NCBI GenBank assembly: GCA_021811265.1
Contig: JAJZPH010000001.1
Location: 16,779-80,778 of the forward strand
Length of the DNA: 64,000 nt
Reading direction: 5' to 3'
Origin: a bacterium
Lineage (GTDB): Bacteria; Chlamydiota; Chlamydiia; Chlamydiales; SM23-39
This document shows positions 1 through 64,000 of the stretch, one piece after another. Positions within the stretch are counted from its first letter, which is position 1; the number at the start of each line of letters is the position of its first letter. The notes below the pieces were generated by a model. That model was not told the DNA's origin. It saw nothing but the letters and a program-made list of their open reading frames with translations, and ran no database searches. A program made the translations under genes and the position numbers.

Positions 1-1129
1 CGCTGGACAAGGAGCTCATGAGCTCTTCTCCAATCTTTAAAATTGCATATTGGAAGATCGAGAGTATCTCTTTACTGGCATGAAAGAGGATCATCGTGGA
101 ATGGAGGAGTTGCAATGCCCCGCTTGCTACATAGGTGGATAATTCTATGAGTGCTTGTTTTCCTCTTCGTTTGATCTCATACGAAGATTCGTCGATGATT
201 GAAGGGAAAAGCTGCTCTCCTTTGAGGATCTCATGTGCTCCTGATATGCAGTAGGAAGAAATTTCAAAAAAACCAATACGCAAAGGAGAATAGATGGCCA
301 AAGCACGTAAGTTTTCAAAGATCATTGCTGCAGTAAGACAACTTCTTTCCATCTCAAAGATACCCGAAGAGACATATGAGAGAGATTCTCGGGCGGTTTT
401 TTTTCCTAAAAGATAGGAGAGGTCTATCACTTGTGCAGATGCGTACAAGAAGGTACGGCCAGCTTTACAAACTTCATAGAGTCCGGAGAGGAGGGTAGAG
501 AAAAATTCCTTCCATACGGCTTCTGACAAGGAGGAGATGGTTTGTAAAGCTTCTGATGCTCCCAAGAGGGTTGTGCGCACAGCAGGCCCTAATTGCGAAG
601 TTCCCGACGTAAGATAGGAAAAAATTTCCTCGGCAAAAGGTTGGACTGCATAGATGGAAAGAGAGAGCGTGTCATAAGTAACAAAGACCGCCTTGCAAAG
701 AGCTCTGTGCGCTTCTTTTCCTCCAGAAGTTGTATAGGAGAGAAGTTCTTGGGTCACGTGCTGAAAAAAGAGTTCGAAAATTCTTTCGAGGCATTCTTCA
801 CAACCACCGAGTAGCACAAAAAGATGTTTGCAAAGTTCGCATCCTCCAGAGAGCAGATAATTGCCAGATTCTTTCAAGATAGCAGAGGGAATTCCTTGAG
901 GGACTTGGTAGAGTTCGCACACTACATTAGGAAAAGGTTGAAGGGTGGCTTTTTCGAACTCGTAGCAGCCGCTAATGCTATAGGAGAGCATCTCTATGCA
1001 CGCACGGGCCAAACCATGGATTGTACGAAGACAAAAAGTTCTGATCGCAGGGGCAACGTCATCCGCCACAATAGCAGCGCTAAGAGCGCAGTATTTTACA
1101 AGAAAAGAAGGAGAATCAATTCGTTGCAT
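1..1129 (-). CDS. hypothetical repeat protein; 3' end runs off the left edge (376 N-terminal codons visible)
   Basis: Absent from the ORF track because no stop is reached. My manual translation from the ATG at 1129 (MQRIDSPSFLVKYCALSAAIV...) stays open to position 2. There are 6 copies of a hydrophobic-[ST]-Y-x-x-S-G motif (LSYSISG, LSYTTSG, FSYLTSG, LSYVSSG, SSYCISG, STYVASG) spaced roughly 30-90 aa apart. Confidence 0.6.
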   Translation of the reverse strand, partial: MQRIDSPSFLVKYCALSAAIVADDVAPAIRTFCLRTIHGLARACIEMLSYSISGCYEFEKATLQPFPNVVCELYQVPQGIPSAILKESGNYLLSGGCELCKHLFVLLGGCEECLERIFELFFQHVTQELLSYTTSGGKEAHRALCKAVFVTYDTLSLSIYAVQPFAEEIFSYLTSGTSQLGPAVRTTLLGASEALQTISSLSEAVWKEFFSTLLSGLYEVCKAGRTFLYASAQVIDLSYLLGKKTARESLSYVSSGIFEMERSCLTAAMIFENLRALAIYSPLRIGFFEISSYCISGAHEILKGEQLFPSIIDESSYEIKRRGKQALIELSTYVASGALQLLHSTMILFHASKEILSIFQYAILKIGEELMSSLSS

Positions 1130-1163
1130 TGCACGTCCTCTTTATCATCCTGGTCTTCAAGTT

Positions 1164-1748
1164 TTATGTTCGAGGAGCTTCTTCTACATAATGGCTTGAA
1201 GCTGCGACTTGCTTGTCGTATCTCTGTTTAGCTTCATTTTCCATACGGCTGAAAACCACTCTTCTATCGACTCTTGCAAGATAGTATCCTCTAATTCTAT
1301 CCACATTGTGAGCGCAGCTGCCAGGATGGATTGCATTAATGATGCACACAGGACATGAATAAAGAGCAATGCCAGCATCTACAAGTTCGTCTCTCCATTT
1401 TTTCAGTAATTCTGGAACGGCCCCATTAATGCCAAGGCGAGTGGCTGTTGCAAAACGCAGAGGTATTGCGGGCAAAAGAAAGAGGGTAAAGACTACAATT
1501 CTCACAACTCGTGCTGCCAGTGTAAAAACTGTCCCCACAGTGCCTGCCATCAATGCTTTTATGTGGCGGCTTCGGTTGTCACCAAGGGGTAGTGTTTCTG
1601 AAATCATTCTTTGAGAGAGCTGCAGTTGCACCAATTTTCTAAAATTCATCGGCATAGTATCGGACCTAAATCCTACAAAATGCTCTTCGATAAAATTATA
1701 TTGTGTCCTGGGATCTTTGGGATAACTTTCAGACAATATAGTGGCCAT
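1164..1748 (-). CDS. hypothetical membrane protein with a bilobed hydrophobic domain (Inc-like candidate)
   Basis: ORF 1164..1787. I prefer the internal ATG at 1748 (MATILSE...), which is preceded by AAGGAG. A ~40-aa double hydrophobic stretch reads IKALMAGTVGTVFTLAARVVRIVVFTLFLLPAIPL. A C-terminal CPVC...H...CAH cluster is present. Confidence 0.6.
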   Translation of the reverse strand: MATILSESYPKDPRTQYNFIEEHFVGFRSDTMPMNFRKLVQLQLSQRMISETLPLGDNRSRHIKALMAGTVGTVFTLAARVVRIVVFTLFLLPAIPLRFATATRLGINGAVPELLKKWRDELVDAGIALYSCPVCIINAIHPGSCAHNVDRIRGYYLARVDRRVVFSRMENEAKQRYDKQVAASSHYVEEAPRT

Positions 1749-1942
1749 ACAAAACTCCTTATATTTTTTTCTCAATGAGACTACCAAGAAAAAGACCCCG
1801 AGTGCAATGAGTATTTTGTCCCGTCGCCATTTTTTAAAACTTTTTTTTCATGGGGAATGTTTTTTGCGAATTTGACAGGAAATGGTAAGCTTTTTGGTAG
1901 ATATGTTTTTTCAGAAATAAGATTTGATTTTGGGGAATAAGA

Positions 1943-2464
1943 ATGACGCTGCTTCAAGAGAATAATGCGCAAAATGAGAGGGATCTTTTTTTTATGAGAG
2001 AGGCTCTCAAAGAGGCGGAAAAGGCCTTTGCAAAAAAGGAGGTTCCCGTAGGCGCTGTGTTGGTTTTGGAAAATCGCATCATCGCAAGAGGGCACAACCA
2101 GGTCGAAATGCTGCAAGATGCAACTGCTCACGCAGAGATGCTCTGCCTTTCTTCTGCTTCTGCATCTCTTGGCAACTGGAGACTTGCCGAAGCCATTCTC
2201 TACTCTACTCTGGAGCCCTGTCCTATGTGCGGTGGTGCCATTTTTGCAGCACGGGTGAAGAGAGTTGTGTGGGGAGCTTCAGACCTTCGTTTAGGAGCTG
2301 GAGGCAGCTGGATCGATCTTTTTTCTATCAAACACCCCATGCACCAAGTAGAGGTTTGTAAAGGAGTTTTGGCAGAGCCGGCAGGGCTTCTTTTAAAAGA
2401 TTTTTTTAAAAAACAGAGAAAAGAGGGAAAAATCGAACAGAGTTGCTATACACAAAGAGCTTAG
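1943..2464 (+). CDS. tadA: tRNA-specific adenosine deaminase
   Basis: CMP/dCMP deaminase zinc motifs HAEM...PCPMCGG; size 173 aa. Confidence 0.9.
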   Translation: MTLLQENNAQNERDLFFMREALKEAEKAFAKKEVPVGAVLVLENRIIARGHNQVEMLQDATAHAEMLCLSSASASLGNWRLAEAILYSTLEPCPMCGGAIFAARVKRVVWGASDLRLGAGGSWIDLFSIKHPMHQVEVCKGVLAEPAGLLLKDFFKKQRKEGKIEQSCYTQRA

Positions 2465-2612
2465 AAAATCGGTTTTTGAAGCTACGGAAAATCCTCGCGG
2501 TTGGAAGATCGTAAACTGCCCAATATTAATGAAATATGGGGTGGTTTGCGGTCTTCCATCCCCGAATTTTTGGCGTGCTCCAGAAACCGATTTTCCAAGT
2601 TTTTTGTTTATA
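2447..2612. repeat. family-A palindromic element, expanded 166-bp copy (long nested hairpin)
   Basis: Ends tatacacaaagagcttagaaaatcggttt / aaaccgattttccaagttttttgtttata are inverted copies of the family-A arm. The interior has nested inverted repeats (ttggaagatcgtaaac / gtttgcggtcttcca). It lies between the convergent tadA and rhomboid genes. Confidence 0.8.
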
Positions 2613-2618
2613 AAAAGA

Positions 2619-3527
2619 TCAGCTCTCTTTTTTCTTTTTTTCTCTTCGCTCTTTCGAAATTTTTTGCATGCGCGCTTTTTCTTCCTTTGTCAAAAAGCCC
2701 TCTCCATAAAGAGAAATTTTGGAGAGCATTGCTTCCATGAACTCTTCATCGCTGATGATAGGATTGCCCGTTTTAATGTCATAGGTTTTAGCTTCGTGAA
2801 AGAGATGCGCCTTTTTTTCCATCCTTTTCTCTTTTCTTTTGTGGAAAAAGGCAATCACACGCCTTTCCATTTGATGCAAAAAGGGGAGAGGGCTGTGTAC
2901 ATGGTAGAGGCAAAGTACGTAGAGGTAGCCAAAGACACTGCTTGAGAGGTAGCTGAAAAAGGTTACGAAATCCCAATCGGAAAAAGCCAAGAGTAGGGGA
3001 AGTCCTAAAAATAACAAAAATATCCATTTTGCTTGGAAGGGAATGGCAAAAAAAAGTTTTAGCTCGGCTCCCGGGTTGAGCATGAGCCAAGCAGTTAAAA
3101 TGGAATAGAGAACAATGGAACTTCCACTGAGTTGGTAAAAAGGATAGGAAACTGACATGGCCAGAAGGCCAAAGAGACTGGCCACAAGCCCGCTGCCAAA
3201 AAAAAGAATGAAAAAATGCAAAGAGCCCACCCGTTCGAGAAGCGAGGTGCCAAATACCCAGATCAGATAGAGATGGAAAGCTAAGTTGAAGAAAAAGGAG
3301 ACGGAAATGCCATCGGAGGGAACTAGAAAAAGATAGGTCAGAGGTTGCCAGTAGAAGTGTTCGGTGACTCCCAGCCAGGAGAGAGAGAGCCCATGTTGGA
3401 GGGGAAAGTGGGGAAAAAAACTCACCTGCAGAGCACAAAAAAGACTTGCAATTCCCGTCAGGAAAAGTATGGTTTGCATGATTGTGGGGGTCTTTTGAGG
3501 ACCAATTTTGTATAAAGGATGGCGCAT
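2619..3527 (-). CDS. rhomboid-family intramembrane serine protease (probable)
   Basis: Polytopic membrane protein with a GSSI(V)LYS-type Gx(S)xG serine motif, an upstream H-containing helix and a charged C-terminal tail. Start uncertain. Confidence 0.6.
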   Translation of the reverse strand: MRHPLYKIGPQKTPTIMQTILFLTGIASLFCALQVSFFPHFPLQHGLSLSWLGVTEHFYWQPLTYLFLVPSDGISVSFFFNLAFHLYLIWVFGTSLLERVGSLHFFILFFGSGLVASLFGLLAMSVSYPFYQLSGSSIVLYSILTAWLMLNPGAELKLFFAIPFQAKWIFLLFLGLPLLLAFSDWDFVTFFSYLSSSVFGYLYVLCLYHVHSPLPFLHQMERRVIAFFHKRKEKRMEKKAHLFHEAKTYDIKTGNPIISDEEFMEAMLSKISLYGEGFLTKEEKARMQKISKERREKKKKES

Positions 3528-3657
3528 AAAAATTTTTCTTCCCTTTTCCTCTACTCCTAAGAGATTGCAGATTTTTTTTCAACAGGCTCATGAAATTGTC
3601 TTGTTTTTTAACCTTTTTTTCAATTAGGATTGCTTCATCATTTACCGGAGATTCAAA

Positions 3658-4002
3658 ATGAAAAAAAAGATCCATCCCGCTTATCAGGAAATTCTGTTCG
3701 TAGACTCTTCCAACGGCAGTAAGTTTGTATGTGGAAGTACTTTGCAGCCAAAAGAAAAGGAAATGTTTGAAGGAAAAGAATATCCCCTCTATCGCGTGGC
3801 CGTCTCTTCGGCCTCTCACCCCTTTTTCACTAAAACCAAGCAGTTTATGGACACAGAAGGACGGGTCGACAAGTTCACCAAGCGCTACGCAAAGAAAAGA
3901 GAAGAGTCGATCAAAGAAGCCGAAGCTGTTGTTCCCGAAAAGAAAAAGAAAGAAAAGAAAACAGCATCTGCAAGCAAGGCTCGAAAGAAAAAAGCAGAGT
4001 AG
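3658..4002 (+). CDS. rpmE: 50S ribosomal protein L31 (type B) with a Lys-rich C-terminal tail
   Basis: [23 protein letters not shown]...HPFFT matches the L31 type B pattern. Sits upstream of prfA. Confidence 0.9.
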
Positions 4003-4026
4003 TGCTTTTTTGGTAGAGAGAAATGC

Positions 4027-5091
4027 ATGGAAGCAAAAATCACGCGCCTCCTCCAGAGGCTATCCGAGGTGGAGGACCTTTTGGCAAGTCCCACCGCTCT
4101 TGCCGATCAAAAACTCTATCGGGAACTTACCCAAGAGTATTCCTTTCTTTCCCAGCTTCGAGAGTCGTGGAATTATTACCAAAAAATGCTTCTCCAGTTG
4201 GCCCAAACCCGTGATCTTTTGCTAACGGAAAAAGATCCTGAACTCATCGAGGTTTTAAAAGAAGAGCTCAAAGATTTAGAGCTCCAATCTTCCCTTTCGC
4301 AGAAGAAGCTTGAGACTATGCTCGTTCCCCCAGACCCAAAGGATAGCGCCAATACGATTTTGGAAATACGTGCAGGAACTGGAGGAGAGGAGGCTGCACT
4401 TTTTGTTGCTGATTGCATCCGCATGTATCAGAACTATGCTAATCGTAAGGGTTGGCGTTATGAGGTTTTGAGTTCTACTCCTTCTGATTTGGGAGGGTTT
4501 AAAGAATATATCATGGCTCTTTCCGGTCCCAATGTCTTTCGCTACCTGCAATATGAGGCAGGAACCCATCGGGTACAGCGAGTTCCTGCAACGGAAGCGC
4601 AAGGACGTCTACACACTTCGGCGATCACGGTAGCTGTTTTTCCAGAACCTACCGACGACAATGCAGTGGAGATAGCTGAAAAAGAGCTTCTTGTAGATAC
4701 CTACCGTGCTTCCGGGGCGGGAGGACAGCATGTCAACGTCACCGACTCTGCCGTGCGGCTGACACATATCCCTACGGGAATCGTAGTGACGTGCCAAGAC
4801 GAAAGATCCCAACACAAAAATAAAGAAAAAGCGCTTCGTCTTTTACGGGCAAAAATTCTGGAAGAAAGGCAGAGAAAACAGCAGAGCGATATTGCTGCCC
4901 TTCGCTCTTCACAGGTAGGAAGCGGAGATCGCTCGGAGAGAATCCGCACCTATAATTTCCCCCAAAATCGCCTAACAGACCATCGCATCGATTTGACTCT
5001 GTACAAACTCGATCAGATCATAGATGGGGATTTGGATGATATTACGCAGGCCTTAGTTTCTCATTATTACCAACAAAAGCTTCTTGCGTGA
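4027..5091 (+). CDS. prfA: peptide chain release factor 1
   Basis: GGQHVN motif, PAT-region (RVPATE), 354 aa. Confidence 0.97.
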
Positions 5092-5092
5092 T

Positions 5093-5938
5093 ATGCAAAC
5101 ACTACTCGAACTACTCAAAAGCAGCAGCAAAGAACTTCAACACAGTCACGTGGGCGATGCGCGGCTCTCTGCAGAGATCTTACTCGCGCACATTCTTGGA
5201 TGCAAACGCATGGATTTATATTTGCACTTTGACCAGCCGTTGGAGGAAAAAGAGGTAAAGGCCTACCAACTCCTTCTCGAGAGGAGAAAAAAAAGAGAGC
5301 CCGTGGCTTATATTTGCGGCAGCGTGCCCTTTTTTCATTTGGAAATCGAAGTGAACAAGGATGTGCTCATCCCAAGACCGGAAACCGAGCTTCTCGTAGA
5401 GAAGATGGTAGATCGATTGAAAAAAGAGGACCTTTCTGGAAAACTCTTCATGGACCTCTGCACTGGCAGTGGCTGCATGGCTCTTGCCATCAAACAAAAT
5501 TTTCCCGAACTAAGGGTGGCGGCAAGCGATATTTCGCCCCAAGCTTTAGAAGTTGCCAAGAGAAATGCGAAAAACAACTCCCTTGTGATCGAATACCATT
5601 TAGGAGACCTGTTGGAAGGATTTTCTGAAAAAATAGACTTTTTATGCTGTAATCCTCCCTATATTAGCGAAGAGGAGCAATCTTCTTTAGAAGAGGAAGT
5701 GGTATTGTACGAGCCCAGAGAGGCTCTTTTCGCAAAGGATTTTGGCTATGAGTTTTATGAAAGACTTTCCCAAATTCTACCCTCCTATTTGCACCCGAAA
5801 GCAAAGATTTTTTTTGAAATTGGCAAGGGGCAAAAAAGCCAGATGCAAAAAATCTTTTGTCAAAAACCCTGGATTCTGCCCCAGTTTTTTTGCGATTACA
5901 ATGGCATAGATCGCTTCTTTTTCCTTGAAACTGAATGA
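5093..5938 (+). CDS. prmC: release factor glutamine N5-methyltransferase
   Basis: NPPY motif and SAM-binding DLCTGSGC. Lies immediately after prfA. I prefer the ATG at 5093 over the TTG at 5084. Confidence 0.9.
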   Translation: MQTLLELLKSSSKELQHSHVGDARLSAEILLAHILGCKRMDLYLHFDQPLEEKEVKAYQLLLERRKKREPVAYICGSVPFFHLEIEVNKDVLIPRPETELLVEKMVDRLKKEDLSGKLFMDLCTGSGCMALAIKQNFPELRVAASDISPQALEVAKRNAKNNSLVIEYHLGDLLEGFSEKIDFLCCNPPYISEEEQSSLEEEVVLYEPREALFAKDFGYEFYERLSQILPSYLHPKAKIFFEIGKGQKSQMQKIFCQKPWILPQFFCDYNGIDRFFFLETE

Positions 5939-6073
5939 CTTTTTTAGTATTCTCTCTGACGAGAATTATGGCATTGCCACATAATAAAATATCTTGCAGT
6001 TGCCGGAAGAATTGACTTTTTGGGCTGCTAGGCCTGATTCTTCAAGTAATTTGGTATCAACCACTCAAAATAT

Positions 6074-7426
6074 ATGTTTGAAAGTGTAACAGAAAAATTT
6101 CGTGCTCTTTTTAGCCATCTTGCTTCTGCAAAAAAATTGACGGAAGAGAATGTCCAAGAGGCAGCCCGCGAAGTGAGGCTTGCTCTTTTGGAAGCCGATG
6201 TGAGTTATAGTATCGTGAGTGGGTTGATCCAAAAAATCAAAGAAAAGGCTATTGGCGAGAACATCGTTGGGTCGATAACTCCTGGCCAGCAATTCATCAA
6301 GATTGTTCATGATGAACTTGCAACTCTAATGGGGAGTGAACCTGCGTCCTTGGATTTGAAAGAAAAACCCAGTGTGATCATGCTCTGCGGTCTTCAAGGT
6401 GCGGGAAAGACCACGCATGCTGCGAAACTGGCCCACTTTTTGCAACGAAAAAAGGAGAAGATCCTTCTTGCTGCCTGCGACCTGCAAAGACCCGCTGCGA
6501 TTGAGCAGCTATGCCAGCTAGGGGCCTCCATTGGCGTTGAGGTTTTTTCAATACCTGGAGAAAAAAACGCGGAGAAAGTAGCAAAAAAAGCAAAACAAAA
6601 AGCGGTCGATGAAAAATTTGACGTCTTAATCGTAGATACTGCCGGAAGGCTCCACTTGGACGCAGAGTTGATGCAAGAGCTCAAAGAGATCAAAGAATCG
6701 ATCTTGCCTCATGAAATTCTTTTTGTGGCCAATGCGACCATGGGACAAGATGCCATTCGTACGGCTGCTACCTTTGACGCTGAGATTGCAATTACGGGCA
6801 GCATTTTGACTATGCTCGATGGCAATTGCCGCGCAGGTGCTGCTTTGACCATTCGAGAAGTTACGAAAAAACCATTGAAGTTTGAGGGCATTGGTGAGAA
6901 AATAGAAGACTTGCAAATCTTTCATCCCTCTTCGATGGCAGATAGGATTTTGGGGATGGGAGACGTCATCAATCTCGTTCGCAAAGCCGAAGAGGCTTTT
7001 GACGAGACAGAGGGGAAGAAGATGGAGGATAAATTGCGCAAAGCTTCCTTCACCTATAATGACTATTTGCGGCAGATGGGCATGATGAAAAAAATGGGTT
7101 CTTTTAAGAATGTGTTGAAAATGGTGCCCGGCCTTTCTTCCATGATGGGAGGAGAGGGAAGAGATTTTGAAATGTCGGACAAAGAGTTTCAAAAAATGGA
7201 ATCGATGATTCTCTCCATGAACATGGAAGAGAGAGAGGAAAAGGTAGAGCTTTCACATGCACGCCGTCGGCGCATTGCTTCTGGCAGTGGCGTGAAGCTG
7301 GATGAGGTGAATCGATTTGTGAAAGGATTTAAAAAAATGAAACAGCTGGTCAAAAGCTTAGGTCAAAAAGGAGGATTTTCTGCGATGAAACAGCAAATGA
7401 TGGGAGGAAAGACATGGCCCTTGTAA
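6074..7426 (+). CDS. ffh: signal recognition particle protein Ffh
   Basis: GLQGAGKTT P-loop, DTAGR, and a Met-rich M domain. Confidence 0.97.
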   Translation: MFESVTEKFRALFSHLASAKKLTEENVQEAAREVRLALLEADVSYSIVSGLIQKIKEKAIGENIVGSITPGQQFIKIVHDELATLMGSEPASLDLKEKPSVIMLCGLQGAGKTTHAAKLAHFLQRKKEKILLAACDLQRPAAIEQLCQLGASIGVEVFSIPGEKNAEKVAKKAKQKAVDEKFDVLIVDTAGRLHLDAELMQELKEIKESILPHEILFVANATMGQDAIRTAATFDAEIAITGSILTMLDGNCRAGAALTIREVTKKPLKFEGIGEKIEDLQIFHPSSMADRILGMGDVINLVRKAEEAFDETEGKKMEDKLRKASFTYNDYLRQMGMMKKMGSFKNVLKMVPGLSSMMGGEGRDFEMSDKEFQKMESMILSMNMEEREEKVELSHARRRRIASGSGVKLDEVNRFVKGFKKMKQLVKSLGQKGGFSAMKQQMMGGKTWPL

Positions 7427-7788
7427 TTCGATTAAGACAACAGGGAAGAACAAATCGAAAATGTTTTCGTTTGGTTGTTGCCGATAAAAGATCGCCACGA
7501 GATGGAAAATATGTAGAAAAGCTCGGCTGGTATGATCCTTTTTTGCAAAAAGAGGTCAATTACGTGATTGATGCTCCCCGCGTTCAATATTGGCTTTCCA
7601 AAGGAGCTGAAATCTCGGAAAGAGCACGAGCCCTTGTTGCAAAAGTTGCTCCTGAAGTTATTCGGGTGCTAGGTCAAAAGAAAGTGAAAAAAAAGAAGAG
7701 CGTACAAGCGGCTCAAAAAGCAGAGACTTCTGTAAAAAAAGAGCCGGCAAAGAAAAAGGTGAAAAAAAGCCCTGAGGCCAAAGCGTAG
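7414..7788 (+). CDS. rpsP: 30S ribosomal protein S16 with a Lys-rich C-terminal tail
   Basis: [42 protein letters not shown] matches the S16 signature. Confidence 0.95.
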
Positions 7789-7790
7789 GT

Positions 7791-8531
7791 ATGCAGATCG
7801 ATATCCTTTCGCTTTTTCCCGAATATTTTCAGAGCCCTTTTGACGTGAGTATTCTGAAACGCGCTTGTGCATCTGGCATTTTGTCGATTAGTCACGTGGA
7901 TATCCGTCGTTTCTCTAAAGACAAGCACAAGAAGGTGGATGATCGCCCCTTTGGAGGGGGTCCGGGGATGGTGATGATGCCAGAGCCCGTGGTTGCAGCG
8001 ATTCGAAGCGTTCGAAAGTCCGGATCGCATGTAGTCTTTCTTTCACCACAGGGAAAACTGCTCACCTCTCGTAAGTGCGAAGAGCTTGCGACAAAAGAAC
8101 ATCTGGTTTTTTTGTGCGGTCATTATGAGGGAATCGATGCAAGGGCAGAAAAAGAGGTAGATGAAGAGATCAGCATTGGTGATTACGTTTTGACCAATGG
8201 GTGTATTGCTGCAATTGTTGTGATCGATGCGCTCTCGCGTTTTATTCCTGGAGTGCTGGGACATCCAGATGCAGCTTTCGAAGACTCATTTCAAGACGGG
8301 ATTTTTGATGGGCCCCAATACACAAAGCCGATCGAATTTGAAGGGGAGAAAGTGCCCGAAGTTTTACGAGGGGGAAATCATCAAGAAATTCGCAACTGGA
8401 GGCTAAGTCAAGCCTTGCAAAAAACGAAGAGGGTTCGCCCCGAGCTCTATGCAAAATATCTATTAGAACAGTGTCAATTATTAGCAAAAGAAGAAGAGGT
8501 GTCAAGTGAGCCGCAGAAATCAAATGGTTGA
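7791..8531 (+). CDS. trmD: tRNA (guanine37-N1)-methyltransferase
   Basis: [13 protein letters not shown]...[13 protein letters not shown]...GHYEGIDAR matches TrmD motifs. Confidence 0.95.
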
Positions 8532-8943
8532 AGATTTTGAAAAGGCATTTAAAGTGCAAAAAAGAACTCCTTTTAAGGTAGGAGATACAATTCGCGTCCA
8601 CCAGCGCATTCAGGAAGAAGAAGGACAAAAAGAGCGCATTCAGATTTTTACAGGAACGGTCATTGCAAAAAAGGGACAAGGCGTGTCCGAAACTTTTTCC
8701 GTCTATCGAAATGCCTATGGATGCAGTATGGAGAGGGTCTTTCTTCTTCATAGCCCTAAAATCAGTAAAATTGACGTTGTTGCTTCTGCCAAGGTACGCC
8801 GCTCGAAACTCTATTATCTTAGAGGGGTTTCTGGAAGAAAGGCTAAGCTGAAAGAAAAATTTGGCGCAATTTTAGGTGAGGAAGAAGGCATGGGATCTGA
8901 AGGTGCTCTGCCTGCAACATCTGCAACGCCTCCTCAAGCCTGA
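8524..8943 (+). CDS. rplS: 50S ribosomal protein L19
   Basis: [10 protein letters not shown]...[15 protein letters not shown] matches the L19 core. Start is ambiguous (GTG 8506 or ATG 8524). Confidence 0.9.
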
Positions 8944-9113
8944 TTGCAGAGTATTTCTTGTGCAAAGATCGATTCTAGCTCCTTTCGCATGTTGCGAAAG
9001 GGCTGGAACATAGATTTTCAAAGGGTTTTCTCAAAACAATCATAAACTCTTTTCTTGTGTACTATTTTTTATCAAGGTAATATTTTTTTTACCTTAAGAG
9101 AAAGAGTGCACAC

Positions 9114-9755
9114 TTGGAAAAAGCGGAAATTGAAAGACTGCGTGCCATGAGTGTTTGGGAAGAAAATCTCTATGAGAAGGGCTACCGACGCATTGCAGGT
9201 GTGGATGAGGCAGGCAGAGGTCCTTTAGCAGGTCCCGTTGTTGCGGCAGCTGTCATTCTGCCCCACAATTTCTTAATGGAAGATCTGAATGATAGCAAAA
9301 AACTCCCTCCAAAGAAAAGGAAAGAGCTTTTTGCCAAGCTCACACACCACCCGGAAATTTTCTTTGGCGTTGGAATTGTCGATGCCAAAACTATTGATCG
9401 CGTCAATATCTTGCAAGCAACCTTTTTGGCAATGCAAGATGCTTTGCACCATCTACCCCATGCGCCCGATTTTGTACTTTTTGACGGCAATCAAACTCCT
9501 ACTGTTTCGGTTCCCCACAAGGCTTTGGTAAGGGGCGATGCACTTTCGCTTTCCATCGCCGCAGCATCTATTGTTGCCAAAGAGACAAGAGATGCAATCA
9601 TGGACGACTTTCATCATCGTTGGCCTGCCTATGGATTTAATCAGCACAGAGGATATCCAACGGAAAAACATATTTCTATTCTTCGCACTTTGGGGCCTTG
9701 TGAAATTTATCGCATGACATTTGAACCGGTAAGGATCTGTGGAGAAATAAAATGA
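9114..9755 (+). CDS. rnhB: ribonuclease HII
   Basis: IAGVDEAGRGPLAGPVV and DSKKL motifs. The TTG start at 9114 is plausible. Confidence 0.9.
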   Translation: MEKAEIERLRAMSVWEENLYEKGYRRIAGVDEAGRGPLAGPVVAAAVILPHNFLMEDLNDSKKLPPKKRKELFAKLTHHPEIFFGVGIVDAKTIDRVNILQATFLAMQDALHHLPHAPDFVLFDGNQTPTVSVPHKALVRGDALSLSIAAASIVAKETRDAIMDDFHHRWPAYGFNQHRGYPTEKHISILRTLGPCEIYRMTFEPVRICGEIK

Positions 9756-9819
9756 ACGATTTCACCACAGATCCTAAAAAGCTGCCAGGTAGATCGTCGA
9801 TCTTGAGAAAAAGAAGGTT

Positions 9820-9892
9820 TATACACAAAGAACTTGGAAAATCGGTTTCTAAAGCTACGCCAAAAACCGATTTTCCAAGTTCTTTGTGTATA
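9820..9892. repeat. family-A palindromic element, 73-bp copy
   Basis: Perfect 29-bp inverted arms tatacacaaagaacttggaaaatcggttt / aaaccgattttccaagttctttgtgtata around a 15-bp loop. Confidence 0.85.
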
Positions 9893-9920
9893 TGTATATG
9901 GCTCAAATGAAGAGGTGATT

Positions 9921-10565
9921 ATGAAACTAGTTTATTTCCAGCTATTCTTTTTTATGGTTTTTCTCGCCACTTGCGGAGGTGCTAAGGCGCCTACTCTTGG
10001 CGAAAATGCTCCTGCTTTTCATGTAAAAACTGCACAAGGGGAGGCTACTTTTCCCGATGATTTTCTTGGTGGTTGGACCCTTTTGATGAGCGTTCCTAAT
10101 ATCATGACGCCTGTGTGCTCCATGGAGCTGGCCAAGTGTGTACAAATGGCAGAACAATGGAAAGATCTTCATATCCGCACACTGGTTCTCACGTGTCATG
10201 AAAGTGCACAGCAGCAGTTTTGGTTGGAGAGTGTGTTGCAAAAAGAAAAGAAAAACGCTAGTGAAGAAAACCTTCCTTTTCTCGTGCCAGATCCTGAGAA
10301 AAAAATTGCACATCTCTATGGCATGATCCACCCCTTTGTAACTAACGAAAAACCCATACGTGCTCTCTTTGTCATAGATCCGGTGGGAAAGATTCGATTC
10401 GTTGCATTTTATCCAATGAAAAATGGCAGAAACTTCGAAGAGATCACGCGCATTATCGCTGCCATGCAACAGACGGATGCACATGGTGGAGCTGTGACCT
10501 TGCCAGATTGGAAATTGGGCGATGAGACTTCGATCTGTGTGCCCTGTACCCAGTTGCACAAGTAG
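9921..10565 (+). CDS. 1-Cys-type peroxiredoxin (AhpC/TSA family) with a signal/lipobox-like leader
   Basis: TPVC peroxidatic motif and RALFVIDP. N-terminus is MKLVYFQLFFFMVFLATCGG. I prefer the ATG at 9921, preceded by GAAGAGG, because the upstream extension runs through the repeat. Confidence 0.8.
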   Translation: MKLVYFQLFFFMVFLATCGGAKAPTLGENAPAFHVKTAQGEATFPDDFLGGWTLLMSVPNIMTPVCSMELAKCVQMAEQWKDLHIRTLVLTCHESAQQQFWLESVLQKEKKNASEENLPFLVPDPEKKIAHLYGMIHPFVTNEKPIRALFVIDPVGKIRFVAFYPMKNGRNFEEITRIIAAMQQTDAHGGAVTLPDWKLGDETSICVPCTQLHK

Positions 10566-10573
10566 ACAGATCC

Positions 10574-12163
10574 TTAATGAATTGCTTCTTTTTTTTCTTG
10601 TTGTACTGCTAGATGGATTTTTTCTTTCAAACTCTTTGACCCCGGGTTTGTTTTGAGCGCTTGCTGGTAGTAAAAAAGAGCATCTTTGATCTGTGCTGTT
10701 TGCATGTAAAGATCGGCAATTGCCTCAAAGAGACGAGGATTTTCCACCTCTTCGACTAATTCTTTATAAATCTCAAGGGCCTCTGCTGCTTTTTTTTCCT
10801 TTTTGAAAGCTTCGGCTGTTTCGATCAAGAATCTTTGGATGGGAAAAACTTTTTTGGGCATCGTTTTGCATAGGTCCAGCACTTTTGTATCCTCGTGCAT
10901 CATGAGGTAGGTCTTTGCCTCTTGGATCTGCGATCGGAAGTTTTTGGGATCTAGTCGATGGGCGGTGCGAAATGCAGCAGCTGCTTTCTCCATCTGGCAG
11001 AGCTTTTGAAAAATTTCTCCCATTTCCATATGGATTTTTGGATTGTTGGGTTCTTCTTGCACAAGGAGAAGATAATGAGTAAGAGACTTTTCCAGGTTTT
11101 TTTCCTGATGGTGGAATAATCGTGCTAGCATCAATCGTGCTTGAAAATCGCTGAAGCGTTTGGCAAGAGGAACAAAAGTTTTTTGCCCCCCCTCCGAAAA
11201 AGAACTGAGAAGCTCACATTTAGCTTCGTCCATTCTATATTCTTTTAAAAGGGAAAGTGCAAGCGCACGCCTCAAAAAACGATCGTGAGGTGTTTTTTCG
11301 ACTATTTTGCGAAATTCTTCTGTGGCTCTTGCATGTTTCTTATGGGAAAAGTAAAACTCAGCAAGTTCAAAGCGCACGGGAAGGTCGTCTGGTTTTTTTT
11401 CCAGGTAGAGCAAAAAGGCATGTTCTGCCTTATCGAGTAAATTTTCGCCTACATAGATTCTAGCAAGAAAGAGCATGGTGTTGGTATCGAGTTCTTGCTC
11501 GTCGATCTGTTTGATAATATCCAAAGCTGCCCAAGTTTTTTGCTGCACAAGAAAAAGATGTGCGACTTCTAAAGAAAGGGCTGGTGTATTTCTTTTTTCC
11601 AAAAGTTTCTGGTAGAGAAAGTAGGCCTCTTCGTAATTCTTTTCTATGAAAAGCACTTTGGCAAGTTCATGTTGCAGAGGGTCATTTTGGGGAGATATTT
11701 CTATCGCTTTTTTATACTCTTTAATGGCTTCTTGGGGTTTTCCTTGCCAAAAGAGCGCTCGTGCTAAAAGAAGATGCACGTAAGAGCTTTTTAGTTTTTT
11801 GATGGGGATCGTTTTTAAGAGTTTTTCTGCATCGGAGGGCATGTTTTCCAAAAGAAAAACCACTGCCACTTTCGTAAGCAGGTGAGCCTTTTGTCCGTCT
11901 CGTTTGAGTCGACTGATAAAAAGATCCAGCTTTTCATGATTTTTTCCGAGTTTGGTAAGGGTAGCAATAAAATGGGAAGCGAGCAGCTCTTCATCAAGCC
12001 CCCAGCGCAGAGATTGTAGGTAAGAAAAAAGGGCTGCTTCATAATGTTCTTTGAAAAAGAGGCTTTCTGCTTTTCTATAATAGTTCCACTTTTGTTGAAA
12101 AATGTGCGAAGTAATGCTTGCAATCATGGTGAAGACAAAAAGAACAAGAACGATTTTTCGCAT
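10574..12163 (-). CDS. TPR-repeat protein with an N-terminal membrane anchor or signal
   Basis: Repeated 34-aa A/Y/L-patterned helices (e.g. YEEAYFLYQKLLE, ALEIYKELV). Hydrophobic N-terminus. ATG at 12163 with GGAGAG upstream. Confidence 0.75.
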   Translation of the reverse strand: MRKIVLVLFVFTMIASITSHIFQQKWNYYRKAESLFFKEHYEAALFSYLQSLRWGLDEELLASHFIATLTKLGKNHEKLDLFISRLKRDGQKAHLLTKVAVVFLLENMPSDAEKLLKTIPIKKLKSSYVHLLLARALFWQGKPQEAIKEYKKAIEISPQNDPLQHELAKVLFIEKNYEEAYFLYQKLLEKRNTPALSLEVAHLFLVQQKTWAALDIIKQIDEQELDTNTMLFLARIYVGENLLDKAEHAFLLYLEKKPDDLPVRFELAEFYFSHKKHARATEEFRKIVEKTPHDRFLRRALALSLLKEYRMDEAKCELLSSFSEGGQKTFVPLAKRFSDFQARLMLARLFHHQEKNLEKSLTHYLLLVQEEPNNPKIHMEMGEIFQKLCQMEKAAAAFRTAHRLDPKNFRSQIQEAKTYLMMHEDTKVLDLCKTMPKKVFPIQRFLIETAEAFKKEKKAAEALEIYKELVEEVENPRLFEAIADLYMQTAQIKDALFYYQQALKTNPGSKSLKEKIHLAVQQEKKEAIH

Positions 12164-12387
12164 GAAACTCTCCACTAGATTTCTTTTAATCCTTTGCGCA
12201 TTCTTTGTCTAGTGGCCCGATTTGATGACCGCAATCGCTTGGTGCTATTGTATTCCACCCATGGATAGGTTTTAATGGCGTCATTGGATAAAGAGATTTT
12301 TTTTCTTCCTTTGGAGCGAGGAAGAAGAAAAGATAAGGATCTTTTTTCCTCTTCTCGCTATAAGTTTAATTGGAGTGGATAAAAACA

Positions 12388-14439
12388 ATGACAACCAAAA
12401 ACAGCTCTTTTTCCCCCCTCTTTGCAAAAGCGAAAACCTTTGGGGAAAAGCATTTGCTTTTGCAAAAAGAACCCTTCGTGCGTTCCTTTTTTCAGAGCAA
12501 CCATCCCTTGATCCCTCTCTTCGATCAATTGACACTCGAGGAGCGGACGGTGCTCGAAATCATGATTTTTTTGCAAAAAGCAGAACCTCTTTTTTCCTGG
12601 CCCTATGAAATCCATTCGGCTTTGTTTCCCTTGCAACTTTTGGCGCAAGATCTTTTGGCGGTTGAAAGATTTTTTCAATCTATTGGCGGGATTATTGGGT
12701 ATCACGAAAAAGTTTTAGAACTCTCCAAAGAAAAAAAAGAAAAAGAGGCCAACATTCGTTTTTTCAAGCCGGAAATGATCGATATTCGGCAAGAGACTCC
12801 AGAGGTGAAAGAAAAAATTTCTTCGGGACTCTTGCATTTGCCTGAATGCGCTGCCATTTTTCCAGTGGGAGGCGTTGGCGATCGTTTGGGTCTTGCCGAT
12901 CCCGAGACAAAAGAGGCCCTGCCAACCGCCATGCTTCCATTTTTGGGAAGAAGCTTATTTGAGGGACTCATACAGGATCTGTCGAGTTTAGAATATTTGT
13001 ATCAGCAAACTTTTGGCAAAGAAATCTTCATCCCCATTGTGGTCATGACCTCTCAGGAAAAGAAAAATCACGAACGCATTGTCTTACTTTGCGAAGCAAA
13101 TGGGTGGTTTGGAAGGCCCAAGGAGAGTTTTTGCTTCATTCGACAGATTTCTGTTCCCGTGCTGACGAAAAAAGGAGAGTGGGTTATTCCTGCTCCCTTG
13201 CAGCTTTGCTGGAAGCCAGGCGGTCATGGAATGCTTTGGAAGCTGATGCACGATGAGAAGGTTTTTGAGTGGCTTTTTTCCTTGGGGAAGACGAAGGCCT
13301 TTATCCGGCAGATCAACAATCCTGTCGCTGGTATTGATCATGGTCTTTTGGCTCTGATAGGCATGGGAGCTTCGGAGAAAAAGTCATTTGGGTTTGCCGC
13401 CTGTCCCAGAAGAGTGCATGCCGCAGAAGGAGTCAATGTCTTTCGGGAAAAAAGAGCAAAAGATGGCTATGCGTACGGATATTCCAATATTGAATATACC
13501 GATTTTGAAAAGTGGAATATTCAAGACGTTGCGGCTCCGGGAAGCTTTTTTTCGGAATATCCTTCCAATACCAATCTTCTCTACGTGGATTTGCAAGAAG
13601 CTCTGCAAGTGATCGAAAAAGAGCCTTTCGTCGGAATGATGCTCAATATGAAATCAAAATTTTCCACCATGCAAGCAGGTGGATCTTTCGTGGAAGAAAC
13701 TGGAGGAAGACTTGAATTGATGATGCAGGGCATTGCCGATTTTATGGCAGTACTCTCTCCTCTTCCCATAACCTTTCAGGATCCAAAAAAGCTCAAAACT
13801 TTTGTTCTTTTCAACGATCGAAAAAAAACTATTTCTACTACCAAGCGCTTGTTCGAAAATGAAGCATCATTTATGGAAACACCCGAGGGGTGTTTTTATG
13901 ACCTGCTTCAGAACCATTACGAACTATTGACAACAAAGTGCCACATGGAGCTTCCTCCATTGGCGACAGATAGAGATTTTTTTACCCACGGCCCCTCTTT
14001 TCTTACCCATCTGCACCCAGCATTGGGCCCGCTCTATTCGGTGATCCAAAAAAAAATTTTGGGGGGAAGGCTTTGTTATGGAGCCGAATTGTGGCTGGAG
14101 ATAGCCGATCTTTTCATGGAAAATGTAGAGATTGACGGGAGTCTGATCATTCGCGTCGTTGGTGCAGAGAAGAAATCTTTTTCTGGGAAATGCTTTTTGA
14201 AGAACGTGCATGTAGTGAATGGGGGTGTGGATACGCAAAAGCAGAATGTCTATTGGAAAAATCAGATTGAGAGAAAAGAGTCCCTTTGCATTTTTTTGCA
14301 CCAAGGTTCCGAGTTTGTTGCTGAAAACATGCTCTTCGAAAAAGATCAAAAGATCGAAGTGCCACCCAAAAGCCGCATGATAGCTGCAATGAAAAATGGA
14401 AAGCCTGTTTTTCATCTCGAGCAGGTCCAAATTCTTTGA
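12388..14439 (+). CDS. UDPGP-family (eukaryotic-type) nucleotide-sugar pyrophosphorylase, long form
   Basis: FPVGGVGDRLG (GGxGxRxG-like), WKPGGHG and INNP motifs are typical of the UTP-sugar-1-phosphate uridylyltransferase family. It carries extra N- and C-terminal regions. Confidence 0.6.
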   Translation: MTTKNSSFSPLFAKAKTFGEKHLLLQKEPFVRSFFQSNHPLIPLFDQLTLEERTVLEIMIFLQKAEPLFSWPYEIHSALFPLQLLAQDLLAVERFFQSIGGIIGYHEKVLELSKEKKEKEANIRFFKPEMIDIRQETPEVKEKISSGLLHLPECAAIFPVGGVGDRLGLADPETKEALPTAMLPFLGRSLFEGLIQDLSSLEYLYQQTFGKEIFIPIVVMTSQEKKNHERIVLLCEANGWFGRPKESFCFIRQISVPVLTKKGEWVIPAPLQLCWKPGGHGMLWKLMHDEKVFEWLFSLGKTKAFIRQINNPVAGIDHGLLALIGMGASEKKSFGFAACPRRVHAAEGVNVFREKRAKDGYAYGYSNIEYTDFEKWNIQDVAAPGSFFSEYPSNTNLLYVDLQEALQVIEKEPFVGMMLNMKSKFSTMQAGGSFVEETGGRLELMMQGIADFMAVLSPLPITFQDPKKLKTFVLFNDRKKTISTTKRLFENEASFMETPEGCFYDLLQNHYELLTTKCHMELPPLATDRDFFTHGPSFLTHLHPALGPLYSVIQKKILGGRLCYGAELWLEIADLFMENVEIDGSLIIRVVGAEKKSFSGKCFLKNVHVVNGGVDTQKQNVYWKNQIERKESLCIFLHQGSEFVAENMLFEKDQKIEVPPKSRMIAAMKNGKPVFHLEQVQIL

Positions 14440-14518
14440 AAACTCTTACCTTGAGGAAATTCTTGCTTTCGAGAGGCTTTCTAGTTAAAATTCAGCAGGT
14501 TTTACAAGAGAGATCTAT

Positions 14519-15406
14519 ATGTCACGCAGCATGACGGGTTTTAGTCGTCTGGTGAAAGAGACAAAAGAGGGGGGATTTGTTGGCGAAATTTCTTCTTTGA
14601 ATAAGAAATTTTTTGAAGTCAATCTCAATTTGCCCAAATGTTTTTTTCTTTATGAGATGGATTTGAGAAAAAAAATTGGAGAGAAAATTTCTCGCGGACA
14701 GCTTTTTCTTAGAATTTTTTTTACTCCGAAAACGGCAGAGCTTCTTTCTTTTTTGCCAGAACCAAAGCTACTGCAAACACTGAAGAAGGGGTGGGAAGAG
14801 AGGGCGAGTTTACTTGGTTTGGGTGAAAAAAGCATAGATCTTGGTTTTTTGGCAGAGCAGGCAAAAGATGTTCCTGTAGCTCCCGGTTGCATTGAAGATG
14901 ACAGAATCAAAAAAGAGCTTTTTTCTTTTGTAGATGCTCTTGTAGCAAAACTTGTGGAGACCAAGCAAAAAGAGGGAAGGCATCTTGTCATAGATATCCA
15001 AAAAAGATTGCGTGGCATTGAAAAAAGGATAGAAAAAATAGAGCAATTGGCAGCGAAGAGCGTTCCACGGTATCGAGAAAAGCTGCGCAAAAAGGTAGAA
15101 GAATATTTTACCGCCCAATCTGCAGATGAGGAGCGTTTGTTGAAAGAGGTTCTTCTATTTGCAGAAAGAATCGATATCACAGAAGAGCTGGTTCGTTTTC
15201 GCTCCCACCTGGTGCAAGTAGATAAGCTCTTGAGAGAAAAAAAAGAGAAAGAAATTGGTAGAAAATTGGAGTTTTTTGTGCAAGAATTTCATCGTGAGGT
15301 CAATACGATGGGATCCAAAACCCAAGAGGCATTGGTCTCGCAAGAAGTGGTAGAAATTAAGTGCGAACTGGAAAAAATTCGAGAACAGGTGCAAAACATC
15401 GAATGA
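14519..15406 (+). CDS. yicC: YicC-family stress-induced protein / endoribonuclease
   Basis: MTGFSR N-terminus and C-terminal REVNTMGSK...EIKCELEKIREQVQNIE signature. Confidence 0.85.
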   Translation: MSRSMTGFSRLVKETKEGGFVGEISSLNKKFFEVNLNLPKCFFLYEMDLRKKIGEKISRGQLFLRIFFTPKTAELLSFLPEPKLLQTLKKGWEERASLLGLGEKSIDLGFLAEQAKDVPVAPGCIEDDRIKKELFSFVDALVAKLVETKQKEGRHLVIDIQKRLRGIEKRIEKIEQLAAKSVPRYREKLRKKVEEYFTAQSADEERLLKEVLLFAERIDITEELVRFRSHLVQVDKLLREKKEKEIGRKLEFFVQEFHREVNTMGSKTQEALVSQEVVEIKCELEKIREQVQNIE

Positions 15407-16005
15407 AATTTTTAAACAGCCCAAAAACAGGTCTTTTGTTTGTGATTAGTGCTCCTGCAGGCACGGGTAAAAACACCTTGGTCAATCGCTTGAAGAAGGA
15501 GTTTACCTCTATTGCAGAAAGCGTCTCTTTTACCACTAGGCCACCGCGAGAAGGCGAAGTGGATGGGATTCATTACCACTTTGTTTCGCCAAGGGAGTTT
15601 CAAAAAAAAGTCAAAAATGGTGAATTTTTAGAACATGCACAGCTCTTTGATCACGATTATGGAACTTCAAAAGAAGAAATTCGAAGGTTGCAAAAAGAGG
15701 GCAAAGATGTAGTGCTTGTGATCGATACGCAGGGAGCTCTTTTTTTGAAACAGCATGTGGAGGGGATATTTATCTTCATTGAGCCTCCTTCATTAGAAGA
15801 GCTACGCCGTCGCCTGATATTGCGCAAAACGGAATCGGATGCAATGCTCGAAAAGAGGCTTTTGTGGGCAAAAGAAGAGATGAAAGCAGCTTTGCTGTAT
15901 GATTATCTTATTGTCAATGAAGATTTGGAAATTGCCTATCAGGTTTTGCGTTCGATTTTTATTGCAGAAGAGCATCGAATCAGAAAAAAAGGAGGAGAAA
16001 AATGA
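15403..16005 (+). CDS. gmk: guanylate kinase
   Basis: ISAPAGTGKNTL P-loop and SFTTRPPREGEVDGIHYHF. ATGA overlap with the yicC stop. Confidence 0.95.
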   Translation: MKFLNSPKTGLLFVISAPAGTGKNTLVNRLKKEFTSIAESVSFTTRPPREGEVDGIHYHFVSPREFQKKVKNGEFLEHAQLFDHDYGTSKEEIRRLQKEGKDVVLVIDTQGALFLKQHVEGIFIFIEPPSLEELRRRLILRKTESDAMLEKRLLWAKEEMKAALLYDYLIVNEDLEIAYQVLRSIFIAEEHRIRKKGGEK

Positions 16006-16181
16006 GTGCGGAACTACAGTTTTTGACCAATGAGCGTTTGAAGGGACGATTTGGTAACAATTTTGATATGATCAACATAGCGATTCAAATGGCCAAAGAG
16101 CACATTCGCAGCGCATCGCCTAAAAGTGTAGGAGAGTTGATCGATGAGCTCATACAGCTCTATCCGAAGTTGCAAAAATAG
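16002..16181 (+). CDS. rpoZ: 59-aa protein, probable divergent RNA polymerase omega subunit
   Basis: Below the ORF-track cutoff; found by manual translation (MSAELQFLTNERLKGRFGNNFDMINIAIQMAKEHIRS...). GNNFDMINIAIQMAKE resembles the omega core GNRFDLVLVAARRARQ. ATGA overlap with the gmk stop. The gmk-rpoZ adjacency is common. Confidence 0.55.
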   Translation: MSAELQFLTNERLKGRFGNNFDMINIAIQMAKEHIRSASPKSVGELIDELIQLYPKLQK

Positions 16182-16211
16182 ACGGAAAAGTAATCAAACC
16201 ATAGGAAATAG

Positions 16212-18242
16212 ATGTCAGAGAGAGTTCTAATTACATCCGCACTTCTTTATGCCAATGGCGCTCTTCATTTCGGGCATATTGCAGGAGCCTATCTGCCTGC
16301 TGATTGCTATGCTCGATTTCGCAGGCTTTTAGGTGATGATGTTCTTTACATTAGCGGTTCTGATGAGTATGGAATTGCGATTACCCTGAGCGCAGAGCTT
16401 GCCCATAGGTCTCCCGAAGAGCATGTGGATATTTATCATGCACTCAACCAAGAGATCTTCCGCCAGTTGAATTTTTCTTTTGACCACTATTCGCGCACCA
16501 CATGGGAAGGTCATACCAAAACGGTGCAGGATTTTTTCAAGGTTTTACTGAAAAACGGATTTGTGGAAGAGAGGACCGAAAACCACCTATATTCCGAAGA
16601 GGAAAAGCGGTTTTTGGCCGACCGTTATGTGGTAGGCATTTGTCCTAAATGCGGCCATGAAAATGCAAGGGGAGACGAGTGTACAAAGTGTGGCTCTACC
16701 TATGAAGCTACCGATCTTAAAAACCCAAGGTCCAAGCTGACCGGATCTTGCCTTGTATTGAAGCCGAGCAAGCACTGGTATTATCGCTTTGACCTTTTCA
16801 AAGAAAGGCTGTCTGAGTGGCTATCCAAAAAGAATTGGAAGAGCAATGTGATGGCCTTTACTAAAAATTATCTGGATGATTTACATCCTCGTGGAATTAC
16901 GAGGGATTCTACTTGGGGAGTCCCCATTCCACTGGAAGGAACGGAAGGAAAAGTTTTTTACGTTTGGTTTGATGCTCCTATTGGCTATATTTCAGCAGTA
17001 AAAGAGTGGGCCGAAAAGGTGGAGCGTAATCCCGATCTTTGGAAAAAATATTGGTTGGATCCCTCCTGCAAGTTGGTCCATTTTATCGGAAAGGACAACA
17101 TTCCTTTCCACACTCTCTTTTTCCCCGCCATGTTGATGGGGCAAAGTCTTGAATATAAACTGCCCGACGAGGTTCCTGCCAATGAGTTTTTTACGCTTGA
17201 AGGAAGGCGTTTTTCCAAATCGGACAACTGGACGATTGATCTAGATGATTTTTTTAATAAGTATACAAGCGACCAGATTCGCTATTATTTAGCTGCCAAC
17301 GCTCCCGAGACGGCCGATACCGATTTTTCTTGGAAAGATTTTCAGCTGCGTTCGAATGGAGAACTTTTGGGAAAGTTGGGGAATTTCGTAAATCGCGTTC
17401 TTGTTTTTGCACACAACCATTGTGAAAAAAAAGTGCCAGAAGAGCCTTCGTTAAAAAGCGAAGATCATCAATTTTTACAAGAAATTGCGCGCCATGTAGA
17501 TCTTGCAAGAGAGTCTTTTTCAAATTTTCAGCTGAGAAGATCGACGCAAATTTTGATGGAACTGGCGCAGTTGGGAAATGTCTATTTTGATTTTCACAAG
17601 CCCTGGCTTCTTGTGAAAGATCCGACGCAAAAAGAGCGCATGTTTTCCGTGATCTATTGTTGTCTTCAATGCATCCAGAGTTTGGCATTGGTTGCATTTC
17701 CGATCATTCCCGACTCTGCACAAAAGATATGGGAAATGCTAGGAGAAAAAAGGCTTCTTTCCGAAGAGCTTTGGGATCAGGTGAAGACAAGGCTTCTTCC
17801 TCCTAAGAGAAACTTGCAACAAGTGCATATTTTATTTCGCAAAATCGAAGACAGCGAAATTGAAGAGGAGATCAAAAAACTAAAAACAATGTCGCAAAAA
17901 GAATCTTTCCCATCGGTTAGAAATACGATTCCTTTTGAAGATTTTGAAAAGGTGGACCTTCGCGTTGGAGAAATCCTTGGCGCAGAGCCGATCTCTAAAT
18001 CAAAAAAGCTCTTCAAGTTGAAGGTGGACCTTGGTTTTGAAACAAGGCAGATTGTCTCGGGAATTGCCCATCGTTTTGAAGCAGAATCGCTTATCGGGAA
18101 AAAAGTAGTGGTGGTTGCCAATTTACAACCAGTGACTTTGATGGGAGTAGAGAGCCACGGTATGATTTTAGTAGGGGGTTTGGGTGAAACGATGGAACTG
18201 CCCCTTCTTCAATCGTTGAAACCCGGGAGTAGCATTTCATAA
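16212..18242 (+). CDS. metG: methionyl-tRNA synthetase with a C-terminal tRNA-binding (EMAP/Trbp111-like) domain
   Basis: HFGHIAG (HIGH), zinc knuckle CPKCG...CTKCG, RFSKS (KMSKS), and a C-terminal DLRVGEI...KLFKLKVDLG domain. Confidence 0.97.
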   Translation: MSERVLITSALLYANGALHFGHIAGAYLPADCYARFRRLLGDDVLYISGSDEYGIAITLSAELAHRSPEEHVDIYHALNQEIFRQLNFSFDHYSRTTWEGHTKTVQDFFKVLLKNGFVEERTENHLYSEEEKRFLADRYVVGICPKCGHENARGDECTKCGSTYEATDLKNPRSKLTGSCLVLKPSKHWYYRFDLFKERLSEWLSKKNWKSNVMAFTKNYLDDLHPRGITRDSTWGVPIPLEGTEGKVFYVWFDAPIGYISAVKEWAEKVERNPDLWKKYWLDPSCKLVHFIGKDNIPFHTLFFPAMLMGQSLEYKLPDEVPANEFFTLEGRRFSKSDNWTIDLDDFFNKYTSDQIRYYLAANAPETADTDFSWKDFQLRSNGELLGKLGNFVNRVLVFAHNHCEKKVPEEPSLKSEDHQFLQEIARHVDLARESFSNFQLRRSTQILMELAQLGNVYFDFHKPWLLVKDPTQKERMFSVIYCCLQCIQSLALVAFPIIPDSAQKIWEMLGEKRLLSEELWDQVKTRLLPPKRNLQQVHILFRKIEDSEIEEEIKKLKTMSQKESFPSVRNTIPFEDFEKVDLRVGEILGAEPISKSKKLFKLKVDLGFETRQIVSGIAHRFEAESLIGKKVVVVANLQPVTLMGVESHGMILVGGLGETMELPLLQSLKPGSSIS

Positions 18243-20428
18243 GGAGATTTGGCTTCTGGTGGGGGAAGCGCGTTGCGCTTACACAGAGCGGCTTTAAGTC
18301 CTGTATAGCGTTTTTCTACCTCTTTGTTTTTGATGGTCATGGCAACGGCCTGCTTAGTTCCAACAAGAACTACTTTTTTCTTGCCTCTGGTCACAGCAGT
18401 GTAGAGAAGATTGCGGTAGAGTAGTTTGAAATGACAAAGGTGGATGGGCATGACAATGCAGGGGCATTCGCTGCCCTGGTATTTGTGCACAGAGACGGCG
18501 TAGGAAAGTGAGAGTTCTTCGAGTTCGTGAAATTCATACTCTGCTTCTCTTCCCTCGAAATTCACTTTTACTGTCTGGCTTCCAGGATCAATTGAGGAAA
18601 TTCTTCCAATATCGCCATTATACACTTCTTTGTTGTAATTATTTCGCATCTGCATGACCTTGTCGCCAATGTGAAAACGTTCGCCGCCGCGAAAGAAAGG
18701 GGAGTCGGAGGGGTTTAGGGCGTTTTGTAAAAGAAGGTTGAGCGTTTCGGTTCCCAAAGGTCCCTTTTTCATCGGAGAAAGAACCTGAATGTCTTCGATG
18801 GGATGAAATTTTTTCGCAGGAAGTTCTTGGGCAACAAGAGAGAGAATTTTTTTTTGAATTTGTAGAGGATCTGCAAGCTCAAAGAATTGAAAATCGCTCC
18901 AAGGCTCGTTGTTGAGAAAAGGAAACTCTCCATTATTGATTTTGTGCGCATTGAGAATAATAGAAGAGCCCGATGATTGACGAAAAATTTCTACCAGGCG
19001 TGTGACGGGGCAGACATTGGAAGCAATGAGATCTTTGAGCACTTGTCCTGCGCCAACGCTAGGTAGCTGGTCGATATCGCCAACGAAAATCACACGAGCA
19101 TGGGAAGGAAGAGCGCGCAGCAGATGGAACATGAGAAGGGTGTCGATCATACTCGATTCGTCAATAATGAAGAGATTGCCTTTGAGAGGATTTTCTTTGT
19201 TTTTTCTAAAGCCTTGAGAGCCGAAGTCATATTCTAAAAGAGCGTGAATGGTTTGCGCTCTTCTTCTCGTGATTTGGCTCATGCGTTTTGCAGCTCTGCC
19301 GGTGGGGGCTGCAAGGACGATCTGGTCGGTAATTTTTTCCGTGATGGTGAGGATGGCGTTGATAATGGTGCTCTTTCCCGTGCCAGGGCCACCTGTAATG
19401 ACGTGTAATTTTTCTGATAGGCTCTTTTTTATTCCTTCTATTTGCTCTTGTGCCAATCGGATGTGGATTTTTTTTTGCACCCACTCGACGGCTTTGTCTT
19501 GCTCTATTTTGCGAATGAAAGAGGGGGTGTTTTTCAAACGAACGATCTCTTTTGCGATGCCGTCTTCAGAAAAATAGTAGGCATTGAGATAGAGAAATTT
19601 CTGTGCGGTTTCTTCAAAGAGAAGCTCTTGCCGCACTAGTAGGTTTTCCAAAACCATCTGATCGATTGTTTTTTGAATGAGTCGATGGTCGACAAGGAGA
19701 ATTTTTCCAGCCTCTTGTAAAAACGATGATTCTAAAGCGCAGGTATGCCCTTCGCTGGTCATTTCCCACAAAACATACTCGATACCAGAAGAGATGCGTT
19801 TGGGATCATCGGGGGCAAATCCCATTTTTTCCGCCATCTTATCGGCGCTTTTAAAACCAATGCCAAAGATCTCTTTTGCCAGGGCAAAGGGGTTTTCTTT
19901 TATTTTTTCGAGGCTCTTGTTTCCATATCGCTTAAAAATCTTCTGGGCGAAAGAGGGGCTGATTTCATAGGAGCGAAGAAAGATGATCACCTCGCGTATC
20001 GATTTTTGCTCGGACCAGCAGTGTTGAATGGTTGTAATTTTTTTTCTTCCGATTCCTTGAATTTCTTTGAGCCGCTCGGGTTGTTGATCGAGTATTACGA
20101 GAGTATCCAACCCAAACTTTTCCACAATTTTTTTTGCATAGACAGGGCCGATGCCCTTAATGAGGCCCGACTCCAGATATTTTTGAATACCCAAAAGGTC
20201 GGAAGGAGAACGAACAGAATAAGAAGCGACTTCGAACTGTTTTCCATGTACTGGATGGTTTTTCCAAATTCCTTCGCAAAGCAGAGTTTCTCCTGGCTGC
20301 ACCGAGGGCATATTTCCCACGATGAGGGTAAGCTCCTTTTTTCTGCTCTCTTTGAGTTTGGCGACAATAAACCCATTTTCTGGATTCGAAAAAAGTATGT
20401 GGTCGATAAAACCGAGAATCTGTTCCAT
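18209..20428 (-). CDS. recD2: RecD2-type SF1B ATP-dependent DNA helicase
   Basis: ITGGPGTGKST Walker A, LFIIDESSM, VGDIDQLPSVG, and C-terminal YAVSVHKYQGSE...LLYTAVTRGKK. I prefer the ATG at 20428 (MEQILGF...). Confidence 0.9.
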   Translation of the reverse strand: MEQILGFIDHILFSNPENGFIVAKLKESRKKELTLIVGNMPSVQPGETLLCEGIWKNHPVHGKQFEVASYSVRSPSDLLGIQKYLESGLIKGIGPVYAKKIVEKFGLDTLVILDQQPERLKEIQGIGRKKITTIQHCWSEQKSIREVIIFLRSYEISPSFAQKIFKRYGNKSLEKIKENPFALAKEIFGIGFKSADKMAEKMGFAPDDPKRISSGIEYVLWEMTSEGHTCALESSFLQEAGKILLVDHRLIQKTIDQMVLENLLVRQELLFEETAQKFLYLNAYYFSEDGIAKEIVRLKNTPSFIRKIEQDKAVEWVQKKIHIRLAQEQIEGIKKSLSEKLHVITGGPGTGKSTIINAILTITEKITDQIVLAAPTGRAAKRMSQITRRRAQTIHALLEYDFGSQGFRKNKENPLKGNLFIIDESSMIDTLLMFHLLRALPSHARVIFVGDIDQLPSVGAGQVLKDLIASNVCPVTRLVEIFRQSSGSSIILNAHKINNGEFPFLNNEPWSDFQFFELADPLQIQKKILSLVAQELPAKKFHPIEDIQVLSPMKKGPLGTETLNLLLQNALNPSDSPFFRGGERFHIGDKVMQMRNNYNKEVYNGDIGRISSIDPGSQTVKVNFEGREAEYEFHELEELSLSYAVSVHKYQGSECPCIVMPIHLCHFKLLYRNLLYTAVTRGKKKVVLVGTKQAVAMTIKNKEVEKRYTGLKAALCKRNALPPPEAKSPYEMLLPGFND

Positions 20429-20534
20429 AAACAAATGTAGTTTTTTTCCACATAAAACTACCATACTTTGAGATCTTCGGAAAGGGTTTATCAAAAAGCA
20501 TGGTGTTGTTATTGTCGAAGAAAAGGAGTTTTTT

Positions 20535-21713
20535 ATGTTACGGGCCGTTGCCGAGGGAGTTTATTGCGTCGGATCTGTAGATTGGTTGATGCGCGATTTT
20601 CACAGTTTTGCCACTCCCCACGGTGTGACTTATAATTCCTATCTGGTCCTGGATGAAAAGATTGCTCTGATAGATACTGTAAAAGCTCCTTTTGCCAAAG
20701 AACTTTTCTCCAATATTGCAGACATCTCTAATGCAGAAAAAATCGATTACATCATCGTCAACCATGCAGAACCAGACCATGCAAGTGCGCTTCCGCTTGT
20801 TGTACAAAGCTGTAAAAAAGCGAAAGTGGTTTGTACTAAAAAATGTCAGGAGATTCTTTCCCATTATCACGATGTGTCTAAGTGGGAGTTTCAGATTGTC
20901 AAAGAAGGAGATACTCTTTCCCTTGGAAAGAAGACCCTTTCTTTTATTGAAACGCCTATGCTGCATTGGCCCGAATCGATGTTTACCTATCTCAAAGAAG
21001 AAAAAATTCTCTTTTCCATGGATGCTTTTGGACAGCATTTTTCCTCTTCTTTGCGCTTCGATGATGAAGTGAACCTTTGCGATGTGATGGAAGAGGCAAA
21101 AAGGTATTATGCCAATGTCGTCATGCCCTATGGACAACCAGTGCTCAAAGCTCTTGAAAAGATCAAAAACATTGCTATCAGGGTGATCGCCCCTTCTCAT
21201 GGAGTTATTTGGAGAAAATCGGTTGCAACGATTGTATCGTTATATGAAGAGTGGGCCCTGTTTAAACCGCAGTCAAAAATTCTTGTGATTTACGATACCA
21301 TGTGGGAAAGCACAAAGGAGATGGCAGTTGCCATTCATCGGGGAGCTTCTATCGAAAAAGTAAGCGCGCATTTAATCTCTGTTCGCTCCACAAACATGAC
21401 CGATATTGTGACGGAAATTCTTGATGCTCAAGGAATTGTATTTGGTTCTGCGAATCTCAATCAAAGGGTGATGCCTTTCATGGGGATGCTTTTTACCTAT
21501 TTGAAAGGTCTGAAACCTCAAAAGAAGATAGGAGCTGCCTTTGGAAGTTATGGATGGGGACGGGGTGCTGTCGAAGAGATAGAAGAGGTTTTGAAAGATT
21601 TGGGATTTGAGACGGTTTCTCCTGCAATCAAGAGCCAATGGAAACCAACTGCGGAGATACTGGAGAAGTGTAGGCAACTGGGCCGGAACATGGCGGAAAA
21701 GGTAAAAAAATAA
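20535..21713 (+). CDS. flavodiiron protein (rubredoxin:oxygen/NO oxidoreductase, FprA/ROO type)
   Basis: Metallo-beta-lactamase-like diiron domain with NHAEPDH, followed by a flavodoxin-like domain. AAGGAG lies upstream. Confidence 0.9.
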   Translation: MLRAVAEGVYCVGSVDWLMRDFHSFATPHGVTYNSYLVLDEKIALIDTVKAPFAKELFSNIADISNAEKIDYIIVNHAEPDHASALPLVVQSCKKAKVVCTKKCQEILSHYHDVSKWEFQIVKEGDTLSLGKKTLSFIETPMLHWPESMFTYLKEEKILFSMDAFGQHFSSSLRFDDEVNLCDVMEEAKRYYANVVMPYGQPVLKALEKIKNIAIRVIAPSHGVIWRKSVATIVSLYEEWALFKPQSKILVIYDTMWESTKEMAVAIHRGASIEKVSAHLISVRSTNMTDIVTEILDAQGIVFGSANLNQRVMPFMGMLFTYLKGLKPQKKIGAAFGSYGWGRGAVEEIEEVLKDLGFETVSPAIKSQWKPTAEILEKCRQLGRNMAEKVKK

Positions 21714-21723
21714 GGAGCTTACG

Positions 21724-21894
21724 ATGGAGCCGAAAGAGAAGTATATTTGCAATATCTGTGGATGGATTTATGATCCTGCGCAAGGTGTTCCGACTGAGGG
21801 GATCAAGGCGGGAATTGACTTCAAAGACCTCCCCACAGACTTTGTTTGCCCCGAGTGCGGAGTGGGCAAAGATCAGTTTACCCTCCTAAAATAA
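21724..21894 (+). CDS. rubredoxin
   Basis: Below the ORF-track cutoff. Manual translation gives MEPKEKYICNICGWIYDPAQGVPTEGIKAGIDFKDLPTDFVCPECGVGKDQFTLLK, with two CxxCG knuckles. Confidence 0.9.
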   Translation: MEPKEKYICNICGWIYDPAQGVPTEGIKAGIDFKDLPTDFVCPECGVGKDQFTLLK

Positions 21895-21938
21895 CTTTAC
21901 TTTTAAAAGAACGCTCAGCTAAGATTACTTCTTCTATT

Positions 21939-22010
21939 TCCGGATTAGCTCAGTGGTAGAGCAGTTGACTGTTAATCAATTGGTCGTAGGTTCGAATCCT
22001 ACATCCGGAG
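21939..22010 (+). tRNA. tRNA-Asn (anticodon GTT)
   Basis: Hand-folded cloverleaf: acceptor TCCGGAT/ATCCGGA, D arm GCTC/GAGC, anticodon loop CTGTTAA, T arm GTAGG-TTCGAAT-CCTAC, discriminator G. CCA is not encoded. Confidence 0.9.
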
Positions 22011-22022
22011 TTTCGATTTAAA

Positions 22023-22059
22023 GGCAGTTAGAGTGAAGGCCCTAACTGCCTTTTGTTTT
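22023..22059 (+). terminator. rho-independent terminator after tRNA-Asn
   Basis: Stem ggcagttag / ctaactgcc followed by ttttgtttt. Confidence 0.7.
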
Positions 22060-22079
22060 CCGAGTTTTGGAGGCATTAA

Positions 22080-23273
22080 ATGGATCCAAAAAAGATAGAA
22101 AGTCTTCTCCATCATTATGAAAAAACCGTTACAAATTCTAGCCTCTATTATAAATCTCTTTCTAAAGAAGAAAAAATGAACTTGATGCGCGAAGCTGCGA
22201 CAATGGAAGGGGAGCCAGTTGTTAATTTTGAGACTTTGATCTTGAGAGAAGGGATCATAATGAGAGACAGGCAAGAAAAGATTCGAAATGAGATTCTTCA
22301 GCTATTAAACGCTCGGAAAATTCCATTCCATCACCTAATGCATCAGGAAACCATTCCTCTAAAAATTGCTCAAGAGATCAACGTGAAAATGAGTGAAACG
22401 ATAAAAAGTCTCATGATGCGTGGGAAAAAGAGCGGGAAAAATTATCTTGTCTGTCTGCGTGGAGATCAAAAAGTCGATAAGCATGCATTGTCTGCGTTGG
22501 TCAATGAAGCCTGTGAACTTGAGAAGATTGAGACCCTAAAAAAACGATTTGGCCTTGTTTTTGGAGGAGTTTGCCCTTTTGGTAAAATCCTTGGTGTCGA
22601 AGATGTGTTTTTTGATTCCAGTCTCAAACAATGTGATGAAGTTGTTGTTGGTTGTGGCATGCCAAACGAATCCATTCGTATGAAATTTGAAGATCTGGAT
22701 TCGTTAATTCACCCGAAATTCTTTGTAATTGCTGCGCATCCTGAGAAAGAAGAAAAACGCAATTCTGGAGTTTCTTATAGAGTAGAAGCTTATAGTAGCA
22801 AAAAACACGACTTGCATGAGATTGTAAAAGTGATCAACATTGCCTACAAGAGGCATGAATATCTCCAAAGAGAAAGAATCACTATCGAAGAGCTAAAAAT
22901 TATCTGTTCTGATGCAAAAAAGAAGCTTTATCTTTGTCTTTCCCCAGAAAACAAAATCTGTGGAACCATTCTTCTAGATTTTACTTATCCGCATCAAACG
23001 GAAATAGGTCTATTATCTATTGCGCCTTCTTGTCAGAAAATGAATCTCGGTGCGCTTCTCTTGGCTCATGCGGAAGAAGAAGCTTTTGAAAAGCATCATG
23101 TGAAAAGAGTTGTTATAGGAGTTGTCAAAACCTTACAAAAATTGATTTCTTATTACAAATCTCAGGGATATGTAGAAACAGGGGAGGAGGAAGACTTTCC
23201 CGAAAAAACGTGGGTGAGACCTGAATGTCGAAGTTGGGTCAAATGTTTAATTTTGGAAAAAAAACTGCAATGA
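22080..23273 (+). CDS. fusion protein: YbaK/EbsC-like aminoacyl-tRNA deacylase domain + GNAT N-acetyltransferase domain
   Basis: Residues ~75-215 read IKSLMMRGKKSGKNYLVCLRGDQKVD...GLVFGGVCPFG (YbaK pattern KxL...GGVxPFG). Residues ~225-397 have a GNAT-like beta4-alpha3 region, EIGLLSIAPSCQKMNLGALLLAHAEEEAF. GGAGG RBS. Confidence 0.7.
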   Translation: MDPKKIESLLHHYEKTVTNSSLYYKSLSKEEKMNLMREAATMEGEPVVNFETLILREGIIMRDRQEKIRNEILQLLNARKIPFHHLMHQETIPLKIAQEINVKMSETIKSLMMRGKKSGKNYLVCLRGDQKVDKHALSALVNEACELEKIETLKKRFGLVFGGVCPFGKILGVEDVFFDSSLKQCDEVVVGCGMPNESIRMKFEDLDSLIHPKFFVIAAHPEKEEKRNSGVSYRVEAYSSKKHDLHEIVKVINIAYKRHEYLQRERITIEELKIICSDAKKKLYLCLSPENKICGTILLDFTYPHQTEIGLLSIAPSCQKMNLGALLLAHAEEEAFEKHHVKRVVIGVVKTLQKLISYYKSQGYVETGEEEDFPEKTWVRPECRSWVKCLILEKKLQ

Positions 23274-23291
23274 AGCTCTGAGAGCATTCTC

Positions 23292-23594
23292 TTAAGAAAG
23301 CCTCAAATTCAAGCCTAGAGCCATGACTAAAGAAACAAGAGTATGCCAGGTAGGATTTCCCTTTTTTGACAGCGTTTTATAAAGGCTTTCTCTGCCCAAT
23401 TTAGCCTTTCTTGCTAAATTTCCTACTCCACCTTGTGCCTCTGCTACGTTTTTGAGAGCGGTTAAGAAAAGATATTGAGATTCCTCATCGCCTTTTAAGC
23501 TTTCTTCGAGAGCCGCATTGAGATAGGCAACAGCTTCGTCATGATCTTTTAGCTTTTCGAGAAGCCATTCTTGGTAGTTTTTATTTTTTTTCAT
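23292..23594 (-). CDS. addiction-module antidote protein (HigA-like HTH antitoxin)
   Basis: AVAYLNAALEE...LARKAKLGRESLYKTLSKKGNPTWHTLVSLVMALGL matches the antidote family that pairs with HI1419-type killer proteins. Confidence 0.8.
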   Translation of the reverse strand: MKKNKNYQEWLLEKLKDHDEAVAYLNAALEESLKGDEESQYLFLTALKNVAEAQGGVGNLARKAKLGRESLYKTLSKKGNPTWHTLVSLVMALGLNLRLS

Positions 23595-23902
23595 ATTTTT
23601 TTACCTCTCAATTGATACTCTTTTAAATACTCCATTGCCTTAGTGATATCCTTGGTTTGAGAACCTTTATCTCCACCGCAGAGAAGCAAAATTATTCTAT
23701 TTCCTATCTTGGAATAGTAAACCCTGATTCCTGATCCATAATGAATCCGAAGTTCTGAGATTCCATTTCCAAGAGCTTTACAGTCTCCAAAGTTTCCGAG
23801 CTTTAAACGATCGAGACGGGTGAGAATTTTTGCCCGGGTAAGCTTCTCTCGAATGTTTTCAAACCAATCAATGATTCTCTGTTTGCTTTTGCAAAGGATG
23901 AT
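23591..23902 (-). pseudogene. RelE/ParE-superfamily 'killer protein' toxin gene lacking a start codon
   Basis: Manual translation gives ...KQRIIDWFENIREKLTRAKILTRLDRLKLGNFGDCKALGNGISELRIHYGSGIRVYYSKIGNRIILLLCGGDKGSQTKDITKAMEYLKEY. The stop overlaps the antitoxin ATG (ATGA). The frame is open from 23950 but has no ATG, GTG or TTG upstream of the conserved region; ATC sits where Met is expected. Confidence 0.65.
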
Positions 23903-24612
23903 TCCAATAGATGGATTTTCTCCTTGTTTTTCACAATGGCTCGTTCCAGCTCATATTCAGTATGCTTTTCTCCGATTTCCAGAAAATCAAAAGCATAATC
24001 GTCTTTTACAGCAAGTTTTGCCTCGGGATACAAGTTAGTTGGAAGGTTCTTTTCAAAGTTTGACTGGCTACAGATAGTTTTTTCATAAGTGCCATTATCA
24101 ATCTGGTGTATTAGAACGCGGAATGACCACCCGTTTCTTTTGGCCATCCGCATGTAAAATTCTTTTTCAAGAGGGTCTTTACATTGTGAGAGAATGGCTA
24201 TGTTATGAGACCAGCTAATTTCTGCAGACAGTGTCTGCAATTTTTGGTTGTCCTTATAGGAAAGAAAGAAGTCCTTCATATTCCACAAGTTGCGCGAAGA
24301 AAAACCTCGCATTCCCGGAAATCCTTTTTGAAGATCCTCCGCTAGGTGTTCAACAATAGCATCTCCCCATTATCCTTCTTTTTGCTGCTCGTAGATAATT
24401 TTCCCAATATCTCGATATACTTCTATGAGTTCGTGGTTGATTGCGCTCATGGCTCTGGTCTGAGCAGCCTTGATTTTTGAACTGATGGAAGCTAAAATTT
24501 CTTTATAGCTGTTTGGAACAGCAAATTTATTATCTAAAACATTTATCGAACATTTCCGAGCAGATGCTTTTTTCTTTTTAGCCATTAGAGTTGCTCCCAA
24601 TTTCTTTCTCAA
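23803..24612 (-). pseudogene. DUF1016/YhcG-family PD-(D/E)XK nuclease gene, interrupted and 3'-truncated
   Basis: ORFs 24370..24612 and 23803..24312 are in the same frame, separated by an in-frame TAA at 24370-24372 (…EQQKEG*WGDAIVEHLAEDL…). Only the N-terminal ~half of the family is present before it runs into the toxin remnant. Confidence 0.7.
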
Positions 24613-24772
24613 ATAAAAGTCGAATGCCTTCGCATAGTAGCGCGGACTTATCTGTTTTCCGCTTCTCCCGAAGTCTTTTAATAAATAGCTCGTTTAAGCG
24701 CGTTTCTTCTTCATCAGTCATGTAGACGGTGGTTTTTGCTTTCTTTGGAGCGTCGGTATTTTTGATCGACAT
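24578..24772 (-). CDS. small ribbon-helix-helix-like protein (possible CopG/antitoxin-type regulator)
   Basis: TTVYMTDEEETRLNELFIKRLRE fits a beta-strand/helix RHH N-terminus pattern. ATG at 24772 with GAGG upstream. Weak call. Confidence 0.4.
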   Translation of the reverse strand: MSIKNTDAPKKAKTTVYMTDEEETRLNELFIKRLREKRKTDKSALLCEGIRLLFEKEIGSNSNG

Positions 24773-25086
24773 TTTTTGCCTCAAGATAAATTTATCGTTT
24801 AATGATGCCGATGATATTCAAAAAAAGTCAAATAGTTATGATTGTTAGTTGGTTAAACTTCTTGAAGTCGTAACGTTAAACAGGAAAAATTTCCGAGAAT
24901 TTCAAAAGGTTCCTGAACGTTCAGAAAATTCAAGAGACATGTAAAATTTTATGCCCCACTTATGCCTCACTTGCTGGCAAATAATGGCAAACCTTTGCAA
25001 CAGTCCCCAGCAATCAAAGTATTTCTAAACATTTAATTTTTTTGTTGTTATCGTTTGTGGTTTGTGGTGGTTGATGGTAGCAAAGG

Positions 25087-25133
25087 TGACTGTTAATCAA
25101 TTGGTCGTAGGTTCGAATCCTACATCCGGAGTT
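25087..25133 (+). repeat. orphan 3' half of tRNA-Asn (attR-like direct repeat)
   Basis: Identical over 47 bp to 21966-22012, from the anticodon stem to the 3' end plus 2 nt. There is no 5' half upstream. Confidence 0.85.
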
Positions 25134-25144
25134 CTGATTAAGAG

Positions 25145-25176
25145 GCACTTAAGAGATAACTTTTAAGTGCTTTTTT
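25145..25176 (+). terminator. terminator-like hairpin after the orphan tRNA half
   Basis: Stem gcacttaa / ttaagtgc followed by tttttt. It parallels the hairpin after the intact tRNA. Confidence 0.6.
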
Positions 25177-25235
25177 ATTTAGGAAATAGAGATGAGTGCC
25201 CATGCAATAACCTTTCTTTGGGGAGAGGATGTGAA

Positions 25236-26105
25236 ATGAGCTATAGGGTCTTTTTCTTCCTTGGAATATTTTTTACAAAAATCTTTGCTTCAGAATCTTT
25301 TATCATTCAAGAATTAGATTCCGGAAAAATAATTGAGCAAAAAGGGGATCTTTCTTCGCAAGTAAGTCCCTGTTCTACTTTTAAAATTGCTTTGAGTCTG
25401 ATGGGATTTGATTCTGGCATTTTGCAAAACGAAAACCTTCCTGTTTGGACGTATGAGGAGATCTTTTCTGCTTCTATTGGCCAGCAGCCGAATGCTTATG
25501 AGAAAGATTATCCATTGTTGCTGAAGAGTCAATTAGGTGGTCTTCCAGATAAAGAGAGAGAGAAAACAGTCGTTTTCCTTACGAGTCTTCACAAAAAATC
25601 TCATGATCCAAAAAGTTGGATACGAAATTCTTGTGCTTGGTATTCGCAAGCTGTAACCACGCAGATTGGATGGGAACAATTTCGTCATTATGTGCAAATG
25701 TTTCATTATGGAAATGAAGATATCTCGGGAGATGAAGGAAAAAATAATGGCCTTACCAACAGCTGGCTTTCTTCTTCTTTAGGAATTTCTCCTTTGGAAC
25801 AAATAGCATTTTTACAGAGCATCTTAACAAAAAAATTTCCTCTTTCTTCTCATGCATATGAGGAGACAAAGAAGATTTTTTTCCTAGAAACGCTTCCTAA
25901 TGGGTGGGGGCTTAATGGTAAAACAGGAACGGGCATTTCGCCTTCTGGCTATTCGATAGGATGGTTTGTGGGATGGATAACAAAAGAAGAAAAAACATTA
26001 TTGATCGCCTTTTTGATACAAAACGAAAAAAATGAAGATTTGCCATTAGGCCAACGAGCGAAAAATCGGGTAAAAGATCTGGTCTCTGGAGAGATCTTTC
26101 ATTAG
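25236..26105 (+). CDS. class D (OXA-type) beta-lactamase-like / BlaR-sensor-like penicillin-binding protein
   Basis: STFK, YGNEDISG, WL...ISPLEQ, KTGTG and GWFVGW motifs, with a signal peptide MSYRVFFFLGIFFTKIFA. I prefer the ATG at 25236 because the longer TTG start crosses the terminator hairpin. Confidence 0.8.
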   Translation: MSYRVFFFLGIFFTKIFASESFIIQELDSGKIIEQKGDLSSQVSPCSTFKIALSLMGFDSGILQNENLPVWTYEEIFSASIGQQPNAYEKDYPLLLKSQLGGLPDKEREKTVVFLTSLHKKSHDPKSWIRNSCAWYSQAVTTQIGWEQFRHYVQMFHYGNEDISGDEGKNNGLTNSWLSSSLGISPLEQIAFLQSILTKKFPLSSHAYEETKKIFFLETLPNGWGLNGKTGTGISPSGYSIGWFVGWITKEEKTLLIAFLIQNEKNEDLPLGQRAKNRVKDLVSGEIFH

Positions 26106-26402
26106 AGGCCCACGATCTTTTCAATCAAAAGCTCGAGGTGGAATAAGTTGTTTAGGAATGAAAAAGAAGATTTCAAAATTTGAAGATCATGCTTATCATC
26201 CGCTGGATTCATCGAAAGAGCAAAATTTAGTTTAGAAGGACCAAGCTTTTGAAGAAGCAGATCAGATTCTCAAGATCTATCCAAAAAGCGCAGATGGCCC
26301 AACTTTTATAACTTTTTTTATGCAAGCCGAGGCAGTGTCTTTCATGGGGACTCCGAAAAATATCTCATTGCTTTAGCATAGCGAGCAAGAAAGTGGACCA
26401 TA

Positions 26403-26424
26403 TATACACAAAGAACTTGGAAAA
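26403..26424. repeat. family-A element, solitary left arm
   Basis: tatacacaaagaacttggaaaa matches the first 22 nt of the family-A arm. No partner arm lies nearby. Confidence 0.6.
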
Positions 26425-26459
26425 AGAGAGAAGAAAAAATTTTAAATGTAACTAGAAAA

Positions 26460-26498
26460 TCTCTGAATACTCCCTCTCAATGGAGAGGTATTCAGAGA
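26460..26498 (-). terminator. hairpin terminator downstream of the small secreted-protein gene
   Basis: tctctgaatac...gtattcagaga (11-bp stem plus an inner ctctc/gagag), 16 nt after the stop at 26514 and followed on the minus strand by a T-rich run. Confidence 0.55.
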
Positions 26499-26513
26499 TT
26501 TGGGTAGGATACT

Positions 26514-26777
26514 TTATTTCTTTTGTGCTTTTGTAGAGGTGCATCCGCAATTTTTTGAGGTGTCTGCTTTTTTTTCTGTAGCTACCGGGGCTGTAGTCGA
26601 AACTTCTGTTTTTTCTGCAACGGAAACTACTTCTTCTTTAACTTGTTTTTTTACAGCACTTTCTTCTGAAACTGCTGTTGTTTTTTCTTGTACTGGCGCA
26701 GCTTCTGTAGCTTGTAGTTGGTAAGCGCCTAAAGATAGAAGAGCACTAGCGAAAAGAATAAAATTTAATTTTTTCAT
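26514..26777 (-). CDS. small secreted protein (hypothetical)
   Basis: Signal peptide MKKLNFILFASALLSLGAYQLQA, a low-complexity E/K/T/V-rich body, and a C-terminal CGC. AAGGAAAGG RBS. Confidence 0.6.
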   Translation of the reverse strand: MKKLNFILFASALLSLGAYQLQATEAAPVQEKTTAVSEESAVKKQVKEEVVSVAEKTEVSTTAPVATEKKADTSKNCGCTSTKAQKK

Positions 26778-26905
26778 ATTTAACCTTTCCTTGTTTGAAA
26801 TGATTAATTGTTTTTTTCAATCATAGAATGATTTACGTTACGTTTTTGATACTACGATGGCTGAGAGATTTATTGCAAGCGCAAAGGGAAGAGAGTCATT
26901 CCAGG

Positions 26906-26977
26906 TACACACAAAGAACTTGGAAAATCGGTTTCTGAAGCACGCCAAAAACCGATTTTCCAAGTTCTTTGTGTATA
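26906..26977. repeat. family-A palindromic element, 72-bp copy
   Basis: tacacacaaagaacttggaaaatcggttt-ctgaagcacgccaa-aaaccgattttccaagttctttgtgtata. Confidence 0.85.
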
Positions 26978-27043
26978 AGCCTTTTCACCACTACTGGAGA
27001 ATTTTTTTCGATGATTTGTTCTTTACCTCAAGTTCATCTTTAT

Positions 27044-27215
27044 TAACGCGAGTTTTGGATAAGGCTCTCATGAAAAAGGGCTATCTTTCAGCGATTTAAC
27101 AGCCAAAATTGGGAAAATAGAGGTCGAAGGCGCCCTCATGTTCTCAATTTTGGCTGTTAAATCATCTGAAATATCTGCCTTTTTCATAGAGCGGCATATC
27201 CAAAACTCGCGTTTA
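27044..27215. repeat. family-E palindromic element (~170-bp long hairpin)
   Basis: Terminal inverted repeats taacgcgagttttggata / tatccaaaactcgcgtt, a middle pair ctcatgaaaaagggc / gcctttttcatagag, and an inner perfect 16-bp pair ttaacagccaaaattg / caattttggctgttaa. Confidence 0.75.
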
Positions 27216-27341
27216 TTAGAGAGATATTCTCATTGGAGATCTATAGGGAAAAAGCATCAATCTTCTTGAAAAAGCAGATAGCAGAATAGCTTGAGAGATG
27301 GTAAAATACACTCTTGCTGGCAATTGAAAAGGGCGAGGTCA

Positions 27342-27803
27342 ATGCGACCCTTCCACTTTAAGAAAAAGAGCTTTCGATTCTTGAGTTTTTTTTTGAGATT
27401 TCAGGCAAAACCCCGAAGGAAATCTTGCAAACGCTATGAGGGAGAGCAGTACAATCTTCAAGAGATCTACGAAGCGTTAAATCGCCAATATTTTGGAAAC
27501 AAACTTTGTCTTGGTATTACCTGGTTTGGCAACAAATGTCCACCTGCGAGTAGGTGTGTGGTTTTTGGCGCCTATCATGAGCGGTTGCGTCTGATCAAAA
27601 TTCATCGTAGGCTCGACCGAAAAGAGATTCCTTTGCATTTTGTTTCATTCATTGTCTATCACGAAATGTTGCACCACGTGCTGCCTCCTATTTCTGGGAG
27701 GGGCAATCGAAGATCGGTGCATCACCATGCTTTTCGCGAGAGGGAAAAAGAGTTTTTCCACTATGCATTGGCCCAAGAGTTTCGAGGAAAGTTTCGGGTC
27801 TAA
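27342..27803 (+). CDS. SprT-like / DUF45-type zinc metalloprotease domain protein
   Basis: HEMLHH (HExxH) after a YFGNKL...ITW N-terminal pattern. Start uncertain (ATG 27342 or TTG 27291). Confidence 0.55.
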   Translation: MRPFHFKKKSFRFLSFFLRFQAKPRRKSCKRYEGEQYNLQEIYEALNRQYFGNKLCLGITWFGNKCPPASRCVVFGAYHERLRLIKIHRRLDRKEIPLHFVSFIVYHEMLHHVLPPISGRGNRRSVHHHAFREREKEFFHYALAQEFRGKFRV

Positions 27804-27825
27804 TTACCGGAAGTTCTTTTTGGGA

Positions 27826-29271
27826 TTATATGATGAAGTTGATAAAACCCTTTGCAATGTCAACGCTTTCGAGCACAATTTGCACGCGATCTCCCACGTC
27901 GACCCCTTCGTATCCCTGGACGACTCTTCCCTCTACAGGGGGAGAAGAGATGCGCGCCCATGTGCCTTTATTGGAAGACCCGGTGATTATGGCATCAAAT
28001 TTTTTTCCGATGGATGAGGCGAGATAGAGTGCTGCTGCGGACTTGTTGAGATGCCTTTCTACTTTTAAAGCAGCCTCTTCCTTCTGTGTGCAATGGCGTG
28101 CGAGGAAGTTAAGTTCGTCCAAAGAGTAGGGATTTGCCTTTCCCAAAATGAGAGCTTTGCATTGACGGATAGACATAAGATCTGCAAACCGGCGATTGGG
28201 AGCTGTGGAATGAGTGTATTCAGAAATACCTAGGTTAAAATGGCCCAAGGGAGGGGCATTGGGCATTTCTACCACATATTCTCCTCTTCCCAAAAGCTTG
28301 ATCATAATAAGAGAAAGATCTTGGAAGCTTTCGAAATCTTTTGTTTTTCTCAATAGCAAGAAGTCGTCCAGAGCTTTGGGATCGGGGTTTTGAGGAAGAA
28401 GAGTCCCGAAAGAGCGCGCAATGGCCACAATGCGTTCCCATCGTTTAGGAGTGCGTACGACTCTGCGCAAACTGGGGGTGTTGGCTTTTCTCAGCTGGCG
28501 GGCGATAGCAATATTGGCAGCAATCATGAAAGATTCTATCAGTTGATGTGCATAATTATGGGGGGGAGGCTCAAAATAGATGTGCAAATCTTCTGTGAAT
28601 CTAGCCTCGATTTCAATGGGGTGGAGGGTCAAAGAGCCCAGAAGATGGCGTTTTTGCTGCATAAGTTGTGCTGTTTCATGCTGGAATAAAAGTGCTTTTT
28701 CCAAACCTGCAATTTTTCCTACTTTTTCAGGTAGGAGAGCTCTTCCTGCAAGCCATTCACCTAAATGGTGGTAGGTGAGCTTAGCATAATTTTTCACCAT
28801 TGCTTGAAAAATCGAAACGTTTTGCATTTGCAAAGAGGAGTCGATCTGGATTTTGACACAGATTGCCAGACGATCCTCTTGTTCGTTCAAAGAAGTCCAG
28901 TCGAAGGAGAGTTTTTCGGGGAGAAGGGGAAAGATTTTTGCAGGTGTGTATACAGAGGTAGAGTTGATTTGTGCATGGGTGTCGATAGGAGTGTTTTTAC
29001 CAATAAGAGCCTCCGCATCGGCCACTGCGATCCAGAGCGTTCTCGTGCCATCACTGTTTTTTTGCGCATAGGTGAGTTGATCTAGATCGCGAGAGTTACT
29101 GTTGTCGATGGAAGAGAAGAGAAGCGAGCGTAAATCTTCACAAGGAGCACCGAGGGGCTTTGCTGGAGAATGAATAGATTGGAGCTGCTCGATGGCCTCC
29201 TTTGAAAATTCTGTCTCTAATCCCTTTTGCTTCATGACCTGATCTGCCAAAGCACCCAAATCAACTTTCAT
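27826..29271 (-). CDS. RNase II/R-family 3'-5' exoribonuclease, short form (RNB + S1-like, no N-terminal cold-shock domains)
   Basis: RNB motif I is SIDNSNSRDLDQ. Later RNB motifs include HFNLGISEYTHSTAPNRRFADL. The C-terminal S1-like region reads FDAIITGSSNKGTWARI. Confidence 0.85.
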   Translation of the reverse strand: MKVDLGALADQVMKQKGLETEFSKEAIEQLQSIHSPAKPLGAPCEDLRSLLFSSIDNSNSRDLDQLTYAQKNSDGTRTLWIAVADAEALIGKNTPIDTHAQINSTSVYTPAKIFPLLPEKLSFDWTSLNEQEDRLAICVKIQIDSSLQMQNVSIFQAMVKNYAKLTYHHLGEWLAGRALLPEKVGKIAGLEKALLFQHETAQLMQQKRHLLGSLTLHPIEIEARFTEDLHIYFEPPPHNYAHQLIESFMIAANIAIARQLRKANTPSLRRVVRTPKRWERIVAIARSFGTLLPQNPDPKALDDFLLLRKTKDFESFQDLSLIMIKLLGRGEYVVEMPNAPPLGHFNLGISEYTHSTAPNRRFADLMSIRQCKALILGKANPYSLDELNFLARHCTQKEEAALKVERHLNKSAAALYLASSIGKKFDAIITGSSNKGTWARISSPPVEGRVVQGYEGVDVGDRVQIVLESVDIAKGFINFII

Positions 29272-29338
29272 CTTTTCTTTCTCTCAAGCTCTTTTTTCTA
29301 AAAATACCAAACGTAGAAATCTTGTATATTTTTTTCTT

Positions 29339-29361
29339 TATACCCAAGTTCTTTGGGTATA
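29339..29361. repeat. short palindrome related to the family-A arm end
   Basis: tataccc-aagttcttt-gggtata; ccaagttctttgggtata differs by 1 nt from the family-A right-arm end ccaagttctttgtgtata. Confidence 0.4.
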
Positions 29362-29420
29362 GATTTTTTTTCTCTTTTTCTGTAATTTTTTAAGAGAAAA
29401 GTTTTTTTGAGGGAAACCAA

Positions 29421-29981
29421 ATGAAAAAAAGTTTTTTGAGCTTATTACTTACTGCAATCACAGCTACTCTTCAGCTGACAGCCATGGAGGCAAACGTGGA
29501 GAAAAATGCATCGATCATATGCTTGGAAACGACAAAAGGAAACATCGAAATCCAACTCTTTCCTGATGTGGCGCCAAAAGCGTGTGAGAATTTTACTTCT
29601 TTAGTGGGCAAGCACTATTACGATGGAGTGATCTTTCATCGTGTCATAAAGAACTTTATGATTCAAACGGGTGATCCCACAGGCACTGGAAGGGGAGGAA
29701 AGTCTATTTGGAATACTCCTTTCCAAGACGAGGTTCGCGCAGATGTTACTTTTGATCGACCGGGGATAGTTGCCATGGCCAATGCAGGTCCCAATACCAA
29801 CGGGAGTCAATTTTTCATTACAACCGCAAAAACACCCTGGCTAAACATGCACCATACGATTTTTGGCAAAGTGGTTTCTGGATATGATGTTGTGGAGAAA
29901 ATCGAACGGGTAAAAACCGACCCTAGCGACAAACCAGAAGAAGAGCAAAAGATCATCAAAGCTTATCTGAAGTCGCAATGA
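29421..29981 (+). CDS. ppiB: cyclophilin-type peptidyl-prolyl cis-trans isomerase, secreted
   Basis: YYDGVIFHRVIKNFMIQTGDP...GIVAMANAGPNTNGSQFFI, with a signal peptide. Confidence 0.9.
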   Translation: MKKSFLSLLLTAITATLQLTAMEANVEKNASIICLETTKGNIEIQLFPDVAPKACENFTSLVGKHYYDGVIFHRVIKNFMIQTGDPTGTGRGGKSIWNTPFQDEVRADVTFDRPGIVAMANAGPNTNGSQFFITTAKTPWLNMHHTIFGKVVSGYDVVEKIERVKTDPSDKPEEEQKIIKAYLKSQ

Positions 29982-30007
29982 TCGGGTGTTATACACGGGA
30001 CGCGTTC

Positions 30008-30060
30008 TTAGGAACTGTTCAAGAATAAAATGAAACATTTTATCTTGGACTGTTCCTTAA
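30008..30060. terminator. bidirectional hairpin between convergent ppiB and typA (family-F motif)
   Basis: ttaggaactgttcaaga ... tcttggactgttccttaa gives a ~15-bp stem with one mismatch and one G-T pair. The right arm overlaps the last typA codons. Confidence 0.5.
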
Positions 30061-31866
30061 AGCACGTTTGCGATCATTTTCATTTAAAAATCGCTTGCGT
30101 AGGCGGATGTTTTTTGGGGTAATTTCTACGAGCTCATCTTCTTCGATATAGTCGATGGCTTCCTCTAACGTAAACTTGCGCGGAGGAGTGAGAAGAATAT
30201 TTTCATCTTTGCCTGCGGCGCGTACGTTAGTGAGGTGTTTGGCCTTTGTCACGTTGACGACAAGATCGTTTTCACGGCTATTTTCTCCTACAACCATTCC
30301 CTCATACACCTCGTCACCAGGTTGTACAAAAAGGGTAGCTCTCTCTTGCAGACTAAAACAGGCGTAACCGTTGGTAATGCCTGCGCAAAGAGAGATCAAC
30401 ACTCCATGCTTTCTTTTGGCAATATCTCCTCTCCAGGGAAGATATTCTTTGAAGACAGAGGTCATGATGACAAGGCCCTTGGTTAGGGTCAGCAATTCAT
30501 TTTTGCACCCGATCAATCCTCGCGTGGGAACCAAAAAATCCATGCGTACAATCCCGTGGAGATCGGTCTCTAGCGTTTGCATTTCAGCGCGTCTGCTTCC
30601 CATTTCCTGAATCACCGCTCCCGAAAACTCTTTTGGTACCTCGACGTGGGCCATTTCGATGGGTTCTAATATCTTGTCGTCTTCTTTTTTTATAATTACT
30701 TCTGGTTTGGATACGATCAATTCAAACCCCTCTCTTCGCATGGCCTCAATTAAGACGGCAAGATGGAGCTCTCCGCGTCCTGAAACGGTTATTTTATCGG
30801 TGGTGTTGTCAGGGATTTCGATGAGAAGCGTGACGTTGGATCGTTTTTCTCGAAGAAGTCTGTCCCGGATTTTGTTCATCGTCAGATGTTTTCCATCTTT
30901 TCCTGAAAAAGGACCCGAGTTGACCATGAAGTCGATCGAAAGGGTAGGTTCATCAACAGCAATAAGGGGCAGAATGATTTTATTATCCAAAGCGCACAGT
31001 GTGTCGCCCAGCATCACATCTTCCATCCCCGAAATGGTGACAATATCTCCAACGCCTGCTTGCTGCATTTCGACCTTTTTCAATCCCAGGCGCCCCTCGA
31101 TTCTTTGCACGCGAAAGGAAATGGCCTCTTTTTTTTCACGAATGCAGTTGAGCATCATGCCTTTTTGTACAACGCCTGCGAGAATTCTTCCACACGCTTG
31201 TCTTCCCACATACTCGTCATATTCAATGGTCGCAGCTTGCATGAGAAAGGGGGCGGCGGGATCTCCCTCTGGTGCGGGAACGGCCTGTAGAATGAGATCA
31301 AAAAGAGGGTCCATGTTGACTTTTTCATCATCCAAATGCATGACCGCATATCCCTTGAGGCCTGATGCATAAATATAGGAAAAGTCCAGTTGTTCATCAT
31401 TTGCGCCAAGTTCAGAAAATAGATCAAAAGTTAAATTCAAGGCATGTTCGGGATTGGCATAGGGGCGGTCGATCTTGTTGAGAATGACAATGGGTTTTAA
31501 GCCCATTTGGAGCGACTTCATCAAGACAAAACGCGTTTGTGGCATAGGCCCTTCTTTTGCGTCGACGAGAAGAAGAACGGAATTCACGAGACCCAAAGAA
31601 CGTTCGACTTCTCCTGAAAAATCCGCGTGGCCGGGGGTATCAATGATGTTAATTTTATAATCTTTATAAAAAATTGAAGTGTGTTTGGCAAAGATGGTGA
31701 TTCCTCTTTCTCGTTCCTGATCGTAGCTGTCCATCACTCTTTCAGGAACAATCTCGTGCTCTTGGAAGGTTTTTGATTGCTTTAGGAGGCCATCGAGTAG
31801 CGTAGTTTTGCCATGGTCGATATGGGCAATAATGGCAATATTGCGAATTTTTTCAGCAGGAAACAT
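30040..31866 (-). CDS. typA: translational GTPase TypA/BipA
   Basis: [31 protein letters not shown] prefer the ATG at 31866. Confidence 0.95.
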
Positions 31867-32119
31867 GTATGGATGCTCATAAGTAGATTCTTGCAAAGAG
31901 CATATCAAAAACTAGCTTTGTTTTACTAGGAATTTCTGTGCAAAATTCCAACTTCATCGGAGTTTTGCAGCTTCCTCAAACCCCTTAATTTTTGAAGTTC
32001 TCAATGTTCAATCGGCTGATAGCCAATTATTAACAAGGATCTTGACCTTCAACAGTTTTATTTACCCTTTTCTGCCGCTACTTCTTTGATACTTTGCATA
32101 GCTGTCACACGAGAAGCGC

Positions 32120-32461
32120 TTAAAATACTAATCCTTTGAGACTTTGCAGGGCTCCCTCACGAGAAGTGCTTACAACTGGTGTATAGATAGTATCTTTGGG
32201 ACAAAATATAACGGTGAGTTGAACACCTATCTTTACAACAGTCTCATGTATAGCAACAGCAGTCTCATGTATAACAAAATCTTGGTCATCAAACCTTTGT
32301 ACAAATAGTCGGGAACCTTTTTCTAAGAATCTTTTGGAAAATTCAGCAATTTTTTTTGCAGTCTCATCAACTAAATGCCCTTTATCAAAAAGAGGCCTTC
32401 CAATCTCTCTAATTAGGGAATCTTTATCCATAGATGCAGAGATTTTTATTGGCATAATCAC
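32120..32461 (-). CDS. hypothetical protein
   Basis: 113-aa ORF with no motif I recognise. Its 3' end is imperfectly duplicated just downstream. Confidence 0.4.
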   Translation of the reverse strand: MIMPIKISASMDKDSLIREIGRPLFDKGHLVDETAKKIAEFSKRFLEKGSRLFVQRFDDQDFVIHETAVAIHETVVKIGVQLTVIFCPKDTIYTPVVSTSREGALQSLKGLVF

Positions 32462-32571
32462 CTACCTTTAAAAGTTTTAATTGCACTCATAAAGCTCTTG
32501 TTCGATCTAACATTATAAGTAACGACTGGTTGATAAAGCAAGAATTTTTCTTGTGCTTGGCATGAGTAAAA

Positions 32572-32643
32572 CCTAAGGAACTGTCCAAGAAATGAGGGAA
32601 TGTGTACAGAGATGAAAGGAATCTTCTTGGACGGCTCCTAAGG
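32572..32643. repeat. family-F hairpin copy
   Basis: cctaaggaactgtccaagaa ... ttcttggacggctcctaagg shares the AGGAACTGTYCAAGA core with 30008-30060. Confidence 0.4.
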
Positions 32644-32744
32644 CAAGAAAAACTGTATGAAGCAAAAGTTTCACGTACGGATCTATAGGAGCCCAGAGGG
32701 GAGGCTTCTCTGGACGACCCGATCGGCGCTATGTATGGGAAAAA

Positions 32745-33842
32745 TTAAAACTCAAAAGCAAGTCCTGCGGAAAGACCACTCAAAATCAAATCTTGCGATG
32801 TAAGATAATTGGTAAGGTTAGCTCTTAGCGGAGTGAGTGCTTCGATATGCCACCAGTAGTTTGTTTCCCAGGCAGCATAGAGGGCAATTGCTTTTTTGCA
32901 ATGGTCAAACCACCACTTCATATCTGCCCCGATCAGCGCTTGCAAGTTTGTCTTAAGAGCATGTGATCGATCGCGTGTCTCTACAAATACGGGAGCTAGA
33001 GTGCCGAGATAATCTAGATTGATTTTTGTATGGAGGTTTCCAAATAAAAGAGAGGCGGATAGCCCTCCAAAAAAACTTAGGCCCGTTTTTCCAAAATGAC
33101 AGGCAACGTCCATTCCCAAACGAGGACCATAGCCACTCCAATCGATGGCTTGACGATAGGTTCCGTTGAAGAGTCCAGTAGGAATGGGGCTTCCAGTAAA
33201 CCTGTTCCTCTGGTTTTGTTCGATCCAGGCGCCACGCACACTGAAATAGGGCTTTAAACTAAGATTTTTTAGTAGCTGAAAACAGCTGGAAAACTGCAGA
33301 TCGCCCACATTGTAGTTAATCCTCGATACAGAATGTGCATGTGTGCCTGCAAGTACGATATTTCCTGCCAAACCATTGTCTGCACGATACGTTGATACAG
33401 ATCGATTGTGATAATAGGTCCAAATTCCAGAAATGTTCCAATGAAAAGCTGTCGAATATCCAAGTTCTACGCGCGCTCCTGGTTTCCATTCCGCTTTTCC
33501 TCGCAGAGTTTTTACTCCTGTTGTCTGTGCATCGAGGTTTCCGGGTGCGATGAGGGCCTGTCCACTATCGAGTGTATATGCATATACCCATCGATCTCCT
33601 TCTGCTCTCCAGTAAAGAAACTCCACATTTGTAAATCCATTGATCGCATTTTTTGCAACCACCAGCTTTTTTGCATCGATCTGGTTTTCGGAAGAAATAG
33701 TTTCGCCAGGCTGAATGGCTTCTGTTGCGCCTTGTTTTTCCTTTGCTGTAAAAGAAATCATCTCTCTCTTGTTTTCGGAAGAATAAAGAGCGGCAGATAG
33801 CAACATCGCTATTGCTGGAAAAAATAAAGCACAAGATCGCAT
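32745..33842 (-). CDS. outer-membrane beta-barrel protein (MOMP/porin-like)
   Basis: Signal peptide, alternating beta-strand pattern, aromatic-rich, C-terminal ...GLAFEF (terminal Phe). AGAGGGG RBS. Confidence 0.6.
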   Translation of the reverse strand: MRSCALFFPAIAMLLSAALYSSENKREMISFTAKEKQGATEAIQPGETISSENQIDAKKLVVAKNAINGFTNVEFLYWRAEGDRWVYAYTLDSGQALIAPGNLDAQTTGVKTLRGKAEWKPGARVELGYSTAFHWNISGIWTYYHNRSVSTYRADNGLAGNIVLAGTHAHSVSRINYNVGDLQFSSCFQLLKNLSLKPYFSVRGAWIEQNQRNRFTGSPIPTGLFNGTYRQAIDWSGYGPRLGMDVACHFGKTGLSFFGGLSASLLFGNLHTKINLDYLGTLAPVFVETRDRSHALKTNLQALIGADMKWWFDHCKKAIALYAAWETNYWWHIEALTPLRANLTNYLTSQDLILSGLSAGLAFEF

Positions 33843-33923
33843 GATAGACCCCTCTTTTCGTTTGTCTATTATTTTTTACATATTCATTTCTTAATAGGCA
33901 AACATTTTCCAGAAAATGCTAGT

Positions 33924-33961
33924 TAACGCGAGTTTTGGATAAGGCACTCATGAAAAAGGGC
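33924..33961. repeat. family-E element, solitary left end
   Basis: taacgcgagttttggataaggcactcatgaaaaagggc matches 27044-27081 with 1 mismatch. Confidence 0.7.
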
Positions 33962-34007
33962 CCTTCAATTGAAGAGCCCCCGAGGTTGTCAAACAGATTT
34001 GCTTTTG

Positions 34008-34565
34008 TTAAAACAAAAATCCGTAAGAAACGGTCACAATGGGAAAGAAACTGACGTCTTTTCTTTCAAAATGGTGTTTACCACCGAAACAGAGTTCTTT
34101 GTGATCGTGTTTCCAGGTAAAAGAGGGGAAGTTAATTTCTGCTTGGCAGAATCTCTTTTCTCCAGATTTGTTCATCCATTGTCTTCCGACCACAAGTTCA
34201 GGAGAGGCGAAAACCCCTGCTAAGCCATGGTGAAAAACGGTACCTGCTGCAGCTCCTAAATCAACATAGGTTTGTCCTTGGGGATTTGGGTGCACGATAA
34301 ATGAATAGAGCAGATTCCATCTGAGTCCAGTGACTTTACCAATGGTTGCTACCTGAGCTGAGGTGTCAAATCCATGGTGGTTCCAGCTGGCACGATATCC
34401 AACTCCAAAAACGGGAAGAAGAATAGGAAGAGGTCCCACGCCGATGCTTGTATAGACATTCGAGGATCTTACGCAATTTTTTTCTGTTTGAGAAACAGTT
34501 GCAACTTCTTCTGCACTCAGTACGAAAGAGGTGAGAAGTCCAAAAATCATTAACAATCGTTTCAT
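34008..34565 (-). CDS. small outer-membrane beta-barrel protein (OmpX/OmpW-size)
   Basis: Signal peptide MKRLLMIFGLLTSFVLSA, alternating pattern, C-terminal ...SYGFLF. AGGAG RBS. Confidence 0.6.
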   Translation of the reverse strand: MKRLLMIFGLLTSFVLSAEEVATVSQTEKNCVRSSNVYTSIGVGPLPILLPVFGVGYRASWNHHGFDTSAQVATIGKVTGLRWNLLYSFIVHPNPQGQTYVDLGAAAGTVFHHGLAGVFASPELVVGRQWMNKSGEKRFCQAEINFPSFTWKHDHKELCFGGKHHFERKDVSFFPIVTVSYGFLF

Positions 34566-34794
34566 TTTTTTTCTCCTGTTGAATTGTGAAACGAGTTTTT
34601 GATTATTTAATATTGTGGAATTCTTGTTAATTAAATTAATTTTTTGAATTTTTTTATTTTAGAAAAATGGGCTTGTTTTCGCAGGAAGATCAATCTTCTC
34701 TTTTCTATGGAAAAAAAATGAAAAGCGCGCAGATTGTGTTTCTAGTTTCTCTGATATACAATCAAAAAAGTTGCCAACACTGGAAGTACATTTT

Positions 34795-36126
34795 ATGGAG
34801 AAAAAGAGCTTTTTGGGTTTTTCTTTCTATGTATCCCTTGTGGCTTCTTTGGGAGGATTTTTATTTGGATATCATAGTGGTGTTGTTGCGGGCGCACTTG
34901 TATTTGTGACGAAAGAATTTCACCTCTCTTCCTGGCAGGGCGGTTCTTGGGTCAGTCTTCTCATCATAGGCGCTCTTATAGGCGCCCTTTCTGGCGGATG
35001 TCTCGCAGATCGTTTAGGAAGAAAAAAGACTCTGTTTCTTTCTGCATTCTTTTTTGTTGTCGGTAGTTTTGTCCAAATGGAGGCGGCAACTTTTTTTCAT
35101 CTGATGCTCGGGAGGGGGATTGCGGGAATTGGAGTTGGGATCGTGTCGGTTGTTTCTCCTCTATACATTGCTGAAATGTCCAGAAAAGATGAGCGCGGGG
35201 TGATGGTGGCTATCAATCAACTCATGATCTCCGCGGGGATCCTTTCGGCCTACATTGCTGGCTATCTACTTGCAACTGCTGCTGGATGGAGAGAGATGAT
35301 GGGCTACGGAATCGTTTTTTCTCTTTTCTTTTTTTTCTTGCTCTGTTTTATTCCCGAAACTCCCAGCTTTTTGGCAGCACTGGGCAGGAAACACGAGGCA
35401 AAAATCATTGTGCAAAAGATCGAAGAAAAAGAGGAAGAGATCTTTTCAGAAACTTTGCGCAAGTCGCCAGAAGAGACCTTCTGGAAACACCTTTGCGAAC
35501 CCAACATACGATCTGCACTTTTTGTGGGAATCATGATTAGCCTTTTTCAACAAATTACAGGTATTAACTTGATTGTCTATTATGCACCAAGAATTTTTGA
35601 AATGGTGGGCTTTGGAGCGGACACTTTCACCTTTTTGGGTGCTGTGGGTATTGGGCTTGTCAATTTCTTGGCAACGATCCTTTCTCTTGCTCTTATCGCA
35701 AGGTGTGGAAGAAGGGTGCTTCTTTTAGTGGGGGTTGGCGGCATGGCGGTTTCGCTTTTTTTCATCAGCCTTGGTCTTTTGGCTACATCAGAGCTGCTCT
35801 TGCAGCTTACTTTTTTTAGTCTTTTTTCCTTCGTTGCGTTTTTTGCAATTAGTTTAGGGCCTATTGTCTGGATTGTGCTTGCAGAGATTTTTCCCATCGG
35901 CATTCGCGGAAGAGCGATGGGAATGGCTCTTGTCGTCAACTGGCTTTCCAACTATTGCGTCTCCCTCTCTTTTTTGCCCTTGATAGAACTTCTAGGCAAA
36001 GGAGGAACATTTCTGATCTATGTTTGTATTTCTTTTGCTGCTTTTTGGTTGATTTTTTGGAAAGTTCCCGAGACGAAAGGGAAGAGTTTTGAAGAAATCC
36101 AGAAATTTTGGAGGAAAAAAAAATAG
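34795..36126 (+). CDS. MFS sugar-porter-family transporter
   Basis: GRKKT loop, PLYIAEMSxxxxRG, PETPSFL and PETKGKSFEEI signatures of the sugar porter family. Confidence 0.85.
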   Translation: MEKKSFLGFSFYVSLVASLGGFLFGYHSGVVAGALVFVTKEFHLSSWQGGSWVSLLIIGALIGALSGGCLADRLGRKKTLFLSAFFFVVGSFVQMEAATFFHLMLGRGIAGIGVGIVSVVSPLYIAEMSRKDERGVMVAINQLMISAGILSAYIAGYLLATAAGWREMMGYGIVFSLFFFFLLCFIPETPSFLAALGRKHEAKIIVQKIEEKEEEIFSETLRKSPEETFWKHLCEPNIRSALFVGIMISLFQQITGINLIVYYAPRIFEMVGFGADTFTFLGAVGIGLVNFLATILSLALIARCGRRVLLLVGVGGMAVSLFFISLGLLATSELLLQLTFFSLFSFVAFFAISLGPIVWIVLAEIFPIGIRGRAMGMALVVNWLSNYCVSLSFLPLIELLGKGGTFLIYVCISFAAFWLIFWKVPETKGKSFEEIQKFWRKKK

Positions 36127-36175
36127 GTCTTAGACATAGTGAAGAAGGAACCTTGAGTCAAACCATGAGGTAGTT

Positions 36176-37234
36176 ATGTCATCGCTTACAAAAATCGCAG
36201 TACTTTTAGCAGACGAAGCTGAAAATCTTCTCCAACACAAATGCAAAACCATTTTAAAAGAACATCTCCATCTGCCAGGGCCCGATTTTGTCGACCGTAT
36301 TTTCGCACCCTCCGATCGCAATATTCGCGTGTTGAAAAATTTGAGCGCTCTGTTTACACATGGCAGACTGGCTCATACGGGTTATCTCTCTATTCTTCCC
36401 GTCGATCAGGGTATCGAACATTCTGCCGGTGCTTCTTTTGCCCCTAATCCTGAGTTTTTCGACCCTGAGAACATCGTTCGCTTGGCGATCGAAGGCGGTT
36501 GCAATGCTGTGGCTTCCACTTCCGGAGTACTTGGCTCTGTCGCTCGTAAATATGCGCACAAGATTCCCTTCATATTGAAATTCAACCACAACGAGCTTCT
36601 TTCCTATCCCAACAGCTATGATCAGGTGGTTTTTGCTTCTATGAAAACGGCCTTTGACATGGGATGCGTGGGAGTAGGAGCGACTATTTACTTTGGATCT
36701 GCTGAAAGCAGGCGCCAGATCATAGAAGTTGCTAAAGCTTTTGAAATGGCCCATGAGTTGGGAATGTGCACTATCCTCTGGTGTTATTTGAGAAACAGTG
36801 CCTTTAAAGTCGAAGGAGTAGACTATCATGAATCTGCCGACTTGACCGGCCAGGCAAATCACCTGGGTGCCACGATCCAAGCAGACATTATCAAGCAAAA
36901 ACTTCCTACCGTAAATGGAGGTTTTAAAGCGATTAAGTTTGGCAAGAGCAGCGAAGCGATGTACACAAAGCTCTGTTCCGATCATCCCATCGACCTTACG
37001 CGCTATCAAGTACTCAACAACTACATGGGAAGAATCGGCCTGATTAACTCTGGAGGTGCTTCGGGTAAAAATGATCTGGCCGAAGCCGCAGCTACTGCAG
37101 TGATCAATAAAAGGGCAGGGGGCATGGGATTGATCTCGGGAAGAAAAGCGTTTCAAAAACCTTTTAAGGAAGGTGTCGAGCTTCTCCACCTCATCCAAGA
37201 TGTCTATCTCTCCAAAGAAATCACCCTAGCTTAA
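36176..37234 (+). CDS. fbaB: class I fructose-bisphosphate aldolase (DhnA/FbaB type)
   Basis: Near-colinear with E. coli FbaB as I remember it ([57 protein letters not shown]). Confidence 0.93.
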
Positions 37235-37245
37235 AGAGGGTTTGT

Positions 37246-38838
37246 GTGGAGTCTTTTCTCTCCTTGAGCCCCTTTGAGGTGAAAAACATTCTTTATGCTC
37301 TGGCCGAAGAGTGTTGTAGAAAAGAAAAAAGTTGTGGCAAAGAGCACCTTCTTTTAGATGTAGGAAGAGGAAATCCAAATTTTCTCAATACCACCGTACG
37401 CGATGGTTTTGATCTTTTGAGTCTTTTTTCTACCTCTGTGACAACGGGCGAGATGCATGGTTTGGCTTTCTATCCACACAAGGAGAAAATTCAAGAGAAG
37501 TGGCACTCCTTTCTCCAAGAAAGGAAACACGAAAAATGTGCTGATTTTCTAAAACAGGCCATTTCTTTTGCCTGCAAGAGATTTTCTTTCAACAAAGAGG
37601 ATCTTCTCTTTGCCCTGTGCGAGGCGGCACTTGGGGCAACATATCCCACTCCTCCGCGCATTCTTCCTTTCGTAGAAAAGATAGTAAAAGCCTATCTGGA
37701 CAAGGTGCTTTGTCTCAGTGAAAAAGCCATTTCTGATCGCTATCTGCTCTTTGCAACAGAGGGGGCTACCGCCGCCATGATTTATGTTTTCTTTTCTCTG
37801 AAGATGAACATGCTTCTTCGCGAAGGAGATGCAATTGCCATTATTACTCCTATTTTTTCTCCCTATTTGGAAATACCCCTTTTGCAGGAGTATCAATTCC
37901 GAGAGATTTTTATCCAAACAACGGAAAAGAATGAATGGCAGATTCCACAGAGCGAAATAGAAAAATTAAAAGATCCAAAAATCAAAGCGCTCTTTTTCGT
38001 CGATCCTACCAATCCGACCGCAACGTCTCTGGAAGGAGCCTCTTTTGATCGTTTGGTGGAGCTTGTCAGAAACCAAAGAAAAGATCTCATTATTTTGACC
38101 GATACAGTATATGCTCCCTTTGTGCCTCACTTTCGCTCTCTTGTGGATGAAATTCCAGAAAACATGGTCTGCATCTACTCTTTTTCGAAATATTTTGGAG
38201 TCACGGGCTGGCGCCTTGGCGTGGTGATGCTTCATGAGAAGAATGTGCTGGACCGATTGATCGAAGCACATGCGCCAGCGGTTAAGCAGAAGCTTTTTGA
38301 GCGATACCATACCCTTACCCTAGATCCTAATCGCTTTCCTTTCATTGAACGAATGGTTGCGGACAGTCGCGAAGAAGCTCTTGCTCATACAAGTGGTCTT
38401 TCCACCCCGCAGCAATGTTTCATGGCACTCCTCTCTCTTTTTGACTTGATGGATGAAAATGACAGCTATAAAAAAGCAGTAAAATCTCTTTTAAAAAGAC
38501 GCATGGAAAAACTTTATAGTAGTTTGCAGCTCACGCTTCCCAATGAAGAGAGAAATACCTATTACTATGCGATGATCGATCTTGTCTCGATTGCGCGCAC
38601 ACGATATGGAGATCCTTTTGCCCAATATCTTGCCTCCAAGCAGGTGATGAGCTTTTTTTTTGCGCTTGCAGAAAAAAAGGCTACGATCTGCTTGCCCGGC
38701 TTTGGATTTGGTGGGTCGCTTTGGTCTTTGCGCATTTCTCTTGCCAATTGCAATGAGGAGGATTACTCCGAAGTAGGCAAGAATATTTTGCAAATCTTGG
38801 AAAATTTCTACCACGAGTGGACGGAACTCTTTTCGTGA
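37246..38838 (+). CDS. class I/II aminotransferase of the aspartate 4-decarboxylase (AsdA) type
   Basis: LSPFEVKN...GRGNPNFLNT N-terminus, SFSKYFGVTGWRLG PLP-lysine motif, ~530 aa. GTG start with AGAGGG upstream. Confidence 0.7.
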   Translation: MESFLSLSPFEVKNILYALAEECCRKEKSCGKEHLLLDVGRGNPNFLNTTVRDGFDLLSLFSTSVTTGEMHGLAFYPHKEKIQEKWHSFLQERKHEKCADFLKQAISFACKRFSFNKEDLLFALCEAALGATYPTPPRILPFVEKIVKAYLDKVLCLSEKAISDRYLLFATEGATAAMIYVFFSLKMNMLLREGDAIAIITPIFSPYLEIPLLQEYQFREIFIQTTEKNEWQIPQSEIEKLKDPKIKALFFVDPTNPTATSLEGASFDRLVELVRNQRKDLIILTDTVYAPFVPHFRSLVDEIPENMVCIYSFSKYFGVTGWRLGVVMLHEKNVLDRLIEAHAPAVKQKLFERYHTLTLDPNRFPFIERMVADSREEALAHTSGLSTPQQCFMALLSLFDLMDENDSYKKAVKSLLKRRMEKLYSSLQLTLPNEERNTYYYAMIDLVSIARTRYGDPFAQYLASKQVMSFFFALAEKKATICLPGFGFGGSLWSLRISLANCNEEDYSEVGKNILQILENFYHEWTELFS

Positions 38839-38848
38839 GGATACTCTT

Positions 38849-40306
38849 TCACTGGAAAAGATCGAATAGGTCTCTAGGGGATTTTTTTGAAGAAGAGCTT
38901 TTTTTCACTTTTCCTTCCCAGGGAAAAGGACGTTTGGGCGGAGGAATGTTGTCTTCTTTGATGATGCCGCCGAGCAGCTTATTGATGAGCCCTGCATTGG
39001 TAGCCTTCATGGCCATGAGTTTTGCAATTTTTGCAGTGGCAACGCCTTGATCGATCTTCACCTGGTCGATCGTTCCTTTAACGGGAATGGTCATCACATA
39101 ATCGTCGGGTAGATTGGCGAAATGAAAAGTCTCTCTAAGTGCATCTGCCGTCAGGCCGAGGGTCATGTCGACCTCTTTTGTGATGAGATCTACATTGCCC
39201 CAACAACAGATGTGGATCGAATGATCTAAAAGAGCATCCATGCGGTCGGTATAGAGAGCGCCTTCATAAAGAGAAAGAGAGACAGGAGTTGCCCAAACAT
39301 CCATCTCTTCTATATGAGAAGGTAGATGGAGCTTCATGATGCCCATAATCAGCGCAAGACCGGCTGCATTTTTGGCCTTGATCTGTCCCAGATCGAGAAT
39401 TGCTTTTTGTATTTTGACCTCTTTGAGAGAAAAAGGATGGATGGGACACACAAAACCCTCTTTCAATAGAATCAGATGGATGGGCTTTTGAGAGGACTCG
39501 GCTGAGATAAAGAGGGGAGACATCTCTTTGAGAAAATATTTGCTGAAGGTTTCTGTGAGAAAGATATCTGCCTGCATGTCCTTTTGCAGCGTGATCAGGT
39601 TTTTTTCTAATACAGCTTCCATTTTGACTGAGGCCAGAGGCGAAGAAAGGGTCAGAGAGCAAATGTGTTGCTCATTTTCGATGTTGCAAGAACCTTCCAA
39701 CTCCATCTGGTTGCCCAAGAGAGCCGAGAAAAAGCCCTCAGAGAGTTTGGTAAAAGGAGTTAAGACCTTATCGAGGATCAGCGTAGGAAAGGAATGCAGA
39801 GAAAGCTGTAAGGTGCCTTTGGAAAAACCCAAATTTTCTTCTTGGATCCTTACAAAGATTTTTCCTCCCTCGCTGCTTTTCCCATCCATTTCGAGATGAA
39901 GGGGAAAACGCTCATCCTGCACAGATGTCATATTGATGTTAGAAAAATGACTTTCAGGAGAGAGGGTGGTGATAGAAGCGTTTTGGATCGAAGTGGCAGC
40001 TATCAGCGAAGCAAAATTTTTTTTAGTCAGAGAGGAGAGGGTAAAGAGTTTCCAAAAGGGAAGCTTTGCAGAAAGCTCTTCGATGAAAAGGGTACAATTG
40101 GGGCTTGTAACTGTAATGTTGTGTAGACGTTGCGGACCGAGCCAAGAAAAATGGAGCTTTTCTGCTTCTGCTTTTTGGTGGAGTTTTTTTGAGACGAAAA
40201 AAAGAATGAGCTGTTTTCCCGAAGCTGAAGAGCCGAGCATGGGCAGGCTTAAGATCGTACCCACGAGAAGGACGATGAGAAATAGAGGCAAAAAACTCTT
40301 TTTCAT
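38849..40306 (-). CDS. membrane-anchored hypothetical protein (possibly AsmA-like)
   Basis: N-terminal TM helix and a long beta-rich body. The ATG overlaps the nudix stop (ATGA). Family assignment is weak. Confidence 0.45.
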   Translation of the reverse strand: MKKSFLPLFLIVLLVGTILSLPMLGSSASGKQLILFFVSKKLHQKAEAEKLHFSWLGPQRLHNITVTSPNCTLFIEELSAKLPFWKLFTLSSLTKKNFASLIAATSIQNASITTLSPESHFSNINMTSVQDERFPLHLEMDGKSSEGGKIFVRIQEENLGFSKGTLQLSLHSFPTLILDKVLTPFTKLSEGFFSALLGNQMELEGSCNIENEQHICSLTLSSPLASVKMEAVLEKNLITLQKDMQADIFLTETFSKYFLKEMSPLFISAESSQKPIHLILLKEGFVCPIHPFSLKEVKIQKAILDLGQIKAKNAAGLALIMGIMKLHLPSHIEEMDVWATPVSLSLYEGALYTDRMDALLDHSIHICCWGNVDLITKEVDMTLGLTADALRETFHFANLPDDYVMTIPVKGTIDQVKIDQGVATAKIAKLMAMKATNAGLINKLLGGIIKEDNIPPPKRPFPWEGKVKKSSSSKKSPRDLFDLFQ

Positions 40307-40899
40307 AAGCAGCTTTGTTGAGGTGAATGGGAACTTTTCCATTGCATATAAAGAAAAACAGCAGCAACGGTTTTTAAATCTCGTATCTGGTTTTTCTCTA
40401 GATGGTCATAAAATTCTTGTAGAGAAAGGGGAGATAGATCAATGGCCTCATCCAGATCGCAGGGAAGAGGGCTTGTTTCTAGATCGAGCGCTAAAAAAAT
40501 GTGCAAATGTTCCGTGCAAAAGCCAGGAGAAGGATAAAAGCTTCCCAGCGAAATGAGGGTTGCTGGTTTGAAGCCCGTTTCTTCTTGCAACTCTCTAATA
40601 GCGCAATCTTTGGGGTTTTCTCCCTTTTCTAATATTCCTGCAGGAATCTCTAAGAGAATCTCATCGGGAGCCTTGCGATACTGTTTGATGAAAAGAAATT
40701 TTCCATCATTTCTGAGCGCGATTATACCAACGCTTCCCTGATGTTCTACATATTCACGAAAGGTAGGAGTGGTGTTTTTGAAGAAAAAAGTCTCTTTGCG
40801 TAAATTGATGACTTTCCCGCGATACATATACTCGCTTTTTTTGAGTGCCTTTTTTTCTACTGTTTTCTGCTGTTCTGCGAGCGAGGGTTTCTTTTCCAT
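40303..40899 (-). CDS. NUDIX hydrolase (ADP-ribose pyrophosphatase-like)
   Basis: Nudix box GILEKGENPKDCAIRELQEETGF. Confidence 0.85.
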   Translation of the reverse strand: MEKKPSLAEQQKTVEKKALKKSEYMYRGKVINLRKETFFFKNTTPTFREYVEHQGSVGIIALRNDGKFLFIKQYRKAPDEILLEIPAGILEKGENPKDCAIRELQEETGFKPATLISLGSFYPSPGFCTEHLHIFLALDLETSPLPCDLDEAIDLSPLSLQEFYDHLEKNQIRDLKTVAAVFLYMQWKSSHSPQQSCL

Positions 40900-40901
40900 T
40901 T

Positions 40902-42734
40902 CTATTCAACCGTTACGGATTTGGCAAGATTGCGTGGTTTGTCAATATCTGTACCTATCACTTTTGCAATAAAATAGGCAAAAAGTTGTCCTGCAACCGT
41001 GGAAATGAGAGGAGAGAGTAGATCAGGACAAGAAGGAAGAAAGAAAAGATCATCTGCAATAGAGGACAGCCCCTTCGCACCTTGTGATGCAAAGGCTAAA
41101 ATGGGAGCTCCCCTTGCTTTTACTTCCATGATATTGCTGATCATCTTTTCATAGGTTTGTTCATTTTGACAAAACGCAATGACGGGAAGGGTTGGAGAAA
41201 TGAGAGCAATAGGACCATGCTTCATTTCGCCAGCGGGATAGGCACATGCGTTGAGATAGGAAATTTCTTTCAGTTTCAGAGCAGCTTCCTGGCAGATGGG
41301 AAACATCATCCTGCGACCGAGAAAGAAAAAATTCTGAAAATGACTATATTTTTTAGCGAGAAGTTCAATTTCAGAGGAGCGCTTGAGCACTTCATCGATT
41401 TTTTGCGGAATCTTTTTCAGCTCGCTGACAAAAACCTCTCCCTCTTCTTCTGACATCTTGCGACTGCGCGCTAGGAAAAGAGCTATGAGGGAAAGTAGGG
41501 TAAGCTGGGAGGTAAAAGCCTTTGTAGAACAGACGCTAAACTCTGGGCCTGCGTGTAAATAGATGCAGCCATCTACCTCGCGTGTTAAGGAAGAGTTTTT
41601 CACGTTGCAGATGCCAACGACTTTGATTCCTCTTTCTCTGATTTTTCTAACTGCACCCAATGTATCGGCGGTTTCGCCCGACTGGCTGATTGCAATAGCC
41701 AGTGTGTTGCTGGAAAGCAAAGGAGGTTTGTAACGGAACTCAGAAGCAATTTCGCAAGATGCGGGTATTTTCGCCATCTCCTCGAAAAGGGAAACTGCGA
41801 TCGACCCGGCGTGCCAGGAAGTACCGCAGCCAACGATGAGAACTCGATCAATTTTTTTCAGCTCCCTAGAGGAAAAGGGAAGCTGGGGAAAATGCGCATC
41901 GGTGCCATTTTCTGCAAGGTTTTCTACCAAAACTTTCTGAACAGTGAAGGGCTGTTCACAAATTTCTTTGAGCAAGTAATGTTCAAACCCCTCCTTGGAA
42001 AAGGAGATAGATTCTGCTTGGATTTTTTCCGTTTTTTTCTCGATTTTTTTCTTGCGCTTGTCATAGATCTCAATGGAATCTCTTCCCACAAGGGCAATCT
42101 CATCATCTTTTAAGTAAAAGACATTGAGATTGTGACCTAAAAATGCGTTGGGGTCCGAAGAGATGATTGTTTCTGAAAGATCATTGCTAAAACCAATGGC
42201 AAGAGGATTGTCGCGCGATGTGGCAACAATCGTGTCGGGATGGTTTTTATGAATCAGTGCAATGGCAAAGCTTCCCTTGAGCTCAGAAAGTGTGGTGTGA
42301 ACAGAGGAGAGTAAGTCCCCCTTATAGTGATCTGCGATCAGTTGAGCAATCACCTCGGTATCGGTTTCAGACGCAAAAGCAACACCTTTTTTCTCCAGCT
42401 TGGATCGCAAAGAAGCGAAGTTTTCGATGATTCCGTTGTGGATGAGGGCAATGCATGATTGGGCATCCGAATGGGGATGGGCATTTTTTTTGCAGGGCTT
42501 TCCATGGGTTGCCCACCGGGTGTGTGCGATTGCAAGGTCCAATTGTAGATCCAGTTGGTTTACCTGCTCTTCAAGTATAGAAACTTTTCCCACCTCTTTG
42601 ATGGTGATGAGCTCTCCCTTTTGGAGAGCCGCAATGCCGGCAGAATCATATCCGCGATACTCTAAAAGTTTTAACCCTTGCATGCAGACTTTTAAAGGAT
42701 CTTTTTTCCCGATGTAACCAAAAATTCCGCACAT
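40902..42734 (-). CDS. glmS: glutamine--fructose-6-phosphate aminotransferase
   Basis: MCGIFGYIG N-terminal nucleophile, two SIS domains, C-terminal ...LAKSVTVE. I prefer the ATG at 42734. Confidence 0.97.
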   Translation of the reverse strand: MCGIFGYIGKKDPLKVCMQGLKLLEYRGYDSAGIAALQKGELITIKEVGKVSILEEQVNQLDLQLDLAIAHTRWATHGKPCKKNAHPHSDAQSCIALIHNGIIENFASLRSKLEKKGVAFASETDTEVIAQLIADHYKGDLLSSVHTTLSELKGSFAIALIHKNHPDTIVATSRDNPLAIGFSNDLSETIISSDPNAFLGHNLNVFYLKDDEIALVGRDSIEIYDKRKKKIEKKTEKIQAESISFSKEGFEHYLLKEICEQPFTVQKVLVENLAENGTDAHFPQLPFSSRELKKIDRVLIVGCGTSWHAGSIAVSLFEEMAKIPASCEIASEFRYKPPLLSSNTLAIAISQSGETADTLGAVRKIRERGIKVVGICNVKNSSLTREVDGCIYLHAGPEFSVCSTKAFTSQLTLLSLIALFLARSRKMSEEEGEVFVSELKKIPQKIDEVLKRSSEIELLAKKYSHFQNFFFLGRRMMFPICQEAALKLKEISYLNACAYPAGEMKHGPIALISPTLPVIAFCQNEQTYEKMISNIMEVKARGAPILAFASQGAKGLSSIADDLFFLPSCPDLLSPLISTVAGQLFAYFIAKVIGTDIDKPRNLAKSVTVE

Positions 42735-42844
42735 GCTCGCTTCTTCCTTTTTGAGCATGTTAGCAAAACTGCTCAAAAGATATCAGAAAAAAATTGCAGG
42801 AGCAGATAGGCTGTTAAAAAATAAATTTAACATTTGCCGCTCCC

Positions 42845-44245
42845 TTATTCTTCTTTAAAAATGTGCCAAGAGGGCTTTCTCATTCCATGAATAATAATGG
42901 GAATGAGGCAAAAGAGCAGAATGCCAATGATTAAGAAAAGTGCAAAAAACAATCGGTGGCTTGCTTCTACGTCATGAGAGGGGATAAACCCGCATCCAAT
43001 AGCAAGAATGGAACCTAGAATTCCTATAGAGGAAACAACCCAAACACCCTTGTTTCCCAAGGGAATTTGAAACGGCCTTGCTACTTTAGGTTGTTTGTAG
43101 CGCAAAACAAGCAGAGAGAGAAAGAGTAAAATGTACATGATCAAATAGAGCTGGGCGGACAAGTAAAAGAGGAGGCGGTAGGTGGAGCTTACGCTGGGCA
43201 TGAGAAAGAAGGTAAAAGATAAAAAAGTAACTACGATTGCCTGGATCAAGAGAATAGAAACAGGCATTCCTTTTTTATTGGTCCTTTGTAAAAAGGGTGG
43301 AAGTTCGCCATGTCGTGCAGTTGCAAGCAGTCCTTTGGTGGGACCCACCGTCCAGGTGCTAATCAGTCCAATGGAGCCCAAAACGATCAAGAAGGCGACA
43401 AAAGGCAGCATCCAGGAGAATCCATAGGAGTTAAAGTAGAGGCGAAAGGCTTCGATGGTTCCCGAGGCAAGTTCTACCTTTGGTACAATGATGGCAATGG
43501 AAAGTGAAGCTAAAGAGACCAGGCTGAAAATGATCAGGGAAGAGAAAAGAATGGCTTTGGGGTAGTCTTTTTGTGGGTTTTCGACTTCTTTTGCATGAAC
43601 GCCAGACATTTCAAGGCCGGCAAGTGAAAGAAAAACTGCGACAAGCAGTGAGATGTGATCATAGGTAGCAAAAGAGGGAAAGAGGTTGGCGATAGAAAAA
43701 GAGATCTGCAATGGTTGTGCGGAAAGGACCCAGCCGAAGCCCATGGCAATCAAAAAAAATCCTGGAAGAAGAGTTCCTATAAGGACGCAGAGAGTGCTAA
43801 TCCATGCAGAAATCTTCATGCCCAAACTATTCAAAAAGGTGATGAGCCAAAATGTTACAAGGACAACGGCCATAATGTAGAGTTTGTTTGCCGCCAAGGA
43901 AGGGTTAAAAATGTAAGCAAAGGTACTGGCAACAAAAGCAAGAAGAGTTGGATACCAGATCACATTTTCCACCCACTGCAGCCAGATCGCAACGAACCCT
44001 GCCTTTTCTCCAAGGGCTTCTCGCACCCAAATGTATACGCCCCCACGCTCGGGCCAAGCAGCAGCAAGCTCTGCAGCAGCAAGTCCTACGGGAATGAAGA
44101 AAATCAGCGATGCAAGTGCATAATAGAAAAGGGAGGAAAAACCTTCTTTAGCGGTAAAGGTCAAATTTGCGATATTGCAAATCGCAGCGACGTTGATCAT
44201 GCAGAGCACAAAAACGCTCAGAAAACGGCTTTTGGTTAGCGCCAT
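42845..44245 (-). CDS. APC-superfamily amino acid permease/antiporter
   Basis: 12-TM profile. GGVYIWVREALG resembles the APC (GadC/PotE-like) N-terminal motif. Confidence 0.8.
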   Translation of the reverse strand: MALTKSRFLSVFVLCMINVAAICNIANLTFTAKEGFSSLFYYALASLIFFIPVGLAAAELAAAWPERGGVYIWVREALGEKAGFVAIWLQWVENVIWYPTLLAFVASTFAYIFNPSLAANKLYIMAVVLVTFWLITFLNSLGMKISAWISTLCVLIGTLLPGFFLIAMGFGWVLSAQPLQISFSIANLFPSFATYDHISLLVAVFLSLAGLEMSGVHAKEVENPQKDYPKAILFSSLIIFSLVSLASLSIAIIVPKVELASGTIEAFRLYFNSYGFSWMLPFVAFLIVLGSIGLISTWTVGPTKGLLATARHGELPPFLQRTNKKGMPVSILLIQAIVVTFLSFTFFLMPSVSSTYRLLFYLSAQLYLIMYILLFLSLLVLRYKQPKVARPFQIPLGNKGVWVVSSIGILGSILAIGCGFIPSHDVEASHRLFFALFLIIGILLFCLIPIIIHGMRKPSWHIFKEE

Positions 44246-44353
44246 AGCAACCCTGTGCGCCCAATGGGCGACTCAATATTTCTTAAGCTCTTTAGTATTT
44301 CATGACAGACATAAAAATCAAAGGCTAGATTTCTCGCAAGGAAGAGAGTTATT

Positions 44354-64000: not shown

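Follow-up and report, generated by a model that had tools for sequence, protein, structure and literature searches.

The locus described here lies in a window of 64,000 nucleotides (the whole stretch of DNA that was analysed) and raises the question of what a single protein joining a YbaK-type domain to a GNAT acetyltransferase might do. A sequence-only reading had taken the gene for the intact cargo of a mobile islet, with a possible function as a toxin that acetylates aminoacyl-tRNA. The covalent fusion, the mobile remnant and the uniqueness of the protein stood up to the computational analysis, while the aminoacyl-tRNA-acetylating toxin did not.

The open reading frame of 397 aa was recovered exactly at 22080-23273 on the plus strand, and the strong ribosome-binding site ascribed to it is a GGAGG located 6 nt from the ATG. 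Pfam, PDB profile searches and the AlphaFold2 model (mean pLDDT 91.6) concurred on a two-domain architecture and confirmed both of the domains that had been proposed, each of them modelled with a pLDDT above 95. The 397-aa protein almost certainly joins a YbaK-type domain and a GNAT, both of them intact, in a genuine covalent fusion. The pTM of the model was 0.61 against a pLDDT of ~92, with no confident interface between the two halves. The features of the locus are detailed in Table 1.

Table 1. Features of the fusion gene and of the surrounding islet (positions of the window).
Feature	Position	Strand	Basis or remarks
tRNA-Asn (GTT), islet integration site	21938..22011	+	ARAGORN
Left repeat copy, attL-like (tRNA 3' half + 19 nt)	21954..22030		Repeat search
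Terminator-like hairpin and T-run	22020..22059	+	Stem 22020-31 / 22042-53; sequence reading, partial stem by scan
GGAGG ribosome-binding site	22069..22073	+	6 nt 5' of ATG 22080; read from sequence
Fusion ORF (P0001)	22080..23273	+	397 aa, stop codon within span
N-terminal extension, aa 1-60	22080..22259	+	Helical in model, pLDDT 62-80
YbaK/INS-superfamily (tRNA_edit) domain, aa 61-220	22260..22739	+	Complete; Pfam, profile, fold, conserved columns
Linker, aa 221-231	22740..22772	+	pLDDT about 54, disordered/flexible, ~12 aa
GNAT acetyltransferase domain, aa 232-397	22773..23270	+	Complete; Tyr359 present; Pfam, profile, fold
HigA-type addiction-module antidote (dnstrm_HI1420), 100 aa, convergent	23292..23594	-	Pfam E 7.5e-16
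Broken DUF1016/YhcG nuclease gene, two ORF pieces	23803..24612	-	Pfam
68-aa ORF	24578..24784	-	No family match
Right repeat copy, attR-like islet end (displaced tRNA-Asn 3' fragment)	25075..25151		Repeat search

The YbaK half matched the tRNA_edit family (PF04073) over aa 95-207 (E 4.6e-19; 69.1 bits against a cut-off of 25.5), and the YbaK/ProX/EbsC motif pattern noticed earlier was confirmed, with K-S-L at aa 109-111 and G-G-V-C-P-F-G at aa 162-168. Lys109 aligns with Lys46 of Haemophilus influenzae YbaK (1dbu), the catalytic lysine, whose conservation had been singled out for verification, and G162-G-V-C-P-F-G168 aligns with GGISPLG, the Gly-rich G-x-x-x-P loop being kept. Among the family-conserved columns, 20 of 23 are retained and the changes are conservative. 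In Foldseek comparisons the half resembled YbaK (1dbx, TM 0.82), ProX (2cx5, TM 0.83) and APE2540 (1wdv, TM 0.86). It shares the fold (TM 0.82-0.86), the catalytic lysine (K109, equivalent to YbaK K46) and the GG-x-x-P-F/L-G loop with the INS/YbaK deacylases YbaK (1DBU), ProXp-x (2CX5/2Z0K), lpg1207 (3OP6) and APE2540 (1WDV), although these solved members are only 18-22% identical to it. Since the catalytic lysine and the oxyanion loop are kept, the YbaK half is expected to hydrolyse aminoacyl-tRNA and not merely to hold it.

On the other hand, the score against the NCBIfam YbaK_EbsC equivalog TIGR00011 (48.8 bits) was far under the cut-off of 153.25, so the half is no orthologue of YbaK proper, the Cys-tRNA(Pro) deacylase. 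Its sequence places it in a different clade, of the PVC group and AspRS-associated, whose members otherwise stand alone or at the C-terminus of AspRS. This clade shares 35-41% identity with domains at the C-terminus of AspRS-type enzymes (PF00152, in some cases together with a GAD domain), and metagenomic AspRS proteins carrying such a domain (P0016, P0021, P0110), at that same level of identity, are the closest multi-domain relatives of the YbaK half, with the motifs GKKSGKN and GGVPPFG in common. In those proteins the partner is a class II synthetase, an arrangement that resembles cis-editing for that reason, whereas in the fusion protein it is an acetyltransferase. To our knowledge, the AspRS-appended domain is functionally uncharacterised, and we know of no editing domain in AspRS. 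A review describes the trans-editing members of the superfamily other than INS as single-domain proteins (PMC11295145), unlike the fusion protein, which bears a GNAT.

The C-terminal GNAT assignment was likewise upheld, by Acetyltransf_1 (PF00583) over aa 272-364 (E 3.6e-11; 43.8 bits against a cut-off of 20.7) and by Foldseek, with TM values of 0.79 for PaiA (1tiq), 0.80 for 9mto and about 0.7-0.77 for SpeG, the PaiA/SpeG/RimI-like range being 0.75-0.80. The half keeps 28 of 30 family-conserved columns, again with conservative changes. Motif A (consensus Q/R-x-x-G-x-G/A) reads Q319-K-M-N-L-G324, in which the first Gly is replaced by Asn, as in most members of the family (QGKNLG, QKQNLG), and the second Gly is invariant in the family. 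Judged by sequence, the half is an acetyl-CoA-type member of a Chlamydiota-specific stand-alone family (P0004, P0161, P0166 and others, annotated as "GNAT family N-acetyltransferase" or "RimI-like"), to which it is 38-60% identical over its length and with which it shares all the invariant residues (N-x-A-Y, LYLC, ICGT, E..EAF, Y..GY). Roughly 40 relatives were found, all stand-alone; in contrast to the fusion, the family members are single-domain, monocistronic proteins of 145-206 aa, none of them fused to or adjoining a YbaK-like gene.

These assignments bear on one possible function, a tRNA-dependent N-acyl-amino-acid or peptide-bond-forming synthase with aminoacyl-tRNA as donor. The only ground for it is the juxtaposition of an aminoacyl-tRNA-binding and an acyltransferase fold; by Acetyltransf_1 and motif A the GNAT is classed with the acetyl-CoA type, Pfam and NCBIfam gave no hit to FemAB, FeeM, DUF2156 or L/F-transferase families, and the YbaK catalytic residues are intact, which together make such a synthase extremely improbable.

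The location of the gene in an islet with a mobile context was corroborated by a 77-nt direct repeat of the tRNA-Asn 3' half, whose two copies are 88% identical and enclose 3 kb including the fusion gene. Decay of the islet shows in a toxin gene without a start, a broken nuclease gene and the lack of an integrase. The HigA-type antidote is an HTH and not an RHH protein, and goes with the decayed HigB-like gene, not with the GNAT. A class D beta-lactamase-like gene lies just outside the islet. The identical sequence, without differences, was present in Logan assemblies made independently from two metagenome runs of mine drainage, and in both runs the islet depth equalled that of the flanks with no variants, the islet being fixed. 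One contig of run X2 connected 21962 with 25101 through 230 letters of other sequence; the match on either side was only 23-25 nt long, and the joint was taken for tRNA genes of another organism. The islet is a decayed mobile-element remnant at tRNA-Asn in the genome of an uncultured mine-drainage bacterium that is Chlamydiota-like.

A second YbaK-GNAT fusion was found neither among the best 150 of the 532 matches of an exhaustive scan of 1.84 billion representative proteins nor in a word-index search of a collection of 5.8 billion clusters, in agreement with the earlier statement that no example was known. Plasmids contained no fusion, tblastn giving distant YbaK genes only, and no relatives were detected in genome contigs scanned with P0001 and with the GNAT alignment. 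Literature searches returned nothing relevant on a published YbaK-GNAT or bacterial AspRS-YbaK fusion. The third match of the exhaustive search, P0005 (4007 aa, 21 "stretches"), considered as a possible YbaK array, was a FIVAR-repeat protein and a repeat-driven false positive.

The nearest relatives of each half, both from Chlamydiota, are stand-alone proteins. For the YbaK half this is P0003 (163 aa; 69% identity to aa 66-218), among the best 150 of the 532 matches, and for the GNAT half P0004 and P0161 (167 aa; 59-60% identity to aa 232-395). Each spans the whole domain, and only ~12 residues between them are new in the fusion. Pairwise dN/dS values against the nearest relatives were about 0.04-0.17 with dS saturated, and thus show long-term purifying selection only and say nothing on selection after the fusion. 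In none of about 20 related loci did YbaK and GNAT relatives adjoin each other; L018 and L023 have GNATs at a distance of 2-4 kb from their YbaK relatives, which scored 25 and 17 bits, where members of the GNAT family exceed 200, and these GNATs were rejected as members. The fusion is most likely a lineage-specific head-to-tail joining of two normally separate genes.

Such a joining might have been an evolutionary accident, in which the loss of a stop codon or a small deletion merged adjacent cargo genes, leaving a product that is unexpressed or whose halves are independent or inactive. The fusion is a singleton across the databases searched (within the best 150 of 532 matches for the 1.84 billion scan), the neighbouring islet genes are pseudogenes, the model gives no confident interdomain interface (pTM 0.61), and the linker DNA looks like the former ribosome-binding site and start region of a stand-alone GNAT gene, which is suggestive only. 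Furthermore, the terminator-like hairpin finishes ~20 nt 5' of the start codon, and a scan of the interval between the two detected no sigma-70-like promoter, so that expression of the fusion ORF is unproven. Against an accident, both domains are full length with nearly every conserved position kept, the frame is open over 1.2 kb in DNA of 38% G+C behind a strong ribosome-binding site, and the islet is fixed at flank depth in two samples with no variants. An accident is therefore considered rather unlikely.

The N-terminal 60 aa had no homologue in any search, and tblastn against all related loci was also empty. The stand-alone relatives begin at the equivalent of Met61, which makes ATG 22260 an alternative start; GAAGGGA lies 5 nt 5' of it. 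The extension was also compared, as a possible upstream-gene remnant, with the nucleoside deoxyribosyltransferase-like gene 5' of the YbaK relative in L003, and the match (6/13 residues, E 0.077) was insignificant.

With regard to the toxin, the proposal was that the YbaK half holds the aminoacylated CCA end while the GNAT acetylates the alpha-amino group, as a TacT/AtaT-like poison, a defence protein or an effector. The domains are intact and covalently joined, the context is a mobile islet and GNAT toxins with such chemistry exist; like TacT, AtaT, ItaT and KacT, the fusion has a GNAT fold and may be linked to the aminoacyl end of tRNA. However, it differs from them in having no RHH/DUF1778 antitoxin, in its distant sequence and structure, in the extra hydrolytic domain and in its unpaired relatives. 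No adjacent, co-oriented RHH/DUF1778 gene or other small gene is present, the 5' side being occupied by the tRNA-Asn and the terminator and the 3' side by the convergent HigA-type antidote. The 68-aa ORF, read before as RHH-like, matched no family even at E ≤ 10 and lies on the opposite strand, 1.3 kb off. The GNAT relatives are unpaired chromosomal genes: six of their loci, in varied chromosomal surroundings, were examined and lacked any antitoxin-like or small partner gene. Structures of the TacT/AtaT type were absent from the best 60 PDB profile matches (E ≤ 0.005) and the best 50 Foldseek matches, and the protein matched no toxin model of NCBIfam or PADLOC. Besides, the hydrolytic residues kept in the YbaK half run counter to substrate holding. 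The fusion protein is probably not the toxin of a toxin-antitoxin system, and a poison, defence protein or effector acting by this chemistry is unlikely; an aminoacyl-tRNA-directed acetyltransferase is possible as one reading among several, but ranks below the best of them.

A further possibility is resistance to aminoacyl-nucleoside or aminoacyl-adenylate antibiotics (processed microcin C-like or puromycin-like), in which the YbaK pocket would bind the aminoacyl-adenosine and the GNAT would acetylate its alpha-amine. MccE-CTD/RimL and puromycin acetyltransferase (PAC) acetylate the alpha-amine of such antibiotics, crystal structures show aminoacyl-sulfamoyl-adenosines bound to YbaK/ProX proteins (ProX-AlaSA in 2z0k), RimI-like enzymes are among the nearest named relatives of the GNAT half in the profile and database matches, and the gene is cargo of a mobile islet with the class D beta-lactamase-like gene just beyond it. 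Nevertheless, only the generic GNAT fold is held in common with MccE/RimL or PAC, the known cases need just a stand-alone GNAT, the lifestyle is inferred to be intracellular with limited exposure, and the YbaK-GNAT linkage is not conserved. Antibiotic resistance is thus quite improbable as the function.

The explanation preferred here, to which about an even chance is given, is a predicted quality-control or detoxification enzyme with two active halves in a real fusion, rather than a toxin. The YbaK half would hydrolyse mis-acylated tRNA and the GNAT half would N-acetylate a primary amine, each keeping its ancestral chemistry. Counting against this explanation are the decay of the surrounding islet, the terminator-like hairpin ahead of an ORF for which the scan gave no promoter, the lack of a confident interdomain interface in the model, the varied neighbourhoods of the GNAT family and, although most of that family share it, the Asn at the first Gly of motif A. 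The AspRS association of the clade points to a tRNA-Asp/Asn-linked species, or else to a non-protein or D-amino acid, as the probable substrate of the YbaK half. Activity of both halves is predicted with somewhat more than even confidence; that they are functionally coupled is a tentative prediction, which rests on a single protein, as no conserved gene neighbourhood or second fusion ties the two families. If coupled, they would "edit and cap": the wrong amino acid would be taken off the tRNA and then N-acetylated, blocking its re-activation. Conceivably, within one polypeptide the YbaK domain strips a D-amino acid (e.g. D-Asp) or a non-protein analogue and the tethered GNAT at once acetylates the released amino acid, though this detailed form is doubtful. 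A variant, a YbaK-guided acetyltransferase acting on aminoacyl-tRNA or aminoacyl-nucleoside antibiotics, is less likely.

The surroundings of stand-alone YbaK relatives are compatible with amino-acid stress or detoxification. In L019 a LysE amino-acid exporter is adjacent, together with RidA and LysR; an Asp/Glu racemase, a HAD hydrolase and a generic GNAT are near the relative in L018, and HAD hydrolases near that in L003.

N-acetylation by a GNAT is an established means of detoxifying amino-acid analogues or D-amino acids, as with yeast Mpr1 and Hpa3/DNT, bacterial MddA/MnaT, and PAT. Set beside the deacylases DTD, ProXp-x, FthB and CtdA, these enzymes follow the same logic as that proposed here, the mis-charged tRNA being hydrolysed and the amino acid neutralised; no specific sequence relationship of the GNAT half to Mpr1, Hpa3, MddA/MnaT or PAT was shown in this analysis. 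We know of no case in which deacylase and amino-acid N-acetyltransferase activities reside on one polypeptide. The INS superfamily includes deacylases for non-protein amino acids, namely ProXp-x (PDB 2CX5), acting on Abu-tRNA, and FthB, acting on fluorothreonyl-tRNA (PMC11295145), and both types of activity, deacylation and N-acetylation, are established separately (PMC11295145; PMC10018355). The second-best structural relative of the YbaK half was 2CX5.

Were the fusion an accident of islet decay, it would still record the birth of multi-domain proteins on mobile-element remnants in reduced genomes. It also points to the uncharacterised clade of AspRS-attached YbaK-like domains. The fate of the released amino acid has so far not been counted as part of a trans-editing system, and the fusion to an acetyltransferase suggests a testable tie between tRNA proof-reading and metabolite detoxification. 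If true, "edit-and-cap" would be the first example of tRNA proof-reading physically coupled to the chemical neutralisation of the offending metabolite.

P0001, the fusion protein of the window, had been proposed from the sequence alone to join intact YbaK and GNAT domains behind a strong ribosome-binding site. Pfam, AlphaFold2 and Foldseek agreed on this, and both quoted motifs were present. Features are detailed in the table. Both halves were also matched by NCBIfam models, far under the equivalog cut-offs (YbaK_EbsC 48.8 vs 153 bits; RimI 27.8 vs 86), so neither half is orthologous to a named enzyme. The AlphaFold2 model (65 aligned relatives) showed a mean pLDDT of 91.6, with >95 in both domains, ~54 in the linker (aa 221-230) and 62-80 in the helical N-terminal 60 residues. 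In Foldseek comparisons with the PDB, the YbaK half matched YbaK (1dbx, TM 0.82), ProX/ProXp-x (2cx5, 2z0k, TM 0.83) and APE2540 (TM 0.86), and the GNAT half matched PaiA, PA1377, SpeG and a RimI-like enzyme (TM 0.70-0.80). The nearest solved relatives of the YbaK half were lpg1207 (3op6) and ProXp-x (2cx5), with ~20% identity.

Features of the fusion gene, its surroundings and loci of stand-alone YbaK relatives
Feature	Position	Strand	Details
Fusion ORF	22080-23273	+	397 residues
GGAGG ribosome-binding site	22069-22073	+	6 bases 5' of ATG
tRNA_edit (PF04073)	aa 95-207		Pfam E 4.6e-19, 69 bits vs cut-off 25.5
Acetyltransf_1 (PF00583)	aa 272-364		Pfam E 3.6e-11, 43.8 bits vs cut-off 20.7
tRNA-Asn(GTT)	21938-22011
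77-nt direct repeat (tRNA-Asn 3' half + 19 nt)	21954-22030 and 25075-25151		copies 88% identical
12-bp hairpin + T-run (tRNA-Asn terminator)	22020-22059		begins inside left repeat of islet, ends ~20 nt before fusion start codon
HigA-type antidote (dnstrm_HI1420)	islet	convergent to fusion gene	100 aa, E 7.5e-16
DUF1016/YhcG nuclease gene	islet		broken, two pieces
68-aa ORF	islet		matches no family at E up to 10
Class D beta-lactamase-like or PBP-transpeptidase-domain gene	25167-26105		Pfam Transpeptidase, E 3.8e-37; first base 16 nt beyond right-hand repeat
Palindromic repeat cluster (I2, I5, I1)	26400-27220		I2: 26906-26977, 32-nt arms, 94% complementary; I1: 40-nt arms
Related copy of palindromic repeats	29329-29364
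L003 genes	L003:5474-6492		nucleoside 2-deoxyribosyltransferase-like gene (4-nt overlap), YbaK (69% identity, closest stand-alone), two HAD hydrolases; McsA, McsB nearby
L018 genes			GNAT, nucleotidyltransferase, Asp/Glu racemase, HAD hydrolase, YbaK
L019 genes	L019:4359-5486, with 5549-7117		LysE-type amino-acid exporter, then YbaK (53% identity, 13 nt downstream); RidA, LysR regulator adjoin

In profile alignments, Lys109 of the K-S-L motif fell on Lys46 of H. influenzae YbaK, the catalytic lysine of the family, confirming the conservation that had been proposed as a check; G162-G-V-C-P-F-G168 was aligned with the GGISPLG loop of the same protein. A similar check had been proposed for the acetyl-CoA P-loop of the GNAT half, where motif A (Q319-K-M-N-L-G324) ends in Gly324 and has Asn in place of the first Gly, likewise in most family members. 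Of the columns at least 85% conserved among relatives, computed with P0001 left out, the YbaK half retains 20 of 23 and the GNAT half 28 of 30; the substitutions are conservative. Pairwise dN/dS against the nearest relatives was ~0.04-0.17, with dS saturated; such values reflect purifying selection acting on each half over the long term and are silent on the period since fusion.

The earlier statement that no characterised example of the fusion was known agrees with the searches carried out. A word-index search of 5.8 billion clusters returned no match besides P0001 itself, whose 90% cluster has one member. Exhaustive scanning of 1.84 billion representatives with HMMER gave 532 matches; each of the best 150 covered aa ~61-220 or ~230-397, never both, and no second YbaK-GNAT fusion was found among them. 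Multi-domain matches were few: AspRS fusions, one UPF0227 esterase fusion, or tandem GNATs. The third-ranked match, P0005 (4007 aa), was rejected as a FIVAR-repeat false positive.

The closest stand-alone proteins were P0003 for the YbaK half (163 aa, 69% identity to aa 66-218) and P0004 and P0161 for the GNAT half (167 aa, 59-60% identity to aa 232-395). P0003 spans the Met61 equivalent to ~residue 220 and P0004 begins at ~residue 232; judging from these alignments, two whole genes are joined, the only new residues being ~12 in the linker. The first 60 residues of P0001 had no counterpart in any search, and ancestral translation probably began at ATG 22260, which a separate purine-rich site precedes by 5 nt. 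Linker DNA aligned loosely with the stand-alone GNAT gene of locus L008 around its ribosome-binding site and start, a weak sign that the linker was once an intergenic spacer and came to be translated when a stop codon was lost. Six-frame scans of ~20 related loci, with an HMM for each family, placed the two together only in the window and its identical copies. Generic GNATs located 2-4 kb from YbaK relatives in loci L018 and L023 were rejected as unrelated (25 and 17 bits with the HMM of the GNAT family, vs >200 for true members).

The family of the GNAT half comprises ~40 clusters, all of 145-206 aa and single-domain, and its hosts, where the source names the organism, are Chlamydiota or Chlamydiales MAGs. 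Six loci of GNAT relatives were examined: the gene was monocistronic in each, its chromosomal surroundings differed, and no small partner gene stood beside it. A toxin-like GNAT acetylating aminoacyl-tRNA directly, as in TacT/AtaT, is unlikely: no RHH/DUF1778 gene adjoins the fusion gene, none of the relatives in the six loci is in a toxin-antitoxin pair, no closeness to TacT/AtaT was seen in sequence or fold among the 60 best profile and 50 best Foldseek matches, and PADLOC gave no match. Besides, the YbaK half resembles a working hydrolase, which would destroy the aminoacyl-tRNA substrate and not present it. The 68-aa ORF, earlier described as RHH-like, was not recognised as such. Acetylation of aminoacyl-nucleoside antibiotics by the GNAT is quite unlikely, and tRNA-dependent synthase chemistry very improbable.

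The clade of the YbaK half occurs stand-alone in Chlamydiales and Verrucomicrobia MAGs and also, with 35-41% identity, as C-terminal appendage of AspRS-type synthetases of archaeal and bacterial (GAD-containing) kinds. Its stand-alone members are labelled 'nondiscriminating aspartyl-tRNA synthetase' in IMG. The AspRS-type class II clade bearing this domain is sizeable (P0016, P0021, P0038, P0002, P0110, P0119), with archaeal-type members of ~600 aa and bacterial-type members with a GAD domain. To our knowledge AspRS has no editing domain, and the appended domain may therefore be an uncharacterised cis-editing module. Neighbourhoods of stand-alone YbaK relatives were varied, some monocistronic, with amino-acid handling frequent; the L019 gene group looks like an amino-acid stress operon. 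INS-superfamily members besides INS are single-domain proteins, and ProXp-x and FthB strip non-protein amino acids (Abu, fluorothreonine) off tRNA (2024 review, PMC11295145).

The mobile context proposed earlier was recovered as an islet of ~3 kb, bounded by the tRNA-Asn repeat copies, with decayed genes around the fusion gene and no integrase within it. The G+C content was 37-39% over 22000-27500, extending beyond the right-hand repeat, vs 41-47% in the outer flanks. Since the transpeptidase gene is still in low-G+C DNA, the foreign region may reach past the islet, to ~27500. Scanning of the + strand from the tRNA promoter region to the ORF end revealed no sigma-70-like promoter and, given the terminator hairpin just 5' of the ORF, full-length expression would need read-through or an unrecognised promoter. 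None of the RNA runs carries the fusion sequence. Two mine-drainage metagenome runs, assembled independently in Logan, contained this sequence without any difference, at the depth of the flanks; hence it does not stem from misassembly, and that population carries the islet as a fixed element. In run X2, a single 387-nt contig links the tRNA-repeat copies (21962 / 25101) across 230 other letters; with just 23-25 nt matched per side, it probably represents tRNA genes of another organism. An evolutionary accident, in which two genes were merged in a decaying islet, was judged rather unlikely; in its favour, P0001 is a singleton, the surrounding islet is decaying, and the low pTM of the model (0.61) counts against an evolved interface between the halves.

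From the sequence-only reading, the fusion of intact domains and the mobile context stand, and the toxin step does not. The interpretation with the best support is that two predicted working enzymes were fused head to tail in this lineage, with a flexible linker between them. If the halves cooperate, the YbaK domain would deacylate tRNA and the GNAT would then N-acetylate the freed amino acid. This scheme is favoured because the YbaK domain appears hydrolytic, the neighbourhoods are amino-acid-related and known biology fits: Mpr1, Hpa3/DNT and MddA are GNATs neutralising non-protein or D-amino acids, and deacylases for such amino acids exist. P0001 is a new domain architecture out of known families. 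Resting on one protein from an uncultured organism, this unique architecture suggests a connection, open to testing, between the editing of tRNA and the neutralisation of metabolites.
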